Source of the DNA: an uncultured Planctomycetaceae bacterium
GTDB taxonomy: Bacteria > Planctomycetota > Planctomycetia > Planctomycetales > Planctomycetaceae
Direction: 5' to 3'
Assembly (NCBI GenBank): GCA_963815195.1
Contig: CAWFGE010000008.1
Location: 384,001-448,000 of the forward strand
Length of the DNA stretch: 64,000 nucleotides
Made by a program: the position numbers and the translations under genes. Under the pieces are notes generated by a model. The model had not been told where the DNA came from. It saw only the letters and a list, made by a program, of their open reading frames with translations, and did no database searches. This document shows positions 1 through 64,000 of this stretch, piece by piece. The first letter of the stretch is position 1, and each line of letters starts with the position of its first letter.

Positions 1-116
1 CGGCGGAGGCGGTCGAGGTATTCCTCAGCCAAGGCTTCGATCGGATCCCGCTCGGGATCGCGGGACTCGGTTTCCCGCGGCCGATCCGCTTTGTCGGTGT
101 TCCAGTTTTCAATCAT
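1..116 (-). CDS. N-terminus of probable serine/threonine protein kinase (runs off window)
   Basis: ATG at 116 gives MIENWNTDKADRPRETESRDPERDPIEALAEEYLDRLR, resembling the N-terminus of planctomycete kinases encoded right after ECF sigma genes. Confidence 0.55.
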   Translation of the reverse strand, partial: MIENWNTDKADRPRETESRDPERDPIEALAEEYLDRLR

Positions 117-156
117 GGGAAAGCCTTGCCTCTGTTTCGATCGCCCCGGCCGGCGA

Positions 157-819
157 TCAATGTCCCGAGGCGTTGGGATCGATATTCGCCGCGTCCAGGA
201 GTTGTTTCAAACGGCGGATGGCCCGCACATACCGGCCGCTCGCCGCGGATTCCTGAATGTCGAGCACCCGGGCCGTCTCCGCATTGTTGAGCTGCTCAAA
301 ATGCCGAAGCATCAGCACCTCGCGATCGATGGCATCCATCGCATTGAGCATCTGCTCGAGCTTCTGGCGAAGTTCATTGCGGACGGCCGCTTCGCTGGGG
401 CTGGTATATGTGCCCAGCAACTGGGCGGCTAAGATCGCCGAGGTCGCCTGCGGCGAAGGACCGCCGAACAACGAAACCTCTCGCTCCACGTCCCGCGATT
501 TGACATGGAAATGTTCGCGATGGATCTGCATCAGCTTTTGCATCGTCAGAAAACGAAGCCACAGGAAAAAGGGGATCTTCTCTTGCTGCCGAACATAGTC
601 AGGGAAGCGATTGGCAGCCTCGAGATACGCTTCCTGGAGAATGTCCGCCGGGTCGATTCGTCCCCGCAGACGCGGATCCATCCGGTACGCCGCGATCCGC
701 AGCAGTCGATCCTGGTCTTGCGTCAACAATCGTCCCAAAGCCTGAGGATCGCCCGCCGCGGCGCCTTGGACCAGGCGGGCGGTCTCCTCCGAATTGAATT
801 GGGCGTGGTGGTGGCTCAT
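157..819 (-). CDS. ECF-type RNA polymerase sigma-70 factor
   Basis: Region 2 (LRGRIDPADILQEAYLEA...FFLWLR) and region 4 (DREVLMLRHFEQLNNAETARVL) motifs; start chosen at MSHHH. Confidence 0.9.
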   Translation of the reverse strand: MSHHHAQFNSEETARLVQGAAAGDPQALGRLLTQDQDRLLRIAAYRMDPRLRGRIDPADILQEAYLEAANRFPDYVRQQEKIPFFLWLRFLTMQKLMQIHREHFHVKSRDVEREVSLFGGPSPQATSAILAAQLLGTYTSPSEAAVRNELRQKLEQMLNAMDAIDREVLMLRHFEQLNNAETARVLDIQESAASGRYVRAIRRLKQLLDAANIDPNASGH

Positions 820-910
820 CGGGCCGATCGGCTTCGGGACGTGAAACGGCAACCCGTTGTAGTTTATCAGGCGGGGCGGGAAAACACCCATTGCAAAACC
901 GTCGGCGAGC

Positions 911-1675
911 TCAATTCGATTTGACAGCAGATTGCGAGATCGCCGTGCTTTGAGGAAACGGAAAGAACTTGCGGGTCCGCCGGCGGTAGGCTTCGTACGC
1001 GTCGCCATAAGTTTTGATCAAGTCCCGCTCTTCGAAGGAAACGCCAATGATGATGTAGCCCGTCAACCCGACGGCGAACACCAGATGGCCCAGCGTCATG
1101 GTCGGGGTCGCCCAGATGCCCAAGAGAACCCCCGTCATCAGCGGGTGGCGGATCACTTTATAGATCGAGCGTTCGACGAAGCGGGGTGGCGTGTATTCCT
1201 TTCCCCGCAGGCAAAGATACACTTGCCGCAGCCCGAATAAATCAAAATGATCGATCAAAAACGAACTCACGAACAGCAGGGCCCAACCGGCCATCGACAC
1301 CGCAATGAGCAATGCCCGCATCACCGGCGGTTCGATGTGCCAGATTGTCGTCTTCATCGGTTGCCATTGCCAGAACAGCAGCAGCAAAACGCCGCTGGCC
1401 AACAGGACGAAAGTGCTCCGCTCCATAGGTTCGGGAAGCGTTTTTTTCCACCAGGCTTTGAAGCCGGGCCGGGCCATAATCGTATGCTGAACGGCGAACA
1501 GGCCGATGAGCAGCAAATCGACCACCGCAGCCGGCAAGGGAGAAATCTCGGCTCCCGTGTCGATGGATTTGGGAACCCAAAAATTCCCCACGAAGCCGAT
1601 CAGATACAGAATCGTGCCAAAAAATGCCAGGTAAGCCAGCAAGCCGTACAGAAAGATGGAAAAGCGTTTCGTCAT
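911..1675 (-). CDS. mddA: Methanethiol S-methyltransferase-like (isoprenylcysteine carboxyl methyltransferase family) membrane protein
   Basis: LFAVQHTIMARPGFK, ERSTFVL, DHFDLFGLRQV, YKVIRHPLM and EERDL motifs; multiple TM segments. Confidence 0.7.
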   Translation of the reverse strand: MTKRFSIFLYGLLAYLAFFGTILYLIGFVGNFWVPKSIDTGAEISPLPAAVVDLLLIGLFAVQHTIMARPGFKAWWKKTLPEPMERSTFVLLASGVLLLLFWQWQPMKTTIWHIEPPVMRALLIAVSMAGWALLFVSSFLIDHFDLFGLRQVYLCLRGKEYTPPRFVERSIYKVIRHPLMTGVLLGIWATPTMTLGHLVFAVGLTGYIIIGVSFEERDLIKTYGDAYEAYRRRTRKFFPFPQSTAISQSAVKSN

Positions 1676-1944
1676 GGAGAACTCCGGTTTTCGGGGAATG
1701 GGAATGGCGAATCGAGTGATGGAGATCACTCTCCCCGTTTAACTGCGCACCGTCGTTTTCCAGCACAAAAAAAATCAAATCACGGTAAATTGCCGGTTCC
1801 CCGGATTTTGTAACAACTGGTTGAGAATCGGGGATCGAGGATCCAGAATGCTCATCGACCGCGGCAGCGGCCGACCCGGCCAAACCGCATCCAACGACGC
1901 GGCCGTGCGACTAGGAGACTTGAGCCGACAGAGTCTTGAATGAC

Positions 1945-4900
1945 CTAAAACGGCTCTTCGACCATCACTTCCGACGGCAGTTCGCGGCATTTGTTGATCG
2001 TGCGATCGACCGTGTTTTCGACGGAGTTTAGGACGGTCTCATCCAAGACGTGCACGAGCAGCCGCTGCGAAAAGCGGTACAGATCCCAAAAACCCTCTTG
2101 CGTGTAATCGAGGGCATTGTGCACGAAGCAATGGCCGGGAAAATACGGGCGGCCTACGGCGTTCGCGATTTTTGCGTGCAGGCATTGGTTGCGATCCTGC
2201 ACCCAGTCCACGCCGCGATCGATCCGCTTCATGTTCCCCACCGACGAGAGGTTATAGTCCCAAACGGTGATGCCGGGCACGTCGCAGACCGCGACCGCTT
2301 GCGCAAAACACCGCCGGCAATGATCGCGGGAAAAGCGGTCCACGCGGTCCATGAAGTTCATCACCGGGTGTTTCTTGTGAAGCAACGGCCCGGCCGCCAG
2401 GTCCATCACCCGCCAGACGTTGATGTCCAGCGTGCTGAGCACGTTGTAGGCCATGTTGTTCAAATCCAGCCGGCAATCGGGACGGTTGATCGTCCAGGGC
2501 AAGTTCGGGTATTTCTCCCGGCACTTGTAATACAAGGGCCCCCAAGCCGCGAGGTCGATGTCCTCCCAGAACACGGGCTTCAAGTTCTCGGGAAGCGCCG
2601 CGAACTCGGGCTGCTCGAGCGGAGCAGGCGCGCAGGGTTCGTAAATTGTCCGCATCGCCGTCCCATCCATTTCGCAGGGGTTGTGCGGCGTGCCCGTCAT
2701 CTCAAGCAATGTCGGCGTCAAATCCGCGAGCCGGGCCGGTTCGTCGATCCGCGCACCCCGGCGGATGTTCGGACCGGACACAAACATCGTGGCATGCATC
2801 GAGTCGGAAAGCGGATAGCCGTGCATCGTGCCGCGGGATCCTTCGAGGCCGAAGTACCAGCCCGGCCGGGCCGTCACCACCAAATCAGCGGCGTATTCGC
2901 GTTCGCGGTACACCAGGTTGTCCTGCCAAAGCAAATGGCGAGACAGCGTGACGACGCTGTCGGGATACTCTGTGGGCGTGGTCATCTTCAGCCAGGTCCG
3001 CTCGTCATAATATTCCGCGAGCTGCTCCGGCGTGTAAAACGCCCTGAGTCCCAGCGGATCGCAGGCCGGCTGCTCGACGGGCGTAAAGCACACCTGCCCA
3101 TCGGCGGTCGGGGCCACGTTCGCGACGACGGTGTAGCGATACCACCACTTGCCGTCCTCGCGAAGCTGGCGGTCGATCACGGCCTGGCCGCGGTCGGCGG
3201 TAGAGATCAAAATCGAGCAGTCGCTCAGCCGCAGCATCACGAGGTCGATGGGGCTTTGCTGATAGCCGCTGCCGTGGATGGCTTGAATGCTCTGAAGGGA
3301 ATCCACAAGGTTCACCGGCGGCAAATGCGGTGCGATGCGGTAGGCCAACAAGTCTCCGGGACGATAGGGGGCGAGCCAGTCTTTGGAATGATAATGTCCC
3401 CGCGGCAGGAAAATCCGCGCGGCCCCGTCGGAATCGCCGTCGATGAACACAAACTCCCGGCCCGAATCTCCCGGGTGCTTGCTCCACACGCGATGCAGCC
3501 GGACCGACAACCCCAGTCCGCCGCCCACCCAGCAGCCGCCTTTCGAGAGTTTGCGGGGATGATAAAAAAACTGGTGGGCCAGGTCGAAATGCGAAAGGTG
3601 CGTGTTCCGCCCGCCGTGGTGTCCGTGATCGCTCACCAACAAGAAGTATGTCCGGCAAAGGCGGTTCTGGTCGCGGATCTGCTGGACGACCTGGCCGATG
3701 AGTTCGTCGGCGCGGGCGATCGTCCGGCGGGTGATGCCGAACTGCCCCCGGCTCCGCTTGTGGCTGATCGAGTCCGTCTCCGGCAGCCAGATGATCGTCA
3801 CGGGCTTTTCGTTGTCGATCAGATGGGTCTGGGCGTAATGGATGTTCGCATCGTCGATGTAGTTGTAGGCTTCGTGCATGTGAAACATCGGCATCGAACG
3901 CACGAGGCTCCGGCTCCACAAGATCGGGGGCATCTCGGTCATCATCGGCAGGGCCCCCGTCGCCCAGTCGCCGCCGTTGTTTCTCAGATGGGCAAACAGC
4001 GGCGGGACTCCCGTGCAGGTGCTCATCAAGTATTGCGTCTTCGCGTCGGCTCCGTTGACGAGCCCCACCGTGTTGGCTTTCGCATTGTGGACGATCTTGT
4101 CGACGCACTGCGGCGAGAGCAGCTTCGCGCTGCGGTTGGGTCCCAAGGGTTCGAGATACGATTGGCTGTGCAAAGTTTTCCGGCTGAAGCGGACCTGGCC
4201 TTTCAGCCCGTGCCGATCCGAAAAACAGCCCGTCCACATCGTGCCGTTGGAGGTGATCGTGTCGGAGGGGAACGCGGTGAAGCAGTTCTTCAGATAGCAT
4301 CCGCCTTCGAGAAACAGCGACCGGATGTTGGGCAGATGCCCCATCGCGGCCATTTCCTGAACCACGTCGGGACGCAGTCCGTCGATGTAAAACACGATCA
4401 CCTGCGAGCCGGCGACCGGCGCTCCGGGAAGTGCATCCGGCGGGACGACGTCCTGCAACGCGATCGGCTGCGGCTGCTGGGGCTTGGTGATGGACGCCTC
4501 GAACTGGCCCGTGTTGTCGGAGAAATCAAAATCATTGACGCCCAGCCACAGCGGACCCGAAGAGCGGGCGATCCAGCTTTTTCCCCGGCCGACGAAGAAC
4601 GCGGGGCCGTCTCCGATGCGCCCCATCAAGCAATAACACGGAGCCGGCCCGCCCGCGGCACTGGGCAGCGGGAAATTCTGAAACGCGACGTCGTCGCCAT
4701 AAAGATAAAGCCCTTCGGGACCCGTTCGAGTGGGGCGGTCGCGGTCGCAGCAGGCGGGGTCGCGAAACTGCACCACGCCGTCCGCCGTGATCGTGATCGC
4801 TTCCCCGGCGTGGACTTCGATCGGCGTCGAAACCCAGCCGGCGTTCCCCGGCACGGCGAACACATCGCCGGGCGAAACCTGGGGCCCGGGCACCAACAGC

Positions 4901-5169
4901 TCCGCGCACGAGCGGGCCGGCGATTCGTGAGAACACCCGCCCGCCCACAAGCCGCCTGCGGCCAAAGCGGCAAGGCCAACGAGCCTGCAGAACAATCCAG
5001 CGAGCTTCGCTTGTCGAGGGTGATAATCCAAAAGTCTCTCCCAAAGCGAGTCGAGTCGTTTGCCCGTTGGCCCATCTGGGGCGTGAAACCACTGAGCCAA
5101 TCCACGGCCGCCGGTCGGTCGCTCATAAAAGCTGCCAGCCAGACAATCCGGCGAACCGCGCCACGGCAT
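1945..5169 (-). CDS. Alkaline-phosphatase-superfamily nucleotide pyrophosphatase/phosphodiesterase with N-terminal PA-IL/LecA-like domain (start uncertain)
   Basis: IDGLRPD, FPSDTITSNGTMWTG, ETDSISH, VSDHG and TMHG motifs; N-terminal GW.STPIEV...LMGRIG...LWLGVND...DNTG; hydrophobic stretch ending AGGC (possible lipobox). Confidence 0.75.
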   Translation of the reverse strand: MPWRGSPDCLAGSFYERPTGGRGLAQWFHAPDGPTGKRLDSLWERLLDYHPRQAKLAGLFCRLVGLAALAAGGLWAGGCSHESPARSCAELLVPGPQVSPGDVFAVPGNAGWVSTPIEVHAGEAITITADGVVQFRDPACCDRDRPTRTGPEGLYLYGDDVAFQNFPLPSAAGGPAPCYCLMGRIGDGPAFFVGRGKSWIARSSGPLWLGVNDFDFSDNTGQFEASITKPQQPQPIALQDVVPPDALPGAPVAGSQVIVFYIDGLRPDVVQEMAAMGHLPNIRSLFLEGGCYLKNCFTAFPSDTITSNGTMWTGCFSDRHGLKGQVRFSRKTLHSQSYLEPLGPNRSAKLLSPQCVDKIVHNAKANTVGLVNGADAKTQYLMSTCTGVPPLFAHLRNNGGDWATGALPMMTEMPPILWSRSLVRSMPMFHMHEAYNYIDDANIHYAQTHLIDNEKPVTIIWLPETDSISHKRSRGQFGITRRTIARADELIGQVVQQIRDQNRLCRTYFLLVSDHGHHGGRNTHLSHFDLAHQFFYHPRKLSKGGCWVGGGLGLSVRLHRVWSKHPGDSGREFVFIDGDSDGAARIFLPRGHYHSKDWLAPYRPGDLLAYRIAPHLPPVNLVDSLQSIQAIHGSGYQQSPIDLVMLRLSDCSILISTADRGQAVIDRQLREDGKWWYRYTVVANVAPTADGQVCFTPVEQPACDPLGLRAFYTPEQLAEYYDERTWLKMTTPTEYPDSVVTLSRHLLWQDNLVYREREYAADLVVTARPGWYFGLEGSRGTMHGYPLSDSMHATMFVSGPNIRRGARIDEPARLADLTPTLLEMTGTPHNPCEMDGTAMRTIYEPCAPAPLEQPEFAALPENLKPVFWEDIDLAAWGPLYYKCREKYPNLPWTINRPDCRLDLNNMAYNVLSTLDINVWRVMDLAAGPLLHKKHPVMNFMDRVDRFSRDHCRRCFAQAVAVCDVPGITVWDYNLSSVGNMKRIDRGVDWVQDRNQCLHAKIANAVGRPYFPGHCFVHNALDYTQEGFWDLYRFSQRLLVHVLDETVLNSVENTVDRTINKCRELPSEVMVEEPF

Positions 5170-5429
5170 GCGACCGATTCCGCAAGGAAAATCGTCACGG
5201 GCGGACCGCGGCCATCATGCAAATCGAAGCGCATGCCCTCTGCGGACCCGGTCCCGCGCGGGGAAAACGCCTTAACCCTATCGCAAGGATTTGACGGTTT
5301 GGAGAAACCTTGCCGGTTCTACGGCTTCTTCGGGGACGAAGGCGAGCGTGGGGCGTAAGCCCCATGAACATCCCAAATCAAATCGAGAATCTTAGCCGGC
5401 TCGACTCAAACCCCACCAAAAGGCCATTT

Positions 5430-7019
5430 TCACACAATCTCCACGTACGGTTTGATATCCGACGGCTTGCGGGCACGCACGCGGGAGTTGAGCACCTGGA
5501 CGGCTCCCCGATACATCGCGGGCATGTTGACGAGCACGGAGACGCTCGCCAACACGAGCAGGATCCCGATCACCTGCTGGGCCAGATCGTTCGCACGCAT
5601 GGACAAATACAGGCTCGTGTTGTAGGGATCGAGCACTTGCAGCAAATGGAAGCCGTTGCGGTGAATATCGATGACTTCGCTCACATCCAACAGCGGCGGA
5701 CCGACGATGGCGGCCATCAAGATCAGGAACGTGACGACGCGGGCATGGGCGGGTTTGACGATCTCGGAGACGGCCTGCCCCCACCGCGCAAGCGCGGTGT
5801 TGATCCCGCCGTAAATGATGAGCTGCAGACTTACGGCGGTGATTGCCGTCAGCCGCCGGTCCTGGCCCTGGAAGGCGATCCAGGTTTTCTCCCAAACGCC
5901 GCTGCCGACCCAGCCGCTGCGGGCGAAGTTGGACATGCCGACGGCAAACAGCCCCCACAGCGCGACGACGTTGATCAGCAGGAACGCATACCCCCGCGAC
6001 CCGCCGGGCAGGAACGGGAGCATCAAGCACCGCAGGAGCTGGCTCTTGGGAAACCCGCGGCGGATGCGGCGGGACAGGCTGTCCCTCTCCGCCGTGAACG
6101 CCAGACCGAACGCCGCCCAATGCGCCAGCGAAAGCGCCGCGAGCACGACGAAGACGTGGTAGTCCGCATGAATGCCGTTCCACTGGCAATAGCCGAACGC
6201 CACGAGCCAGAGCAGCCAGAACTGCGCGGCCGCGGTGATGCGGATCCGCGTGCTGTGGTTGGCGGATTCGAATGTGAGATTGGCGGTCGCAATTTGCTGG
6301 AACAGAACAAAGTACGACGCCATCACCAACAGGGCCGCGAGGTTGACCTGCCAGAACATCGAGTTGGTGATGGGGATCCGCGTTTCAAACGTGACCACGA
6401 TCATCAATTGGACCGCCATGGGCACCACCCACACCAGTTGCCCCAAGAGGATCACCCACATCAATCCCTGCGACGCCCGCTGCTTGGCGAGGGTGCTCAT
6501 CATCAGCGAGGCCATCGAGAGCATCACCGAGATCAGAATCGTCACGACCAGGACGTACGCCGCGCGCGGGGCGTCGAAGCCCTGCATCGTCGAGGCGAAT
6601 GCCATGAACGGCGTGATCGCCGAGTAATAGATCAGGCACTGCACCAGGGACGACAGCAGCTTGCCCCGCACGATTTGCTGCGGGGTGATCGTGGTCACGC
6701 TGAGAATCTCGAACGTGTTGAAGTCCCGCTCGGCCTGCAGGCTGCGAAACGTGCCGAAGGGCACGATCAACAGCGTCGCGGCGGCGAGCGCCAGATAAAA
6801 CCCCACGAAGAAATACCGCCCCGCCGGTCCGTATTGAATCTGCGGCCCGAACATCAAGAGTCCAAACACCGACACCAGCCAGGCCACCGTCACCAACAGC
6901 ATGAAGGTGATCACGAACTGCTTGCTCTTCAGCGATTGCCGCAACTCCTTCACCAGAATCGGATTCGCCCAATCCACAATCCGAAACAGCCAGGTCGACT
7001 TGGCTTCCAACGTGCTCAT
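5430..7019 (-). CDS. ABC-2-type permease-like integral membrane protein
   Basis: NPILVKELRQSLK and ERDFNTFEILSVTTITPQQIVRGKL motifs; many TM helices. Confidence 0.7.
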   Translation of the reverse strand: MSTLEAKSTWLFRIVDWANPILVKELRQSLKSKQFVITFMLLVTVAWLVSVFGLLMFGPQIQYGPAGRYFFVGFYLALAAATLLIVPFGTFRSLQAERDFNTFEILSVTTITPQQIVRGKLLSSLVQCLIYYSAITPFMAFASTMQGFDAPRAAYVLVVTILISVMLSMASLMMSTLAKQRASQGLMWVILLGQLVWVVPMAVQLMIVVTFETRIPITNSMFWQVNLAALLVMASYFVLFQQIATANLTFESANHSTRIRITAAAQFWLLWLVAFGYCQWNGIHADYHVFVVLAALSLAHWAAFGLAFTAERDSLSRRIRRGFPKSQLLRCLMLPFLPGGSRGYAFLLINVVALWGLFAVGMSNFARSGWVGSGVWEKTWIAFQGQDRRLTAITAVSLQLIIYGGINTALARWGQAVSEIVKPAHARVVTFLILMAAIVGPPLLDVSEVIDIHRNGFHLLQVLDPYNTSLYLSMRANDLAQQVIGILLVLASVSVLVNMPAMYRGAVQVLNSRVRARKPSDIKPYVEIV

Positions 7020-7044
7020 CGATCGTTTTGTCCTATGAAATATG

Positions 7045-7421
7045 GGAACCGGAATGGCGATGGCGTCCGGTTTATTTGATGAACCGGGGCGGTGCCCCCC
7101 TGCGGCTGATAATCTCAAACTGTCAGTCGAAAGTGGACGGGGTGGCTGGGGCGCAAAGGAAGGTTCCGAGGAAAAAGGAGATTTAAGATCTGGGGCCGTG
7201 CCAGATTTTTCTCGCCCGGTGACAGCCCCAGCATTCGCAATTCAAGCCTTATTCCACGGGGGGTTTGCACCCAGCCACCCAAACGCTTACACTTTGAGTA
7301 ATAATGCTTCCGTCATCATAGCAATTCCCCGCCGGGGTTGCTCAAGTGTTTCCGGCAACGAAACGCAGCGGCGGCATCTTGCCGCCGGGGGTCGATCTCC
7401 GGCGGCTGGAAGCCGCCGTTA
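7045..7421. repeat. Cluster of REP-like imperfect palindromes
   Basis: GAACCGGGGCGGTGCCCCCCTGCGGCTG (7081); GGGTGGCTGGG...CCCAGCCACCC inverted pair (7140/7280); GCGGCGGCATCTTGCCGCC...GGCGGCTGGAAGCCGCCG (7368-7418). Confidence 0.55.
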
Positions 7422-7444
7422 CCGGAGAAACGAAGAAACTTAGA

Positions 7445-8044
7445 CTACCGATACAGCCCGTGCTCGGCGATGTAAACTTCCACCGCCCGGGGCAGCATGT
7501 AGCGGATGCTTTTGCCGTCCCGCACTCGGCGGCGAATGTCCGTGGCGGAGAGATCGATCCCCGGCATCGTCACCAACTCCACCCGGGCTGCGATTTTTTC
7601 GCCGAGACGCCGGGTGAGTTCCTCCCGGCTCGGCAAAGGCCGATCGCCGCGGTTGACCGCGACCACCGTCGCCAGCTCCACAATGCGTTCCGGCTCCCGC
7701 CAACTCGGCAGGTCCGCCAGCGAATCGCCGCCGATGAGAAAGAACAACTCATCCTCCGGGCGGTCGGCGTGCAGTTCCTCGAGCGTATCGACCGTGTAGG
7801 TCTTGCCCGCGCGCGAGAGTTCCATGCGGTTCACGATCAGCTCGGCATGACCGGCCGTCGCAAACTCCAACATCTCCGCCCGCTGCCCGCCCGTTGAGAT
7901 CGCGGCGTCCGTCTTGTGCGGCGGCAAACCGGCCGGCAAGAGCCACACCTGATCCAGCCGGCATTGCTCCCGGCACTGCTCCGCCATCAGCAAATGCCCC
8001 CAATGCACCGGATCAAAAGTCCCCCCAAACACGCCGAGCCGCAT
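7445..8044 (-). CDS. nadD: Nicotinate-nucleotide adenylyltransferase
   Basis: GGTFDPVHWGH, PPHK, YTVDTL, FLIGGDSL and SATDIRRR motifs. Confidence 0.95.
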   Translation of the reverse strand: MRLGVFGGTFDPVHWGHLLMAEQCREQCRLDQVWLLPAGLPPHKTDAAISTGGQRAEMLEFATAGHAELIVNRMELSRAGKTYTVDTLEELHADRPEDELFFLIGGDSLADLPSWREPERIVELATVVAVNRGDRPLPSREELTRRLGEKIAARVELVTMPGIDLSATDIRRRVRDGKSIRYMLPRAVEVYIAEHGLYR

Positions 8045-8087
8045 GGTCTGTTTTCCTTTGGATGACTCCGTCGAACGTTGATACCTT

Positions 8088-8395
8088 GAGAGCCGCGCAC
8101 GAAGTAAGCGGTTTTGCATTCAAAGATCTTAAATCTTAAGTGCTGATCCGAAATCCAGTCCGCAGCGCAAGCAAGGGTTTTCACGTCTTTGTACTGCCTC
8201 GCTTGCACTTTGTGAAGTTGCGCATTTCCGGAGTCGCGAAGCGGCTGCCGAGGCGCAATTTCAAAACTCGCGCTTCGGGCTAATTTGGAAACCAAGTTTT
8301 TGGATGGTTCTTAGACCGCTTACTTCGTGCGCGGCTCTCGCCTTTTTATTCTTAGTTCTTAGACCGCTTACTTCGTGCGCGGCTCTCGCCTTTTT
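8088..8395. repeat. REP-like element: one inverted copy plus two tandem copies
   Basis: 41-bp GTTCTTAGACCGCTTACTTCGTGCGCGGCTCTCGCCTTTTT at 8307-8347 and 8355-8395; its core is inverted at 8088-8112 (GAGAGCCGCGCACGAAGTAAGCGGT). Confidence 0.85.
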
Positions 8396-8406
8396 GACAT
8401 TCAAAC

Positions 8407-8441
8407 AAAAACTCGCGGAATCTCCAAATGGATTCCGCGAG
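8407..8441 (-). terminator. Intrinsic terminator after the prenyltransferase-repeat gene
   Basis: 11-bp stem CTCGCGGAATC/GATTCCGCGAG followed by a T-run on the minus strand. Confidence 0.7.
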
Positions 8442-8474
8442 CGTTTTGATTTTGGAGGAGCGAAGAGCCTGGCC

Positions 8475-9580
8475 TTATTTGCTGCCGGCGGGTTGGCAGT
8501 GGCTGAGGGCCATCAGGCTGTAGGCGGTCACGAGGTTGGGATCGCCTTCGTACCAGCGGTCGGCCGAGTTCACCCAACTCCCATTGTCGCGCTGGAGATC
8601 GGCGAGCTTTTCGATCATATCTTTCCGCCAGTTGTGCTTTTCGCCCTGGGCGTCGGTGAGGGTCTTCTCGCCCAAAACGTCCAGCGTCTTGGCGAAGGTG
8701 TGGTAATAATAGAACTGCCCCGCTTTGCCCATGCCGGGGTTTTCATCGAGCGTGTAGTGTTTGGTGATCCATTCCAGGGCCGCCTTCACGCGAGGATCTT
8801 TGGGAGTCAGACCCGCGTAGATCATGCTCTTGAGGCCGGCGTAGGTCATGGACGCATAGGACCTTAATCCGCCGTCGGGCGTTTTGCCGGCTTGCGACGA
8901 TCCGCCCGCAGCCGGGGTGTAATAGAAGCCGCCGTCGTTGACCTTGGCGGCGAAGGGGGTGGTGTTGTATTCGGTTTCCAAGTTTTGCGAGCGGGACACG
9001 AAGACGAGCGCCTTCTTGAACGCCGGGTCGTCTTGGGAAGCGCCGCGGCTTTGAGGGCTTCGAGCAGAAACTGCGTGTTGGACAAATCGGGCCGGCTGCT
9101 GCCGCCGTAGCCCGCGCCGCCGTAAGCCGTGTCGGAGGTTTCCAGTCCTTCGCCTTCGTCCCATTGGAGTTCCCGCAGGAACTTCTCGGCGTTTTTGATG
9201 ATGTCGGCGTACTTCTTTTTATCCGCGTTGCTGAAGGCCATCAGCGAGATGCAGGTCTCGTAGTTGCGGTGCGTGCTTTTGGGCGTATAGATGCCGCCGT
9301 CTTTCTGGACGAACGATTTGAGATTCTTGAGTCCCTTCTGCACGGCGGGATCGCTTTCCGGGACGCCCGCTTCCAGAAGGCCGTTGAGCACCAGCCCGGT
9401 GATGCCTACGGTTTTCGTGGTGGTCCAACTGCCGTCGTCGCTCTGCGAGGATTTTAAATAATCAATCCCCTGCTTCATCATTTTTTCCCGCTTGGCTTCC
9501 AGGTCATCTGCCGCCACCGCTTGCGAGCAGACCGCCGCGAGCAGTGCGGGCACCAGCATTCGTTTGGAGATTTGCATCAT
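8475..9580 (-). pseudogene. Prenyltransferase/squalene-oxidase repeat protein, frameshifted near 9044 (possibly a sequencing error)
   Basis: Signal peptide and QSDDGSW / QKDGG / QRDNGSW repeats split over ORFs 8864-9640 and 8475-9164; adding one G restores EALKAAGASQDDP. Confidence 0.8.
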
Positions 9581-9852
9581 GGAGGTTTGTCCTTTGTCCA
9601 TTGAAATGGGTTCGTTGTTTCGTTGATGATACCGACGCACGGTGATCGCTGTATAGGTGGAACGGGATCACCATTGCAACTCGCATGCCCATCTTCAAGT
9701 TTGGGACGGTTCGAGCACGAGGAATGCTTGTTTTATCGGAGATTGGCGGGTTTTGAGGAAATCACCACGCAGGCACGAAGAATTTCGATGCCGTGGAGCC
9801 TGGCGGGATTTTCAGCGCGCGTGGACAGTTTTCCGCCGGGGTTCCACGCGGC

Positions 9853-10389
9853 TCAAAGCGAGCCCTCGTTCTCCCCAAAGCCGATGTACTCCCCACACAC
9901 CGGGCACGAGAGCTGGGTCACGCCGCCGTGAAGGAAGAGCAGCATTGCCAGGCTCGCGTGGCCGTGCAGCGCCGCCAGGGTCGCCAGCAACTCCTGCGAG
10001 TCGGAAGGCTCCCAGCCCGCCTCTTTCAAAGTCTCGGCGGTCAGCCGCCGGGCTTCCTCGACAGCCGCGAGAAATTCCCCGCGCCATTCGTCCGGCAGCG
10101 GAGGGGCCTGAGTGGGAGAGGACAGCCGCGCCGCCTGGACCGTGCCCACAATGCTCAAAGGCCAGACCCGTCTCTTGAGATCGGCCGCTCGGGCGATCTC
10201 GACCAGATGGGGGACTGCCACATAAGCGACGGGCCCAACGGTGAATTGATGGCACACCTGGTGGTACAACTCGGCATACGCCGAGTCGTCGCCCGCTCGT
10301 GCCTCGCGAAGCAACTTCACCGCGAGGGCGCTGCTGCGGCTACAACTCGCAGGGATGTCGGCCCACCGCGGCGAATCGAGATCCAACAT
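9853..10389 (-). CDS. Hypothetical protein (helical, C-terminal CPVC)
   Basis: Natural-looking ORF MLDLDSPRW...LYHQVCHQFTV...AVPHLV with GGAGG upstream. Confidence 0.65.
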   Translation of the reverse strand: MLDLDSPRWADIPASCSRSSALAVKLLREARAGDDSAYAELYHQVCHQFTVGPVAYVAVPHLVEIARAADLKRRVWPLSIVGTVQAARLSSPTQAPPLPDEWRGEFLAAVEEARRLTAETLKEAGWEPSDSQELLATLAALHGHASLAMLLFLHGGVTQLSCPVCGEYIGFGENEGSL

Positions 10390-10700
10390 TCCTCCACCTC
10401 CGCCGCTCAACTTGTTTTCTAGAAAGGTTCTGCCTGTTACCTAAAGCGGGCAGACGCGCCGCGTCATTCACAGGCAGTCGATTTCCCTAAGTCGTATCGT
10501 ATCAATCAGGTGGCTCGTTTTCACAGTGTCTTGGGCGTGATCGGCCCTTTCGATCATCGTCGTGCGAACGCTTTGTGGCCCAGCATGCGCCGGGTCGCTA
10601 AAATGAAATTCGTTGTCCATCAACCGCTCGGCGCTGGCCCACGGTTTGGTATTTCGTAGCCGAGAAACCGGACGCTATTACTGCGTCAAACCAGAAAACC

Positions 10701-10761
10701 AGCCGCAGGCCGCTAGCCCCGGTTCTTCCCTGAGCGAACCGGCAGCAAGCGCGTTCCGGCT
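10701..10761. repeat. REP-like imperfect palindrome upstream of hisF
   Basis: AGCCGCAGGCCGCTAGCCCCGGTTC...GAACCGG...CGGCT; related to the 7081 motif. Confidence 0.5.
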
Positions 10762-10788
10762 GATAAGGCGAAAGCGAACAGGAAAAAC

Positions 10789-11667
10789 ATGTTGGCGAAG
10801 CGAATTATTCCCTGCCTGGATGTGCATGGCGGGCGGGTGGTCAAGGGGGTGAATTTTTTGAACCTCCAGGATGCCGGCGATCCCGTGGAAGTGGCAAAGC
10901 GCTACGAAGAAGAAGGGGCCGACGAGCTGGTGTTTTTGGACATCACCGCCAGCCATGAGGAGCGCGAGATCATCCTGGATGTCGTCCGCCGGACCAGCGA
11001 AGTCATCTTCATGCCGCTCACCGTGGGCGGCGGCATCCGCACGCTCGAGGACATCCGCACGCTGCTCAAGGCCGGCTGCGACAAGGTGTCCATCAACTCG
11101 GCCGCGGTGAAGGATCCCGATTTCGTCCGCGAAGCCGCGCTCCGCTTCGGCAGCCAGTGCATCGTGGTCAACATCGACCCCAAGCGGGTCGTGGAAAAGC
11201 AGCAGAACGATGTTCTCGAACATCTCCGCGTGATCGAACGACCGCTGCCGCAAGAGGGGCCGTTCGCCAAAAAGCTCTCCACTCTCGGATCTTCGCACTC
11301 CGCTTGCTACTGGGATGTGCACATCAATGGCGGGCGGATTCCCACGGGGCTCGATGCGGTGGCATGGGCTTTGGAAGTCGAACGGTTGGGCGCGGGGGAG
11401 ATCGTGTTGACCAGCATGGACGCCGACGGCACCAAAGACGGCTACGATCTCGAAATCACCAAAGCCGTCGCCGAGGCGGTGACGATTCCCGTCGTCGCCA
11501 GCGGCGGCTGCGGTTCGCCCCAGCACATGCTCGAAGCGGTGACCATCGGCGAAGCGTCCGCAGCGCTCGCGGCCAGCATTTTTCACTACGGCGAATACAC
11601 GATCGAAGAAACCAAACGCCACCTCGCCGCTCAAGGCGTCCCGGTGCGATTGGATCCGGTCGCATAG
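10789..11667 (+). CDS. hisF: Imidazole glycerol phosphate synthase subunit HisF
   Basis: [45 protein letters not shown] and ALAASIFH motifs. Confidence 0.97.
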
Positions 11668-11703
11668 TGTGGGGGAATCAATGAAGCCGAAGGTCTGTCG
11701 TCT

Positions 11704-11985
11704 TGGCCTTCACTCGATGCGACCGATGAGGCGGCAAGTTTGGCACAGCAATTGATTGACTCGGGGGCAATTCCTGAAAAAGCCGCAGGAGATGCAGGCC
11801 ATATTGCCATCGCTGTAACAAACGGCATTGAGTATTTGGTAACATGGAATTGTCGCCATATTGCCAATGCGACCATGCGATCACAAATCGAACAGGTTTG
11901 CCGGAATGCGGGCTACGAACCAACAATCATCTGCACCCCTGACGAAATTGCTCCCACCGTCCCAACGCTGCTACCGCCGACTTGA
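11704..11985 (+). pseudogene. C-terminal fragment of a PIN-domain (VapC-like) protein
   Basis: DAGHIAIAVTNGIEYLVTWNCRHIAN...ICTPDE; N-terminal half absent. Confidence 0.7.
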
Positions 11986-12151
11986 ACACGCACTCGCCTT
12001 CACCCAGCCCGATCCGGGTGTGGTCCACGACATAACCGGCTGGGGGTTGTGCCGCCGTCCCACCGATGGCCGTATAGGTGACGTTCAGCCTCGCCTGAGC
12101 CGTCAGGAAGCGGTTGATCGACTCGGCAGATGGCTTCCGCAGCGACAACAT
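11945..12151 (-). pseudogene. DUF1990-like protein, N-terminal fragment
   Basis: TYTAIGGTA...PAGYVVDHTRIGLGEGE..F..AVAAL.RW.QF, then ends against the PIN fragment. Confidence 0.6.
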
Positions 12152-12265
12152 TCTCGACCTCGACTCGAACGTGGCTCTCGGTTTCGCTTCCGCAACAAGT
12201 AAAATGATCCCTGATTATCGTAACCGCAGAAACAGCTTGTTTTCTAACCGGAATCGACCAGGGTA

Positions 12266-13207
12266 ATGACGATCACGGAGCCGGAACTTGTTGGCGGAAC
12301 GAGAGTTCCCGTCGTCTTGCTGACGGGTGGAACCGGCTACGTCGGCGGTCAGCTGATCCCGCTCCTGGAACAGCAGAATACGACGCTGCGTTGCCTCGCC
12401 CGTGACCCGGCCAAATTGCGATCCCGTGTTCAGCCCAGCACCGAGATCGTCGAGGGAGACGTACTGGATGGGGCTTCGCTCGACGCAGCGATGCAGGGCG
12501 TCCAGACGGCCTACTACCTCGTCCACCTAATGTCGGGGGCCAGGGACTTCGAGGCACAAGATCGGCAGGCCGCATCGAATTTCGCCCAGGCCGCAAGGAA
12601 AGCGGGAATTCAGCGGATCATTTACCTGGGAGGATTGGGTGACGACACCGACCCGAAGCTCTCACCACACTTGTGCAGCCGTCATGAAGTAGGACGGATT
12701 CTGCGGGAGTCAGGGGCCGAGGTCATCGAGTTTCGGGCCTCCGTTGTGATCGGTGCGGGCAGCCTTTCCTTCGACCTCATCAAGACATTGACCGACCGAC
12801 TGCCGGTGATGATTTGCCCTCGCTGGCTCACCACTCCGACCCAGCCCATCGCCGTGGACGACGTGCTGACCTACCTGCTGGCGGCGAAGGATTTGCCTCC
12901 CGGTGAGAGCCGAATCTTCGAGATCGGCAGTGAGGATGTCACGACCTACGGCGGCATGATCCGTGAATATGCTCGTCAGAAAGGAATGCGCCGCTGGCTG
13001 ATCTTCGTGCCGGTTTTAACGCCGTACCTTTCGAGCCTGTGGCTGGCCCTGGTCACGCCCGCCAAGTTCGAGGTCGGGCGGCATCTCATCGAGGGTCTGA
13101 AGAATCCCACCGTGGTTCGTGACAGGAAGGCGCTGGATGCGTTTCCGATCCGGCCCATGAGCGTGAAGGAAGCCATCTCCAAGGCACTGGCCGGTACAGA
13201 CGCATGA
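12266..13207 (+). CDS. NAD(P)-binding epimerase/SDR-like oxidoreductase (YbjT-like)
   Basis: LLTGGTGYVGG, YYLVHLM, IIYLGGLG, SRHEVG and TQPIAVDDV motifs. Confidence 0.85.
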   Translation: MTITEPELVGGTRVPVVLLTGGTGYVGGQLIPLLEQQNTTLRCLARDPAKLRSRVQPSTEIVEGDVLDGASLDAAMQGVQTAYYLVHLMSGARDFEAQDRQAASNFAQAARKAGIQRIIYLGGLGDDTDPKLSPHLCSRHEVGRILRESGAEVIEFRASVVIGAGSLSFDLIKTLTDRLPVMICPRWLTTPTQPIAVDDVLTYLLAAKDLPPGESRIFEIGSEDVTTYGGMIREYARQKGMRRWLIFVPVLTPYLSSLWLALVTPAKFEVGRHLIEGLKNPTVVRDRKALDAFPIRPMSVKEAISKALAGTDA

Positions 13208-13507
13208 CGATTTCATGCAAAGTGCCAACGCCTCCTTCAACTTCTCGACCGCCACTTCCTTCGCTTTGGCTTCGACCTCAACCGTGATCGTTTTCCTTCC
13301 CCAGCACTCCGGGAAATGGCGGGAGGAAAGCTGTTTCCCCTTTTTCGACAGCCTTGGCTGCTCGAAGTGTGTCATCGGTCCAGGTGGGCTTTCCTGGTCT
13401 GCTATCGTGCCACGACTCGATGTGCCGCCACAGTGTCGTGATCTGCTCCAGGCGTTGAAGGGCGATGGCCCGGTCATGCCCCAAGTAGAACGTCGGTTGG
13501 CTGCCCG

Positions 13508-15179
13508 ATGGTGAAGCTCAGCCTAACATTTTCGAACCCGATTTCAATCGTTCCATCAAGGTCAAGGCCGTCGATGCGCGGCTCACGTCACACTCCGGTG
13601 CCGTTCTGCTGCGGGACTTCGATCATCGGCTCGGACTCACCGAATCGCTCGCGGATCAACTGATCGATCCTCGCCAGCAAGACCGCGTCCGCTATCAAGG
13701 CGTCGAACTGCTGCGGGAAAGAATCTACGCCATGGCCCTGGGAGAGTCCGATCAGGATGATCTCGACCGGCTCGCCCATGATCCCGCCATGAAGATGGCC
13801 GCGTGGGACCGGCCCGGCGAAGAAGTGCTCAATCAACGCCTGGCCAGCCAACCCACTCAATCCCGGCTCATCGATTGGCTGGCCGACTGCAAGACGAATC
13901 TCGAGGCCGTGCGGAGCGCCTTGTTCGACTGGATCCATCGGCATATCAAAAGCACCGGCGACAGCGACCGCCGCGTCCGCTACGCCACCATCGACATCGA
14001 CAGTTTCCCGATGCAGGTTTATGGCCAGCAGCCGGGGGCCCGCTACAACGGTTACTACAAGGAGACCGTCTATCATCCGCTGGTCGCTAGTTTCTCGGTC
14101 GGCGGCGACTACGATACGCGCGGGAAGGCCAGCGGCTGGGGAACGGCTTCATTCATGCCATCCTGCGGCAAGGCAGCGTGCATACGGCCAATGGCATCCG
14201 GCGGTTTATTCGCAACGTGGTCGGCAAGGCCCGGCAACTGGCGTGGAGCTTCGACCTCCGGATCGATGCGGGTTTCATCGCCGGCCCGGTGTTGGATGAG
14301 TTGACCGACGAAAACATCCGTTTTTGCGGGAGAATCAAGAAGAACAACGTGCTGGAAGAGATGGCCGCGCCCTATCTGACACGTCCCGTAGGCCGGCCGC
14401 CCAAAGGGGGATATGAGGACGTGATCGAACTCGGAAAGTACCAAGCCGAGGGCTGGCGTCATCCGCAGCGGGTGATTCTGGTCATCGTCGACAAGCCGGA
14501 GGCGAAGACGGGCCAACTGGCTCTGTTTCCGCGTTACTTCTTCCTGATCACAAACTGGATCGAGGAGCAACGCTCGGCGGATGAGGTGTTGTCGCACTAC
14601 CGCAAGCGCGGCACGTTCGAGGACCGGCTGGGCGAATTCAACGCGGTGATTGGCTGCCGTCTTTCGTCATCGGTGTTTGCGGAGAACGAAGTGACGTTGC
14701 TGTTGGGCCTGCTGGCGTTCAACCTGGCGTCGATGCTGCGGATCGAGTTCGAGGACGAGTTGGGCGGTTGCTGGGACTTGCATCGTTTCCAGCAGTCGGT
14801 GCTGCGGACAGGAGCGCGGGTCGTGAAGCACTCCCGCCGCCTCGTGATTTACATTGAGGAAAGCGTGCGCGCGTTTTGGGCCGCGATGTCTTCCCGCATC
14901 CGATCGCTGCGTCTGGCCAACCTCTGGCCACGTCCGCGTGGAGCTCGCCCGCGGCCCTACACACCTCTCCCACGTCACGCCCATGAGCAACTGGTTCTTC
15001 GGGACTGAGCAGTTCGCCATCGTGGCATCCGCCTTTCTGTTTCTTTCCTTCACTCACCCAACGATCGCCAGGCCCCAGGGGGAAAGGGGGCGGTCCGCCC
15101 ATCCTCCGCTCCCCAACCACCCGGTGCACTTTCCGCCACGGAAATACTCACCACGCACGGACCTGATGAATAATCCGGG
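13508..15179 (+). mobile_element. IS1380-family element, left end missing
   Basis: Transposase-like coding sequence 13510-15008; right end ...TGAATAATCCGGG at 15179; no matching left IR seen. Confidence 0.8.
13510..15008 (+). pseudogene. IS1380-family transposase, frameshifted (~14120) and lacking an in-frame start
   Basis: GEAQPNIFEPDFNRSIKV...LTSHSGAVLLR, ASQPTQSR, IDIDS, YNGYY...YHPL, RIDAGF, Y.KRGTFED, LAFNL. Confidence 0.8.
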
Positions 15180-15461
15180 TTCATAGCCCAGAATGATGCC
15201 AACCTTACCCAAGCCGACGTCGGCGACCATCTGTTGAAAGGCCCCGCGTCCCGCCGTTTGCGTGGCCGATTGCCCTTGATCATCCTCCAGGATGCTGACT
15301 TGTTCCGGCTTCCACCCCAACTCCAACAACCGGGTTTTCAAGGCTCGCTGGTTGTGGGCACTCTCTTGGTTTTTCTCGACCTGCTTCGTCGTGCTCTGAC
15401 GAAGATATACGATCCCGCGGCGATTCAAATGGCTGGTGCTGACTTTCATCGATCCGTTCAT
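15180..15461 (-). pseudogene. Large serine recombinase, N-terminal fragment truncated by IS1380
   Basis: VYLRQST..QV..NQES...Q; GWKPEQVSILEDDQGQSA; R.AFQQMVADVGLGKVGII; cut at the IS1380 end. Confidence 0.85.
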
Positions 15462-15857
15462 GCTCCAGTTCCTCCGTTAGAATGACGACGATTTGCTGGA
15501 TGATCCGCTGCTGCTCTGGAAGAGTCAGACGGTTCCACACCTGGTCCGTGGCAATGGGTGACATCGGCTTCCCTCCGAGAAAGAATATCCCGAAAGGTAG
15601 TCACCAAATCCTGGAGCGCGTCCGGGGTCAGACAGGAAGTTTTTTGGGGAGGAGCGGTGGAAAGGTTCGTGCTGCTGACGTCGATGTAGGTCATCTCGTC
15701 AGGAAAAATCTCGACTTGATAATACTGACGATAACCTGGCAGGCGGGCTAAGCCGAACAAATCAAATGTTCGGCCATAAAGCGGATGGGCCGGATCGATG
15801 ACGGTGATCTCACCGCGCGATAACTGAGTGACCAGAGGTGTCTTGTGATGGTCGGAC
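15458..15857 (-). other. Y4bD/Y4pK (DUF5372)-like accessory reading frame of a recombinase element, plus overlapping small ORF from 15564
   Basis: HKTPLVTQLSRGEITVIDPAHPLYGRTFDL motif; small ORF MSPIATDQVWNRLTLPEQQRII just upstream of the recombinase. Confidence 0.5.
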
Positions 15858-16217
15858 CTTTCCCGTCCCCGGTTGGCCGAGAAAACACACATTGAAATGC
15901 TGGGCAATCCACTCCCCGCGGGCCAACTCCAAAATCGTTTGTTTGTGGAGGCCGGGCACCGCTTGGAAGTCGTAATCCTCCAGTCCCTTCTCCACCGGAA
16001 AGTTCGCATTGCGGATCCGGCTGTTCAAGGCATTGGTCTGCCGGGCCGCGACCTCCAGTTCGGTCAACCGGAGCAGGTACTGCTCGAAGGTCTGGTTCGA
16101 GGCACTCGCTTCGCGGGCCAACTTCTCGTACTCGGCCAGGATTGTCGGCAGCCGGAGTTGCTTGAGGTTGGCCTTGAGGAGCATCTGGTTGGCATCGTGT
16201 TTCGGGTTCGGGGACAT
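15858..16217 (-). pseudogene. istB: IS21 helper ATPase IstB, truncated at Walker A
   Basis: LKQLRLP...YLLRLTELEVAAR...ANFPVEKGLEDYDF...GQPGTGK, then unrelated sequence. Confidence 0.9.
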
Positions 16218-17744
16218 AATCGGAATCTCCTTGGAAGGAGGACAGGAACTGGTCAAAATGGCTCAAGCTCGGACAGGGAACTTGAACCGACAACACGCCG
16301 GGGTGTTCGCACTCGATCGGAGTGGAAATGCCCTCGGACGATGTTTCCGACAGGCGGAGGGCGGAGGCTTCCACGCGGCGAATGATGCGATCGGCATCGG
16401 CTCCTTCGGGGCCGCGAAGTTGCTCGATCGCCGCCTGCACGCGCGAGAGCGGATGCTCGGCCAGCAACTGCAGCACCCGCACGAATTGCCGCACGCCCGC
16501 GTGGGGACCGTGCCGCCTTTCCAAACGCTCGCGGAGTTCGCCGAACACGGCGGGCAGCTTCCAATCGCGATACACGTTCGCATGATCCAAAGCCGCCGGG
16601 CGACGCGTTAATGTGGTCAAATAGTGCAAAGGATCCAGCACATCCTCGCCCGCCTGATAGCTCCGTTTATGGACGGCGATGACGGTTTCGTTCAGCACAA
16701 TCTCGACGCGATCCACATAGCCTTTGACCGTCACCGTTTGAAACGCGGCGTGGCGAGGCACGCTGTAGTTCACGTTGTCGAACCGCGCGAACTGATACTT
16801 GTTGACCTTCGCCGATTGCCGGATGCAGGGATCAAACCGCGGCCCCGGAAGCGGAGCGGATCGCTGTTTTTCCTCCGCAAAGCGCTCCCCAATCGTTTGC
16901 GTCTGGCCGCTGCTGCAGCGATCGTGTTCCTTCAAACAGCACTCGCGAAGATAAGCATTGAACTCTTCCATATCCTTCACCCGAGGCACGGGCGTGGACC
17001 ATTTCCGCTCCAACGTCTTCACGCGGTTTTCCACCACCGGCTTTTCATTGCCCCGCGCAGGCATGCAGAACAGCGGATCGAAAACATAGTGACTGGCGAG
17101 CGCTTGATAACGTGGGTTGATCTTCCGCGACCGCCCCGCCAACAGCGTCTCGGCCACCGTCTTCGGATTGTCCCACCAGACTTCTTCCGGCACACACCCG
17201 AAAAAATCAAACGCCTGCGTCATGCCCTCCAAGATCGCTTCGGTTCGCTGCGTCGGCAGCGCCACCGCGAACGGAAGGTTGGAGTACGACCAGACCAGGA
17301 TCAGCACGTTGACCTTCCGGCGACCGTCGGGGAAGTCCACCGAAATCTCGCCAAAGTCGGCTTCGATTCGCTGGCCGGGCCGATGATCCAACGGGATGAA
17401 CGTCTCAGCATGGTTTTTCCGATGCCGGTTCACGAACCGCCGCACGGCATCATAGCCGCCCGTGTATCCGTCTTCGTCCCGGATCCGCTCGAAGATCCGC
17501 ATCCGCGTATGCCGCTGCTTGGGCGGCGCGGATTCATCCTCTTTGAGAATCTCCAGGATGCGATCGTGAAACCGTCCCAATTGGGGAGCCGCTTGCTGCC
17601 GCCGTAAGGCGTCGGCTCGCCCGCGCCTCGCAAGACCTCACGAATCTTTTTTCGCGAGTGATGAAATGTTCTCTCAATTTCCCTGAGGCTCATGCCATCG
17701 CGATAAGCCCAACGAATCCGTGCATAATCGTCCACCGTGAGCAT
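16214..17744 (-). pseudogene. istA: IS21 transposase IstA, frameshift near 17590 (3' end approximate; frame runs on to 15748)
   Basis: MLTVDDYARIR..GMSLREI HTH; PGQRIEADFG, WWDNPKT, GNEKPVVEN and NYSVP motifs. Confidence 0.88.
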
Positions 17745-17869
17745 CCTCTCCTCCGCTGAAACAGGACCAGACTCCTCCAATCCTGTAGCATGCGAAGTTT
17801 TCTACGGTGGGTCCATTTTCCGCGCCGATCCTGCCCCCGAAGTGGGTCCCAATTGCACGCCGATCTCCA

Positions 17870-18860
17870 GTGTGATCCAAGTTTTCCAACAGAACGCCGA
17901 GCGGTGCCAGAGCAGTTTCCACATCAGCTTCTGCTCGCCTTCGTGCGGCACGTAGATTGAGTTCTTCTTCCTCGGTATCTTGCAGCCGGGGCAAGCCTGG
18001 CCTTTTGCGGATTCGGCGTGGGAATAGATTCTCTCGCAAGCCGTGCACTTTAGCGCGAATCCGCGGGGCACCTTGCCGGAGTTCGGCAAACCCAACGCCT
18101 TGAGCTTGGCGAGTCCGCGCTTCGTATGGCGGCTGACCTGCTGGCGATACCACTGGGCGAACATCGCCATCAGGTTGAGCCACATTTCGCCCATCGGGTC
18201 GTTGATGTCGATATCCGGAAAATCGCCGATGATCAAGTTGATCTTGTGCCGCCGGAAAAACTCGGCCTGATTACACCAGTCCGCCAGATTGCGGAATCCG
18301 CGGTCCAAGAGCGGCAGGATCAAATAATCGCCGGGGCGGAGCCTTTGCATCAATTCGCCCCCGTTCGGCCGCTTGCGGACGGGCATTTTGCCGCTCACGT
18401 TGATGTCCGCCACGATTTCGAGTCCGCGGGCGATCTCCGGCGGGAGTTTCTGCTCGACGATTCTCCGGCAGATGTCGGACTGGCTTTGAATCGAGAGCGG
18501 ATCCCGCTTTTCGACTTGGTACGTGCGATTGCAGAACGGGCAGTCAAATTCGGTTTGCTCTTTGTTCTTGATGCGCAGCGTCCATTCCTGCTGGCAGGCG
18601 GAACATCGGACGGTAATCTCGTCCTTGGAAAGTCGGCAGTAGCCGTAAGCTTTGGGTGTGCGAGGCATGATCTGCTCCGGTTGCCGACGAGCGGCGGCCA
18701 GTTTGTTGCCCGCATCCTTTGGGGAAAGCCGTTCGCATCGCCGGTAGTATTCAGCGTCTTCCCAGTCCTGTTTGGGAATCGGGTAGTTCGGACCAAGCTG
18801 CTCACGCAATCGCTTTGCAAATTGCTTGTTCCACGTTGCGGGTGTGAGTGTTCTTGCCAT
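17870..18860 (-). pseudogene. Serine recombinase/resolvase with Zn-ribbon inserts, C-terminus cut by IS21
   Basis: AYGYCRLS, D.NVSG....RP, LRPGDYLILPLLDRGFR and MFAQWYRQQVSRHTK motifs; CSAC..CPFC and CTAC..CPGC pairs. Confidence 0.8.
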
Positions 18861-19516
18861 CGGCTCTGTCCTTTCGTGTTGGGAAAAACGCAGTCGAATC
18901 TGATCGGTTTCCGCCGGTCGTCAACCTATGCGAATCGGCGGGACGGTATTGATCCAAGCGCGGCTTAAGTCAAAACGAGCCGCGCGCCCGTTATAGTGTG
19001 TTCAGTTTAGCGAAATGGTCCGCCCAGTTCGTGTTTAAGATACACTATATATATGAACTAAAAAAATAATAATGCAACAAAAGCCTACAACCTAAGGGTT
19101 ATTCCGCATTGTGAATAGCGAACCACCCCAAGCAGATCAGTTTAGCGTCCCCTGCTTCTCGGCCAATGTTCCCCAGGACGATGATTTGTGTAGGCGCGTT
19201 CGTACTATGCTGCGAGGCCGACAATCCCAAGCCATCGCCACGGCGTACCCTACGTTCCCAGACGCCTCGTCGAACAGGTTGTAACAGCCATCTGGGATTA
19301 GCTGCCGGCTCGCTGAGCCTGGCGGAACTTTTTCTTCTTGTCCCGCGTTCGTTTTTTCCAAGGTTTCTTGGGCGGTCCTGACGGGTGCCAGTGTTCTGAG
19401 CAAACGGCCTGGAGTTGGTCCAACGATGGTCTCGCGCTTGCAACCCGATTGGAGGTGGTTTATCGTCAACGACTTCGTCCACAGCGTGCTTTCGGAAGTT
19501 GATATAAGGATGCCAG

Positions 19517-20827
19517 ATGGTTCGAGTGTTGTTAGCAGTGCTGGTCATAGCGGTCCCGGCGTCTCAAGTTTTCGCCCAGAAGGTGCGGGCGTTTGTGGGG
19601 GCCAAGATCCTGCCGATTGATGGTGAGGAGATCGCGAAGGGCACATTGGTGATCCAAGGGAAGAAGATCCTCGCCGTCGGTCCGTCAGCGGATGTGAAGA
19701 TTCCCGATGGCGTGGAAACCATTGATTGCCAAAACCGGGTGATTATGCCGGGGCTGATTTGCACGCACAGCCACATTGGCGGCGTGGGGGCGGCCGACGG
19801 CAGCGGTCCGATCCAACCGGGCGTGCGGGTGTTGGATTCCATCAACATTCGCGATTCAGGGTTTCGGCGGGCCCTGGCGGGGGGATTGACCACGCTCAAC
19901 GTGATGCCCGGTTCGGGCCACTTGATCAGCGGCCAAACGATCTACGTGAAGTTGCGATTTACCGACCCCAGTCCGGCGAAAATCGAAGATTTGTTTATTC
20001 TCGACAAGGCCGGCAAGCCCACGGGCGGCTTGAAGATGGCCAACGGGACCAATTCCATTCGTGAAGCCCCCTGGCCGGGGACGCGGGGCAAGTCGGCTTT
20101 TTTGGTGCGGGAACAATTTATCAAGGCCCGCGAATACCAGATGAAGATCGCCCGCGCGGGGGACGATGAATCCAAGCGACCGCCCCGCGATCTGCATTTG
20201 GAATCTCTGGTTGAAGCCATGAACGGCCAGCGGGTCGTGCACCATCACACGCACCGTCACGACGACATTGTGACGGTGCTGCGGTTGTCGCGGGAATTTG
20301 GTTTTGATGTCGTGCTGCACCACGTCAGCGAGGGCTGGAAAGTCGCCGACGAAATCGCCCGCGCCAAAGTGCCCTGTTCGATGATTCTGGTCGATTCCCC
20401 CGGCGGGAAATTGGAGGCCCGTTACCTCAAATTCGAGACGGGCAAGATCCTGGATGAGGCCGGTGTGCGGGTCGCGTTTCACACCGATGATTTGATCACC
20501 GATTCGCGGTATTTTTTTCGCATGGCGGCGTTCGCTGTCCGGGCGGGGATGTCGCGAAAGGCCGCTCTCGAAGGTTTGACGCTCGCCGGTGCGGAAATGC
20601 TGGCTTTGGATGACCGAATCGGATCCCTGACGCCGGGCAAGGACGCGGACTTCATCATCCTGGACGGCGATCCGTTGAGCATCTACACCAAAGTCCGCGA
20701 GACTTGGGTCGAAGGCCAAAAAGCCTTCGATCGGGAGAACCCCAAACACCACTTGTATGCTGTCGGCGGCTACGGAGCCGGTCACGATCAATCCCCGTAT
20801 TTCTGTTGTTTCGGGAACCAAAATTGA
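19517..20827 (+). CDS. Exported amidohydrolase-family protein
   Basis: Signal peptide; MPGLICTHSHIG, KMANGTN, HHHTHRHDD, HHVSEG, GSLTPGKDADF. Confidence 0.9.
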   Translation: MVRVLLAVLVIAVPASQVFAQKVRAFVGAKILPIDGEEIAKGTLVIQGKKILAVGPSADVKIPDGVETIDCQNRVIMPGLICTHSHIGGVGAADGSGPIQPGVRVLDSINIRDSGFRRALAGGLTTLNVMPGSGHLISGQTIYVKLRFTDPSPAKIEDLFILDKAGKPTGGLKMANGTNSIREAPWPGTRGKSAFLVREQFIKAREYQMKIARAGDDESKRPPRDLHLESLVEAMNGQRVVHHHTHRHDDIVTVLRLSREFGFDVVLHHVSEGWKVADEIARAKVPCSMILVDSPGGKLEARYLKFETGKILDEAGVRVAFHTDDLITDSRYFFRMAAFAVRAGMSRKAALEGLTLAGAEMLALDDRIGSLTPGKDADFIILDGDPLSIYTKVRETWVEGQKAFDRENPKHHLYAVGGYGAGHDQSPYFCCFGNQN

Positions 20828-20892
20828 AAAGAGGCCAGTCTCGGTTGTCGCCCTTCCGCCAAACCGTCTCCCATTTGGACATCAAAACTCCC

Positions 20893-22149
20893 ATGAGATT
20901 CTTGCGGACCATTCTTTGTTTTCTTGGGCTGTCCCTTCTTGGGGAGCCGGCGACGGCTCAATTGGCGGTCCAGGGCGATCGCGTTTACACGATGGCGGGA
21001 GCGGCAATCCAAGATGGTGTTGTGGTCATCAAAGACGGCAAAATCTCGGCGGTCGGCCGGGCCGCGGATGTGGAGATTCCCGCCGGATTCAAAGTACTGA
21101 AGGCCAAAGTCGTCACGCCAGGGTTGGTGGATGCGCACAGCGTCGTCGGCTTGGCGGGGATTTTGAACTTCAAGCACGATCAGGATCAGTTGGAAAAATC
21201 CAATCCCATCCAACCCGAACTGCGGGCTCTGGATGCCTACAATGCCCAGGAAGACCTGATCGAATGGGTCCGCAGCTTTGGAGTCACCACCCTGCATACG
21301 GGGCATGCGCCGGGCGAACTCATTTCCGGCCAAACGCTGATCGTGAAAACCGTCGGCAAGACCGTCGAAGACGCGGCGATGGTCAAAGCCCGAGCGATCG
21401 CCGCTACGCTGTCTCCCATCGCGAAAAAAGACGACAAGAAACCGCCGGGCACGCGCGGCAAAATGGTTTCGATGTACCGAGCCGAGTTTGTGAAAGCCCA
21501 GGAGTATCTCAAGAAACAGCAGACCGCCCAAGCTGGCGGAAAAGAGGGCGAAGGCGGCAAAGAGAAATCGCCCGAGCCACCGGCACGCGATCTCAAGTTG
21601 GAAGCCCTGGCCCAAGTCCTGAAGGGCGAATTGGCGCTGATGGTCACGGCCGATCGCGCTCAGGACATTTCCAGCACGCTCCGGCTCGCCAAGGAGTTTA
21701 AGATCAAACACCTGTGGCTTGATAGTGCGGCCGAGGCATATTTGGTCATCGATGAAATCAAATCCGCGAAGGTTCCGGTGATTTTGCATCCTACGATGTC
21801 GCGGGCCGTGGACGAGAAAGAAAACCTCAGCTTTGAAACGGCGGCCAAATTGGTGAAAGCTGGGATTCCGGTGGCGATTCAAAGCGGGTACGAATCCTAT
21901 GTTCCCAAGACCCGTGTGATCCTGTTTGAAGCCGGCATGGCGGCGGCGAATGGCTTAACTTTTGAGCAGGCTCTGGGCACAATTACGATTGAGCCCGCCA
22001 AGATTCTGGGTGTGGAAGATCGTGTGGGTTCGCTCGCCGTCGGCAAGGACGGCGATGTTGCCCTCTACGACGGCGATCCATTCGAGTACACCACGCACTG
22101 CATCGGCGTCGTCATCAACGGCGAAATCGTCAGCGAAACCAAGCGATAG
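20893..22149 (+). CDS. Exported amidohydrolase-family protein (partner paralogue)
   Basis: Signal peptide; TPGLVDAHS, PGTRG, GSLAVGKDGDV. Confidence 0.9.
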   Translation: MRFLRTILCFLGLSLLGEPATAQLAVQGDRVYTMAGAAIQDGVVVIKDGKISAVGRAADVEIPAGFKVLKAKVVTPGLVDAHSVVGLAGILNFKHDQDQLEKSNPIQPELRALDAYNAQEDLIEWVRSFGVTTLHTGHAPGELISGQTLIVKTVGKTVEDAAMVKARAIAATLSPIAKKDDKKPPGTRGKMVSMYRAEFVKAQEYLKKQQTAQAGGKEGEGGKEKSPEPPARDLKLEALAQVLKGELALMVTADRAQDISSTLRLAKEFKIKHLWLDSAAEAYLVIDEIKSAKVPVILHPTMSRAVDEKENLSFETAAKLVKAGIPVAIQSGYESYVPKTRVILFEAGMAAANGLTFEQALGTITIEPAKILGVEDRVGSLAVGKDGDVALYDGDPFEYTTHCIGVVINGEIVSETKR

Positions 22150-22199
22150 GGCGAGACCGACCTCACCCAGGCTTCCTGTCGCTTGATGGAGAAATCATC

Positions 22200-22760
22200 A
22201 TGCCACAACTTTCAAATCGCCGTTCTTTCTTGCAAAGTTCGGGTCTGGGATTAGCGGGTTCATTGGTGGTTCCGGCTGTTTTGCGGTCCGCTTCCCCGAA
22301 CGAAACGGTTCGGCTGGCCAGCATTGGCGTCGGCGGAAAGGGCTGGACCGATCTCACCTCTGCCGCGAAACACTGCGACGTGGTGGCCTTCTGCGACGTG
22401 GACGCGGGTCAGAACGGTCGTCGCGGCGGATACGGGACCGCGGCCGAGAAATGGCCCCAGGCCCGCCGGTACACCGACTGGAGAGAACTGTTCGACAAGG
22501 AACAGGGCCGGATCGATGCCGTGACCGTCAGCACGCCGATCACATGCACGCCCCAATCACAATGACCGCGCTGCAACAGGGCCTCGCGACTTACACGCAA
22601 AAGCCGCTGACGCGCACCATCCACGAAGCCCGACAACTCGCGCTGGCCGCCAAAAAAGCCAAAGTGGCCACGCAAATGGGAAATCAGCATCATAGCGGGG
22701 CCGGTTATCGCACGCTGGTCAAGATGGTGCAAGGCGGCCTGCTGGGAAAGATTCGATCGG
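22200..22760 (+). pseudogene. Tat-exported Gfo/Idh/MocA oxidoreductase, frameshifted (~22535) and 3'-truncated
   Basis: SNRRSFL signal; IGVGGKG, STP/DHMH, QKPL and QMGNQ motifs; ends at GLLGKIR. Confidence 0.85.
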
Positions 22761-22777
22761 CTGCATTAAGTTCCCAA

Positions 22778-24495
22778 TCATCGGTTTTGCTCCTTTCGAA
22801 GAGCGGATTTCACAAACTTGGAATAACTCACCAGCGGCCGAATGACCGGGTGCTCATCCAGAAACTCGAACTGTGCTTGCACGGGGGCGTTGCGATCGAT
22901 CAACTTGCGAACGGTCTTGAGACGATAGGCCCCATAGGAGTGAGCCGTTTGGCAGGCGAGTTCGATGTCCTCGCGCGAATGCTTGTCGGCCAGTTGCTTC
23001 AGGCCCATCAACACGCGCACGCCTTGAATGCCCCGCGTTTGCAGCATGGCCGCGGCCCAATCCCTGGTTTCCGTGCCGATTTCGCTGACTTTCGCCAGCC
23101 ACCACGCGGCCCCGCGTTCCACGCCGGAGATTTTCCGCGCGTCGAGATGGCTGTTCTGCGTGCTGAAACCTCCCGGCTCTTGGCGGGCGTGCAAAGCGAT
23201 CTGTTCCATCTTGGCATTGAAGATTCGCACCAATCTGCCGTCCCAACGCACCCAGACTTTCCTTCCCATAAATTCCGGCGGCACGGAGTAACACGCCTTG
23301 TCCACGGAGACATGTCCATCACGATGCACGCTCCGCAAGGCTTCATGGAAAAACGGAAATCGTTCCAACGGCAACGGCAACAGTGCCGACCGTTCCCGTT
23401 CGCGAAATGCCTTGCCCACTTGCTCTCTTGTCGTGCCATGAATCCGTGTGTCCGCCACTTGGGATTCCCATTCCCACAGGTGTTCGTTCTGTTCGCGAAG
23501 GCTTCGGAATGTCCGCCCCTTGAGCGCGTTTTCCTGGGCATAATCCACGCCGCGTTCCACCTTGCCTTTGTGTCTCGGCGTGCGAACCCGCGTGGGCAAA
23601 AACACCGTGCCGTAATGCTCGGCGAACGATTGAATCTTGGGATTCAGTTCCGGATCGAACCAATCCGCTTTACTCACGGCGGCACGCAGGTTGTCGATAA
23701 TCAGGGTCTTGGGCACGCCGCCAAAATGCCAGAACGCACTCTCCAAACAGCGAATGAAGCCATCGGTCGTCTGTTTCTCGATCGCTTCCGTGTACCCCTT
23801 GCGACTGTGGCTGAGCACCACCCGCAACAGGTGCGGCCGGCGACGACGACCGCTTTCATTCACGACCGGCGCTCCCTGGCCAAAGTCCACTTGGGCCTCC
23901 GCGCCGGGCTCACATTCCATCCGCCGAAACGGCAACTCCTTCGAAGACTTTAACTGCCGCACGAAGCGCTTCACGCTGTCATAGCCATGCACAAAGTCAT
24001 GGTCATTTGCCAGGTCTTGAAAGATCCGCTGCGCGGAAAGCCCCTGGGCAAGCTTCTCCAAGATCACATCCCGCCAAGGCGCGCACCGACTCCGCGAATG
24101 ATCTTCCTCCTCATTCGAAGACTCTTCTCCAAAAGGCTCCGGGAAATCATCTGTTCCCTCGGACAATTGGGCCTTCGACCAGGTGGGCGGGCACGGTGCG
24201 GAGACAAGTTCCACGTGGGGAAAAGCGTCTGCCGACCCGGTGGGCGGGCACCGCCCGTAGGGTGGTCTGGCCAGTTTTGCCTCCTCCGACCCGGTGGGCA
24301 CTTTGGCCGGTTTTGCCTCCTCCGACCCGGTGGGCGGGCACCGCCCGAAGGGTGGTCTGGCCGGTTTTGAACTGAGATGAGCGGCCACCGTTGAACGGTG
24401 AATGCCCAATTCGCGGGCAATCCTGCGCAAAGACCACCCTTGAGGCGCAAAGCATGAATGGCTTGAACCGTATCCATCGAGAGTTGATTCGACAT
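22778..24495 (-). pseudogene. istA: IS21 transposase IstA, frameshift near 24435
   Basis: SLRRIARELGIHRSTV HTH; PGAEAQVDFG, IIDNLRAAV, PRHKGKVERG and YSVP motifs. Confidence 0.88.
24232..24374. repeat. In-frame tandem repeats inside istA (54/36/~48 bp units)
   Basis: CCGACCCGGTGGGC...TGGCCRGTTTTG units at 24232, 24286 and 24322, encoding KPA...PTGS repeats. Confidence 0.85.
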
Positions 24496-24982
24496 CGCTT
24501 GTTCCCTTCCGAGAAAACTCGAATGAAAACAAAATGCCGAATCCCTTTCCTCTCAAAATGGCCGGTTTTGAACTGCCCACAAGTGGCCGGTTTTCACTGC
24601 CCGGTGACAGCCGGTCGAGCAACTTCCGCAGCACCCGCTTCCCAAGGGGGTGGACCTTGAACATCTCCTTGCGGATCTGCCCCAGGTTCCGAAAGTGACT
24701 ACGCGAAATATGCCGGGAGGACGGATACTGCGGGGCCTCGTCACGGGAAAAACCAGAGCCTGGAAGATCCCCAGTTCGCGGGAGCTGCAAACGAGGCTCC
24801 GGCCGCATTTCGAACTGTTCCGAGCGATTTCGTTCCCCCAAGTGGATGAGAACGTTCTCGATTCCGAAAGGGGAACCGCTCGATGAAATACCGCCGGGCC
24901 AAACTGCACACGGTTCTGCAGATCTCCGGACTCGCGGTCGTCGCGTTGGGTGTTTGGGGAACGTACCTCTGGCACGCGACTC

Positions 24983-25936
24983 TTCGCCGAATACCAGAAC
25001 GAGCCGTTGCCGGAAGAAACAATCGGCGACGATCTGCTATCAGCGGATCAGATCGCGGGCAAGGTCAACGGAATACCGAGGCGGGAAATCCCCATCGGTT
25101 GCGATCAGCTGACAATGTTTATCGACGTGCAGCAGAACCTGTTGTTCTATGTGATCGCCGGCTGGGAATCGGATTTTACCGGCTATGTCGTGGACTACGG
25201 CGCTTATCCCGATCAGCAGCGGGCGTATTTTACGTTGCGCGACGCCCGCAGGACCTTATCGCACGCCGCACCCAATACCGGATTGGAAGGCGCGATCTAT
25301 GCGGGCTTGGAAACATTGGCCGGCCAACATCTGGGGCGGGAATGGAAGCGGGACGACGGTGCTGCGATGCGAATTGAACGCTGCCTGGTGGATGCCAACT
25401 GGGGTTCGTCCACCGATCTGGTGTATCAGTTCTGCCGGCAGAGTCCGCATGCGGCCGTGTTGCTGCCGTCCCACGGCCGTTTCGTCGGGGCGTCCAGCGT
25501 ACCCTATTCGGATTACAAGCGCCGGCCGGGTGACCGCGTGGGTTTGAACTGGCGGATTCCAAACGTCCGCGGCAAGCGGGCCGTCCGCCACGTCTTGTTC
25601 GATGCCAACTACTGGAAGAGTTTCATTCAGGCCCGCTTCGCCGTGGCGATGGGGGATCGCGGCTGCTTGTCGCTATTCGGAACCAAGCCCGAACAGCATC
25701 GGTTGTTCGCGGAACATCTGACGGCGGAATACCGGGTGAAGACCGAAGGGCGCGGCCGCACGGTGGATGAATGGAAGATTCGCCCTGAGCAGCCCGACAA
25801 CCACTGGCTGGATTGTCTGGTGGGCTGCGCTGTTGCGGCTTCGATTCAGGGCGTGATGTTGTTTGGAACGGATGCCAAACCGGTGGTGAAACGGACGCGG
25901 GTCAAATTATCCGATCTGAAACGGGAGCGAAGATGA
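24983..25936 (+). pseudogene. Phage terminase large subunit (GpA-like), C-terminal nuclease part only
   Basis: FAEYQNEP, LTMFIDVQ, CLVDANWG, FDANYWK and DNHWLDCLVG motifs; ATPase half missing, upstream sequence unrelated. Confidence 0.75.
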
Positions 25937-26076
25937 ACGATGCCGGCGAAATGACGAAAGAAGACCGTTTCCGAGAAATCGCCGCAATCCTGGCCCGCGG
26001 CGTCCGCCGCTATCGCCAACGGTTGCGGGACAAAGGCAAAACTTCGAAATCCGCCCAAAAAAGACTTGGCCAATGA
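25933..26076 (+). CDS. Small hypothetical protein upstream of DUF2924
   Basis: ATGA overlap with the terminase stop; MTKEDRFREIAAILARGVRR. Confidence 0.55.
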   Translation: MNDAGEMTKEDRFREIAAILARGVRRYRQRLRDKGKTSKSAQKRLGQ

Positions 26077-26156
26077 CCTTGAGGTTCTCCGCGAAACGAG
26101 GCTGAGTGTCTCACGTGTTTCGTTTTAACCCACCGAGAACCAGAGAAAGGACCAAC

Positions 26157-26621
26157 ATGCCACTGGACATCCAACGCGAAGTTTCATCGCTGGAAAAGAT
26201 GACCGCCGGCGAATTGCGAGAACGCTACGCCGAAGTCTTCGGCGAAACCACACGATCCCGCCACAAACGATGGCTGATCCGTCGGATCATCTGGCGGATG
26301 CAGGCCAACGCAGAAGGCGATTTGAGCGAACGCGCCCGGCAGCGTGCCGCGGAACTGGCCGTCGACGCCGAGGTCCGCACCACGCCGCCGAAGGATTTTA
26401 CGGCCAGCCGGGTTCCCAAGGCCGGTTCCCACGATCCCCGGCTGCCGGCCCCCGGCACGTCCATCGTCCGCCAATACAAAGGCCGCGAAATCGAAGTCCG
26501 CGTTTTGAAAAGCGGGTTTGAATGGGAGGGCGACCGCTACCAATCATTGTCTGCCGTCGCCAAGGCCGTCACCGGATCGCACTGCAACGGATTCCGCTTC
26601 TTTAACCTGGAGGCGAAATAA
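26157..26621 (+). CDS. DUF2924 domain protein
   Basis: LRERYAEVFG...LIRRIIWRMQ...PGTSIVRQYKG...FEWEG..Y.SLSAVAKAVTG.H.NGFRFF; AGAAAGGA RBS. Confidence 0.85.
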   Translation: MPLDIQREVSSLEKMTAGELRERYAEVFGETTRSRHKRWLIRRIIWRMQANAEGDLSERARQRAAELAVDAEVRTTPPKDFTASRVPKAGSHDPRLPAPGTSIVRQYKGREIEVRVLKSGFEWEGDRYQSLSAVAKAVTGSHCNGFRFFNLEAK

Positions 26622-28186
26622 TGCCGCGTAAGAAATCCAAACCCAAACAAAAAACGCCGCAGAAAATCCGCTGCGCGATTTATACCCGCAAGTCCCATGA
26701 AGAAGGCTTGGAATTGGAATTCAATTCGCTGGACGCCCAACGCGAAACCGGCGAAGCTTACATCGCCAGTCAGCAGCATGAGGGCTGGGTCTGCTTGCAA
26801 ACCCGATACGATGACGGAGGCTATTCCGGCGGCGACATGGAACGCCCGGCGCTTCAGCGGTTGCTGGAAGACATCCAGGCCGGAAAGGTGGATTGCGTCG
26901 TGATTTACAAACTGGACCGGCTGAGTCGGTCGCTGTTGGATTTCGCCCGCATCATGGAGATCTTCGACCGGCACGAGGTGTCGTTCGTTTCCGTGACGCA
27001 GCAATTTAATACGGCCACGTCGATGGGCCGACTGATGTTGAATATCCTGCTGTCGTTCGCGCAATCCGAACGCGAGATCATCGGCGAACGCATCCGCGAC
27101 AAGATCGCGGCCCAGCGGCGGAAAGGCAAATGGGCGGGCGGGATCCCCGTTCTGGGCTACGATGTGGACCGTTCCGGGCACAGTCCCAAATTGGTGATCA
27201 ACGCGACCGAAGCCGCCCGCGTGCGGGAGATCTTCGATTTGTACCAGAAGCACGGATCGCTGTTGGCGGTCGTCGAAGAATTGGAGCGGCGGGGCTGGAC
27301 CAACAAAGAATGGCTGACCAAGAAGGGCAACCGGCGTGGCGGGCAGCCGTTCGAGAAGGCCAGCCTGCATGCGCTGTTGACGAATCCCATTTATGCCGGC
27401 CGGGTCAAACACAAGTCGGACTTCTTCGAGGGCGAGCACGAAGCCATCATCCCGAAAGAAGTGTTTCGCGAGGTCCAAGCCCGGCTGAAACAGAATAACC
27501 GCACGGGCGGGGCGGAAGTTCGCAATAAGCATGCCGCCCTGCTGAAAGGCCGGCTGGTCTGCAAGGCGTGCCAGCGGGCGATGGTGCACACTTTTACGGC
27601 ACGCGGGACGAGACGCTACCGCTACTACACGTGTTCCCGGGCGATTCAAAGCGGCTACCAAACCTGCCCGTCGCCGTCCCTGCGGGCGCCGGAAATCGAA
27701 GCCGTTGTTGTGGACCAGATCCGCTGTATTGCCACGGACCGCAAACTGAAGGCCGAAGTCTTGCGCCAGGCGGAATTGTACGCGAAAGAAGAACTGGCCC
27801 GCCTACGGTTGGAACGCACGCAACTGGAGCGGGAACTTTCCCGCCATCACCGGGAAATTCGCCAGGCGGTGACGAACCCCGACGGTGTCGCGACCGTGTT
27901 GATTGCCGATCTGCAAAATCGAATTTCAGAGGCGGAACGGCGGATGCCGGAATTGGCGGAAGAAATCGCCGCCGCAGAAAACGACCAATTGACGAAGGAC
28001 GACGTGGACGCCGCGTTCGGCGATTTCGACAGTCTGTGGGACGCCCTGAGTCCCCGCGAACAAAGCCAACTGGTGGGCCTGCTAATTTCCCAGGTGGAAT
28101 TCGACCCCGAAGACAGCAGCATCGAAATGGAATTTCACCCGACGGCGATCAAGAAATTGGCCCAGCAAATGGGGGTGATAGCATGA
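26621..28186 (+). CDS. Large serine recombinase (resolvase, recombinase and Zn-ribbon domains)
   Basis: CAIYTRKS, FNSLDAQR, YDDGGYSG..ERPAL, YKLDRLSRS, LTNPIYAG, HEAII, CKAC...YYTC...C and a coiled coil. Confidence 0.93.
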   Translation: MPRKKSKPKQKTPQKIRCAIYTRKSHEEGLELEFNSLDAQRETGEAYIASQQHEGWVCLQTRYDDGGYSGGDMERPALQRLLEDIQAGKVDCVVIYKLDRLSRSLLDFARIMEIFDRHEVSFVSVTQQFNTATSMGRLMLNILLSFAQSEREIIGERIRDKIAAQRRKGKWAGGIPVLGYDVDRSGHSPKLVINATEAARVREIFDLYQKHGSLLAVVEELERRGWTNKEWLTKKGNRRGGQPFEKASLHALLTNPIYAGRVKHKSDFFEGEHEAIIPKEVFREVQARLKQNNRTGGAEVRNKHAALLKGRLVCKACQRAMVHTFTARGTRRYRYYTCSRAIQSGYQTCPSPSLRAPEIEAVVVDQIRCIATDRKLKAEVLRQAELYAKEELARLRLERTQLERELSRHHREIRQAVTNPDGVATVLIADLQNRISEAERRMPELAEEIAAAENDQLTKDDVDAAFGDFDSLWDALSPREQSQLVGLLISQVEFDPEDSSIEMEFHPTAIKKLAQQMGVIA

Positions 28187-28596
28187 TCCGCGTCAAACAA
28201 AAACTGCATTTCGGCAAGGTCCAGCGTGGTCAACAGAAGATTCGCAAGGAAAAGCCCGTTTCCGTGGCGGAAGGGCGGGTTCCGCGAATATCGCGGCTGA
28301 TGGCGTTGGCGATCCGGTACGATGGGTTTTTGCGGGATGGAACTGTTCGGGACCAAACCGAACTGGCAAAATTGGCCCACGTCACCCAGCCCCGCATGAC
28401 GCAGATTTTGAATCTGTTGTATTTGGCGCCGGACATTCAGGAAGAACTTTTGTTTTTGCCGCGGGTGATGGAAGGCAGGGATCCCGTGCATGAAAGGATG
28501 CTTAGGCCGATTGCGGCGGAGGTGGATTGGGGGAAGCAGAGGTCGATGTGGGAGGAGATTATTGTGGATTTGAAAACGATATCGATTGAGGGCTAA
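28183..28596 (+). CDS. Hypothetical HTH-like protein of the DUF2924-recombinase module
   Basis: RVPRISRLMALAI...ELAKLAHVTQPRMTQILNLLYLAPDIQEELL; overlaps the recombinase stop. Confidence 0.75.
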   Translation: MIRVKQKLHFGKVQRGQQKIRKEKPVSVAEGRVPRISRLMALAIRYDGFLRDGTVRDQTELAKLAHVTQPRMTQILNLLYLAPDIQEELLFLPRVMEGRDPVHERMLRPIAAEVDWGKQRSMWEEIIVDLKTISIEG

Positions 28597-28609
28597 TTCC
28601 TTCGGTGTG

Positions 28610-28700
28610 GCGAAAGACCCGCAAAAGCGTTTTCATACATCCGACGAATTGGCGCGAGAATTAAAACGCTATCTCAACGGCGAACCGATCCACAGTCGAA
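28610..28700 (+). pseudogene. Short remnant of a Ser/Thr kinase domain C-terminus
   Basis: AKDPQKRFHTSDELARELKRYLNGEPIHSR. Confidence 0.5.
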
Positions 28701-28879
28701 CGAACGAAGAGAACATCTGTTACGCGACGTTCCTTACTCCGTTGTTCGCCGAGGCGGTTGAAGTTGGCCGCGAGGATCGATGTCGCCAACTTCACAATAT
28801 CTTTGTTCATCTCCTGATTTCTCTCCCCCCCTTAACAACGCGGCGGCTGTCTCGAAGATGTCGACCCGCTCTTGACAGC

Positions 28880-29119
28880 GACGGATAGTCCACCACGAAC
28901 AGCGAGATCTCCAGCAGGTTCGGCGCGTGTGGGCACTCGATCCGATAACGCTGGAGCGCGCCGAGGTAATCCGCGTAGCCGAGTTCCTCGCGCAGCGCCT
29001 CGAAGATCCACTCCAAGCGATTGGACGAGATGCTGCTTCGAGTCGGTGACGATCTGATCGTTGTCGAGCAGCGTGTTATCGATGTCGAGCAGAAACACCA
29101 CTCGGGCAGGTGCGGTCAT
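28880..29119 (-). pseudogene. HAD-family hydrolase fragment (frameshifted, truncated)
   Basis: VFLLDIDNTLLDND, then in another frame IFEALREELGYADYLGALQRYR. Confidence 0.75.
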
Positions 29120-30507
29120 GCGGAACCTTCCTCGGGCTCGGGGTTGATCCAGCATCCGTCGCCTGCGATGAGTGCGTCGGCCTCTTTCGGTCCCCAACTG
29201 CCGCGCTCGTAGGAGTGAACGCAGTGGTGATTCCCAAGGACTGGCTCGACAACGGCCCAGGCAGACTCCACCGCGTCCTCGCGTGTGAAGAGCGCTCCGT
29301 CGCCCGCCATCGCGTCGCCCAATAGTCGCTCGTATGGCGATTCCTCTCCAGGCTCTTCCTCGACCAGGTATAGCTCCCGCTGGTCGCCGACGAATTCCTT
29401 TCCTTTGCGCTTCACGCGAGCAGCGAGGGCGACGGCGGAATTAGGGGAAAGTCGGAATCGAAGATAATTCGATCGGCCCGTAGCCGAGTCGGCGAACAAA
29501 TCTTGCGGCGGCGGCTTCAACTCGATTAGGACTTCGTGCCCCGTTTCGGCGAGGCATTTGCCAGACCGCAGATACCACGGCACTCCGTTCCAGCGCCACG
29601 AGTCGATGAACAACCGAAGGGCGCAGAATGTCTCCACATCCGAGTTCTTCGCGACGTTGCGTTCCTGCAGGTAGCCAGCGTACTGGCCGCGCACCAGATT
29701 GTCGGGCTTCAGAGGCCGCATGGCCTGGAACACTTTGGCCTTCTCGTTATGAACGGCTCCAAAGTCCCTGACGGCCGGCGGCTCCATGGCCAGCAGCGCG
29801 ACAACCTGGAACAGGTGGTTTTGGATCACGTCCCGCAGGCAGCCAGCCGTTTCGTAAAATGCCCCTCGTTTCTCCACACCAAAATCTTCGGATAGGGTGA
29901 TCTGCACGCTGGCCACGTAGTTGCGATTCCAGATCGGCTCCAGAAACGAATTGGCGAAACGGAAATAGAGAATATTCATAATCGCCTCCTTTCCGAGAAA
30001 GTGGTCGATGCGAAAGATCGAGTCCTCCGGAAATACCGACCGCGCGATACGGTTTAGTTCCCGCGCGGAGGCCAGGTCCCGGCCGAAAGGCTTTTCGACG
30101 ATGACCCGCGCATGGTCAGCCAGTCCCGCGGCACCCAACCCCGAGATGACCGTCGGGAACAGCGAGGGCGGGATGGCGAGATAGTGCGCCGGGCGCTGTG
30201 AGCCGTCCAGCGCCTTTTTTAACTTCGTGAACGTGTTCCGGTCGTTGTAGTCTCCGCTCACGTAACTGAGCTGGGACAGAAGTTGGTCGCAGGCGCTTCG
30301 CTCATCAATGCCGCCCGATTGTGTGATGCTGTCCTCCACGCGGTTGCGTAAATCCGCCAAGCTCCATTGTGGGGAGGCGACACCGACGACCGGGACCTTC
30401 AGGGCACCTCGTTTCGCCAGCGCGTAGAGAGCTGGGAAGATCATCTTGTGGGCGAGATCACCCGTCACGCCGAAGAGCACGAGTGCGTCCGAATCGGACA
30501 TGGTCAT
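29116..30507 (-). CDS. zwf: Glucose-6-phosphate 1-dehydrogenase
   Basis: [32 protein letters not shown] and PYERLL motifs. Confidence 0.96.
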
Positions 30508-31523
30508 GGGGTGGCTCCCTTCTCTTTGTGGCCGCCAAATTCATAACGCAGAGCAGCCAACAGCTTGTCGGCAAAGTCGTCCTCGCCGCGCGAGCTAAAC
30601 CGTTCGAATAGGGCGGCGCTGAGCACGGGGGCCGGAACCGACTCGTCGATAGCGGCCGTGAGCGTCCAACGACCCTCGCCTGAATCCGAGACCCGGCCGG
30701 CAAACTTCGCCAGGTCCGGACTATCGAGGAGTGCCGCGGCGGCCAGATCCAGAAGCCACGACGCAATCACGCTACCGCGGCGCCAGACTTCGGCAATGTC
30801 GGCCAGATTCAGATCGTACCTGTAGTGCTCGGGGTGCCGCAGAGGCGTCGTTTCGGCATCGACGTTACGTCCTTTATCGCCGACGTTCGCGTGGCGAAGG
30901 ATATTCAACCCCTCCGCGTAGGCAGCCATCAGGCCGTACTCAATGCCGTTGTGGATCATCTTCACGAAGTGGCCAGCGCCACTCGGACCACAGTGCAAGT
31001 ACCCGTGCTCGGCGGTGCCACTGATCTTCTCGCGGCCGGGCGTGCGTGGCACCGCGTCGATACTGGGAGCCAGGGCGACGAAAACGGGATCGAGGCGGCG
31101 TACGATGGCTTGTTCGCCCCCAATCATCAAGCAATAACCACGTTCCGCCCCCCAGACGCCTCCGCTCGTCCCGACGTCGACATAGTGAATCCCGGCCGGT
31201 TTCAATTCGGCCTCGCGGCGGATATCGTCGTGGTAGTGTGAATTGCCGCCGTCGATGACCACGTCGTCGCGTTCGAGGAGTGGGACGAGGGTCTTCAGAA
31301 TCTGATCGACCACGCCCGCCGGTGCCATCATCCAGACGGCGCGGGGTTTTCTCAGTCGATGCGCGAAGTCTTCGAGCGACTTCGCTCCGACCGCTCCCTC
31401 TTTCACAAGTGCCTGGACGGCTTCCGGCTGGTGGTCGTAAACCACGCATTGATGTCCGCCCTTCATCAGTCGGCGGGCCATGTTCGCGCCCATCCGCCCC
31501 AGACCAATCATGCCTAGTTCCAT
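30504..31523 (-). CDS. gnd: 6-phosphogluconate dehydrogenase, decarboxylating (short type)
   Basis: [34 protein letters not shown] and SDSGEGRW motifs. Confidence 0.95.
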
Positions 31524-31617
31524 GAGAATTGTCCTTTCACGCGCAGGTTCACCAACCATGCTGCCTTCTAGTTCGAGTCAGGCAGGGGTTTTCGGGTTCC
31601 CAGTTCCAATTCGACGC

Positions 31618-32451
31618 TCAGCCCTCCTTCGCCGCGTGATACTCGCGGCGAATGTGCTCCAAATTCACCTTCGGTTCGGGGCGCTTCATGTTCAATCCTT
31701 CCAGGTGTTCCACGACGATCCGGGCCACGGCCAGGTTCCGGAACCACTTGTGGTCGGCCGGGATCACAAACCAGGGCGCGTGATCCGTGCTGCACCGAGA
31801 CAAGGCGTCCTCATAAGCCGCCACGTAATCGTCCCAGAAGGTGCGCTCTTTGTAGTCGGCCTCGCTGATCTTCCATTGCTTGGCCGGGTCGTCGAGCCGC
31901 TCCTTGAAGCGAGTCAATTGTTCTTCTTTGGAAATGTGCAGGTAGAACTTGAGAATGTGGGTGTCGTGTTCGACCAGGCCTTTCTCGAAGTCGTTGATGC
32001 GCTCGTAGCGTTGGGACCACACCACTTTCGGAACCAGGTTGTGGACGCGGACGACAAGTACGTCCTCGTAGTGGGAGCGGTTGAAAATGGCGACTTGCCC
32101 TCTGGCCGGCGCGGCCGGGTGAATCCGCCACAAAAAGTCGTGCGCCGCCTCCTCGGCGGATGGCTGCTTGAAACCCTCGACACGACAGCCCTGGGGATTC
32201 ATCGCCCCCAGGATGTGGTTGATCGTTCCGTCCTTTCCCCCCGTGTCCATGCCTTGCAACACGATGAGCAAGGAAGATCGGCCCTCCGCATAAAGCAACT
32301 CCTGCAGTTCGCGGAGCTTCGTGCGGTCTTCCTCAAGCTCCGCGGCAGCTTCCTCGTGGCTTTCGTGATGCTTATCCTTGTACGCCGGGTCGATGTTCTG
32401 CAGCTTGACTGTACTGCCTGGTGCCACTCGAAATCGATCGACATATTTCAT
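31618..32451 (-). CDS. ppk2: Polyphosphate kinase 2 family protein
   Basis: LQGMDTGGKDG, FKQPS, FNRSHYEDVL and WFVIPADHKW motifs. Confidence 0.9.
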   Translation of the reverse strand: MKYVDRFRVAPGSTVKLQNIDPAYKDKHHESHEEAAAELEEDRTKLRELQELLYAEGRSSLLIVLQGMDTGGKDGTINHILGAMNPQGCRVEGFKQPSAEEAAHDFLWRIHPAAPARGQVAIFNRSHYEDVLVVRVHNLVPKVVWSQRYERINDFEKGLVEHDTHILKFYLHISKEEQLTRFKERLDDPAKQWKISEADYKERTFWDDYVAAYEDALSRCSTDHAPWFVIPADHKWFRNLAVARIVVEHLEGLNMKRPEPKVNLEHIRREYHAAKEG

Positions 32452-32494
32452 CTTGATTCTCCTGTCGCGTTCTTTCCGCGCGATCCACATTGGT

Positions 32495-35167
32495 TCATTT
32501 GGGAGTCTTGTCTTTTTTGCGAATCTCTCGCTCCGCCTCTTCCCAGTCCTGGACTCCTCGACGGCGGTCCTCGTAGAGTTCATAAGCTCGTTTCGCGATC
32601 TCCGGCGTCAAATCGGTCGGCGTTTCGCCTTTGACTTCAGGCTTTGGTCCGCTATTGGCGGGATCCAGCATTCGATACGCAATCAGTTTCACTCGGTCAC
32701 TTAACAGAAACCACAGCAGAGCATAGCCCCACACGAATCCGGCCCAGCCCCAACCGAGTGGGGGCATGAATAGCCCGTAAACCGCAATCAGCGTCGCCAA
32801 GATTTGCGTACCGAGTACCGCCATCCATAGAATCCGCGCGGGGCGTATGGACCAGAACGGGCCGCGCGTGCGGGTCATGAAAATGGTCAGATGCCCCGCT
32901 ACGGACAGCATCAAATACATCATCGGCTGGAGATGTGGACGGTCGAGGTGAAACATCCGGTTGCCCAGGTAAAACAGGCCAAAAGCGGCGATGGGTCCGA
33001 CGATGCCCAGCACCGTGGCGATGCCCAGCACGAGCTGCATGTTCCAGGCCTCGGGCTTATCGTCGTAATGCACGTTGTCATAGGCTATGGAGAGGATCGC
33101 GCCGTCATTGAGCAACGCCAGCATCACAATCATCAGCGCAGTCAGAGGGTAAAAGTCAAAAATTACAATCGCCGCCGTCATAAACAACAGCACGCGCAGC
33201 GTCTCGGCGATGCGGTAGATCGCATAGCTGTTCATCCGCTGGAAGATTTTCCGGCTCTCTTTAATGGCGTCGATGATCACCGACAAGCCGGGCGCCACCA
33301 GCACGATGGACGCCGCCGCGCGGGCCGCGTCCGTCGCGCCGGAAACGGCGATGCCGCAATCGGCTTTCTTGAGCGCAGGGGCGTCATTCACGCCGTCGCC
33401 CGTCATGCCAACGATGTGCCCGCGTTTTTGCAGGACATCGACAATGTGGTACTTGTGTTCGGGAAACACCTGGGCGAAGCCATCGGCCTTGTCGATCGAC
33501 TCCGCCACCTCCGAGGTCTCTTGCTTTTTCGAATCGCCCAGGCTGGCCGCGTCGAGGATATTGGCACCCATGTCCAGCTTTTTGGCGGTCTCCTTGGCGA
33601 TGGCGAGTGCATCGCCCGTCACCATTTTGACCTTCACGCCCATCTTGCGAGCCTCCGCGACGGTTGCCTTGGCATCGTCCCGTGGCGGATCGAACAGTGG
33701 CAACACACCTAGGAATTGCCATGGCCCGTCTCCCTCGGCGCGCGCCACGCCCAATGAGCGAAAGCCACGCGCTGCGAAGTCGTTGACCGCCTTGTCGACG
33801 GCGGGTTTCACGTCTCCGGCATTGGCTGACAATGCCAAAATCACCTGGGGCGCCCCCTTTGTGACCTTGAACTCCTTTCCGTCCGCGCCCTTGACGGTGG
33901 CCTCAGTGCGTTTATGAACCGGGTCGAACGGCAGGAAATGAACCGCCTGATAGCTCTTCAAGGCCTGGTCATCCTTCACGCCAACAAGGACAGCGAGATC
34001 AATGGTGTCGTTGTCCTCGGCGCGTGAAGCCAGCGCACCAGCCAGGATGACCTGGTCGGCAGGGACGCCGTTGATTGTGAACGGGTCGCCGAGCGTCAGC
34101 TTGTTTTGCGTCAGGGTGCCGGTCTTGTCCGCGCACAGCACATCCACGCCCGCCAACTCCTCGATGGCCTCCAGCCTGCTCACAATCGCTTGCTTCCTGG
34201 AAAGCAGTCTCGCTCCGACCGCCATCGTTACCGACAACACCGTGGGCATCGCCACCGGAATGGCCGCGACCGTGAGAATGAGGGCGAACAAGAGGACCGG
34301 GTCCTTCGGAGGTTTCGCGTAGAGCATCGGTTCGCCGCGGAAGAACCCGACCGTTATAATCACGGCCACCAGAGCCACCGCGAGGATAATCAGATACTTG
34401 CCGATCTTCAGCACGGCCTGTTGAAAATGGCTGTCGGTGTGCGCTTCCTGGACGAGTTGCGCCGTCTTCCCAAAGTAGGTGTTGGCTCCCGTCGCATAGA
34501 CCAGTGCGCCGATTTCACCCCGACGTATGATGGAACCAGAAAACACCGGCTGGCCGGATTTCCGCGTGGCGGGCAACGACTCTCCCGTGAGCGCGGACTG
34601 ATCCACTGACACCTCGTCGCCGTCCAGCAAGCGCGCATCCGCCGGGACAATGTCGCCCAGGCGCAGGCGGATGACGTCGCCCGGTACCAACTCACGGGCT
34701 AGGGGATTGATCCATTTACCGTCCCGTTTCACTCGGGCGGTGATCGCCAGCCTGGCCTTCAGGGCGTCGATGGCGTTGCCGGCCTGGTGTTCTTCCCAAA
34801 ATCCGACCACGGCATTGCAAAGCAGCAGAAAGAGGATGATGCCAAAATCCTCCCAGTGGCCGACGACGGCCGACAGAATCACCGCCACCTCGATCATCCA
34901 CGGGATGGGGCCCCAGAAATAGGTGAGGAATTTCAGAAGCGGATTGGCCGACTTTTCTTCGATCTCGTTTGGCCCATATTGGGTCAGCCGCTTCTGCGCC
35001 TCGGCTTGACTCAGCCCGTCCGGCGACGATCCCAGTTTTTTCTCCACCTCCGCCATGGGCAGCGATTTCAGGTCGTCCTTCGGATCTGGCTTGGCATCAG
35101 GTTTCGCGTCGGCTTTGGCATCAGGCTTCGATTCTGGAGCCTCGTGCTGGTCAGTCTCTGTTTTCAT
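32495..35167 (-). CDS. Plasma-membrane-type proton-efflux P-type ATPase (P3A)
   Basis: FWGPIPWMIE, DQSALTGES, IPVAMPTV, DKTGTLT, KGAPQ, TGDGVNDAP and ALLND motifs. Confidence 0.92.
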   Translation of the reverse strand: MKTETDQHEAPESKPDAKADAKPDAKPDPKDDLKSLPMAEVEKKLGSSPDGLSQAEAQKRLTQYGPNEIEEKSANPLLKFLTYFWGPIPWMIEVAVILSAVVGHWEDFGIILFLLLCNAVVGFWEEHQAGNAIDALKARLAITARVKRDGKWINPLARELVPGDVIRLRLGDIVPADARLLDGDEVSVDQSALTGESLPATRKSGQPVFSGSIIRRGEIGALVYATGANTYFGKTAQLVQEAHTDSHFQQAVLKIGKYLIILAVALVAVIITVGFFRGEPMLYAKPPKDPVLLFALILTVAAIPVAMPTVLSVTMAVGARLLSRKQAIVSRLEAIEELAGVDVLCADKTGTLTQNKLTLGDPFTINGVPADQVILAGALASRAEDNDTIDLAVLVGVKDDQALKSYQAVHFLPFDPVHKRTEATVKGADGKEFKVTKGAPQVILALSANAGDVKPAVDKAVNDFAARGFRSLGVARAEGDGPWQFLGVLPLFDPPRDDAKATVAEARKMGVKVKMVTGDALAIAKETAKKLDMGANILDAASLGDSKKQETSEVAESIDKADGFAQVFPEHKYHIVDVLQKRGHIVGMTGDGVNDAPALKKADCGIAVSGATDAARAAASIVLVAPGLSVIIDAIKESRKIFQRMNSYAIYRIAETLRVLLFMTAAIVIFDFYPLTALMIVMLALLNDGAILSIAYDNVHYDDKPEAWNMQLVLGIATVLGIVGPIAAFGLFYLGNRMFHLDRPHLQPMMYLMLSVAGHLTIFMTRTRGPFWSIRPARILWMAVLGTQILATLIAVYGLFMPPLGWGWAGFVWGYALLWFLLSDRVKLIAYRMLDPANSGPKPEVKGETPTDLTPEIAKRAYELYEDRRRGVQDWEEAEREIRKKDKTPK

Positions 35168-35270
35168 GCGTTGGCTTCCTTTCACGATTTTGAGTTCTCG
35201 AAACCCGGCGAGTTACCCCTTTGTTTCCAGCGGGGTGCCAGCGCCTCGGTTGAGTGCCGGTTGAAATACT

Positions 35271-35852
35271 TCATTGGGGGGCCGAGTTCCACAGCGCGAT
35301 CGCGGGTTGGTCGGTGCAATCATGCTCATAACAGAGAATGCTGAGCGAAGCCGTGTTGAGCAGAAAGTGCTCCGCCTGCGCGACGGACAGCCCAATCCAC
35401 CGGGCGGCCAGAACGCGGCCCAAATGGCCGTGGGAAAAGAGTGCGATATTTCCATCCCAGGCGCGGACTCGGGTAATGAGGCGGTCAGCGCGGATCGAAA
35501 TCTCGGCTGGTGTTTCCCCGCGGGGAGAGCCGTCACGAAAGAGATTCCAGCCAGGCCGCGACGCGAGTATGTCCGCTGGCGTGCGTCCTTCGTCCTCGCC
35601 ATTGTCCCACTCCGCAAGGTCCGGTTCGATTTCGGCTGTCGGAATCAGCCCGGCCAGCGCACAGGTTTGTTGAGCGCGCTTGAGCGGGCTGCTCAGCACA
35701 CGAGCAAACGGAATGTTCCGAATTCGCTGTCCAAGTTCCCGCGCCTCATCCTCGCCGTGTGCGGTTAGAGGAATGTCCGTGCGACCGGTGTATTGGCCAG
35801 AGAGCGACCACTCGGTTTCGCCGTGTCGAACAAGGTAAAGACGCAGTGGCAT
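35271..35852 (-). CDS. Histidine phosphatase family protein
   Basis: LVRHGETEW, SSPLKRA and FSHG motifs. Confidence 0.9.
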   Translation of the reverse strand: MPLRLYLVRHGETEWSLSGQYTGRTDIPLTAHGEDEARELGQRIRNIPFARVLSSPLKRAQQTCALAGLIPTAEIEPDLAEWDNGEDEGRTPADILASRPGWNLFRDGSPRGETPAEISIRADRLITRVRAWDGNIALFSHGHLGRVLAARWIGLSVAQAEHFLLNTASLSILCYEHDCTDQPAIALWNSAPQ

Positions 35853-35854
35853 AA

Positions 35855-36881
35855 TTAGGCCCCTTTCACTTCCATCGCGGGATTGTATTCGCCACGGCGC
35901 GCCTCCCGATTGCATTGGGCGCGGTGCAACAGGGCCTGCTGAGCCGCTCTCACGTTGGCCTCCTGGCCTTGCCAGATCTCCAAAGCCGGTTGCTGGATGG
36001 CTCGGGCAAACGAAAATGCCAACGCCCATGGCGCTCGCGAATGGAATTGAACATTCATGGCATTCAGACGGGCCGAGGCCAGTTCAGCGGATTGGCCGCC
36101 CGAAAGGAATGCAATCCCCGGCACGGCACCAGGGACGGCGCAAGAGACAACTCACCGTGGCGTCGGCGACCTCGTCCACGCTTGCCTGCTCGGGACAGGC
36201 CAATCCCGGGAGCACCATGTTGGGCTTCAGAAGCATCCCCTCCAGCGCCACTCGTTGCATAAAAAGCTGGCCGAACACCGTGTGTAAGACGAGTTCCGTC
36301 ACCTCTCGGCATCGCTGCAGAGTATGCTCGCCGTCCATGAGTACCTCCGGCTCGACAATGGGCACCAGTCCACATTCCTGGCTCAATGCCGCGTAGCGCG
36401 CCAGCGCGTGGGCATTGGCCTCGATGCATCCTCGGCTGGGAAGGCGATCGCCAATGGCAATCACCGCGCGCCACTTGGCAAAACGAGCGCCCATTTGGGA
36501 GTATCTAGTCAAGCGCTCGCGCAAGCCGTCCAGACCTTCTGTGACTTTCTCTCCCGAATGACCTGCCATGTCCTTAGCGCCAAGGTCCACTTTCATGCCG
36601 GGAATAATTCCCGCGTCGGTGAGGACTTTCACAAACGAAACGCCGCTTTTCGTCTGCTGACGGATCGTCTCATCGTAGAGGATCGCGCCGCTGATCGAAT
36701 CGCCGAGGCCGGGCGTGGTCACGATCAACTCCCGATAGGCGCGCCGGGCCTCCTGGGTTTGGGGAATCCCTAACCTGGCAAATCGTTTGTTGCAGGTGGG
36801 GTTGCTTTCATCCATTGCCAGCAGACCCTTGTCGCCAGCGACCAATTCCTTCGCGGTGTCTATCAGTTGTCGTGCGTTCAT
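35855..36881 (-). pseudogene. Class I fructose-bisphosphate aldolase, frameshift near 36140 (possibly a sequencing error)
   Basis: KGLLAMDES, FAKWRAV, PIVEPEV and LKPNMV; FLSGGQ...FSFARA continues in another frame. Confidence 0.9.
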
Positions 36882-37249
36882 TGATCGCCACTTCTAAGCC
36901 ATTGCAACGCCTCTTCGTACGCGGATTCCGAAAAGTGCTTGACATCCGGATGCACAAGCTGACCCACGATCTTCGGCAACTCCGCCAGCAAACCATTGTC
37001 GCTGACCACCGCCAGTTTTTTGATTTTTTGGTGATAGCTCTCGATAAGCTGCAAGTGAGCAATCGCGGCTTCGAGGTTCAACCAGCCTGGAAAGGCCTTG
37101 GCGAAGATCATCACCCCGGCCAGGATGCCATGCTCCGCAAGATAGGGATCAATCTCATTAGCCACAGCCTCAAAGTCCGCTGCATCGAGTGGAGATGAGG
37201 GTTCGAGAATGAGTATCCCGTCGGGCAAAAGCAGTTTGTGTTTGAGCAT
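36878..37249 (-). CDS. STAS/SEC14 (SpoIIAA-like) domain protein
   Basis: LDAADF...IDPYL...FPGW...HQKIKKLAVVSD...A..WL. Confidence 0.75.
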   Translation of the reverse strand: MLKHKLLLPDGILILEPSSPLDAADFEAVANEIDPYLAEHGILAGVMIFAKAFPGWLNLEAAIAHLQLIESYHQKIKKLAVVSDNGLLAELPKIVGQLVHPDVKHFSESAYEEALQWLRSGDQ

Positions 37250-37293
37250 AGAGTTGTTCCTTGTCGTGGCACGGCGGTCTCCACCGTGGTTTG

Positions 37294-39732
37294 TCAAATG
37301 GGTTTCTCGGTGGAGATCACCGAGTTTGCTTTTAGTGAAGATTGACTCCATTTCCAGTTCCGGATTTCCGGCATGTCCTCGCCATACTTGTCGATGTACT
37401 GCTTGTGCTCGATCAGCTTGTCCTTGAGTTGCTGCTTCAGGTAAACGCCTTTGTCGCCGGTCTGCGGCAGGCGGTCGATGGTATCCATCACCAGATGAAA
37501 TCGATCCAGATCGTTCAGCACGGTCATATCGAAGGGCGTGGTAATGGTCCCCTCTTCCTTGTAGCCGCGGACGTGGATGTTGTCGTGGTTGGTGCGGCGG
37601 TAGGTCAGCCGATGGATCAACCACGGGTAGGCATGGAAGGCGAAAATGACCGGCTTGTCCTTGGTGAAGAGCTCGTCGAATTCGATGTCGCTCAAACCGT
37701 GCGGATGCTCGCTCTGCGGCTGCAGCTTCATGAGGTCGACAACGTTGACGACCCGGATTCTCAGGTCGGGCAAATGTTCTCGCATGATGGAGACGGCGGC
37801 GAGTGTTTCCAGCGTAGGCACGTCGCCACAACAGGCCATGACCACGTCGGGCGCCGCACCCTGGTCGTTGCTCGCCCATTGCCAGATGCCGATCCCTTCG
37901 GAGCAGTGCTTGACCGCGGCCTCCATCGTCAGCCACTGAGGCGCCGGGTGTTTGCCTGCGATCACGACGTTCACGTAATGGCGACTGCGGAGGCAATGGT
38001 CCATCACCGACAGCAGGCAGTTGGCATCCGGTGGCAGGTAGACCCGCACGACCTCAGCCTTCTTGTTCACCACGTGGTCGATGAAACCGGGGTCCTGGTG
38101 CGTAAAGCCGTTGTGATCCTGCCGCCAGACATGCGAGGCCAACAGGTAATTCAACGACGAGATCTTCCGTCGCCACGGCAGACCCGCCGTGACCTTCAAC
38201 CACTTGGCGTGCTGGTTGAACATCGAATCGATGATGTGGATGAACGCCTCGTAGCAGTTGAAAACGCCATGCCGTCCGGTCAGCAGGTAGCCTTCGAGCC
38301 AGCCTTCACATTGGTGTTCGCTGAGCATTTCCATCACGCGCCCGTCGGGCGCCAGGAATTCGTCGTTCGGAAGGGTCGCGGCGTCCCACTGGCGCTGCGT
38401 CACTTCAAACAGGGATTCCAAGCCGTTGGAAAGCGTCTCGTCCGGGCCAAAGACGCGGAAGTTCCGCCGCTCGCCGTTCAACTTCTCCACATCGCGCAGG
38501 AAACGTCCGAGCGCATGGGTATCGCCGATGCCGCGAACCCCGGGCGAAGTCACGTCGATCGCATATTCGCGGAAATCCGGCATCCGCAGGTCGCGGAGCA
38601 GCATGCCGCCGTTGGCGTGCGGATTGGCACCCATGCGTCGATCCCCCTGCGGCGCGAGTTCGGCCAGTTCCGGTTTCAGCCGACCTCTCTCGTCGAACAA
38701 CTCCTCCGGCCGATAACTTCGCAGCCAGTCTTCCAGCATTTGAAGATGTTTTGGATGAGTGGCCGGGTCGGAGATCGGCACCTGATGCGCCCGAAAGGTA
38801 CCCTCAATCTGCAGACCGTCGACAACTTTCGGCCCCGTCCAACCCTTGGGAGATTTGAGAACGATCATCGGCCAGCGCGGACGCGTAAGATTGCCGTGGA
38901 CGCGAGCGTCGTGCTGGATCTGCTTGATCTGCTCCACTGCCGTGTCGAGCGTCGTGGCCATCGCCTCATGCATCAGCGCGGGATCGTGACCCTCGACGAA
39001 GTAGGGCGTCCATCCATAGCCGCGGAGCAACTGCTCCAATTCCTCTTGCTCGATGCGGGCCAAGACGGTCGGGTTGGAGATCTTGTATCCGTTGAGGTGC
39101 AGGATCGGCAGCACCGCGCCGTCGGTGGCCGGATCGAGAAACTTGTTGGAATGCCAGGCCGTGGCCAACGGCCCGGTTTCGGCCTCGCCGTCGCCGACGA
39201 CGCAGGCCACGATGAGATCGGGATTGTCGAACACGGCTCCGAACGAATGACTGAGCGAATAGCCCAACTCGCCTCCCTCGTGAATCGAGCCCGGACACTC
39301 CGGAGAGGCGTGGCTGGGAATGCCGCCGGGAAACGAAAACTGCTTGAAGAGCTTTTGCAGTCCGGCTTCGTCCTGGCTGATGTCGGGATAGATCTCGCTG
39401 TAGGTGCCTTCGAGGTATGTGTTGCCCACGACAGCCGGGCCGCCATGCCCAGGGCCGGACACATAGATCATGTCGAGTTCATATTTCTTGATGACGCGGT
39501 TCAAGTGCACGTAAATGAAGTTCTGCCCCGGCGTCGTCCCCCAGTGTCCCAGCAGCATGTGCTTTACATCCGCAAGCGCCAGGGACCGCCTCAGCAGCGG
39601 ATTGTCGAAGAGATAAATCTGGCCGACGGACAGATAATTCGCGGTGCGCCAGTAGGCATCCATCTTGTCCAGAAGTTCCGGGGATAGATGTTCTGTCTTC
39701 TTGGTTTCCGCGGTCGTGGTTTCTATCGGCAT
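37294..39732 (-). CDS. xfp: Xylulose-5-P/fructose-6-P phosphoketolase
   Basis: [31 protein letters not shown] and QDHNGFTHQ motifs. Confidence 0.96.
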
Positions 39733-39749
39733 GATTCTCTCCTTTTTGT

Positions 39750-40940
39750 TTAGTTGAGGCCGAGGACGCGACACACGTTCTTGGCGATCATGAGTTGTTC
39801 GTCCGTGTGTATAACGCGGACCGCAACTCGGCTCGCTTCCGCGGAGATCACGGCTTCATTCGCGGTATTTTGCTTTTCATCGATTGCGATTCCAAGGAAC
39901 CCCAGTTCATTGCAAATGCGGTGCCGGATTGGCGGAGCGTTTTCACCAATGCCACCGGCGAACACCAGTGTGTCCAATCCGCCGAGCACCGCCGCAAAGG
40001 CACCGATCCATTTCTTGACCTGGTAGCAGAACAGCGCGACGGCTTCAGCCGCTCGCACGTCCTGCGACTCGCGGTCGAGCAACTCGCGCATGTCGGCACT
40101 GGTCTCCGAAACGCCCAGCAGACCCGACTGGGAATTCGCCATCTCGTTGAATTGCGTCGCAGTCATTTGTTCGGTACGCGCCAGATACCCAATCAATCCG
40201 GGGTCAAGATCGCCGGATCGGGTGCTCATGGGCACACCCGCGGTCGGCGTGAAGCCCATGCTGGTGTCAATGCTCTTGCCGTTGCAGACGGCGGCCAGGC
40301 TCGCGCCGTTCCCGAGATGCGCAAGGATCACGCGGCCACCTGTTGGGGCCGGGTCGCCGAGCCGTGCGAGTTCTTCCATCAGATAGGCATAGGACAATCC
40401 GTGGAAACCATAACGCTCGACGCCCTGAGTCGCGTAACGACGGGGAATCGGCAGCAGCTTGGCAACCCGCGGCATGGTGCGGTGAAACGCCGTGTCAAAG
40501 CAGGCCACTTGAGGCAGTTTGGCATGGCGCTGCAGAAACGCTTCGATCAGTTCGATCTCGCCGGGCAGATGTTCTGGATCATACGGGCCGATGCGATGGA
40601 GTTCGGTTAACAATTCCGCTGTGACCAACTCGGGTTGAGTGTGTTTCATTCCATGGACCACGCGGTGTCCTACGGCTTCAACGGAAATCAACTCGCCCTG
40701 CTCATCGAGCCAATCCATCAGAAAGTGCACGGCCGATTTGTGAGTCGAATCGGTGAGGCGGATACTCTCCGGCGGATCCCTGGTTGGTTCGTTGAACGTC
40801 AGATTCGTCCCGCTCAGCCCGATACGATCAATCATTCCGGACAGACGGCGCTCCAGCGGTTTGCCCGATTCGAATAGCGCGAACTTGATGCTCGACGAGC
40901 CGCCGTTGATCGTCAAGACGCGCGGCTTAGCTCGTTTCAT
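39750..40940 (-). CDS. ackA: Acetate kinase
   Basis: [34 protein letters not shown] and GGIGEN motifs. Confidence 0.95.
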
Positions 40941-41042
40941 GGATGACTCCCCCGACAACCGTCGAATGCCCTGCGACGAATATCATGCTGCAGCGAGCAG
41001 CCAGGTGATAGGTCGTTGCGCCAGATGCCACTGGTGTGTTCA

Positions 41043-43601
41043 TCATCTTTGCCATCGGATTCGAGTGAATTCCAACGGAACCGCTACTCCGGAGCGTTGA
41101 GGTACCAATCGCACCGTGTAGTCGCTAACGGGTCGTGTCGTGGGGACTGTCGCGTGATACACGCGGCGGCCATCGTCAGATGGTGGTTCCCCACACGTCA
41201 TTGCCTCTCGTATTGGAGCGTCGCCGTTGACTCCGTCCGCATAGAGCTGCACCCGGAATTCGTTCGGGTCGAAATCATTCAGCACGATGTCAACTTCGAA
41301 CTTATGGTGGTCTGAGTTGGTTTCAACCCGCGACTCTCCGATCTGGAACGAGTTCCACTTCCGATCCACCGCATGCTGCCAATCAACCATTTGCCTGCCC
41401 ACCGCACCCTGATCGGCCGCGCGCTCGCGGTAGGCGGCGGCCGCCGGCAGGTAGTGATCTTCGGTGTATTCGCAAACCGCCCGGCTGGCGGAGAAACGCG
41501 GCGTCAACCGCGCCATGCTTTCGCGCATTCGCTTGACCCAGGCGGTGGGAATGCCCTGGTCGTCACGAGTGTAGAACTCCGGGATCACTTCCCGTTCGAG
41601 CAGTTCGTAGAGTGCCTCGGCTTCGGCTGCATCCCAGGCCGGGTCGTCGCCATGTTCCTGGCCATCCCCCAACGCCCAGCCCACTTGAGGCGCGTATGCT
41701 TCCGCCCACCAGCCATCCAATTCCGAGAGATTGATGCCGCCATTGACGAGAACCTTCATGCCACTGGTGCCACTCGCCTCCCACGGTCGCCGTGGCGTGT
41801 TGATCCAGACATCGACCCCTTGCACGAGATGCTCCGTTAACAGCATGTCGTAGTCGCAGAGGAAAATGATGTGCGGTCTGGTTTCTGGTTGACGAATGAA
41901 TTGGATCCATTCACGAATCAAAGCCTGCCCGGCCTGGTCCTGTGGATGCGCCTTGCCGGCGATGATCAGTTGCACCGGGCGCTCGGAATTCGCCAACAGG
42001 CGCAGCAAACGCGCCCGGTCGTGCAGCAGCAGATTCGGCCGCTTGTACGTCGCGAACCGGCGTGCAAATCCCAATGTCAACGCTTTCGGATCAAAGAGAT
42101 GTTTCGCCCCGTCCACCGCCTCGGGCGGTGCGCCGGACGCGGCGAGTTGCCGGGACAACCGCTCGCGCGCATATTCGACCAGCGACTTGCTGGCGGCAAC
42201 GCGAAATTGCCACAGCCTGGCATCGGAGACGCCGCGCATGTCCTGCTCCAGGGTATCCGTCGTCCCCAGCCAACGGTCCTTCCCACAGGCTTCGGTCCAC
42301 AGATCATCGGCCGGCGCCGAATCCCAGGTCGGCATGTGGACTCCATTCGTCACGTATCCGACCGGCACTTCGTTCTCCGGCCAGTGCGGAAATAGTGGCT
42401 CAAACAGACGCCGGCTGACTTTCCCATGCAAGCGGCTGACGCCATTCACCGCTCCGCTGCCGCGGATGGCCAGATAGGCCATATTAAAAGTCTCCGACGA
42501 ATCGTTGGCGTTCTGGCGGCCCAGCGCCAGCAAATCGTGGACGGAAATGCCAAGCTCTTCCTGGGCGTACCGCCCCAGGTATTGCTCAATGAGAGCCGGA
42601 GCGAAGCCGTCAAAGCCGGCGGCCACCGCCGTGTGGGTCGTAAAAAGGTTCCCCGCTCGCGTAACGGCCAAAGCAACTTCAAAGGGCTGCCCGGTCTCCT
42701 GCATGAAACTGCGGGCGCGTTCCAGCACGGCAAAGGCGGCATGCCCTTCATTCAAATGACAGACCTCCGGCTGGATGCCCAGCGCACGAAGAAGTCGCCA
42801 GCCGCCGATCCCGAGCAGCAACTCCTGCTTCAGTCGCAGCTCCGGCCCACCGCCGTACAGCTCGCTTGTAATCCCACGATGCGCGGGGAAGTTTGCGGCG
42901 TCGTTGCTGTCCAACAGGTACAGCTTGACTCGGCCGACCTGAACCTGCCAGGCGCGCAGCCAAACTGCATAGCCGGGCAACTGAATCTCCAGCCGCAGCC
43001 ACTCGCCGTTCGCTTCGCGCACGGGAGCGATCGGCAACTGTCCGGGATCGTTGTACGGGTAGAGGGCCTGTTGCGCTCCGTCCTGATCGATGACCTGACG
43101 AAAATAACCTTGCTGGTAAAGAAGGCCCACGCCGACGACCGGTACACCCAGGTCGCTGGCGGCTTTCATTTGATCGCCGGCCACGTTGCCCAGCCCGCCA
43201 GAGTAGATCGGCAACGCTTCGCTCAACATGAACTCCATGCTGAAGTAAGCCACACAACTCAGCGCAGAGCCTGGATAAGTTTGCTGAAACCACGCGGGCG
43301 CCTCGACGGCCTGCCGCCTGGTCCGCAACAAGCCGTCCACCTGTTTGCGAAATGCAGGATCGGCCATCACGCGATTGATCTGGTCGCGCGAGACTGTCTG
43401 CAGGATAACCCAGGGGTTGTGTGTGATCTCCCACAATTCCGGATCAAGCTGCCGCCAGACTTCGTCGGTCGCATGATTCCACGACCAACGCAGATCCAGG
43501 GCCAACTCAGACAGGGAATCGAATCCTTCGATTTCCGTGGGGAGAAGATTGTAGATCGGGTGACTCACACGGGTTTTATCGCTCGCCGTTTTCGAATCCA
43601 T
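41043..43601 (-). CDS. glgP: Alpha-glucan (glycogen) phosphorylase
   Basis: YSGGLG, HLNEGH, ARRFATYKR, AGKAHP and EASGTSGMK motifs. Confidence 0.95.
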   Translation of the reverse strand: MDSKTASDKTRVSHPIYNLLPTEIEGFDSLSELALDLRWSWNHATDEVWRQLDPELWEITHNPWVILQTVSRDQINRVMADPAFRKQVDGLLRTRRQAVEAPAWFQQTYPGSALSCVAYFSMEFMLSEALPIYSGGLGNVAGDQMKAASDLGVPVVGVGLLYQQGYFRQVIDQDGAQQALYPYNDPGQLPIAPVREANGEWLRLEIQLPGYAVWLRAWQVQVGRVKLYLLDSNDAANFPAHRGITSELYGGGPELRLKQELLLGIGGWRLLRALGIQPEVCHLNEGHAAFAVLERARSFMQETGQPFEVALAVTRAGNLFTTHTAVAAGFDGFAPALIEQYLGRYAQEELGISVHDLLALGRQNANDSSETFNMAYLAIRGSGAVNGVSRLHGKVSRRLFEPLFPHWPENEVPVGYVTNGVHMPTWDSAPADDLWTEACGKDRWLGTTDTLEQDMRGVSDARLWQFRVAASKSLVEYARERLSRQLAASGAPPEAVDGAKHLFDPKALTLGFARRFATYKRPNLLLHDRARLLRLLANSERPVQLIIAGKAHPQDQAGQALIREWIQFIRQPETRPHIIFLCDYDMLLTEHLVQGVDVWINTPRRPWEASGTSGMKVLVNGGINLSELDGWWAEAYAPQVGWALGDGQEHGDDPAWDAAEAEALYELLEREVIPEFYTRDDQGIPTAWVKRMRESMARLTPRFSASRAVCEYTEDHYLPAAAAYRERAADQGAVGRQMVDWQHAVDRKWNSFQIGESRVETNSDHHKFEVDIVLNDFDPNEFRVQLYADGVNGDAPIREAMTCGEPPSDDGRRVYHATVPTTRPVSDYTVRLVPQRSGVAVPLEFTRIRWQR

Positions 43602-45340
43602 CAGTTGGGGTTCCCTTCGTTACGCCACGCTTCCTTTGCTTCGCTTACTGTCTGCTGATGTGGTAACGAAGACGCGTGAGCTTTGCCCCGCTTCGGCTCC
43701 ACCGCCAAAGCAGCGTCGACAATCGTCTGCGCTTCTTCCAGGATGCGGTCCAGGTGATCCACTCCCTTGAAGCTCTCCACATAAATCTTGTAGATATTCT
43801 CGGTCCCTGACGGGCGCGCCGCGAACCAACCACTTTCGGTAATGACCTTCATCCCACCGATGGAAGCGCCGTTGCCCGGTGCGTGAGTGAAGACATTCAC
43901 GATCTTTTCGCCCGCCAGTTCGGTGAGTTTGATTTTCTCGGGCGAGAGTGTCGCCAACAGAGCCTTTTGCTCCGGGGTGGCCGGCGCCTCGACACGGTCG
44001 TAAACAGGCTCACCGAACTCGCGCGTAAGTTCCTGGTAAAGCTCGCCAGGATCGCGACCCATTCGGGCCGTGATCTCGGCCGCAAGTAAAGCCGGAATGA
44101 TTCCATCTTTGTCCGTCGTCCAGATAGTGCCGTCCAGTCGGAGGAAAGACGCTCCCGCGCTCTCTTCTCCGCCAAAGCCCAATGAACCGTCGAGCAATCC
44201 ATCCACAAACCACTTGAAGCCGACCGGTACCTCATAAAGCTTCCGCCCGAGCTTCGCAGCGACGCGATCAATCATCTGACTGCTCACCACTGTCTTGCCG
44301 ATCACCGCATCCTTGTTCCAATTCGGCCGGTGTTGGAAGAGATAGAAAATGGCGACTGAAAGGTAGTGATTGGGCGGCAGCAAGCCCGCGCTGCGGGTCA
44401 CGATTCCGTGCCGGTCATGGTCGGTATCGCAGGCGAAGGCGACGTCGAATTGGTCTTTCAGCCCGATCAACCGCGTCATCGCATAGGGCGAAGAGGGGTC
44501 CATGCGGATCTGGCCGTCCCAATCGACGGTCATGAAACGGAAGGTCGGATCGACTTCCTTGTTGACGATCGTCAGGTTCAGTCCGAATCGCTCGGCAATC
44601 GGTTCCCAGTAGTGGACCCCCGCGCCTCCGAGCGGATCGACTCCCAAGCTGATCTTCGCGCCGCGAAGGAAGTCCATATCGAGCACGTTGGCGAGATCGG
44701 CAATGTACGCATTGAGATAGTCGTGCCGGTGGGTGGTCGAGGCCCGCAGTGCTTTCTCATACGGAACTCTGCTAACGCCCCGCAAGCCGCTCTCCAGAAA
44801 TTCGTTCGCCCTCGACTCGATCCAGTTCGTGACGGCTTGTTCCGCTGGCCCGCCATGTGGCGGGTTGTACTTGAGACCGCCGTCATGGGGCGGGTTGTGT
44901 GAAGGCGTGATCACGATCCCGTCAGCGAGACCTGTTTTCCGCCTGCGGTTGTACGTCAGAATCGCGTGGGAAACGGCCGGGGTCGGGGTGTACTCATCCC
45001 CTTCTGCGAGCATGACTTCCACGCCGTTGCCGGCCAGCACCTCCAGCGTGGTGGCTGCGGCCGACACGGAGAGAGCATGCGTATCCATTCCGAGGAACAG
45101 TGGGCCGTCGATCTTTTGCTCTGCCCGATACAGGCAAACAGCCTGACTGATGGCGAGGATATGCTGCTCGTTAAAGGCCCTATCGAACGCGGAACCGCGA
45201 TGCCCCGAGGTGCCGAACGCGACCCGCTGTTCTGGCACCGAAGGATCTGGCGTCTCGACATAATAAGCCGTTACAAGTTTCGGCACATTCACCAGCATGG
45301 CAGGTTCAGCTGGTTTTCCCGCAGACGGGCTCACTTTCAT
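43601..45340 (-). CDS. pgm: Phosphoglucomutase
   Basis: FGTSGHRG, TPSHNP, DTDHDR, GGEESAG and RPSGTE motifs. Confidence 0.96.
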   Translation of the reverse strand: MKVSPSAGKPAEPAMLVNVPKLVTAYYVETPDPSVPEQRVAFGTSGHRGSAFDRAFNEQHILAISQAVCLYRAEQKIDGPLFLGMDTHALSVSAAATTLEVLAGNGVEVMLAEGDEYTPTPAVSHAILTYNRRRKTGLADGIVITPSHNPPHDGGLKYNPPHGGPAEQAVTNWIESRANEFLESGLRGVSRVPYEKALRASTTHRHDYLNAYIADLANVLDMDFLRGAKISLGVDPLGGAGVHYWEPIAERFGLNLTIVNKEVDPTFRFMTVDWDGQIRMDPSSPYAMTRLIGLKDQFDVAFACDTDHDRHGIVTRSAGLLPPNHYLSVAIFYLFQHRPNWNKDAVIGKTVVSSQMIDRVAAKLGRKLYEVPVGFKWFVDGLLDGSLGFGGEESAGASFLRLDGTIWTTDKDGIIPALLAAEITARMGRDPGELYQELTREFGEPVYDRVEAPATPEQKALLATLSPEKIKLTELAGEKIVNVFTHAPGNGASIGGMKVITESGWFAARPSGTENIYKIYVESFKGVDHLDRILEEAQTIVDAALAVEPKRGKAHASSLPHQQTVSEAKEAWRNEGNPN

Positions 45341-45838
45341 GGCAATTCCCCGACCTCCCGCGGTGACGAATCCACACAGTTTCTATCAGCTTCCCGACTC
45401 TCCAGCGCCCGCACCTTAGCCAGCCGGCGATTGTGGCGCTCGGCGCCGCTGAAAGTCGCGGCGAGAAACGTCTCGATCAGTTCGCAGGCAAGCGCAGACC
45501 CAATCACTTTTCCGCCCAGACAAATCACATTCATGTCGTCATCCTCAACGCCCTGATGCGCCGAGAAAACATCATGGATGAGCCCGGCACGCACGCCAGG
45601 AACTTTGTTCGCGGCAACGGACGCTCCCACGCCGCTGCCGCAGATCGCCACTCCGCGTTCCACCTCTCCCGCAGCGACGGCTCTGGCCAGGGGAATGATG
45701 AAGTCGGGATAGTCATCTCCGGGGGTCAGTTGGTGTGCGCCGAAGTCGACGACCTCGTACCCCGAGCCACGTAGCGACGCGGCCACCTCGCCTTTCAAAG
45801 TCAAACCCTCCGTGGTCCGCGGCGATTCCCACGCGCAT
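45337..45838 (-). pseudogene. rpiB: Ribose-5-phosphate isomerase B; one extra base near 45808 splits [11 protein letters not shown] from the rest
   Basis: ADHGG, DDYPD, ICGSGVG, ANKVPGVRA and RH.RR motifs. Confidence 0.88.
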
Positions 45839-47883
45839 CATGTTTTCTCCTGATGTTGGCGAAGCAAGTCGCGGGCTTGCCGGCAGACATTCTCTACGGT
45901 AAATCCATAGTGCTGCATCACGACCGCCCCGGGAGCAGACGCCCCGAAGGTGTCCACCCCGATCACGGTGATCTGGCGTCCGATATAGGAGTTCCAGCCG
46001 AGGGACGCGCCCGCCTCAATTGCCAACAGAGGAATTCCCGGCGGCAAGATCGTGTCACGATACTCGTCGGACTGCTTCGAGAAGACGTTTGTACTTGGCA
46101 GACTGACGACCCGGCAATGAAGGTCTTCCTTCGCCAGTTGCTCACGGGCCTCCAGCGCCAGATGGACTTCCGAGCCGGTCGCAATCAGAATGATGTCGGG
46201 AGCCGCACCCGGCGGAGAGTCCGCGAGGACATAGCCACCCAGCGGTACTCCCGCGGGGATGCCCGGATAGCGGGCCAGATCGAGCACCGGGAGCCCCTGG
46301 CGCGTCAACACGAGGGCCACGGGACCCTCCCTCCGCTCAATGGCCATCCGCCAGGCGGCAACCGTCTCGTTGGCATCTGCTGGCCGGATGACAATCATGC
46401 CGGGGATCGACCGCAATCCCAGGAGTTGTTCGACCGGCTGATGTGTCGGACCATCCTCTCCCATGGCGATGCTGTCATGGGTGAAGAGATAGATCACCGG
46501 CAGGCCGTTCATCGCCGCCAGACGCATCGGAGGACGCATATAGTCGCTGAAGACCAGGAAGGTCGCTCCAAAGGGAATGACACCGCGGTGCAATGCCATG
46601 CCATTCAGGATAGCGCCCATGGCATGCTCCCGGATGCCGAAGTGCATATTGCGTCCCGCCCGGTTGTTCGGCTCGAAGTTCCCGGCCCCGTCCATGTTCG
46701 TGTGGGTGCTGGGAGCAAGATCGGCGGAGCCTCCCATCATTTCGGGCAGCCGAGAGTTCAAAACGGCGATTGTCTTTCCCGACGCAATCCGGGTGGCCAT
46801 CGGGCCGTCGTCTGCGTTGAACGTCGGGAGAATGGCGTCCCAACCTTGCGGAAGCTGGCGCTGCATAACCCGTTGAAACTCTGCGGCGAGTTCAGGGTGT
46901 TCGTTCGCATAAGCCTCAAAACGCTGCGCCCATTCCGCCTGCTGGGCACTTCCTCGCGCGTTCGCTTCCCGGAAATGCTCCAGGGCCTCCGCAGGAATAT
47001 AGAAAGGAGGTTCCACCGGCCAGCCCATCCGCTCTTTGGTTAAACGGACCTCCTCCAAACCGAGTGGCTCCCCGTGGGCCGCCGCAGTGTCCTGTTTGTG
47101 GGGACTGCCGAAGCCGATATGGGTCCGAACTTGAATCAAGGAAGGCTGGCCCGTTTCTTTCCGGGCAGCCTGCAGCGCGAGGGTAACCGCGTCGATGTCG
47201 TTGCCATTTTCGATTCGCTGGACGTGCCAACCGAAAGCGGCGAAACGGGCCATGCGGTCTTCGGTAAAGGCCAGTTCCGTGCTGCCTTCGATCGTGATGT
47301 GGTTGTCGGCATAGAGGACGATGAGCTTGCCCAGGCGCAGGTGGCCGGCCACTGATCCGGCCTCCGAAGAGATCCCTTCCTCCAAGTCGCCATCGCTGGC
47401 CAAAACGTAGGTGTAGTGGTCGACGATTTGGTGACCGGGACGATTGAACCGCGCGGCAAGTGCCACCTCCGTGATGGCCATGCCCACGGCGTTGGCGAAG
47501 CCTTGCCCCAAGGGACCTGTGGTGGCTTCGACGCCGGGAGTCTTGCCATATTCCGGATGGCCTGGGGTACGGCTGCCCCACTGGCGAAACTTCGTGAGTT
47601 CCTCCAGCGGCAAGTCGAAGCCTGTGACATGCAGCAGCGCGTACAACAGCGCACTTCCATGTCCGGCCGAAAGCACGAAGCGGTCCCGGTCGGGCCAGAG
47701 CGGATCACGCGGGTTGAACTTGAGCACGCGATCCCAGAGCGCATAGGCCATAGCCGCCGAACCCAAGGGAAGCCCGGGGTGCCCGGAGTTGGCCTTCTGC
47801 ACCATGTCCACCGCCAGGAAGCGGAGCGTGTTGATACAAACCTCATCCAGTACGGGCGAAGAAAGATCGGTCGACGGCTTCAT
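45838..47883 (-). CDS. tkt: Transketolase
   Basis: [29 protein letters not shown] and EDGPTHQP motifs. Confidence 0.97.
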
Positions 47884-47897
47884 GCTGGCGATCCTTG

Positions 47898-48431
47898 TTA
47901 TACGCTCGCTTTGGCGGCCTCGGCATGGACCGTCATTGTTTGCGATTGAGTCTGATGCAGGAGATCCTTGGCACGTTGGACTTCCTCGGCCGTTCCGTGG
48001 ACGACCAGGAGAAGTTTGTCGTTCTTAATCTCGGTCTCGTATCGCAAGACGCTATCCTTCGGGATGCCGATGCTGTACAGCGCGGCGCCCAGCGCGGTGA
48101 ATCCACCCGTCACGACGGCGCCTTCGAGCGCGCCAACGATCGACATGGCGAGCGGCCCCGCCACGAGTAACGGACCAATCCCCGGCACCCAGAAGAATGC
48201 CGAACCAAACAGCAGCCCCCAGAAGCCGCCCCAGAACGCGCCCAACTTCCCCCAGTACTTCATGCGGTCGCCTGCGTTGTAGTACCCGACGACGTGTTCG
48301 TCCGTGTGGTAATCCTTGCCGACGATCGACAGCGTCTTCATATCGAAGCCGCTCTTCTGGAGTTCACGGATGGCTTCTTCCGCTTTCTCGTGAGAATGAA
48401 AGATAGCGACAGCAGCTTGTGTGTTGGACAT
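47898..48431 (-). CDS. General stress protein (YflT/DUF1269-like) membrane protein
   Basis: [13 protein letters not shown]...LSIVGKD, Gly-rich [15 protein letters not shown]...[12 protein letters not shown]. Confidence 0.75.
47960..48046 (+). repeat. 87-bp direct repeat, copy 1 (inside the stress-protein gene)
   Basis: Matches 52651-52737 with one mismatch. Confidence 0.9.
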
Positions 48432-48795
48432 GGATTGATTCCCAATGCTCTAAACTAAAGGACCGCGTTAAAAGTCTCCGATCGACCATCGATCGGACTT
48501 TAGATAGTTGTGTATGACATCCGTCAAGTAACGACGCGTGAGGATGACAGGTTGGAAGCTAAATGCGGCGTATGTATTTGAAGTCACTGATGATGGGACT
48601 CCGCTTCCCAAAGTAAAAAGGCGCCACGGTCCGCAACCCGAGAATTCCGCTCGCATCGTTACTCGCTCATCACGACATTCGGAACCTCCATACCAAGCGA
48701 CGGCAACAACCGTCTTTTGTGGGTTGTAGGAAACCTCGATCTCTTTGCCAACGATTGCCCGGCCCAAGACCGGTGCCCGCTTCTTGTAGCAGAGG

Positions 48796-49663
48796 TCACG
48801 CGGCGGGTTGGCACATCTGGTCAACGGATGTTGCGGGGACGCCGAGTTCGGTGGCGACCGCGTCGACCGCTTGCCGGGCGACGTTGAGGTCGACCCGACC
48901 GTCGGAGCTGTAATAGGGGCCGATGTAACGTTCGTAGAATTGCTGAACTTCATCACGAGTCAACCGGTTGAGGAACAAGGCGATATAGTCGATGGCCAAC
49001 TGGGGTCGTTCGGCGATTGTGAGAAGGGCGCGCTGGTTGGCGCCGCACTAGGGCCTTTAGCGCCGGCGTGTCGAGCGGGATCCGAGCGGGGTCCACGACG
49101 ATTCCCACGGTGGGGATCTGGAAATGGTCGCCGACCCACGACAGGACCGAAAAGCCCTCCTCGCGGGCAACCTGTTCAGGTGAAAGGGTGCTGCCCACGT
49201 AGGCCGCATCCATCGAACCGTCGCGAAGGCGCCGCAGATCCATCTGGTAGTCACCCGGGAATCGCGGCACGCATTGCAAGTCGTGATCGGGGTCGAGACC
49301 GTGCTTACGCAGCACGATCCGCGCAAAACAGCCGGGTGCGGTGCGGGGTGGGTGGACCGCGAGTCGGCGTCCCCTCAGATCCTCCATGGACTTCACCTCG
49401 CCACGCCCGATGAACCAGAACAGCGGATGATGAGTGTTGACGGCCAGCGCAGTCCATTGGATGCCATCGGTCAGCCGCGACAACAAGGTCCGGCCCAAAC
49501 CGATGGTTGCGCCGCCGCCCAGGCGCTCGATGTCCCACTTGATTCCGTCGCGGACGGCGACGTGGATACCTTCCTCCTCGAAATATCCCTCCTGATCGGC
49601 CACATACGCGATCAGTTCTTCGTGGATACCACGCCCTACGTAGGCCAGATCGATTGTGTTCAT
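48796..49663 (-). pseudogene. ABC transporter substrate-binding protein (NMT1/SsuA-like), frameshift near 49040
   Basis: YVADQEGYFEEEG, VKSMEDLRGRRLA, KHGLDP; C-terminus continues in ORF 48796-48999. Confidence 0.75.
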
Positions 49664-49950
49664 GGGGATCGCCCTTCTCCTTATCTCGGAATGTGCGCTC
49701 GCGCACGTCGTGTTCAGTCCATTGCCAGGCCGCCGTTGACCGGAAGGTAATGGCCAGTGGTGAAACCAGAATCCTCACTTGCCAAGAACGCCACCGTCTT
49801 GGCGACATCGTCGGGACGGACCAGCCGTCGCATCGGCGCGGCCGCGGCTAACTCGCGCAACCGCTCGGCCGTGAATTGCTCGGTAACCCTGGTTCCCTCC
49901 ACCGTGGCCGGTGCGACGAGGTTGGCGGTAACCCCGTGCGGTGCCAGCTC

Positions 49951-51420
49951 CCACCCCTTTCAACATGTTAGATTTTTGCTATAAGTCGCTTCTACAGGGA
50001 TTGTTGTATCAAACCTTATGGAGGCGGCAAGGATGTGGCCCGACGCTGTGCTTGATCGTTTTGTGGAACAATGTCCAGCAGCAGTGATGGTTCGAGCGAC
50101 GCTCGAGAATCTTGTGTCGCCGGATCGCCTGGATGAGATTTTCGCCGACGCTTCGCAGAGACAATACGAGAAAGAATTGCTGTTTTCGCAAGTGGTGGCC
50201 CTGATGATGGGCGTGGCGACGCGGACGCACAAGTCGGTCCATGCCGGGTACTTGGCGGCCAAGGAGCAACTGGCGGTTTCGCCGGCCGCACTTTATGGCA
50301 AGTTGAACCGTCTGGAACCCGGCCTTTCGGCGACGATGATCCGGGAAACGAGCCAGGACGCGGCTCAAGTCATCGATTCCATGCCGGGAGCGTGCCGCGA
50401 ACTTTTGCCGGGCTATCACGTGCAGTATTTGGATGGGAATCATTTGGCGGCGACTGAGCATCGGCTGGCGGAATTGCGCGTCACGCGGGAAGGCCCTTTG
50501 CCCGGCCAGACCCTGGCGCTTCTGGATGCGCAGCGGGATCTGATTTCGGAACTGCTTCCGTGTGAAGACGGCCATGCCCAGGAACGTTCGCTTCTGCCGG
50601 AGCTTCTGGAATGGATCCGGGCCGAGACAGTGACAATCGCCGACCGGAACTTCTGCACGACCAAGTTTCTGTTTGGAATTGTCAAGCAGTCGGCCTACTT
50701 TGTCATTCGCCAACACGCTTCGACACTCACCTGGAAACTCGTCGGTCGCCGGAAACGCATCGGACGCATCGAAACGGGTGTTGTTTTCGAGCAGTCGGCC
50801 GAGCTGTCCCAGGGTGAAGAGACGTTGCGAGTCCGGCGGATCACCATCCAATTGGATACGCCCACAGAGAATGGTGACACTGAGATTCACATCCTGACCA
50901 ACTTGCCTGTCAAAGTCGCCAATGCGCGAAAAGTGGCTTTTCTGTATCGCAAGCGCTGGACGATTGAAGAAGCCTTCCAAACTCTGACCGAGGTGTTGCG
51001 CTGCGAAGTGGAGACGCTGGGCTACCCCAAGGCGGCGCTGTTCGCCTTCGCCACGGCGGTTTTGGCTTATAACACCTATGCCGTGGTGAAAGCGGCGCTG
51101 CGATCGGTTCACGGTGAAGAAACGATCGATGAAGAGCTGTCGGACTACCACCTGACGCAGGACGTGACTGCCACGACGGTGGGCATGAACATTGCCGTGG
51201 ACGCCGAAGCCTGGCAACACTATCAAATCATGTCTGCTGGAAAACTTGCGAGCGAGTTGGTGCGACTTGCTACACGCATCGACTTGACGCGTTACCCCAA
51301 AAAGAAACGCGGGCCGAAAAAACCACAGCCTCGAAAAAAGAGCGGCAAACGGAATCACCATATCTCCACCGCGCGAACTCTGGCCAAATCCAGGGGTAAG
51401 TGACATGTTGAAAGGGGTGG
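49951..51420 (+). mobile_element. Complete IS4-family insertion sequence
   Basis: 18-bp perfect TIR CCACCCCTTTCAACATGT; target duplication GTGCCAGCTC at 49941-49950 and 51421-51430 (12 bp if the terminal C/G is assigned to the target). Confidence 0.93.
50018..51403 (+). CDS. IS4-family DDE transposase
   Basis: LDGNHL, IADRNF, FVIR, ILTNL and YRKRWTIEEAF (YREK) motifs; intact 461 aa. Confidence 0.92.
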   Translation: MEAARMWPDAVLDRFVEQCPAAVMVRATLENLVSPDRLDEIFADASQRQYEKELLFSQVVALMMGVATRTHKSVHAGYLAAKEQLAVSPAALYGKLNRLEPGLSATMIRETSQDAAQVIDSMPGACRELLPGYHVQYLDGNHLAATEHRLAELRVTREGPLPGQTLALLDAQRDLISELLPCEDGHAQERSLLPELLEWIRAETVTIADRNFCTTKFLFGIVKQSAYFVIRQHASTLTWKLVGRRKRIGRIETGVVFEQSAELSQGEETLRVRRITIQLDTPTENGDTEIHILTNLPVKVANARKVAFLYRKRWTIEEAFQTLTEVLRCEVETLGYPKAALFAFATAVLAYNTYAVVKAALRSVHGEETIDEELSDYHLTQDVTATTVGMNIAVDAEAWQHYQIMSAGKLASELVRLATRIDLTRYPKKKRGPKKPQPRKKSGKRNHHISTARTLAKSRGK

Positions 51421-52650
51421 GTGCCAGCTCCATAGCGACGTACCGTACGAACTGGTCCAGGGCGGCCTTCGCGGTGCCCAGCGTGATCATCCCCTCACGC
51501 GCATGACGCGATAGCCCGGTACTCAGATAGATCAGCCGACCGTATCCGCGCGAAACCATTCCCGGTACAACGGTCTTCGTTATCAGGAACGCGGCACGCA
51601 GCTCGCTGTCCAGCTTGCCGCCGAGCTGCTCCCAGCTCAATTCGGCAAACGAGGTGACGGCAAACGGAATCAACGCGCTGTGCACGAGCACATCGCTCCC
51701 CCCCACCGCTGATCGATTTCATCGACCATGGCGGTGACGTCGTTGGGCACGGTGACATCGGCTTTAATCGCCACGGCTTCGCCGCCGGCCGCGGCGATGG
51801 TCGCCACCACCTCCTCGGCCTCTGATGCACTGGCGCGGTAGTTGACGACCACCCGATACCCGTGTTCGGCCAGTACCAATGCGGTCGCCGCACCGATTCC
51901 TCGGCTGGCTCCCGTGATCAAGGCGACTCGTACCATCGTCTTTACCTCCTCTTTAGGCTGGCTCCGTTCTCTTGAGGCCCCTCAAGGGCCGTTTTTGCAA
52001 ATGGCGTTTCGCGTAAGCCGCTCACGCCACCCAATTCTCGGACGCCGATCGCTTCGATGACTATTGGATCCCGCTCGGATTCAAGCGAGCGGGATGCGAC
52101 TTCCAGTTATGCGACGTCAGGACCATGAAAGTCTTTGTCGTACTTTCTCCCGTGCTTGAGCGAGTCATGGCTTTCTCCTTCTGAGCTGGGTTAAGAATTC
52201 GAATTTCCACTGGCTTAACGAAATGGGCGAAACGCCGCCCGGAGTTCTTCGTTGGAGCGCTGTGCCTGCTCCCACGCCGCGAAGTGATCCGATTCAATCG
52301 GATGACTCACCACGCTGTTCATGTTACGAGCTGCAAGAAAAAGAAACTATTGGGGCTCTTCCGGAAAATAGGGGGGGGCAGATCAGTATTCGATCATTGG
52401 TTCACTATCGGCAGCGTTTGTGTTTGGCAGATTTCGACCTCAGCTCAGGCTCAACAAACGGGGGCCGCCCCGTCCGTCCCGCCGTCGCCTCGACCTTCAG
52501 GGCTGGGGCGAAAGGCCGAGGCGACGGCGAGACGAACGGGGCTAACGACTCGATTTGACGCAAGTGAATGGGGTTTTTCATCTTGTCAGCGTTCCATCTC
52601 CAAAATAGCTCGGACCTAAGCTCTACCCCCCTATTTGTGCCGGATGAGCC

Positions 52651-52737
52651 GGAGATCCTTGGCACGTTGGGCTTCCTCGGCCGTTCCGTGGACGACCAGG
52701 AGAAGTTTGTCGTTCTTAATCTCGGTCTCGTATCGCA
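52651..52737 (+). repeat. 87-bp direct repeat, copy 2 (orphan piece of the stress-protein gene)
   Basis: Matches 47960-48046 with one mismatch. Confidence 0.9.
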
Positions 52738-52778
52738 GAGTCCTCAATTCGTGTTGAATTCCGTACGGGTTGAATCCT

Positions 52779-53744
52779 TCAGGCCGGGGCAGCCCTTGCG
52801 GGCAAAGATTTCTCAGACGCCTTGTCCACGGTGTCGTGGCTGGAAGCCGAGTCGAATTGCATGCGGCGCTGCGGATCGGGTTCCGACCGACCGTTGCCCT
52901 GGTGACGACTGTGAGACACCGCGTGGACCGCATCCATGACATCGATCGGAATAGCCAACACCACCGTATTCGAAGAGGTGGGGCCTAACCCGTCGATGGT
53001 CTGCAGAGTTCGCAACTGCATCGCACCGGGACTGGCCGCCATCGTTTTGGCTGCCGCCGCCAGGTTGGTGGATGCCTCGCGATCTCCTTCAGCTTTGGTG
53101 ATCGTCGCGCGTTTCTCACGTTCGGCTGACGCCTGGCGCGACATCATCTTCTTGAGTTCCTCGGGCATATTGATGTCCTGGATCCGGATTCCGGTGACCT
53201 CCAAGCCCCATCCCTCAATGTCTTTCTCCACGTTGTCCGCGATCGCCTTGCCAATCGCTTCTCGCTCGACCAGCAGTTGGTCCAAGGACATTTGACCGAT
53301 GACGTCCCGCAAAGAGGTTTGCGCGTATTGCGAAAGGGCATAGGTGTAGCTTTGCACCTTGATAATCGCATCTGCCACATTGTCGACCTTGAAAAAGAAA
53401 ACCCCGTTGATCGTCACCGGGACGTTATCTTTCGTGATGACCTGCTGGGCGGGGATGTCCGTGGCGCGAATCCGGATATCAACCATGCGGACTTGATCGA
53501 CGAGCGGAATGATCAGGAACAGTCCCGGGCCACGGATGCTGTGGTATTTGCCCAACCGGAACACCACCCCTTGTTCCCACTGCGCGGCCAACTTGATGCT
53601 GGACGCGGCGACGATTGTCCCCACCAACCAAATCGCGGCAAACACCATTGCCCAAAGTGGACTGGTCAGTTCGATCAATAGACCCGCCGCGGCGCCAATG
53701 AGCATCAAGACCACGAACACGAGGCCCGAAATGTAGTTGATCAT
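52779..53744 (-). CDS. Slipin/stomatin (SPFH, band 7) membrane protein
   Basis: GVVFRLG..GPGL, QQVITKDNV, AQTSLRDVIG, AEREKRA and AMQLRTLQT motifs; GGAGG RBS. Confidence 0.92.
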   Translation of the reverse strand: MINYISGLVFVVLMLIGAAAGLLIELTSPLWAMVFAAIWLVGTIVAASSIKLAAQWEQGVVFRLGKYHSIRGPGLFLIIPLVDQVRMVDIRIRATDIPAQQVITKDNVPVTINGVFFFKVDNVADAIIKVQSYTYALSQYAQTSLRDVIGQMSLDQLLVEREAIGKAIADNVEKDIEGWGLEVTGIRIQDINMPEELKKMMSRQASAEREKRATITKAEGDREASTNLAAAAKTMAASPGAMQLRTLQTIDGLGPTSSNTVVLAIPIDVMDAVHAVSHSRHQGNGRSEPDPQRRMQFDSASSHDTVDKASEKSLPARAAPA

Positions 53745-53786
53745 GCAAACCTCCAAGTGGGTGCCGTTGATCCCGGCACGCGCACG

Positions 53787-53841
53787 AAAAAAGCCGACGT
53801 GGTGGAAGATCCAAGAGATGGACTTTCCACCACGTCGGCTT
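53787..53841 (-). terminator. Intrinsic terminator within the 5' leader of the stomatin gene (attenuator candidate)
   Basis: 17-bp perfect stem AAGCCGACGTGGTGGAA/TTCCACCACGTCGGCTT with T6 on the minus strand, about 45 bp upstream of the start codon, and no minus-strand gene ending here. Confidence 0.75.
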
Positions 53842-54090
53842 ACTCAATAACGCGCCTCCCGCAAAAGCGCGAGCTGCGATTTATCACGTCATCCGAAAAG
53901 GTTGCGGGGCTACGTCACATTGAACGGCGCTCGCGACAGCAGTTATCATAGGGGCGACATTCCGAATGGACAAGGGGGCGCACGTCTTTCTTTCGACTCT
54001 TCAACTCGCCAAAATGGATGCAGCTCGTTTTCTGGGACCTGGCGGTTTCAGGATCCGCTCGTAGCAAAGACGTCTCAATGGGAACGGATT

Positions 54091-54477
54091 ATGGCCATGA
54101 AAACCCGCGGGGAACTTGAAGCGGCCATCAGCGACGGAGTCAGTCGTTTCGAGCAGGATTACTTCGGCCGGGGGCCGCAGCACATTCATGCCCACCTGAT
54201 CGGCGATCTTCTCGTCATCCGTTTGCAGGGCGTGCTGACGTCTGCGGAACAGCACCTCGTCAAGACGCTCCCGGTGGAAAAAGGGCGGAATCTGTTGAAA
54301 GAAGTTCGGACTCAGTTGATTGAAACAGCCCGGCCCGCTCTGGAATCGTTGGTTCAAGACGTCACCGGCGTCAAACCCCGGAGCTTGCACCACGACATCA
54401 GCACCGTCACCGGCGAAGAGATCCTGGTTTTTGCGCTGGAGGAGGCACCTCGTTGTCGCGAAGCGAAGAAAAAGTAG
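54091..54477 (+). CDS. DUF2294 (MpsC-like) protein
   Basis: KTRGELEAAIS...FEQDYFGRGP...GVLT.AEQHL...GR.LLKEVR..L...SLHHDISTVTGEEILVF. Confidence 0.85.
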   Translation: MAMKTRGELEAAISDGVSRFEQDYFGRGPQHIHAHLIGDLLVIRLQGVLTSAEQHLVKTLPVEKGRNLLKEVRTQLIETARPALESLVQDVTGVKPRSLHHDISTVTGEEILVFALEEAPRCREAKKK

Positions 54478-54753
54478 CCCTCGTCGTCGATGGCACCGTC
54501 GCGGCAACCGTAGGTTGAACGTCTGGAGGGGCTGCCCATGGCGCTTTCCCGCGGTGGAACGGCCATCCGTGCCCAGCGCGATTATCCCCCGGGGCATTGC
54601 ATCTGATCCGTTCGATGATGATCTCGCCGCGAATCCCGTTCCTTGAGACCTCAATGTCTCGCCCTCATAAATTGCGGGTCTGTCTCGCCTTCATAACCTC
54701 CGGGTCGCCAGTTTCGCACTTTTTCCTGGGTAATGAGCGTAGAGACATGGAGA

Positions 54754-54880
54754 CAAAAAGCCATAACCCCAGGGTCGGCTCTCGGCGAAAGCGTCGAGAG
54801 CTTTCGGGCGATCCCATTCGACGCCGAATCGTGTGTCTCCATTCGCAAACACGTGAGACAAGCCACGGCTGGCCCACGGT
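54754..54880 (-). promoter_or_regulatory. Candidate structured leader RNA ending in a U-tract
   Basis: Closing stem AGCCGTGGCT/GGTTATGGCT (with G-U pairs) encloses three hairpins and is followed by TTTTT. Confidence 0.4.
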
Positions 54881-55135
54881 GTAAGTTGTTGCCGCAACTT
54901 GGGATAAGTTGGCCGATTTTGCAATTGTCTCGGCCCGCGCAAGAGAAAACCCCTGGGTCGCGGGGTTGCGATCCAGGGGTTCAGTGGAGCGGTCCAGACG
55001 CTCTTCAAAACTTTTGCAGAGACATTTTCGATGTCGGGTTCTCTATAGCGAAGCGAATTTCGCAGTTTGGTTCGGATAGCGGGCCGGACCCTCTTCCAAA
55101 CTGGTTCGCCATAGCAAATCGGATCCATCGAGATT

Positions 55136-55894
55136 CTAGGTCAGTCGGGCAGATTCGGGAACGCGCGATTTTTGCTTTTGCCAGAAGCGGCGAAGGCCGA
55201 AGGTAAGTAACGCCAGGCTGCCGAAAGCCATGAGAGCCAGACCGGAGGGTTCGGGCACGGCGGACGCAAAGGTGATCGTGCCCGACGAACTCGTGTAGTC
55301 CAAAGTGCTTGAGGAACTATCTGGGTGAAAAACCGTGTTCGGCCCGGCAATGAGGCTAATTGTAAATGAGTCTCCCATATTAGGAGCTAAGGTTCCGCTA
55401 CCGGAGACCAAGTCGAGTTCCGCCAAGAGCCGCGGCGTCGCCCCCAAAGACACGTTGTTGGCCGTCGAGACGTCGCTTCCGATAAATGTATCATTCGGGC
55501 TCGTGGTCGTACTCACGCTTCCGACTGGGGTGGGAGCAATAATGATGGGAGGAAACCCTGGAAATGGCGGTGGCAAAACCTGACCGTCGCGCTTCAAGCT
55601 GCCAGTGCTGAAAACATAACCGGCATTCGACAATTGAGAATCGCTTTGCGGATCGAGGAATTGAAGTTCGGTCGCCGTTGCGCCGACGGGATCGATGCGG
55701 AATTCAAAATTGAACCGGTTGAGCGTGTCTGCACCGTCGCTGGAAATCCAGACGTCAACGGTTCCTGCACTGCCGGGTGAGAATTGGGTACTCTCGATGG
55801 AGATCGTCAGCATGCCCGACCAGACGATCCCAGGCGCTAGAGCGATTAAGAACGCACTAGTGAATACAGTCGAATTCCAAGCCGTCTTGTTCAT
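55136..55894 (-). CDS. PEP-CTERM surface protein
   Basis: Signal peptide, Ser/Thr-rich beta domain, VPEPSGLALMAFGSLALL followed by an RR/K tail. Confidence 0.88.
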   Translation of the reverse strand: MNKTAWNSTVFTSAFLIALAPGIVWSGMLTISIESTQFSPGSAGTVDVWISSDGADTLNRFNFEFRIDPVGATATELQFLDPQSDSQLSNAGYVFSTGSLKRDGQVLPPPFPGFPPIIIAPTPVGSVSTTTSPNDTFIGSDVSTANNVSLGATPRLLAELDLVSGSGTLAPNMGDSFTISLIAGPNTVFHPDSSSSTLDYTSSSGTITFASAVPEPSGLALMAFGSLALLTFGLRRFWQKQKSRVPESARLT

Positions 55895-56040
55895 GTGAGG
55901 TTTTCTCTCTGTATCTCAGGCCAATCTTGGACTGTTACTATTTTGTCAGATGGAAGGGGCTAAACGCAATTGCCAAGTCGACAGAATGCACCACCTTTTG
56001 TCTTTCGCGCAACGGCGTGAACGGGCAATCACGTTCACTT

Positions 56041-56866
56041 TCAATCATCCAAGTGCAAACTCCCGTCTAGGATTTTTCCTAGCTCATAATAAGATGCATA
56101 GAGGTCGTCGACGTTGACGACTCCGTCTCCGTTGACATCAACATCGAGATTGCTCCCCGTTTGCCCGATGGCGTCGTTGATCGCATAGAGGTCGGTGCTG
56201 TCGACGACGCGATCCCCATTCGTGTCCCCGTAGAGCCGGTAGAAATTCTCGGTGGTTTCCAGGCCATTGGAGAGATTGTTATCCAAATCGAAGTTCAAGC
56301 CGTAGTAGCCGTCGCCGACGTTCGAGTTGGGATCTCCGCCGATGCCGCCGGCACCGAAATCAATTTGAATCGTCTGGCCGACGAGAGTGATCATCCCGGC
56401 GGTGAGTGTCACGTCTGTCTGACTAGCGGCCGATCCAGTCAAATCCCTTCGCGTCAAGTGGATTCGATCATTTGATGGATCTTCATCCTTCAAACTGTCA
56501 ATCAGCGCCTCTAATGCGGCCCCATCTTCGTTGAAGGTGATGTCCAGATAACGAATGTACGAGCGCTGGGACGCCCCTTTCTGCACGTCGAAGTTCGTAA
56601 TGGCGAGAGCCGGCGGGGAAGCAAACGTCTGGGTCACAATCACGTCTTGGTTGAGATCGGACGGGGCGGCCTCGATATTGCCGTTGCCGTCTGTGCCGAC
56701 GGTATAAAAACGATACGTGTGCGGGGAATCATCCGCAATGGCCTGGTAGGTCATGGTACCGGACTTGTTTGTGCCGCCGGCGTTGACTGTGGCAATGTTC
56801 TGCGGGGCTCCGCCATCAACTTGAACGAATATGTCGATCGTTGATAGTCCGCTGCCACCAACATCG
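56041..56866 (-). pseudogene. C-terminal remnant of a large surface protein with a dockerin-like domain
   Basis: Frame extends upstream to DVGGSGLSTIDIFVQVDGG; GDTNGDRVVDSTD and DVNGDGVVNVDD calcium-binding repeats; no N-terminus. Confidence 0.75.
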
Positions 56867-58970
56867 CATACTTGTCCGTTTGAAGGCGATTCCAGAAGTC
56901 GCTCGATTCTGTCTTGAACTTGTCGCGGAGTTTCCCAACGAGGAGATCCAGCCCTTTCGCTTCATCGACGACAAACCGGCTGACTCCCACGCTTTTCACG
57001 GGAGCTTGGACCTCCGGGAGCACGACGATCGGGAACTCTAGTCCCTTGGCCGCATGCACCGTCATCAATCGCACGTAAGACGGTCGGAGATCCTGGCTTG
57101 GGAGTTCACCCTCCGGCTTGTCGGCATTGGCTAGAATGCTGTGCCGGAGATGAGTGGCGAAGGCTCCCACGGTCAATGCCTGCTCAGATTGCCCCAGGTT
57201 GCGGGCAATCTCGCGAAGCCGCTCCAAGGTCTGCTCCCCTTCAATGTCGTCGTGCTTCTGATGCCACGCTCGAAGTTCGAGCAGTTCATCCATGCGGCCC
57301 AAAAGTTGCGGAACCGTGTCGGTACGGATGCCACTTCGAAGCTCGCGAATATGGTGGGCGACCTCGGGAAAATCGGACTCGAAACGGTCTGTTAATTCAT
57401 GCCCTTGCTTGCGGCCGTACCAGAGAATGCTCGCGGAAACGTCGCGCAATTCGATGTGACGCAGGTAAGGGGTTTCCAGCGCCAAGGCGAGTGGGATATC
57501 GCTTGGATAGTCAAGAATCCAGCGCAGCAACCGATAGACGGCGACCACTTCCCGGCGGCGATAAAACCGTTCCCCTGAGTCGCGGCGGACGTCGATTCCC
57601 TCGGCACCAAGCTTGGCACGAAGCCCGATCAAATACTGTTCCAGCGGCTCATTCTTGCGGAACAGCAATGCAATGTCGCCGGGCTTGACGTCGCGCGACG
57701 CCGTGCCGGTGTCGATCCGGTTTTTGAGCAGGCGGCGGATGACATAGGCGGTTTGGTCAATTCCCGCCGCACGATCGCCCCTGTCACCGGCATCAAAAAA
57801 TGTCAGGGGCGGTATCTTGCTCGTGGACTGAATCGTGCCTTCATGAGGCTTGAGTGGCTGGCCAAGTTCGGGATAGCGTGCGGCCATCGAGCGGAACAGT
57901 GCGTTGTAGGCGTTCAGGAGTTGCTCGGTCGGGCGGCGCGAGATGCTCAAACGCAACAAGTCAGTTCCCTTCTCTTTCGCAATGTCCGGAAGCGAAAGCC
58001 CCGCTCCGCGAAAACCATAGATCGACTGCTTGGCGTCGCCCACAACCATCACCCGATCGAGGTAGGGCTGAAGTTGATCGACGATCCGCTTCTGCAACGC
58101 ATCCGTGTCTTGCGACTCATCAATGAACAGGTAACGGTAGCGCCGGCCCAGGTTGCGGGCCACGGCAGGGCCGTCGTTGCTCTCCAACACCTCGGCCGCG
58201 AACAGCACCAAATCCGTGGCATCGACGCGGTTCGCTTCGATCTTCTTCTGATGATACCGCTTATGCAGTTCGGCCACCGCATTGGCCAAGGCCGCGCGAT
58301 AAGGCTTCCCCACGTCCTCTGGTTGATTGTTCGTTGCCTGGGCAACACGCGCTGGATCGAGACCGCGGTTGCGCAGGGCGGCGTAGATGCTGTTGATGAG
58401 TCGTTCGAGATCGTAAAGCTTCCAATTCGGAGTGCATGTCGAGATCACAGGGCCTGGGTTGGCGGCGGTGAGGAGTTCGGTTAGGACTTCCTCCATCGCC
58501 TCATACTGCATTCCGGGGCTGTAGTCGATGTTCGCAAGGCGTGCAATCTGGGCCCCATAGCCAAACGTCTGGAGGATTTCGCGACAGAATCCATGAATGG
58601 TGCCGACATATGCGCCGGCCAGACGTTCGCGGCAAGTTTGCCAGCGGCGCTGTTCGGGCCGGGAGGAACCGGCAGCCATTTCCAGGTCTTCTAGCGTGGT
58701 TTCCAGGCGTCGGCGGAGTTCGTCGGCGGCTTTGTTCGTGAAGGTGATCAAAACGAACTGGTCCAGTGAAGCCTCCAGTCGCTGCAAAAGCAGTTCAAAA
58801 GCCGCGGCGACCGTGGTGCGGGTTTTTCCCGCGCCAGCCCCCGCATCAACAACCGTAAAAGGGTTCGCGATGACGGAATCGACGACCGCCGCCTGCTCCT
58901 CGCTCACCGTCAATCCGCCGCGCATGAGCGGAGCCAGCGCTTCCACTTGGACATCCTGAATTTGATTCAT
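56751..58970 (-). CDS. UvrD/AddA-like SF1A helicase, apparently truncated near 56866 (motif VI missing)
   Basis: AGAGAGKT, ITFTNKAA, GTIHGFC, IDESQD, VGDAKQSIYGFRGA and TVHAAKGLEF present; no YVA.TRA; the tail is out-of-frame dockerin-gene DNA. Confidence 0.85.
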   Translation of the reverse strand: MNQIQDVQVEALAPLMRGGLTVSEEQAAVVDSVIANPFTVVDAGAGAGKTRTTVAAAFELLLQRLEASLDQFVLITFTNKAADELRRRLETTLEDLEMAAGSSRPEQRRWQTCRERLAGAYVGTIHGFCREILQTFGYGAQIARLANIDYSPGMQYEAMEEVLTELLTAANPGPVISTCTPNWKLYDLERLINSIYAALRNRGLDPARVAQATNNQPEDVGKPYRAALANAVAELHKRYHQKKIEANRVDATDLVLFAAEVLESNDGPAVARNLGRRYRYLFIDESQDTDALQKRIVDQLQPYLDRVMVVGDAKQSIYGFRGAGLSLPDIAKEKGTDLLRLSISRRPTEQLLNAYNALFRSMAARYPELGQPLKPHEGTIQSTSKIPPLTFFDAGDRGDRAAGIDQTAYVIRRLLKNRIDTGTASRDVKPGDIALLFRKNEPLEQYLIGLRAKLGAEGIDVRRDSGERFYRRREVVAVYRLLRWILDYPSDIPLALALETPYLRHIELRDVSASILWYGRKQGHELTDRFESDFPEVAHHIRELRSGIRTDTVPQLLGRMDELLELRAWHQKHDDIEGEQTLERLREIARNLGQSEQALTVGAFATHLRHSILANADKPEGELPSQDLRPSYVRLMTVHAAKGLEFPIVVLPEVQAPVKSVGVSRFVVDEAKGLDLLVGKLRDKFKTESSDFWNRLQTDKYAMLVAADYQRSTYSFKLMAEPRRTLPQSTPAAQTSPVP

Positions 58971-58984
58971 AATTGTTCTCCCCA

Positions 58985-61936
58985 CTAATCCGGCACGCCC
59001 AAACACGTAGTGCGCAAAGGACAAAGTTCGCAATGGTCGCCGGGGTTTTTCGGAAAGCGGCCATCGTGCATGGCGCGAACATGTTTCGCCAGATCTAGTT
59101 GGTATTCGGCGTATGTATCCGGGTACGAGTCTTTGCCTAACGCCGCCCGGATGCACTTTCTCCACCACTCGACGGCTGGCTTTGTCGCGGTGAATACAGC
59201 GACGCCGTCGATTTCGATTTCTGAATCCGGTCCACCGCTGTCTCGATACGCGGGCATCAGCCAATGCTGGTGTGTCAAGGCGTTGTGGAGCGAGTAGGCA
59301 AATTTCCCGATTCGCAGAACGTGGACAAGTCCAGTTTCCACCGTCACGGTCTTACTGTCGATCTGCAGAACGAAGTGCAAAGTCTCCGGAGTATGCTCGA
59401 TGGCTACTCCATATTGGAAATTCGTCGGCTTTTGACCCAGCCAGTTGACGAGGCCGTCCACACTGGTCTTCAATTGTTGCCGAATGATCTTCCAGTCCAT
59501 CACCTTCATGGCGGGAAATAACGCTTCGATCTCGGGTCGAGTCTGCCTCAGCGCCTCGTAAAGGGCCTGGCGGAGTTGCTCCGCGTCGGAAAACGGCATC
59601 TTCCCGACGAGTTTCTCAAACGCGCTTTCCAGCCAAACTCCCTGCGCAAAGAATTTCAACTGGAAGGCATCCCGAAACCGCCGCGCATCCTGGTCGAACC
59701 GCTCGAATCTCGCCCGGAACGGACACAGGCGGAACAACGCCACATCGTGCAGCATATACGTGTTCGACAGACCCGGAAGAGCCAACGGTGGCAAGAGTTT
59801 GCCCGCCTCACTGGGTGGTTCTACGACATCCCCTGCCACGGGTTGTTGTCCCAAGAGTTTAGCCGCCACTACGAGATAAGGCGATGGCCCATAAGTCCGG
59901 TCTTCTCCCCGCTGCGCGTAGGACAGATGGAGTCGGTCCTTTGCTGCGCGGACAACTGTCAGGAAGAAATAGCGTTCTTTTTCCCCTTCCTCATCGGCTT
60001 TGAGTTCGAAGAACGGCCAAGTCATCGCCACCGGGCGCGGCACACGAAGGGAATCCAGACCTAAGTAGAATACAACCTGCCGCGGCGAACCGTCGAGACC
60101 TTCGGGAGTGGTGACCCAGACCTGTCCAGACACGACTTCCTCATCGTCCGGTTTGGCCTGTTGGTACTCGCGGGCCACCCCGCTCAGCGCCTCCCCGAAC
60201 TCCTCATCGTTCACGGGGATGGCGCTTGTGCTCATCACTTGTTCGAGGGCGGCCACGATCTGTTCGACCAGGTCGCGTTCATCTTTGCGCAGGTCATGCC
60301 GGTTCAAAATCGTCAATTCGTCACGGAGTTTGCGAATGTGCTCCGCGAAAGTGCGCTTCTGCCCATCGAACAATCGATCGCAAAGGTCTTTGATTTGCTT
60401 TAAGGCCCTCCGCCATAGGCCAAGTTCGCGTTCTCCCGCTTGCCCGCTGGGAAGACGCTGAGCATAGGGTTCGCTTGGCCTCGCCGGTTGCGCGAGCGCT
60501 TTGTTCCAATCTTCGAGCGTTCGGCAACGTTCGAATAGTTGAGCATGCGCTGCGTTGAAAGCATCGACGGTCCCTTGCACGTCCGCCCCCAACCAACCGG
60601 AAAGGAGCATCGTTTCAAACTGGTCCGGCCGAATCTCCAACCGCTGATCGTTGTGAATTTCATAGAGCGTGAGTGCGAAGCGCCCGAGGGGCGTCAGCAG
60701 AAGAACGCGCGGCTCGACGCGGAGGCGATGTTGCAGACCAAGCCGGCGCGCCTCTTCCTGCAGAATGGTGAGGTATTCGCTCCCGTTCCGCGACACAATC
60801 GCAATCTGCTCCGGTTTCAATTGTTCCTCGTCCAAGTAGTGTTTCACGCGCTTCAGACACTGCGCCACCTCCCGGTTGCGATGGTGATAGAACTCGAGCG
60901 TTACGCTCTCATCAGAATCATCCGTCGCGGTGGGTGGTGTTTCCGCGAAGAGACCTGTCTGGAGTCGCCATAGCAAAGTGCCTCCATTTTTCAGGTCCGC
61001 GGGAAGTTCCTCTTGCATCACGCTTGGCTGATAGGGAGCGTAGGTCCGGTCCATCACGGCGAACGCCTCGGGCTGATTCGGATCCTGCGGATGCAGAAAT
61101 ACCACGCGCGCTCCACCGCTTAAGCATGATTGCACGAAGTAACGCTGGAGCGGCGTCAGGTAAGTAAAGCCTTCCATGACCACCAAGGGAGGCGGTTTGA
61201 ATCGCTCGCGCAGGAAATTGCGGGCGGCATCTTCAAAGGTCGGAAGCCCTGAAGACTTCACGTGGGCCCGATACTCGGTTTGAAGCTGCACAAGGATATC
61301 GCCTAGCGAAGGGTTAGTGAGTTGCTCGCGGAGTTCTGGGGTAAGCCCTTCCGTCAGGTCCTCACCGCGCTGCTCAAGTTCGCTGAGGGCATCGAGCCAG
61401 GGAGTCGCGTCATGCCTCACGATCTTCGCCACGCGCTCGTCCTGTATTGCGTCTTGGATGCCGCGAAGCAGGCAGACGCGCTGGTCGAAGCGGGTTAGGA
61501 TCTTCTGCGGATGCATTAGCAATCGTAGAACCCGGTCGAACCGCAAAGCCCTCTCGGGCTTATCATCGCTAGCAGACTGATTCGGCGATTTCTTCTCTGT
61601 GTTCGGCCCGTGCTGGATACTTGGAGTCAAATCGAATCGATTTGCTTCCATCGCCGCCGTAGGTGTGATGTATAAGTACGGATCGGTCTCCGGATTCAGA
61701 CCCAATGCATTACTAACTTCCTGATTGGAAGGTGGAGAACCCCGATAGGTCAGGCGGGTCACGGGCATGGCTTTTGGAGGTGCGGACTTGGCCGCGGTTG
61801 GGGAGAGTTGTTCTGAGGGTGATTCGTCGAACCCACGCACGCGCAGTTCGAAACGGCACTCCTTGCCCCCAGGATCCATCAGCATCCACGCGCCCGCTGG
61901 CCGTGCGCCGAATACGTACTCGCGCAGGAGTTCCAT
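58985..61936 (-). CDS. AddB/RexB-like inactive-helicase protein with C-terminal 4-Cys (Fe-S staple-like) domain
   Basis: MEGFTYLTPLQ, REV...IAIVSR, VVFYLGL, ERYFFL...A..RLHLSY, CPFR and PGDHCELCPLRTTC motifs; no Walker A; AddB-like part probably begins at M57 (61768). Confidence 0.7.
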   Translation of the reverse strand: MELLREYVFGARPAGAWMLMDPGGKECRFELRVRGFDESPSEQLSPTAAKSAPPKAMPVTRLTYRGSPPSNQEVSNALGLNPETDPYLYITPTAAMEANRFDLTPSIQHGPNTEKKSPNQSASDDKPERALRFDRVLRLLMHPQKILTRFDQRVCLLRGIQDAIQDERVAKIVRHDATPWLDALSELEQRGEDLTEGLTPELREQLTNPSLGDILVQLQTEYRAHVKSSGLPTFEDAARNFLRERFKPPPLVVMEGFTYLTPLQRYFVQSCLSGGARVVFLHPQDPNQPEAFAVMDRTYAPYQPSVMQEELPADLKNGGTLLWRLQTGLFAETPPTATDDSDESVTLEFYHHRNREVAQCLKRVKHYLDEEQLKPEQIAIVSRNGSEYLTILQEEARRLGLQHRLRVEPRVLLLTPLGRFALTLYEIHNDQRLEIRPDQFETMLLSGWLGADVQGTVDAFNAAHAQLFERCRTLEDWNKALAQPARPSEPYAQRLPSGQAGERELGLWRRALKQIKDLCDRLFDGQKRTFAEHIRKLRDELTILNRHDLRKDERDLVEQIVAALEQVMSTSAIPVNDEEFGEALSGVAREYQQAKPDDEEVVSGQVWVTTPEGLDGSPRQVVFYLGLDSLRVPRPVAMTWPFFELKADEEGEKERYFFLTVVRAAKDRLHLSYAQRGEDRTYGPSPYLVVAAKLLGQQPVAGDVVEPPSEAGKLLPPLALPGLSNTYMLHDVALFRLCPFRARFERFDQDARRFRDAFQLKFFAQGVWLESAFEKLVGKMPFSDAEQLRQALYEALRQTRPEIEALFPAMKVMDWKIIRQQLKTSVDGLVNWLGQKPTNFQYGVAIEHTPETLHFVLQIDSKTVTVETGLVHVLRIGKFAYSLHNALTHQHWLMPAYRDSGGPDSEIEIDGVAVFTATKPAVEWWRKCIRAALGKDSYPDTYAEYQLDLAKHVRAMHDGRFPKNPGDHCELCPLRTTCLGVPD

Positions 61937-61989
61937 GTTATCCGATACCGCCTCGTCGCGCGGAGGGATTTCAAATAATCGTCGGCTGA

Positions 61990-63553
61990 GTGTCTGGCCG
62001 TTTTCTATGGCGCGAACTGGGTAGAGTGTGTAAAGTAGGCAATCCTGTCGTCCGCGATGTGCGGGGGCGAGTTGATTTCACTTCCAGAGGAGGGATTGCG
62101 ATGCAGGAACCCCGAGTTGCCAAAGAGGTTTATATTGAGTCAATGCGGTCGGAGCTTGAGGGCTTGTTGGGCGAAGTGATGGAGGCCGTGAATGCGGCGC
62201 CGGGCGGTCGCGTGATTGCCGACAGTGAGGAGCAAGTGCGGCAGTTGATGCACGAGTTTCGCCGCCGGGCTTACGAGCGGGCCGTGCAGATGCGAGCGGA
62301 CTCAGCCGAGTCCGCTTTTCCCCCCTCCGGAGAACGAAGCGACGGGAACACCCATGCGCAACAAAGGTCGCCAGAAGCACACCGTGATGACGGTCAACGG
62401 GCGGGTTAAGCTTCGCCGGATTCGCTGGCAACCAGCCGGCGGCGGCAGCGTGACGCCGCTGGATGAGTGGTTGGACGAAGCCTGCCAGCAGTTCACGCAA
62501 GGCGTCGTCGAATTGGCCTGCCGATTGAACCGTTGCGAAAGCAGTTTTCTGGAACTGTCCGTGACCCTGAAGCGTGCGGCGGGGCTTTCGATCGGCAAGG
62601 AAACGCTCCGGCAATTGATCGAAGCCGAAGGCCAAACGGTCTTGGAACAAACGCGTCGCAACGAACTGAGGCCCGACTGGGAGGCGTCGGATTGCCAAAC
62701 CCCTGAGGGCGAAACTCGCGTGTATTTCGGTTGTGACGGCGTGAAGGTTCCCGTGATCACGGAGACGGAAAAGAAGCAGCGGCGGGCTCAGGTCGTCGAG
62801 AAACGGAAAGAACGCAAATCCGAGGGCCGCTCTCTCAATCCGTTGGAACGATTGAAGCCGGGCGCCGACGGCCCGTACAAGGAATTTCGTCTGGTGCAGT
62901 TTTATTCGGAAGACCAGGAAAACCGCTGGATCAGCGTCAGCCGGGGCGACCATGAAGTGGTCGGGCGGGTGATGCGCCGGGACGCCTCGCGGATTCAGTT
63001 GGATCAGGCGGACGCTTCGATCGGGATTTATGACGGGGCCGTGTGGATCGATCGCCAAGCGGAGAAACAAGGCCTGCGGTTGACCGCCCGCGGACTCGAC
63101 TTCTGGCATCTTCGGGATTACGCGCAAAAGACGCGGCGGTCGCTTTACGGAGACGACGAAGCCGGCAAAAGCTGGCTGGACGAATTGATGCACACCTTCA
63201 AGCATGAAGGTTACGAAACAGCGTGGGATCAGCTCACGACCCAGCGGGCCCAACTGGAAAACGAAACGAAAAAGCAAGCCCTGGATGGACTCTTGCACTA
63301 CATGGCCGAACGCAGCCATCTGATTAAATACCCCGAGTTCCGCGCCAACGGGTGGCAAATCGGCAGCGGTCCAACCGAAGCCCAATGCCGCACGACCACC
63401 AGCCGCATCAAAGGCAAAGGCCGCCGCTGGGATCCCGACAACGCCCTGGCCGTAATGGCCTTGGAAGCCCTCCACCAAAGCCACGCCTGGGACTCTCACT
63501 GGAACCTCAATTGACCAACCAACTTAACCCCGCCAGAATTTCCGGCCACACAC
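61990..63553 (+). mobile_element. Complete ISKra4-family insertion sequence
   Basis: Imperfect TIRs GTGTCTGGCCG / CGGCCACACAC; 8-bp target duplication TCGGCTGA at 61982-61989 and 63554-63561. Confidence 0.88.
62101..63514 (+). CDS. ISKra4-family transposase in two overlapping frames (62101-62409 and 62354-63514)
   Basis: T.NGRV...R, PLDEWL, GCDG, YDGAVWI, LDFWH, IGSG.TEA and G.RW motifs; TTTTCCCCCC at the frame change. Confidence 0.85.
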
Positions 63554-64000
63554 TCGGCTGATGAGTAGCACCAACTTGCCGCGGGCGCGGCTCACCAGCA
63601 CATTCAACCGATACGGGCTGAATAGGAAGTCCGCTTCGAGTTGGGCGAACTCCGGGTCGGAAACCACATAGCCGGCGAGAATTGCATCGCGCTCCCGACC
63701 CTGCATGCGCTCCACCGTTTCCACGACGGCATTAGGCCCGAAGGGGCCGGTCACCAGTTGATCTCGCAGCGCCGCGTTCTGGGTACGGTGCGGCGTGATC
63801 ACCGCCAGCCCACGGTTCCAGAGATCAACCAGGTCCCAATCGATTTGCCCTTTGGGCGGACGAATTCGCGGAGCCAAAAGTTCAACCAGGCGCTTGAGGA
63901 CTTCGCGTTCCAACGGATTGTCGGTCCCGGAGGCTGGTCCATCGTACAACAAGACGCAAACTGGGTTCTCGGGGTCGAGCACCTGGCGCTGCCACGGTTC
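63554..64000 (-). pseudogene. DNA2/Upf1-like SF1B helicase C-terminal (AAA_12) domain, interrupted by ISKra4; 5' part outside the window
   Basis: N..E, AVITPHRTQ, VETVERMQGRERD and RLNVLVSRAR.KLVL motifs. Confidence 0.88.

Follow-up and report, generated by a model that had tools for sequence, protein, structure and literature searches.

Whether a group of helicase-fold genes in an uncultured Planctomycetaceae bacterium is the genome's own AddAB, a named defence system or a different machine is the question that this locus raises. The window – the whole 64,000-nucleotide stretch that was analysed (G000:C8:384001-448000) – comes from an 8.87 Mb assembly of a genome that is 95% complete. Positions above 64000 continue the window numbering past its edge, and the contig offset is +384000. 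The initial annotation described three helicase-fold units. The three folds are real, but the first two units belong to one gene, which leaves two genes in place of three. With the sequence past the window edge included, the locus is the remains of three genes: a nuclease (A), an SF1B helicase fused to an AddB-fold half (B), and an AddA-type motor (C).

The first unit, the C-terminal part of a Dna2-like SF1B helicase (63554–64000, minus strand), was confirmed at 64000-63524 by a match to Pfam AAA_12 (E 5e-14). It had been read as a separate gene tightly adjoining the AddB-like unit. Between the two lies a 1,564-bp insertion sequence of the ISKra4 family (61990–63553, plus strand; NCBIfam transpos_ISKra4, E 1.5e-38), flanked by a perfect 8-bp target duplication. 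One copy of this duplication (61982-61989) is inside the helicase-B linker (61937–61989, minus strand), a segment 3' of the insertion that is in frame with B and matches the linker of homologue P0002. Eight further copies of the element, with at least 99% identity, are found elsewhere in the genome. Removing the element and one 8-bp copy places helicase and B in one frame, P0002 (1448 aa) and P0004 (1460 aa) hold both in a single uninterrupted chain, and one contig of soil run X2 is missing precisely this 1,572-base segment (depth 3.4, with a short side of 53 letters). On these three grounds, the SF1B helicase and B are a single fusion gene split by ISKra4. An IS-driven deletion that joined two separate units is ruled out by the duplication and the preserved frame. 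The fusion is known from only three sequences, this locus among them, and is kept whole in P0002 and P0004 at 48–56% identity.

Extending the contig past 64000, as had been proposed, recovered the rest of the helicase gene and also the nuclease gene A, which the initial annotation had missed. The helicase gene has its start at 64926 and carries a frameshift near 64380. Its pieces match the PADLOC DpdJ model PDLC02895 (E 2.3e-77 and 1.2e-36), a match that spans only positions 1–454 of 2112, where long DpdJ proteins have their SF1B extension. Gene A (68599-64923, minus strand) has a stop that overlaps the helicase start, and is split by an IS3 element (66855-68228). The locus pieces are 65–70% identical to P0002 and, on the two flanks of the IS3, to residues 1–120 and 122–761 of P0034.

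By its motifs and folds, gene A is predicted to encode a Cas4/Dna2-type Fe-S nuclease with a conserved nuclease site, together with a DnaQ-fold domain. Its relatives amount to 62 matches, this copy included, and residues C18, E55, D126, D144-K146, Q158, Y162 and C244/247/253 are kept in 36–38 of 38. The model of the intact P0034 aligns with Cas4 (Z 12.4, rmsd 3.4, 191 aligned) and with DnaQ-type exonuclease domains (Z 13.5, rmsd 2.7, 172 aligned). The A profile had no matches among PDB sequences, and a search of the ESM Atlas returned only generic PDDEXK/AddB clusters or clusters without a name. The only A among viral contigs was a partial one at the end of a contig, and 11 pattern matches there included no relative of B. 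Dna2/TM0106-type proteins likewise have an SF1B helicase after a Fe-S PD-(D/E)XK nuclease, though here the two are divided between overlapping genes and the motor half is fused to B.

The AddB-like half (58985–61936, minus strand) is an open frame of 983 aa, and the AddB-like reading of it was borne out by its fold and by a four-cysteine staple. The AlphaFold model (pLDDT 83) has AddB as its best fold (4cei_B, E 1.8e-22, 13% identity; Z 27.2, rmsd 8.6, 805 aligned, covering residues 58–980), followed by RecC and then UvrD; in a profile search of PDB sequences RecC was the sole clear match (E 0.0015). Of the staple cysteines C738, C969, C972 and C978, one is invariant and three are present in at least 90% of 30 aligned proteins. 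The same 30 proteins have no Walker A and no conserved PD-(D/E)XK acidic/lysine motif, and their Walker B mostly reads MEGF. B is thus predicted to be a pseudo-helicase and pseudo-nuclease stapled by a Fe-S cluster, whose binding is suggested by the cysteines.

Three forms of B occur among 29 proteins: 17 are B alone, nine are long forms with a NERD nuclease (a class set by length, with Pfam NERD seen on five), and three carry the helicase. The NERD nuclease sits at the same N-terminal position as the helicase, and so that position can host a cutting function. One candidate role, NERD-B as a replacement for DpdK, was rejected: the long-B loci L005 and L006 keep dpdJ and dpdD, and L006 also keeps dpdK.

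Gene C (56751–58970, minus strand) begins 14 bases from the end of B, the gap first reported, and the UvrD-like assignment stands (Pfam UvrD-helicase, E 1.4e-47). It is an AddA-type SF1A helicase without a nuclease domain. Among the best 120 of 931 matches to the C profile, about 86 proteins, mostly 700–870 aa and free of a nuclease domain, come at the top, and AddA proteins with a nuclease come next; the C family lacks PF12705. In a quick tree, 30 sampled C sequences form one side of a branch with support of 100, parting C from AddA; long branches keep the tree from being rooted against PcrA.

The copy in the window is predicted to be inactive, as the initial annotation had surmised, since A, the helicase-B fusion and C are all broken: A by the IS3, helicase-B by the frameshift and ISKra4, and C by truncation. 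Gene C is cut at about 56865, 5' of motif VI, and its last ~35 codons are foreign. Motif VI is present in all 14 aligned homologues and missing here. The sequence that abuts C through a deletion is an unrelated, secreted-type gene tail with a dockerin-like end (56041–56860, minus strand; Pfam Dockerin_1, E 3e-4, with the sequence read directly). Contigs of soil run X1 span the frameshift and the C junction without gaps and with the sequence unchanged, which weakens the case for assembly errors at either, though X1 may be the source sample and its support is then not independent. Gene A in X1 also differs from the assembly by small insertions.

An att-like repeat is found after a tRNA-Met gene and again at about 54990. 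Such a pair hints at an integrated element; no clean empty site was obtained from the only genome of the same genus compared.

Among the nearest familiar systems is AddAB (B. subtilis; PDB 4CEI, 3U4Q), with an AddB fold across the whole of B, a four-cysteine staple and an AddA-type motor gene directly downstream. A divergent AddAB or RecBCD doing housekeeping work in this lineage would explain such a pair, 14 bases apart. The differences are substantial: C has no nuclease domain, B has neither catalytic residues nor Walker A, an SF1B motor is fused to B, the nuclease is in a third gene, and occurrence is sporadic. The intact C copy of locus L003 scores 155 bits against an AddA cut-off of 708. 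B was found in none of 400 genomes of the phylum and none of 300 of the order, a patchy distribution of the accessory type that had been supposed. Separate genes of both types are present in this genome, an AddA-like one on contig C4 and, spread over two frames, an AddB-like one on contig C12; both fall below curated cut-offs. A canonical addA is present in all five carriers tested. With all three genes broken here as well, the housekeeping explanation is largely refuted and is very improbable.

The neighbourhoods of B point elsewhere. Twenty-eight B loci were obtained (14 from genomes, 12 from metagenomes and 2 from plasmids), and C directly follows B in 24. In three of the four misses at most 227 bases remain to the contig end, and the fourth is a 70-residue fragment. 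This AddB-like/UvrD pair is the only part that is widely conserved, and the idea of a conserved three-gene synteny was not upheld. Flanking ORFs of at least 160 aa were scanned with PADLOC, and Dpd matches were counted within 10 kb. Dpd profile matches lie beside B in 12 of the 14 genome loci; L003 has none in its scanned flanks, and L007, a 3.9-kb contig whose genome has dpdA elsewhere, was left out of the scan. Five of eight scanned metagenome loci have Dpd matches (L019, L020, L027 and L028 were left out), one of the five through a DpdE-like helicase and a queuosine-precursor transporter only. On a Paenibacillus plasmid B and C come after dpdF...dpdJ on the same strand, and at the other plasmid locus B-C is beside queC/queD. 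Of 250 other genomes in the family of one carrier, two have DpdJ and none has B. Against this background the linkage of B to Dpd is far above chance, while the two DpdJ genomes without B indicate that Dpd can do without it.

Gene A shows the same association. In four of four plasmid loci, A and the same helicase, here fused to DpdJ, are near dpdA. One genome (G467) has A with the helicase-DpdJ fusion plus a full DpdJ. Both modules, B-C and A with the helicase, are accessory modules of Dpd islands, linked to dpd genes in other genomes. The longest contigs among relatives of A, of helicase-B and of C have the same lengths, 18,464 and 15,963, which suggests that A, helicase-B and C occur together on two more contigs.

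The two modules may be independent, joined by gene fusion alone: A and the helicase would form a split Dna2, B-C would be a separate unwinder, and their movements would be uncoupled. Consistent with this, in the trees of the helicase and of A the fusion partner must have changed twice or more, the helicase pairing with DpdJ or B, and unfused forms are found among the closest relatives of B. The whole fusion in P0002 and P0004, and the relatives of A and C on contigs of matching length, argue against it, and independent action is the less likely of the serious alternatives. The locus itself is a broken chimera of two undescribed Dpd accessory modules, a rare fusion.

The likeness to Dpd, the 7-deazaguanine restriction-modification system (DpdA-K) described in PMC10164549, is that both modules occur in Dpd islands elsewhere and that the helicase corresponds to the N-terminus of long DpdJ. 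It differs in that none of A, helicase-B and C is one of DpdA-K, and no dpd cluster was found in the genome. No dpdA was found in this 95% complete genome. Searched with 17 Dpd proteins, it gave no specific match, only generic RecQ/SNF2 hits. No dpdD-K restriction gene was identified, the DpdJ-model match covering the SF1B extension only, and one weak DpdB fragment (E 3.4e-10) was not recovered by tblastn. The closest named relative, a Frigoriglobus MAG with 47% identity in B, has B-C, and no dpdA, DpdJ or gene A was found in it. Either the dpd genes were once present and have gone, perhaps with the deletion at C, or they are not needed in this clade.

No named PADLOC or NCBIfam model matched in full, so the proposal that the locus is unlike named systems holds to that extent; that it is unrelated to any of them does not, both halves being Dpd accessory modules. 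The defence systems Gabija, Mokosh, ARMADA type II and BRIGADE likewise include a helicase of the UvrD-like or Dna2-like kind, whereas this locus is without an OLD nuclease, a kinase/PLD, a methyltransferase or YprA. PADLOC matches were weak and generic (GajB 115 bits, MkoA 71 bits). Among the five locus proteins scanned no match to the OLD nuclease GajA is shown (for C, among the best 25 of 57 families), and Mokosh matched at the helicase core only, with no kinase or PLD domain in the locus proteins. BRIGADE type I often includes a fused DNA2-like protein, according to 10.1101/2025.09.15.676423; the main text there has no mention of AddB or RecB, and its supplements may list these genes. A literature search, with most subscription papers outside its reach, found no description of the B-C pair or of the fusion.

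In its predicted division of labour the intact form resembles RecBCD: an SF1A motor, a dead guide, an SF1B motor and one nuclease. The parts are not orthologues of RecB, RecC or RecD and fall far under the cut-offs (150–166 bits against 696 for the recB model, and no match of the recC and recD models to B or the helicase pieces). The second motor, which is Dna2/Upf1-like, shares a chain with the guide, the guide retains its Fe-S cysteines, and the nuclease would be a separate Cas4-like chain. By domain matches, the intact form holds both SF1A and SF1B motor domains. The earlier suggestion of a RecBCD-like bipolar machine fits better than its author could know, since one chain carries both the SF1B motor and the AddB-like part.

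It is somewhat probable (roughly 0.55), by analogy, that the intact form has two motors, in the manner of RecBCD, and degrades foreign DNA starting at an end. The scheme follows the biochemistry of AddAB, RecBCD and Dna2. In RecBCD, RecD pulls the 5'-ended strand. Here the fused SF1B motor would do so in a RecD-like manner, while C would pair with B and pull the 3'-ended strand, B would act as a catalytically dead guide that steers and splits the duplex, and A would supply the missing DNA cutting. To judge from the neighbourhoods, the substrate may be invading DNA without the modification, entered at a Dpd-type break or a phage end. An outline of how RecBCD works is also given in PMC12904381. 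Several observations count against this explanation: this genome has no dpdA or specific Dpd match, the Frigoriglobus MAG has B-C without dpdA, DpdJ or A, an N-terminal enzyme is missing from 17 of the 29 B proteins, and two DpdJ genomes do without B.

A different role, protection of the host, is rather unlikely. The machine would resect Dpd-made breaks or nicks at abasic sites in the host's own DNA and pass them on to recombination, serving as a repair aid borne on the island. A nuclease-free AddAB such as B-C suits unwinding better than destruction, dpdA, dpdB or dpdJ is present twice in several carriers, and one helicase-DpdJ locus adjoins dinB, imuA and an SOS peptidase. Yet the carriers tested keep a canonical addA, the nuclease site of A is conserved, neither dpdK nor dpdD is annotated in plasmid Dpd loci that contain A, and B-C comes after the restriction genes on their own strand.

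Equally speculative is a more elaborate form of the degradation reading, in which RecBCD would have been re-invented convergently for defence by fusion of an AddAB stripped of both nucleases to a split Dna2, as a stand-alone bipolar helicase-nuclease. The channel of B would read a self mark, a 7-deazaguanine or a Chi-like word, on the strand passing through it and spare the host; the machine would be the missing degradative step of some Dpd systems, and would be Dpd-independent in this lineage.

The bearing of the find is on how Dpd islands restrict DNA. DpdD-K give the restriction phenotype, and their roles are called unknown in PMC10164549. A nuclease-free AddAB, with an N-terminal position that may be empty or hold either a NERD nuclease or a Dna2-like motor, offers a modular way of putting the restriction step to the test. 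The copy described here is rare and, by prediction, dead, and the value of the finding rests in its intact relatives. The form found here would be a second, independent assembly of a two-motor machine of the RecBCD type.

The split form of Dna2, in which nuclease (gene A) and SF1B helicase are separate, has a sister family of single-chain Dna2-like proteins (L052–L069), with open frames mostly of 1,100–1,500 aa; within the order to which G401 belongs, 19 of 267 genomes carry a member.

Other defense-gene matches lie near the adjacent pair B-C, made up of an AddB-like pseudo-helicase (B) and an AddA-type SF1A helicase (C). At two loci (L017:16449–20363 and L021:6794–10759), a Mokosh-A-like helicase (PADLOC E 1e-106) is encoded downstream of the pair; ShosTA and Nhi matches are close to B-C at others. 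Among the Dpd (7-deazaguanine DNA-modification) genes, one block is conserved in Paenibacillus relatives (L010:36–7864, L014:1945–9799, L081:3730–11498) – a long DpdA of about 680 aa, one gene of unknown function, a short second gene resembling TGT/DpdA, another gene of unknown function, and a 1,050-aa ATPase weakly similar to DpdH. In G673 (C1:562153–585474), a single island has two dpdJ genes, each with its own dpdK/dpdD, ahead of B-C.

Elsewhere in the source genome, an AddB-like gene (C12:472825–475987) and one UvrD-like gene (C13:1019991–1020745) are each read in two frames, reflecting either decay or assembly indels. The genome also has three large tRNA arrays, of 21 (C12:573209–575422), 12 (C8:349717–352883) and 9 genes (C5:30370–31947).

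Within the window, an IS4-type transposase (50018–51403), of which the genome carries more than ten copies, interrupts a short-chain dehydrogenase-like gene. Beyond the window, upstream of gene A, lies a tRNA-Met gene (69600–69674, continued numbering); a sequence made up of its 3’ end and the ~170 bases that follow is repeated with 76% similarity at ~54820–54990 within the window, with further copies at other sites. These repeats resemble the attachment ends of stacked integrated elements.
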